Virus record (IMG/VR): IMGVR_UViG_3300010239_000003
Location: 1-24,811 of that record
DNA from: a virus
Direction: 5' to 3' (one strand)
Length of the DNA stretch: 24,811 bases
The translations under genes and the position numbers were made by a program. The notes under the pieces were generated by a model. The model had not been told where the DNA came from, made no database searches, and was given only the letters and a program-made list of their open reading frames with translations. This document shows positions 1 to 24,811 of this stretch, piece by piece; positions within the stretch are counted from its first letter, which is position 1, and each line of letters starts with the position of its first letter.

Positions 1-940
1 TTGGATCAATATAGGCCCACGCAGTGACCGTAAACTTCGAAGAAACCATATTGGAAAAGCGAGCTACTATTATTGACTGGATGACACTATCAGACCCGTT
101 AAAGTACATCGCAGAGTAACCATCCTTAGATGTCCATGTGCAGTTAGAATAAGTGGCAAGGCCTGAGGATTCATACCCTTCACTGTAGATGCGGCCCCGA
201 TTCCGTATGAGGTACGAGGATAACGGGGGTTCGCTGAGATAATCGATTAATAATGCTCCAGTGTACTCTTGCTGGGCATAGGAGTGGACTGGCTTCATAT
301 TATAAGTCCTGGGGTGATTTAAACGAGTTAAACAGAAATCATCCATCCAGACAGTCCCTGAGAAGCCATCAGAACTCCCACCGAAGTTGAAGTAGACATT
401 ATTTAATCCTATCTGGGATGTTGTTGTCACAACTAAGGACTCTGATCCACTATCAGGCTTGCGGTAGAAGGATAATTTACCGTTCTGGAATCGTATCCTC
501 CATGTTGATGCCTCATTCCCAGTCATACTCCACAGAGGTGCCCATTTATGGTCAATGACTTTCATTGTGTAAGTTGATGGGGCGGTGAACTTATATTCCA
601 CTTTATAGTGTGTGGTAGTATCCTGTCTCAGGAGTAGAGTCCATGTACAGGTCTGGTTAGGGTTTTCTATCCCCGACATCCATGCCCTTATCTCCCAGTC
701 ACCAGCAGGTAGAGGGTAAACAACCCCTCCATTATACGCCCCATTTCCAGTGTATTGGATCCTGAGCTTCCCATTATATGATTGGATATAATCTGACAAT
801 GTCCCACTATTCACCCATTTAGCCCACTCCGAACGAATCGCTGAGTCAAAACTATCACTGAATATCAATGGGTTCTTGTGGTTCACATACCCGAGGAGAT
901 TGCCGTCTTTTTGGATTCCGTTAAATAGGTTTTGTTTCAT
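1..940 (-). CDS. Tail/receptor-binding protein with ConA/LamG-like beta-sandwich domain(s); partial, runs off left edge
   Basis: Missing from the ORF track. Manual translation from ATG 940 (MKQNLFNGIQKDG...) is open for 313 codons to the edge; beta-rich and Trp-rich, ending YFNGSDS...FTVTAWAYID (LamG-like); follows the TMP stop by 4 nt. Confidence 0.7.
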   Translation of the reverse strand, partial: MKQNLFNGIQKDGNLLGYVNHKNPLIFSDSFDSAIRSEWAKWVNSGTLSDYIQSYNGKLRIQYTGNGAYNGGVVYPLPAGDWEIRAWMSGIENPNQTCTWTLLLRQDTTTHYKVEYKFTAPSTYTMKVIDHKWAPLWSMTGNEASTWRIRFQNGKLSFYRKPDSGSESLVVTTTSQIGLNNVYFNFGGSSDGFSGTVWMDDFCLTRLNHPRTYNMKPVHSYAQQEYTGALLIDYLSEPPLSSYLIRNRGRIYSEGYESSGLATYSNCTWTSKDGYSAMYFNGSDSVIQSIIVARFSNMVSSKFTVTAWAYIDP

Positions 941-944
941 ATTA

Positions 945-3900
945 TCATACTCCATATGCTCGTTTCTCACGGCTTATAGCATCACCAATAACCTTTAATA
1001 ATCGTGATCTGAACAGTTCATCCTCTAATAAGTTCCTTTTAACCTTATCAGGGATTTCAGCCTCTTTCAAGGCCTGTGTGACAGTTTCCTTAGAAACGCT
1101 ACCAGACGCTTTAACTTCGATATTGAAGGACAGGTCATGTCTTAAATTAACATCAACTGTCCTTGTTGTCTCCTTTGGTTTGAATAAGCGTTCTATCTCA
1201 GCTGATGATGTAGGCCCGCCATATCCACTAACCTTGGGGCTTGTCCACCCGTATCCTGCTTGGAAAGCCGTTGTATCCATCCATATGCCCGCCACACGTG
1301 CAGCGCAGTGAGGAATGCCTGCCCATGAAAGTCCACATGACACCCCGCAGGGAAGCCCGAAGAGGCTTGCATATTCACAAATAACCCTCGCACCATCGTA
1401 ACAATTGAAAGCACCCCTTGCAAGCAAAGCAGCAGCCGAAAGACCAGTACTACCATAGTAAAATGAGTAACGGGTTCTTCCTATCAAGGCAGCCATCAAA
1501 GCCATGAAACCAACCAAATTCCCTGCAAGGCCTCTGGGTGGCCATTGCACGAAATCGCCCGCTTTAAGGTTTAGTCCGGGGACTATGCTAACCCTGTAAG
1601 CGTCGATTGTCTTGTTAATCCATCTTATCCACTGTGGACTGTAGTCCCATCCTCCAAATCCTTTTTCTGGGGATCTGAGGTATTTTCTTAATTCTGAGGC
1701 GATTCTAAGATCCCTAATAGACCCTCTCAAGTTCGCTGGGTCTGGTAGTGTTATAGGCCTATTACGCTCACCAGAAACAGGCATAGGCCCAAAACCTAAG
1801 CCTAAACTTGTTGGAATCGATTTCCTCAATGAAGGGCCACAAGATCTGCAAATAGGCCCTCCAGCACCGGGCCCTCCAGCACCCGGATTCCTGACAAGAT
1901 TGTAAAACCGACGTATGTTAGCCGATAACGTGTTAATATGACTTGTGACCTTTGATTTTGTTCTTTTGGCAGCTGCAACTACTTTGTTTTTCATGTCGTT
2001 CCATGATGACTTCATATTTTCCATACCTGATTTGGTGGTCTTTACCATGGCGTCTGTGGCGGTTTTTAGGATGTTTTTGTTTTGGTTTTGTGATCTTGTG
2101 TTCGCATCCGTTATTGCCTTTAGGCCGGTGCTGATTGCTTGTTTTGATGAATCCATTGTTTTCTTATGAATATTTACCCATTCTCCCATTTTGGCATCGG
2201 TTTCTGTGACTACTGTTTGGAGTTTTTCATTGATTGTTTCCACATTTGTTTGTATTGTATCATTTACAGCCGCTGTGGCCTTTACAGCCGGTTTAGCAGT
2301 ATCAACATCAGCTAATGATGGAGTGCTTGGTGCTGGTAACTTTACAGTTGCATTTGAACGTATTACATTTGCAAAAGCTGAAGCTACCGAACCAGCACGA
2401 TCCTTCGAATCAGAGATATAATCGAGCACTCTATCGAATTCTCCAGAAATCTCCCTATAAATGTATCCCGGCGAACGGATGCCAAGTGTGCCAAGAACGG
2501 CGTTAAGGATGTCACTACCGATCTGCATTGCCTGACGGACAATGTATGGGCCAGCTGACCTTATACGGTCTCCTATCTTCAAGAATTCTTGGTAAACACG
2601 TCCAGGTAATTGTCTAACAAAGTTGATTACACCGTTTAGGATGTCGCTTCCAATTTTACGGGCTAAAGCAAGAGCTTGGTTTCCAAAACTGCTTATCCTT
2701 AAGATTGTGCTCCGTAACAAGCCCAATAATTGTGATGGGAGGCTCTGGAGGGCTTTCATGAACTCAGAACCCATTTTATGGCCTATCTCACTCATTTTGG
2801 ATGGTAAAGTAGCTAAGAATAGAATAAATTTGCCAGTAAGCTCCATAGTGTCCCAGATAACCCCATTAATGAGTGACATAGCCCCCCAAATCGCAGAACC
2901 AACTATATAAAGGATTTGGCCTATTTTAACAAGTATCTCCCACCATTGCTTCAAAATATCAACCATCTTCATGAGAATAGGCCAAAGGAAGGCTATAATG
3001 TCTGCAAGGATCTTTAGAACGGGTACTATGACATTTTGTATAACCCATGCTATAGCTTCTATAACTGGCTTTAAAGCCCTCAGGATGGCTGCAAGGATTT
3101 TTAAAGCAGGAACAACAAAAGTTTTAAGAATCCAAGCCACGATCTTAATTATGTCAACAAATAATTGCAATGGGGAGTTAGTGTCATCAATATTCTTCTT
3201 AGCATCATCCATTGAATTAGATAGGTCCTTTGTGGAGCTGCTTACATCATGCAATGGTTTTAAGGCTCTCATAAGCTCATTGAAGGCATCATGGAGAGCA
3301 TCCATAGCTGGTTGTAAAGCTCTCCATAATTCCTGTATTGCTTCTCTAACTTCATCCCATGCTTTCTTGAGGTCTGATAAGACTTTTTTGCCCTCAGCGC
3401 TCTTAACCCATTGATCCCATGCCATTTTTAGTTGATCTAATGCAAATTTGACCGTTCGCAGAGGGTTTAAGAGAAATGATATAGCCAATCCTAATGGTCC
3501 TAATTTGTCTGTGAGGATCTTAGCACCCTCACTTGAAAAAATTAGCTTCTTAGCAAAGTCAAAAAATGAATTAGCAGCATCTGTGACGGGTTTCAGAAAA
3601 TTTGTCAAGGATCTCCAACCATCACTCACCCACTTGACAAAACCATCCCATGCGCTCTTAAATTGGCTGCTAAGCCAAGCACCAAAGCCCTGCAGATAAT
3701 TCCATGCATTAGACGCTCCTTTCGTTAGATTGCTCCATGCATCTTGCAAGTTTTTCACAATAACATCATATAACCATTTAAGAGCATCAATAACCGGTTT
3801 TAAGGCCGTGACAAGAGCGTTCCAAGCTGCTACAAGGCCTCCCCATACCCATTCTGCGAATCCTTTGAGTTTTTCCCATAATCCCATCACAGCATTACGG

Positions 3901-5582
3901 AAACCTTCATTAGTTGACCATAGAACAACCAAAATGGATATAAGAGCCCCTATGGCTGCTATAACAAGATAGATGGGGTTTATGCTCATTACAGCGTTAA
4001 ATAAGGCTTGTGCTCCAGCCGCCAAATTTATAGACCCTGCGAGTATAATGTTTTTTACGGCTGCTGCTGCACTTGCAAGGCCTTCTCTTATCCTTAAGAG
4101 CAATCCTTTGCTTTGTGCAGCGTTAGAAGCTTCTTGAGCGGCTGTAACCCCGAATATTGTTGTTCTGAGCTCTCTCAATTTTTCAATCAGCAAACCGGGG
4201 ACTGCTTGCATCTTATTGAAAACAACGCTCAAGAATGTGCCTTCACGGGCTGCGAAAGCCAACTCAGCTCTTGCAACAGCAAATTGGGTTCGTAGGCCAC
4301 CCCAAATACTCGATAGAGTTGTTGAACCGCCTATAAACTCCATTAGTGCCGTTTTAACCTCGAAAAGCGGTTTTAAGGCCACGGCAACCATGCCAAAGGC
4401 GCTGCCAATTGCTATGATCCCTCCAACAGCTGTAAGAAGTGTTGAAACCCATCCACCAGTTTTCTGCTCCAACCAATTGAATTTATCAAGTATCTGAGCG
4501 ACAATCGGCAAAATACGTGATCCAAGCAATGTTAAGGTTTCCTCGATCCTTCCCTTCGCTTCTTCAAGTTTCAGTTTTGCTGTGTCAAGTTGACTTATCC
4601 CCCGATATCCTTCAGCTTTCAAAGCAGCATCTAAAGCCTTTATTCTTTCTTCTACTGTTGCTTGATCCTTCAATTTGTCAAGCTGATTTTTTAGGATGCT
4701 GTCTCTCTCTAACTGTGCAGTATTACCCGTATTGATGTACTCTATCAAGTCCATTTGCGTTTCAATAGCACTTTTTCCCATCATCGTTGATGCCGCAAAA
4801 TAATCGCTCGCTGCTTGGCCTAAAGTCTTCAATGCTGCTGTTGAGATGTTTGTTTGCCTTGCAACCGCACCACTAAGTAGTTGATTAATAAAGCTCGATG
4901 GGGTGGGGCTTCTTATGTTAATTTCAGTTATTATGTTTTGGTATTCTTGAGCTGCTTTCGCACCTACCTTTGTTGTCATCCACGCTTTCATCATTTCTTT
5001 ATTCATCGCTCCACTCATCGCTACGCTTGCCATTTGCATAGCACCGAAAGATCCGATCACCCCACTGATTATGCCCTCCAGGCCGCTGAATGCATCGGCA
5101 AGGGATGATATTCCTCGGCGTATTGTTGAAATAGCTGATTGTCCTGCTGCTCTCATGCGTGAGAATGCTGATTGTGTTATTGATGACAGTTTATTGAAAG
5201 CAGAAGTCCCTGTTGAGGCTGTTGAGTTCATTTCAGCCCGTATTGTGTTCAGTGATTTCCCTGCATTTGTTATTTTTGATTCTGTGTTTGTTGCACTTGC
5301 CCTTATTGTATTGAATGCCTGTGAACCCACAGATCCAAGATTAGAGGTTGTGCGGCTGGTTGTTGTTATTGTGTTTTGTAGTTGTTTTGTGCTGTTTTTT
5401 GCTTTTTGTATGCTTGTTGAAGCTTTGTTCATGCTTGATTGCAGCGCATTCCCTGTGGATTGGCTGGATTTTGTCAAATTCCTTATCTGTGATTCTGTTT
5501 GTTTCACAGACCCTGTTACCTTATTTATTACCTTTGATGCTTGATCTACAGCCTTTAAAATGATTTGTACGTTCACAGGCAT
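945..5582 (-). CDS. Tail tape measure protein (~1545 aa) with C-terminal transglutaminase-like Cys-His-Asp (PeiW/PeiP-like) domain
   Basis: Long Ala/Ser/Thr-rich helical protein with ~11-residue Trp periodicity, downstream of tail chaperone; start reassigned to ATG 5582 behind GGTGAT SD; FNCYD...PHC...WMDTT motif near C-terminus. Confidence 0.93.
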   Translation of the reverse strand: MPVNVQIILKAVDQASKVINKVTGSVKQTESQIRNLTKSSQSTGNALQSSMNKASTSIQKAKNSTKQLQNTITTTSRTTSNLGSVGSQAFNTIRASATNTESKITNAGKSLNTIRAEMNSTASTGTSAFNKLSSITQSAFSRMRAAGQSAISTIRRGISSLADAFSGLEGIISGVIGSFGAMQMASVAMSGAMNKEMMKAWMTTKVGAKAAQEYQNIITEINIRSPTPSSFINQLLSGAVARQTNISTAALKTLGQAASDYFAASTMMGKSAIETQMDLIEYINTGNTAQLERDSILKNQLDKLKDQATVEERIKALDAALKAEGYRGISQLDTAKLKLEEAKGRIEETLTLLGSRILPIVAQILDKFNWLEQKTGGWVSTLLTAVGGIIAIGSAFGMVAVALKPLFEVKTALMEFIGGSTTLSSIWGGLRTQFAVARAELAFAAREGTFLSVVFNKMQAVPGLLIEKLRELRTTIFGVTAAQEASNAAQSKGLLLRIREGLASAAAAVKNIILAGSINLAAGAQALFNAVMSINPIYLVIAAIGALISILVVLWSTNEGFRNAVMGLWEKLKGFAEWVWGGLVAAWNALVTALKPVIDALKWLYDVIVKNLQDAWSNLTKGASNAWNYLQGFGAWLSSQFKSAWDGFVKWVSDGWRSLTNFLKPVTDAANSFFDFAKKLIFSSEGAKILTDKLGPLGLAISFLLNPLRTVKFALDQLKMAWDQWVKSAEGKKVLSDLKKAWDEVREAIQELWRALQPAMDALHDAFNELMRALKPLHDVSSSTKDLSNSMDDAKKNIDDTNSPLQLFVDIIKIVAWILKTFVVPALKILAAILRALKPVIEAIAWVIQNVIVPVLKILADIIAFLWPILMKMVDILKQWWEILVKIGQILYIVGSAIWGAMSLINGVIWDTMELTGKFILFLATLPSKMSEIGHKMGSEFMKALQSLPSQLLGLLRSTILRISSFGNQALALARKIGSDILNGVINFVRQLPGRVYQEFLKIGDRIRSAGPYIVRQAMQIGSDILNAVLGTLGIRSPGYIYREISGEFDRVLDYISDSKDRAGSVASAFANVIRSNATVKLPAPSTPSLADVDTAKPAVKATAAVNDTIQTNVETINEKLQTVVTETDAKMGEWVNIHKKTMDSSKQAISTGLKAITDANTRSQNQNKNILKTATDAMVKTTKSGMENMKSSWNDMKNKVVAAAKRTKSKVTSHINTLSANIRRFYNLVRNPGAGGPGAGGPICRSCGPSLRKSIPTSLGLGFGPMPVSGERNRPITLPDPANLRGSIRDLRIASELRKYLRSPEKGFGGWDYSPQWIRWINKTIDAYRVSIVPGLNLKAGDFVQWPPRGLAGNLVGFMALMAALIGRTRYSFYYGSTGLSAAALLARGAFNCYDGARVICEYASLFGLPCGVSCGLSWAGIPHCAARVAGIWMDTTAFQAGYGWTSPKVSGYGGPTSSAEIERLFKPKETTRTVDVNLRHDLSFNIEVKASGSVSKETVTQALKEAEIPDKVKRNLLEDELFRSRLLKVIGDAISREKRAYGV

Positions 5583-5611
5583 TCTTAAATCACCCATCCA
5601 CCACGTTACAT

Positions 5612-5794
5612 TCAATATTTCCTATTACGGTTCATTTCATCTTCCATTGCCTTGTTACGCTCCTCCTGAAGCTTTGCATAACCTTTTAATAGGAATGCTT
5701 CTTGTAATGGCGTTAAGGAAGCTTGTGAAGGCGCTATCTTGTATCCAAGTTCATCTAAAACAATTATTGCTTTGCCTTCATCACTTCTCACGAA
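5612..5794 (-). CDS. Frameshift extension of tail assembly chaperone (gpT-like, 60 codons in +1 frame)
   Basis: Open frame FVRSDEGKAIIVLDELGYKIAPSQASLTPLQEAFLLKGYAKLQEERNKAMEDEMNRNRKY* fills the gap between chaperone and TMP; no evident SD or start of its own. Confidence 0.75.
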   Translation of the reverse strand, partial: FVRSDEGKAIIVLDELGYKIAPSQASLTPLQEAFLLKGYAKLQEERNKAMEDEMNRNRKY

Positions 5795-6188
5795 ATCGAT
5801 CTAATTCTGCTTCTTCTATCTGTATTCCGCTTATCTCCCTCACATGTTCAAAGATTTCATCAACAACGCCCGGTAATAGTTGTTCTACTTCATTTTCACT
5901 CCATTCTTCCCCGTCCACGGTCATTGCCAATGATACTGCTTTAACTTTGGCCTTGAATGATGCTATTGTCTGTTTTGCCAAATCTATGCTCATTGTACCA
6001 TCCGTTTGTCTTAAGCTGCCTACGTTGAGCTTTACTTGGCCTATGCCTTTTTGTTCTTCAACTACGATTTCTTGCCATTCTGCGCTCGTTAATGGTCTTA
6101 TTTTCACTTCTCCTTCAAGGGATTCAATATATACTGTTTCTACTTTCTCCACGCCTTTTAATATTGTTTCTTTGTTTAGTATTCCCAT
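5781..6188 (-). CDS. Tail assembly chaperone (gpG-like)
   Basis: 135-aa acidic protein between tail tube and TMP, GEVKIRPLT motif, AGGTG SD. Confidence 0.8.
   Translation of the reverse strand: MGILNKETILKGVEKVETVYIESLEGEVKIRPLTSAEWQEIVVEEQKGIGQVKLNVGSLRQTDGTMSIDLAKQTIASFKAKVKAVSLAMTVDGEEWSENEVEQLLPGVVDEIFEHVREISGIQIEEAELDRFREK
5790..5795 (-). other. Putative +1 programmed ribosomal frameshift site TTT_CGT
   Basis: CGA TTT CGT GAG AAG TGA TGA at the chaperone 3' end; TTT to TTC re-pairing enters the 60-codon frame. Confidence 0.6.
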
Positions 6189-6244
6189 TTTAACACCTGT
6201 TTCATCCTTTTGTTCAAATAAAAAATTAAGGGGATAAACGATGC

Positions 6245-6574
6245 TTATGAGCCTTCTAATGCGCTTATACGGGTTTCATGATCATCCAATGTGCTTTCTA
6301 CTGATTGTAATGTCGTGTTTATCGTGTCAATTGAATCAGATATTGATTCAAGAGTATCCTGTATCTCTGTGAGTGTATTATTAATATTTGCATCCTGAGT
6401 TTCAAGGTCTGTCACGGCTTTCACAAGATTCACGATGAAAGTCCAAATATTTCTAAGATTGAGACGCATGGCCCCATCAACATGTAGAAATTCATTATTT
6501 TCCGTAATAGTCTTCTCAGAATCCCTTAAATTCTTCTTAGCAGTTCGGGGATTGCTTATAAGGTCTTTTAGCAT
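6245..6574 (-). CDS. Hypothetical coiled-coil protein, possibly a virion fibre or decoration
   Basis: 109 aa; C-terminal heptads ending HETRISALEGS; GGAGGT SD. Confidence 0.7.
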   Translation of the reverse strand: MLKDLISNPRTAKKNLRDSEKTITENNEFLHVDGAMRLNLRNIWTFIVNLVKAVTDLETQDANINNTLTEIQDTLESISDSIDTINTTLQSVESTLDDHETRISALEGS

Positions 6575-6618
6575 TATAGGACCTCCATAAAATTAAATAA
6601 ATGTGGTTCTAACAGTCA

Positions 6619-7632
6619 TCAAGCAGATATGTCAGTCATATGATTCTTAAGGAGCACGTAGAAGTCTGTAGTAATTGTTCCACCACCAACCTTTGTCACT
6701 GTGCCTTTTTGAAGGCCTGTCATCTTGAATTTCAAATCAATAACATCCGTACCTTTAATTCCATAATCAGCCTCAAGCGTAGCGGCCGGCATTTTGATAG
6801 TCATCTGATTTCCACTGTTATCCATTGGTGTTATGGTCACTTCAGCCGATACTTCGCCGATGGAGTACCCCGGGCTGGTTGCTGATGAGCTGCCAAACTC
6901 TGCTTTCTTTATTATGCTATTCCACTGATCATTGAGCACCGCTGTGTCTAACTCGAGCGTTACGGTCCTTGATTGAGCTGGGGGCTGTATCTGCATGAAC
7001 CGTGAACCAAGACCAAACGCTAAGTCTTTCTTTATTTCATTGTCGATCTCAATAGTCAGGTTTTGAGCTGGGGCTGGTAATGTGGTGTTATCTATCTTAA
7101 CAGTCGTCTCGTAGAAGGCCAAAGGCGTATCAGCGAACCCGGATGGTGGGGTTGGTTCAGAGGGTAATGTTGCTATCTCTGATGCTGTTTTTGCCACCCC
7201 TTTACCACTGAATGTGATTAGTTCTTTTTTCATGTCTAATTTGAGATTATTTATGATTGTGCCTGCGTATTGCCTTTTAAACTCGTCGAAAGCTGCGAAA
7301 AGTGTGAAAGAAGGTAGCAGAATGGTGTTTCCCCCATAAAACTCATGAGAGTTTGGTTGTTCTGATGTTCCAGCTGTGTAGATATAGTCTCCTGAAACCC
7401 CATATAAGAAGTGCCCAAGGCGTTCAAGATCGGCATATCCCTCAAAATCAATTGATTGACTGTATTCGCCTGGTCTCACGATTTTTGGGGCTCTTGCACT
7501 TAGCGTTTCACGTGTAAGGTTCTCTCCTTCAATTTTCGGGTTGAAAGAAGACAATTCGGCATAGAATGAAACAGTGCTTTCAGCAACGCCGAATTGTGCT
7601 TCCTTTTTTAAGCCTACTTTTCGTTCTCCCAT
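6619..7632 (-). CDS. Major tail tube protein
   Basis: 337 aa beta-rich; N-terminal VGLKKEAQFG pattern and PSFTL motif typical of siphoviral tube proteins; position; GAGGTGA SD. Confidence 0.85.
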   Translation of the reverse strand: MGERKVGLKKEAQFGVAESTVSFYAELSSFNPKIEGENLTRETLSARAPKIVRPGEYSQSIDFEGYADLERLGHFLYGVSGDYIYTAGTSEQPNSHEFYGGNTILLPSFTLFAAFDEFKRQYAGTIINNLKLDMKKELITFSGKGVAKTASEIATLPSEPTPPSGFADTPLAFYETTVKIDNTTLPAPAQNLTIEIDNEIKKDLAFGLGSRFMQIQPPAQSRTVTLELDTAVLNDQWNSIIKKAEFGSSSATSPGYSIGEVSAEVTITPMDNSGNQMTIKMPAATLEADYGIKGTDVIDLKFKMTGLQKGTVTKVGGGTITTDFYVLLKNHMTDISA

Positions 7633-7678
7633 CGTTTATCACCTCAAAATTTGATTTATAATCCTTTTATTATGAAAA

Positions 7679-7769
7679 TGGGGTTGCTGGGATTTGAACC
7701 CAGATCCTAAGATCTCACCAACGTCTTTTTTTCTGGAGTCTTAGATGCTGGCCATTACACCACAACCCC
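7679..7769 (-). tRNA. tRNA-Trp (CCA) with canonical 37/38 intron; CCA end not encoded
   Basis: Acceptor GGGGTTG/CAACCCC plus A73; D arm GTGT-AATGGCCA-GCAT; anticodon stem TAAGA/TCTTA with CT-CCA-G|A; T arm CTGGG-TTCAAAT-CCCAG; exons 37 and 35 nt. Confidence 0.92.
7714..7732 (-). other. 19-nt archaeal tRNA intron with bulge-helix-bulge-like boundaries
   Basis: AAAAAAAGACGTTGGTGAG; C32-U33-C34-C35 pairs with GGUG (one U.U mismatch); 3-nt bulges AG|A and AG|A; 2-bp outer helix. Confidence 0.85.
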
Positions 7770-7771
7770 AA

Positions 7772-8212
7772 TTATGGTTTGGATCTTATCAGGAAGCTTA
7801 TTTGTCCTGATGTGATGAAAAGGTTCTTTTCTCGTATTTCATCACCAATATAATCGAGTTTTTGCAAGCGTATGTTCTGTACATAGGCTCTGGTTTCTGG
7901 TTTTGACTTGAAACCGTCTCTTATAAGCTTGAAGGCCTTCGCAACGAGTGATGCTCCTTCCATTGGGTTTTTAAGGATTGTGCGGGGTTTTATCAGGACT
8001 AACAAGTCTATGTTGTATCTATACAAATCCATGTGCATCTCCTCAGCCTCAAAAGAAAGATTATCAGGGATTATCCAGACAATTGGCAAACTCTTAAGCT
8101 TTGATGTGATCAAAGGCCCATATAAAACCTTTTTCACCCCAAGCCCCTCTGGTGTGAGGATATTTAGCACATTAGAGACAACCAATTCAATTATATCGTA
8201 TATTTCTTCCAT
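7772..8212 (-). CDS. Putative tail terminator / tail completion protein
   Basis: ~146 aa immediately before the tail tube gene; LPIVWI pattern as in gpU/gp17-like proteins; called largely from position. Confidence 0.6.
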   Translation of the reverse strand: MEEIYDIIELVVSNVLNILTPEGLGVKKVLYGPLITSKLKSLPIVWIIPDNLSFEAEEMHMDLYRYNIDLLVLIKPRTILKNPMEGASLVAKAFKLIRDGFKSKPETRAYVQNIRLQKLDYIGDEIREKNLFITSGQISFLIRSKP

Positions 8213-8237
8213 CTTCAAACCCCTGCTTCTTATAGGC

Positions 8238-8714
8238 CTATTTCAAGATCCGGCTCGCCACATATTGGTAAATCCTATCAGCATCTTTATAGAGGTCTTT
8301 CTCGGCTTTCCCAGTCATGTCGAATGGTTTTATTCCTGCAACTTTTTTTGCATAGATACAATCAGCACCCTTCTCACAAGGCTTTCCTGTAAGAGTCCAT
8401 GCTAACGCTTTTGCTTTTACGGGTTTGATGTATTTTTTTTTAGGTCCGTGAATTCCTGTCCCTTTGTCAAGATATTCGAAATAGAACTTTGGTGTGGCTT
8501 TATATGATAATTCACCCATTTTCTTGAAGACTATGCTGGATCTGAGGCCTCCACCACCACCTCTGCCGCTGCGGGCTGGTGTGTACCCTACAAGCTGTTG
8601 TTCATAGAATCTAACAGCTTTTTCAGTACCTTGCCGTAAAAATTCTTCGAATCTTTCTGAAAGAAGCGATTTAAACCGTTCAAGATCCTTGAGATTGACC
8701 ACAATACGTACCAT
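8238..8714 (-). CDS. HK97 gp10-like neck/tail completion protein
   Basis: TPARSG...LRSSI and YLDKGTGIHGP...IKP...AKAL motifs; basic; TAATG overlap with upstream gene. Confidence 0.75.
   Translation of the reverse strand: MVRIVVNLKDLERFKSLLSERFEEFLRQGTEKAVRFYEQQLVGYTPARSGRGGGGGLRSSIVFKKMGELSYKATPKFYFEYLDKGTGIHGPKKKYIKPVKAKALAWTLTGKPCEKGADCIYAKKVAGIKPFDMTGKAEKDLYKDADRIYQYVASRILK

Positions 8715-24811: not shown

What the first reader, a model, noticed from the sequence alone, without database searches (positions are those of the whole stretch)
7679..7769. Intron-containing tRNA-Trp embedded in the tail morphogenesis operon
Seen: a complete tRNA-Trp(CCA) begins 2 nt after the tail-terminator stop and ends 46 nt before the tail tube start, so it is not at an att-like position. 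Its 19-nt intron has a U.U mismatch in the BHB central helix and no C/D boxes. The downstream proteins are Trp-rich (about 36 Trp in TMP and 11 in the first 313 aa of the next gene, by hand count). Known: maturation needs RNase P, RNase Z, EndA and CCA addition. Inference: (a) excision would cut the late polycistronic RNA between head/neck and tail genes (tRNA punctuation); (b) it supplies Trp decoding for tail proteins or replaces a host tRNA destroyed by an anticodon nuclease; (c) the imperfect BHB could make supply splicing-limited.
Basis: partly seen in the sequence, partly recalled or inferred. Interest (0 to 1): 0.7.

Follow-up and report, generated by a model that had tools for sequence, protein, structure and literature searches.

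The report
Methanogen virus tRNA-Trp with mini-intron
A tailed virus of methane-producing archaea carries its own tryptophan tRNA gene, split by a tiny 19-base archaeal-type intron and wedged between two tail genes. It is a real but optional cassette that related viruses have swapped, and it is an uncommon example of a known kind of viral gene.

Summary
A complete tRNA-Trp(CCA) gene lies at 7679-7769 on the minus strand (Rfam 53.2 bits; ARAGORN finds it only with intron search). It has a 19-nt intron at 37/38 and no encoded CCA. It starts 2 nt after the stop of a gene I confirmed by structure as a tail terminator, and ends 46 nt before the tail-tube start.

The window is an IMG/VR viral record. 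Its closest isolate is Methanobacterium virus PhiF3 (capsid 67% identical).

The tRNA is a lineage-specific insertion: ten related contigs, PhiF3 included, have only a spacer of about 20-50 nt at this junction. One relative that is about 73% identical overall (L134) carries the identical tRNA. It sits inside a 218-nt block with two mismatches, which points to recent recombinational exchange. A third relative (L135) has an intronless tRNA-Trp at a different site, with the same D-arm and a similar 3' flank.

The splice motif is weak: a U·U mismatch in the central helix and only two A-U pairs in the outer helix. There are no C/D boxes.

Trp use in the tRNA-less relatives is only slightly lower, so the Trp-rich-tail argument is weak. 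I could not obtain a host tRNA-Trp for comparison.

Verdict: a new member of a known kind (virus-encoded, host-spliced tRNA), of moderate interest. This scan has already noted intron-bearing tRNAs in other archaeal viruses.

The parts
7679..7769 (-). pre-tRNA-Trp(CCA), 91 nt, no encoded CCA
   Evidence: Rfam RF00005 53.2 bits, full model; ARAGORN -i calls Trp(cca) with a 19-nt intron
7733..7769 (-). 5' exon (tRNA positions 1-37, ending CUCCAG)
   Evidence: parse; the anticodon loop CUCCAG|A is the same as in cellular archaeal tRNA-Trp genes
7714..7732 (-). 19-nt intron at canonical position 37/38; weak BHB (central helix with a U.U mismatch, 2-bp A-U outer helix); no C/D boxes
   Evidence: sequence
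7679..7713 (-). 3' exon (positions 38-73), discriminator A73
7633..7678 (-). A/T-rich spacer. It starts with TTTT directly after the tRNA and ends with the Shine-Dalgarno sequence GAGGTGAT of the tube gene. Its first ~14 nt (TTTTCATAATAAA) resemble the 3' flank of the L135 tRNA-Trp.
7638..7855 (-). Recombination tract shared with relative L134: 218 nt with 2 mismatches, against ~72% identity in the flanks. It covers the last ~28 codons of the terminator gene, the tRNA and the spacer.
   Evidence: alignment A2; sliding identity and exact runs
7772..8218 (-). tail terminator gene (148 aa), upstream neighbour
   Evidence: AF2 model pLDDT 83.7; Foldseek hits lambda gpU 3fz2 at E 5.6e-7 and T5 p142
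6619..7632 (-). tail tube gene (337 aa), downstream neighbour
   Evidence: PF18906 Phage_tube_2 2.5e-15; phrog_290

Best explanation
This is a genuine virus-encoded tRNA-Trp(CCA) gene of archaeal type. It is carried as an optional, moron-like cassette between the tail-terminator and tail-tube genes of a PhiF3-like siphovirus (Methanobavirales/Anaerodiviridae-like) that infects Methanobacteriaceae. I infer that it has no promoter of its own and is transcribed with the late operon. Host enzymes would then release and mature it: RNase P and RNase Z trim the ends, the splicing endonuclease EndA and the ligase RtcB remove the 19-nt intron, and the CCA-adding enzyme completes the 3' end. The mature tRNA would add to, or secure, decoding of the single Trp codon UGG late in infection. 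As a side effect, its excision would cut the polycistronic RNA just upstream of the tube gene, whose Shine-Dalgarno sequence stays intact. The short intron is most simply a trimmed relic of the intron that euryarchaeal tRNA-Trp genes normally carry, not a regulatory device. The cassette spreads between related viruses by homologous recombination through the conserved flanks.
For: Shown: the tRNA matches the full model with all stems intact. It has G1-C72 and A73, and the same CUCCAGA anticodon loop as cellular archaeal tRNA-Trp genes. It lies on the same strand as all genes, with viral structural genes on both sides. It is absent from the same junction in ten related contigs, PhiF3 included (L002-L007, L135, L136, L140, L141). 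The identical gene sits at the same site in L134, inside a 218-nt tract with 2 mismatches, while the genomes are ~72% identical; this is the longest exact run in 7.2 kb. A second, intronless viral tRNA-Trp in L135 has an identical D-arm, a similar 3' flank and six compensatory stem changes, which indicates a maintained cloverleaf. The virus encodes a RecT recombinase. Viral proteins contain 1.65% Trp, and tail proteins 2.15%. Literature: tRNA genes, one of them with an intron, are known in archaeal tailed viruses (PMC8651126, PMC13532342).
Against: There is no expression, splicing or charging evidence. The BHB is weak: the canonical fold is +2.1 kcal/mol against an MFE of -3.1, with a U.U mismatch and a 2-bp outer helix. 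The alpha4/alpha2 EndA enzymes of euryarchaea are reported to cut only canonical BHBs (PMC4033280), although A. fulgidus EndA cuts a bulge-helix-loop at 37/38 in full-length pre-tRNA (PMC6379350). Most relatives do without the tRNA, and their Trp usage is only slightly lower, so any benefit from extra decoding capacity is at best modest. The window and L134 copies are identical, so they say nothing about purifying selection. The host tRNA-Trp could not be retrieved, so the origin and any difference from the host tRNA are unknown.
Confidence: 0.55

Rival explanations
1. Counter-defence spare part. The host, or the virus itself, inactivates the single-copy host tRNA-Trp during infection, for example with a PIN/VapC-type anticodon nuclease. 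The viral copy, with its A/U-rich anticodon stem and different precursor, escapes and keeps UGG decoding alive.
For: tRNA-Trp recurs as the only tRNA in this virus group, in two different gene forms and at two sites. The cassette has spread between lineages that are ~72% identical. Codon demand alone does not explain it. Precedent: M. tuberculosis VapC29/VapC37 cleave tRNA-Trp(CCA) in the anticodon loop (PMC6118392). That phage tRNAs can rescue tRNA-targeting defences is my own knowledge, not checked here.
Against: No nuclease has been identified in the virus or in any host. The viral anticodon loop is the standard archaeal CUCCAGA, with no escape change in the loop. The host tRNA was not available for comparison.
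Confidence: 0.2
2. Neutral or selfish hitchhiker, possibly a poorly spliced or non-functional gene. A tRNA gene was captured by illegitimate recombination and is passed around by the frequent mosaic recombination of these viruses, with no benefit to them.
For: It is rare, found in 3 of about 20 close relatives among 96 loci scanned. The BHB is weak. The L135 copy has two stem mismatches (G2.G71, A31.C39), which suggests decay. Other recombination tracts exist between the window and L134.
Against: The window copy has flawless stems and conserved tertiary positions. The tRNA tract is the single most conserved stretch in 7.2 kb. Two different viral tRNA-Trp forms keep the cloverleaf through six compensatory changes.
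Confidence: 0.15
3. RNA-processing punctuation is the main function. The tRNA exists chiefly to let RNase P and RNase Z cut the late transcript between the neck and tail genes and so uncouple their expression or stability.
For: The gene lies exactly between the terminator and tube genes, 2 nt after the stop codon. A run of T follows the tRNA, and the tube gene keeps its own SD.
Against: Ten relatives express the same genes with only a short spacer and no tRNA. The L135 tRNA-Trp sits in a quite different place. This role would not explain why the tRNA is Trp in both cases.
Confidence: 0.07
4. attP or integration remnant: a piece of host tRNA-Trp left by, or used for, site-specific integration.
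For: Many archaeal viruses integrate into tRNA genes (PMC4090602, PMC8651126).
Against: The tRNA is full length, not a 3' fragment. No integrase lies nearby or anywhere in the window. Both flanks are viral structural genes with an intact junction in relatives. Anaerodiviridae proviruses are reported in intergenic or protein-coding sites, not in tRNA genes (PMC8651126).
Confidence: 0.03

Closest known systems
tRNA genes of archaeal tailed viruses (e.g. HGTV-1 with 34 tRNA genes, one with an intron; Hafunaviridae, Druskaviridae) (PMC13532342, PMC8651126)
   Same: A virus-encoded, archaeal-type tRNA that depends on host maturation enzymes. An intron in a viral tRNA has already been reported once for HGTV-1.
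   Different: This is a single tRNA in a small (~30 kb) methanogen siphovirus, not an array in a large haloarchaeal myovirus. It sits inside the neck/tail gene block. The published relatives PhiF3 (first 29.5 kb scanned) and psiM2 (the 16-kb part scanned) show no tRNA.
Cellular euryarchaeal tRNA-Trp gene with a box C/D intron (Haloferax, Pyrococcus sR50; PMC7994747)
   Same: The same isoacceptor, the same CUCCAG|A loop, an intron at 37/38, and an intron 3' end that pairs with the anticodon loop.
   Different: The intron is 19 nt, against a median of 61 nt in 29 cellular genes parsed here. It has no C/D boxes, so it cannot guide Cm34/Um39 itself.
Phage 'morons' and single tRNA genes inserted between phage structural genes
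   Same: An optional accessory gene inserted precisely in an intergenic spacer of the late operon, absent from close relatives and moved by recombination.
   Different: The cargo is an intron-bearing archaeal tRNA, and no promoter of its own is evident.
Intron-bearing tRNAs noted in other archaeal viruses by this scan (e1-5829218, e1-5268224, e1-5908222, e1-3475535; unchecked AI notes)
   Same: Viral tRNA genes with BHB-type introns at 37/38.
   Different: Those introns are long (66-140 nt) and were read as carrying cargo RNAs. This one is minimal, with no room for cargo, and the tRNA is Trp rather than Gln or Lys.

Membership tests
tRNA (Rfam RF00005) | Covariance-model score above the gathering threshold over the full model | tested here: met
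   53.2 bits against 29, model positions 1-71
tRNA (Rfam RF00005) | Four intact cloverleaf stems and conserved U8, G18G19, U33 and the T-loop | tested here: met
   All stem pairs are standard; sequence
Archaeal-type tRNA-Trp | Anticodon CCA, G1-C72 and A73 (bacterial tRNA-Trp has A1-U72 and G73; this criterion is my own knowledge) | tested here: met
   Contrast: the bacterial-type tRNA-Trp of the jumbo phage has A1-U72 and G73.
Archaeal-type tRNA-Trp | Charged by archaeal TrpRS and used in translation | not testable with these tools
   Needs biochemistry
Archaeal BHB intron | Located at the canonical position 37/38 | tested here: met
Archaeal BHB intron | Two 3-nt bulges separated by a 4-bp helix (strict hBHBh') | tested here: inconclusive
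   Both bulges (A-G|A) can form, but the central helix has 3 of 4 pairs (U33.U) and the outer helix only 2 A-U pairs. The BHB fold is +2.1 kcal/mol against an MFE of -3.1. The same C-G/U.U/C-G/C-G helix occurs in a cellular Aenigmatarchaeota tRNA-Trp (L040).
Archaeal BHB intron | Cleaved by EndA and ligated by RtcB | not testable with these tools
   Needs an in vitro or in vivo assay
Box C/D intron of euryarchaeal pre-tRNA-Trp | Box C (RUGAUGA) and box D (CUGA) with guide sequences for C34 and U39 | tested here: not met
   The 19-nt intron AAAAAAAGACGUUGGUGAG contains neither box (sequence)
Virus-encoded accessory tRNA (moron-like) | Lies within a viral genome between viral genes and is absent from close relatives | tested here: met
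attP / tRNA integration site | A partial tRNA next to an integrase; provirus borders at the tRNA | tested here: not met
   The tRNA is full length; the window has no integrase

The most novel reading that the evidence does not exclude
Methanobacteriaceae viruses repeatedly acquire and exchange a private tRNA-Trp because the host's single tRNA-Trp is a point of attack during infection, for example by a PIN/VapC-like or other anticodon nuclease, or by virus-induced shut-off. The viral copies would be built to escape, with an A/U-rich anticodon stem and a minimal or absent intron that frees them from the host's intron-linked C/D modification pathway. That would be the first tRNA-based defence/counter-defence axis described in archaea.
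Probability: 0.15. Interest if true: 0.7.

Novelty: new member of a known kind. Interest (0 to 1): 0.42.

Why it matters
How virus-encoded tRNAs function in archaea has not been studied systematically (PMC13532342). I found no report of a tRNA gene in a methanogen virus in the papers I searched, and the GenBank virus collection holds no match to this one. This case offers three natural forms of one cassette within a single virus group: absent, with a 19-nt intron, and intronless. PhiF3, an isolated relative with a cultivable Methanothermobacter host, could serve as a chassis. With these, one can ask what a single viral tRNA-Trp contributes, whether a minimal, imperfect BHB is spliced by a euryarchaeal endonuclease, and whether the C/D-guided methylation normally tied to the tRNA-Trp intron is needed. 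If the tRNA turns out simply to top up decoding, the finding is ordinary.

Tried and rejected
1. Host tRNA-Trp comparison failed.
None was Methanobacteriales and none was near-identical.
- Using a Methanocaldococcus genome as centre reached only a 40-genome phylum with no relatives.
- Loci from Logan and NCBI could not be mapped to held genomes.
- The look-up of encoding contigs closed.

2. Exact and relaxed pattern scans of viral contigs and metagenome contigs found no further copies. They found only an unrelated bacterial-type tRNA-Trp in a 142-kb jumbo-phage tRNA array.

3. BLAST against GenBank viruses gave no match for the window tRNA. The L135 tRNA hit only generic attP fragments of SSV and TPV1.

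4. I looked in the window for a remnant of the L135-type tRNA upstream of terS. There is none; the gap holds a 49-aa zinc-ribbon ORF.

5. I considered an own promoter for the tRNA. The only TATA-like motif upstream (ATTATATT at about -80) is coding sequence conserved in tRNA-less relatives. The available promoter scanner is sigma-70 only, so I did not use it.

6. My parse of cellular BHBs assumes a fixed 37/38 register and resolved only 31 of about 120 genes, so it serves only as a rough yardstick.

7. Two papers were not held in the library: Clouet-d'Orval 2001 (PMC92551) and Marck & Grosjean 2003 (PMC1370505).

Full report
**What is there.** The window is a complete IMG/VR viral record of 24,811 bp. 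It is linear, and CheckV rates it 78% complete. All sizeable ORFs lie on the minus strand.

Rfam's tRNA model matches 7679-7769 (-) end to end at 53.2 bits, against a gathering score of 29 (E 5e-9). ARAGORN in its default mode misses the gene. With intron search it calls tRNA-Trp(cca) with a 19-nt intron.

Read from the sequence, the gene consists of:
- a 37-nt 5' exon ending CUCCAG (7733-7769);
- a 19-nt intron, AAAAAAAGACGUUGGUGAG (7714-7732);
- a 35-nt 3' exon (7679-7713).

The mature tRNA is 72 nt. All four stems are made of standard pairs. It has G1-C72 and discriminator A73, and no CCA is encoded.

**Neighbours.**
- The downstream ORF (6619-7632) is a tail tube protein (PF18906, 2.5e-15).
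- The upstream 148-aa ORF has no family hit. An AlphaFold model built on five homologues (pLDDT 83.7) matches the lambda tail terminator gpU (3fz2, E 5.6e-7) and T5 p142.
- Further upstream lie a gp10-like neck protein, a gp6-like connector, the capsid protein, a protease, a Mu-F-like protein, the portal and the terminase. Downstream lie chaperone-like ORFs and a 1556-aa tape measure protein.
- The window has no integrase. A RecT recombinase is encoded at 23557-24543.

**Which virus.** The capsid protein is 67% identical to that of Methanobacterium virus PhiF3. PhiF3 infects Methanothermobacter thermautotrophicus and belongs to Anaerodiviridae, Methanobavirales. More distant hits are Drs3, psiM100 and psiM2. 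One terminase relative is annotated as coming from a Methanobacteriaceae MAG. The window has 40.6% G+C against 49.7% for PhiF3. This suggests a lower-GC Methanobacteriaceae host; that is an inference.

**Is the position conserved? No.**
- PhiF3, five IMG/VR relatives (tube protein 76-83% identical) and four Logan/NCBI contigs have only a spacer of about 20-50 nt between the terminator stop and the tube Shine-Dalgarno sequence. None has a tRNA there.
- ARAGORN with intron search over the window and 95 related viral loci found tRNA-Trp only in the window, L134 and L135.
- L134 is a 24-kb Logan contig whose capsid is 80% identical to the window's. It carries the identical tRNA, intron included, at the same junction.
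- The two genomes are about 72% identical at the nucleotide level. Yet window 7638-7855 is identical to L134 except for two positions. This tract covers the last ~28 codons of the terminator gene, the tRNA and the spacer up to the Shine-Dalgarno sequence.
- One of the two differences changes the stop codon from TAA to TGA. The tract contains the longest exact run (135 nt) in a 7.2-kb collinear alignment.
- Identity at synonymous sites of the flanking codons points to a recent recombination tract rather than to selection on the RNA alone.

**A second viral tRNA-Trp.** L135 is a 55% G+C relative with a 72% identical capsid. It has no tRNA at the terminator/tube junction. Instead it carries an intronless tRNA-Trp(CCA) upstream of its terminase genes (45 bits).
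- It shares with the window tRNA an identical D-arm, including both G.U pairs, the same anticodon and T loops, and a similar 3' flank (TTTTCAT[A/T]ATAAA).
- It differs by six compensatory stem changes and has two mismatches, G2.G71 and A31.C39.
- tRNA-Trp is therefore a recurrent cargo in this virus group. It occurs in two gene forms and at two sites, and the intron is dispensable.

**The intron.**
- In the canonical register, the 3' bulge is A-G|A38.
- The central helix is C32-G, U33.U, C34-G, C35-G.
- The 5' bulge is A36-G37|A.
- The outer helix has only two A-U pairs closing an 8-nt loop.
- That fold scores +2.1 kcal/mol. The MFE of the arm (-3.1 kcal/mol) is a different, non-BHB pairing.
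- If only the bulges and the central helix are enforced, the cost over the MFE is 2.6 kcal/mol. This lies within the 0-12 kcal/mol range I obtained for 29 cellular tRNA-Trp genes, although my fixed-register parse is crude.
- The two Methanocaldococcus genes have 4 of 4 central pairs, a 4-bp outer helix and a cost of 0-1.2 kcal/mol.
- The same U.U-containing helix occurs in a cellular Aenigmatarchaeota tRNA-Trp with a 22-nt intron.
- According to the literature, euryarchaeal alpha4 and alpha2 endonucleases cut only canonical BHBs (PMC4033280). However, the A. fulgidus enzyme removes a bulge-helix-loop intron at 37/38 from full-length pre-tRNA (PMC6379350).
- Whether this intron is spliced efficiently remains open.
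- It has no C/D boxes, unlike the tRNA-Trp introns of Haloferax and Pyrococcus, which guide Cm34 and Um39 (PMC7994747).

**Function.** Trp makes up 1.65% of the window's proteins: 2.44% of the tape measure protein (38 Trp), 3.4% of the next ORF (11 of 323 residues), 2.15% of the ORFs downstream of the tRNA and 1.42% of those upstream. But PhiF3, which has no tRNA in the 29.5 kb scanned, has 1.42% overall and 1.95% in its tape measure protein. L140, also without the tRNA, has 1.31%. Trp richness is thus a trait of the whole group, and it does not separate carriers from non-carriers.

I still rate extra or secured UGG decoding as the most likely role, because that is what a correctly built tRNA-Trp does. 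The weak fit with codon demand, the recurrence of Trp in particular, and the spread of the cassette between diverged lineages keep a counter-defence reading alive. The only precedent I can cite is bacterial: M. tuberculosis VapC29/37 cleave tRNA-Trp(CCA) (PMC6118392).

Cutting of the late transcript by tRNA excision is a likely by-product. It is not needed by the ten relatives that lack the gene.

An attP or integration-remnant reading is disfavoured for three reasons: the tRNA is full length, both flanks are viral, and there is no integrase.

**Origin.** I could not obtain any Methanobacteriales tRNA-Trp.

**Comparison with what is known.** tRNA genes are well known in phages and in haloarchaeal tailed viruses. 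HGTV-1 has 34, one of them with an intron (PMC13532342, PMC8651126). Earlier notes of this scan describe intron-bearing tRNA-Gln and tRNA-Lys genes in other archaeal viruses; these are unchecked AI notes, and I use them only as context. What is new here is the host group (methanogen siphoviruses), the minimal intron, and the evidence that the gene is an optional cassette exchanged by recombination, with an intronless sister form.

I therefore class it as a new member of a known kind, of moderate interest.

Noticed in passing
L135:3071-3144 (+): An intronless tRNA-Trp(CCA) in a 55% G+C relative, upstream of the terminase genes. It has the same D-arm and a similar 3' flank as the window tRNA, but carries a G2.G71 mismatch (or a bulged G in the acceptor 3' strand) and an A31.C39 mismatch. 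It may be decaying.
   Followed up: partly
window 23557-24543 (-): A RecT-family single-strand annealing protein (PF03837, 4e-36). This fits the mosaic recombination tracts seen between the window and L134.
   Followed up: no
window 1344-2375 and 8534-8633: Two further high-identity tracts shared with L134: 90% over ~1 kb in the C-terminal part of the tape measure gene, and 94% over 100 nt in the gp10-like gene. The background identity is ~72%.
   Followed up: partly
L137:1995-5227 (= L138, L142): An unrelated 142-kb jumbo-phage contig with an array of 19 tRNA genes. It includes a bacterial-type tRNA-Trp (A1-U72, G73) that happens to share the D-arm and anticodon-loop pattern I used for the scan.
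   Followed up: partly
window 19250-19399 (-): A 49-aa ORF with two CxxC pairs (zinc-ribbon-like), below the 60-aa ORF cut-off, in the apparent 316-nt gap upstream of the small terminase region. PhiF3 and L135 have TF zinc-ribbon ORFs in the comparable region.
   Followed up: partly
window 20912-23485 (-): An 857-aa ORF with no Pfam or PHROG hit, next to RecT in the replication/recombination module.
   Followed up: no
window 7654-7661 (-): The spacer after the tRNA contains TTATAAAT, a TATA-box-like motif about 22 nt upstream of the tube ATG, preceded by AAAAGG. It could be a chance A/T-rich match or a promoter that came in with the cassette.
   Followed up: no
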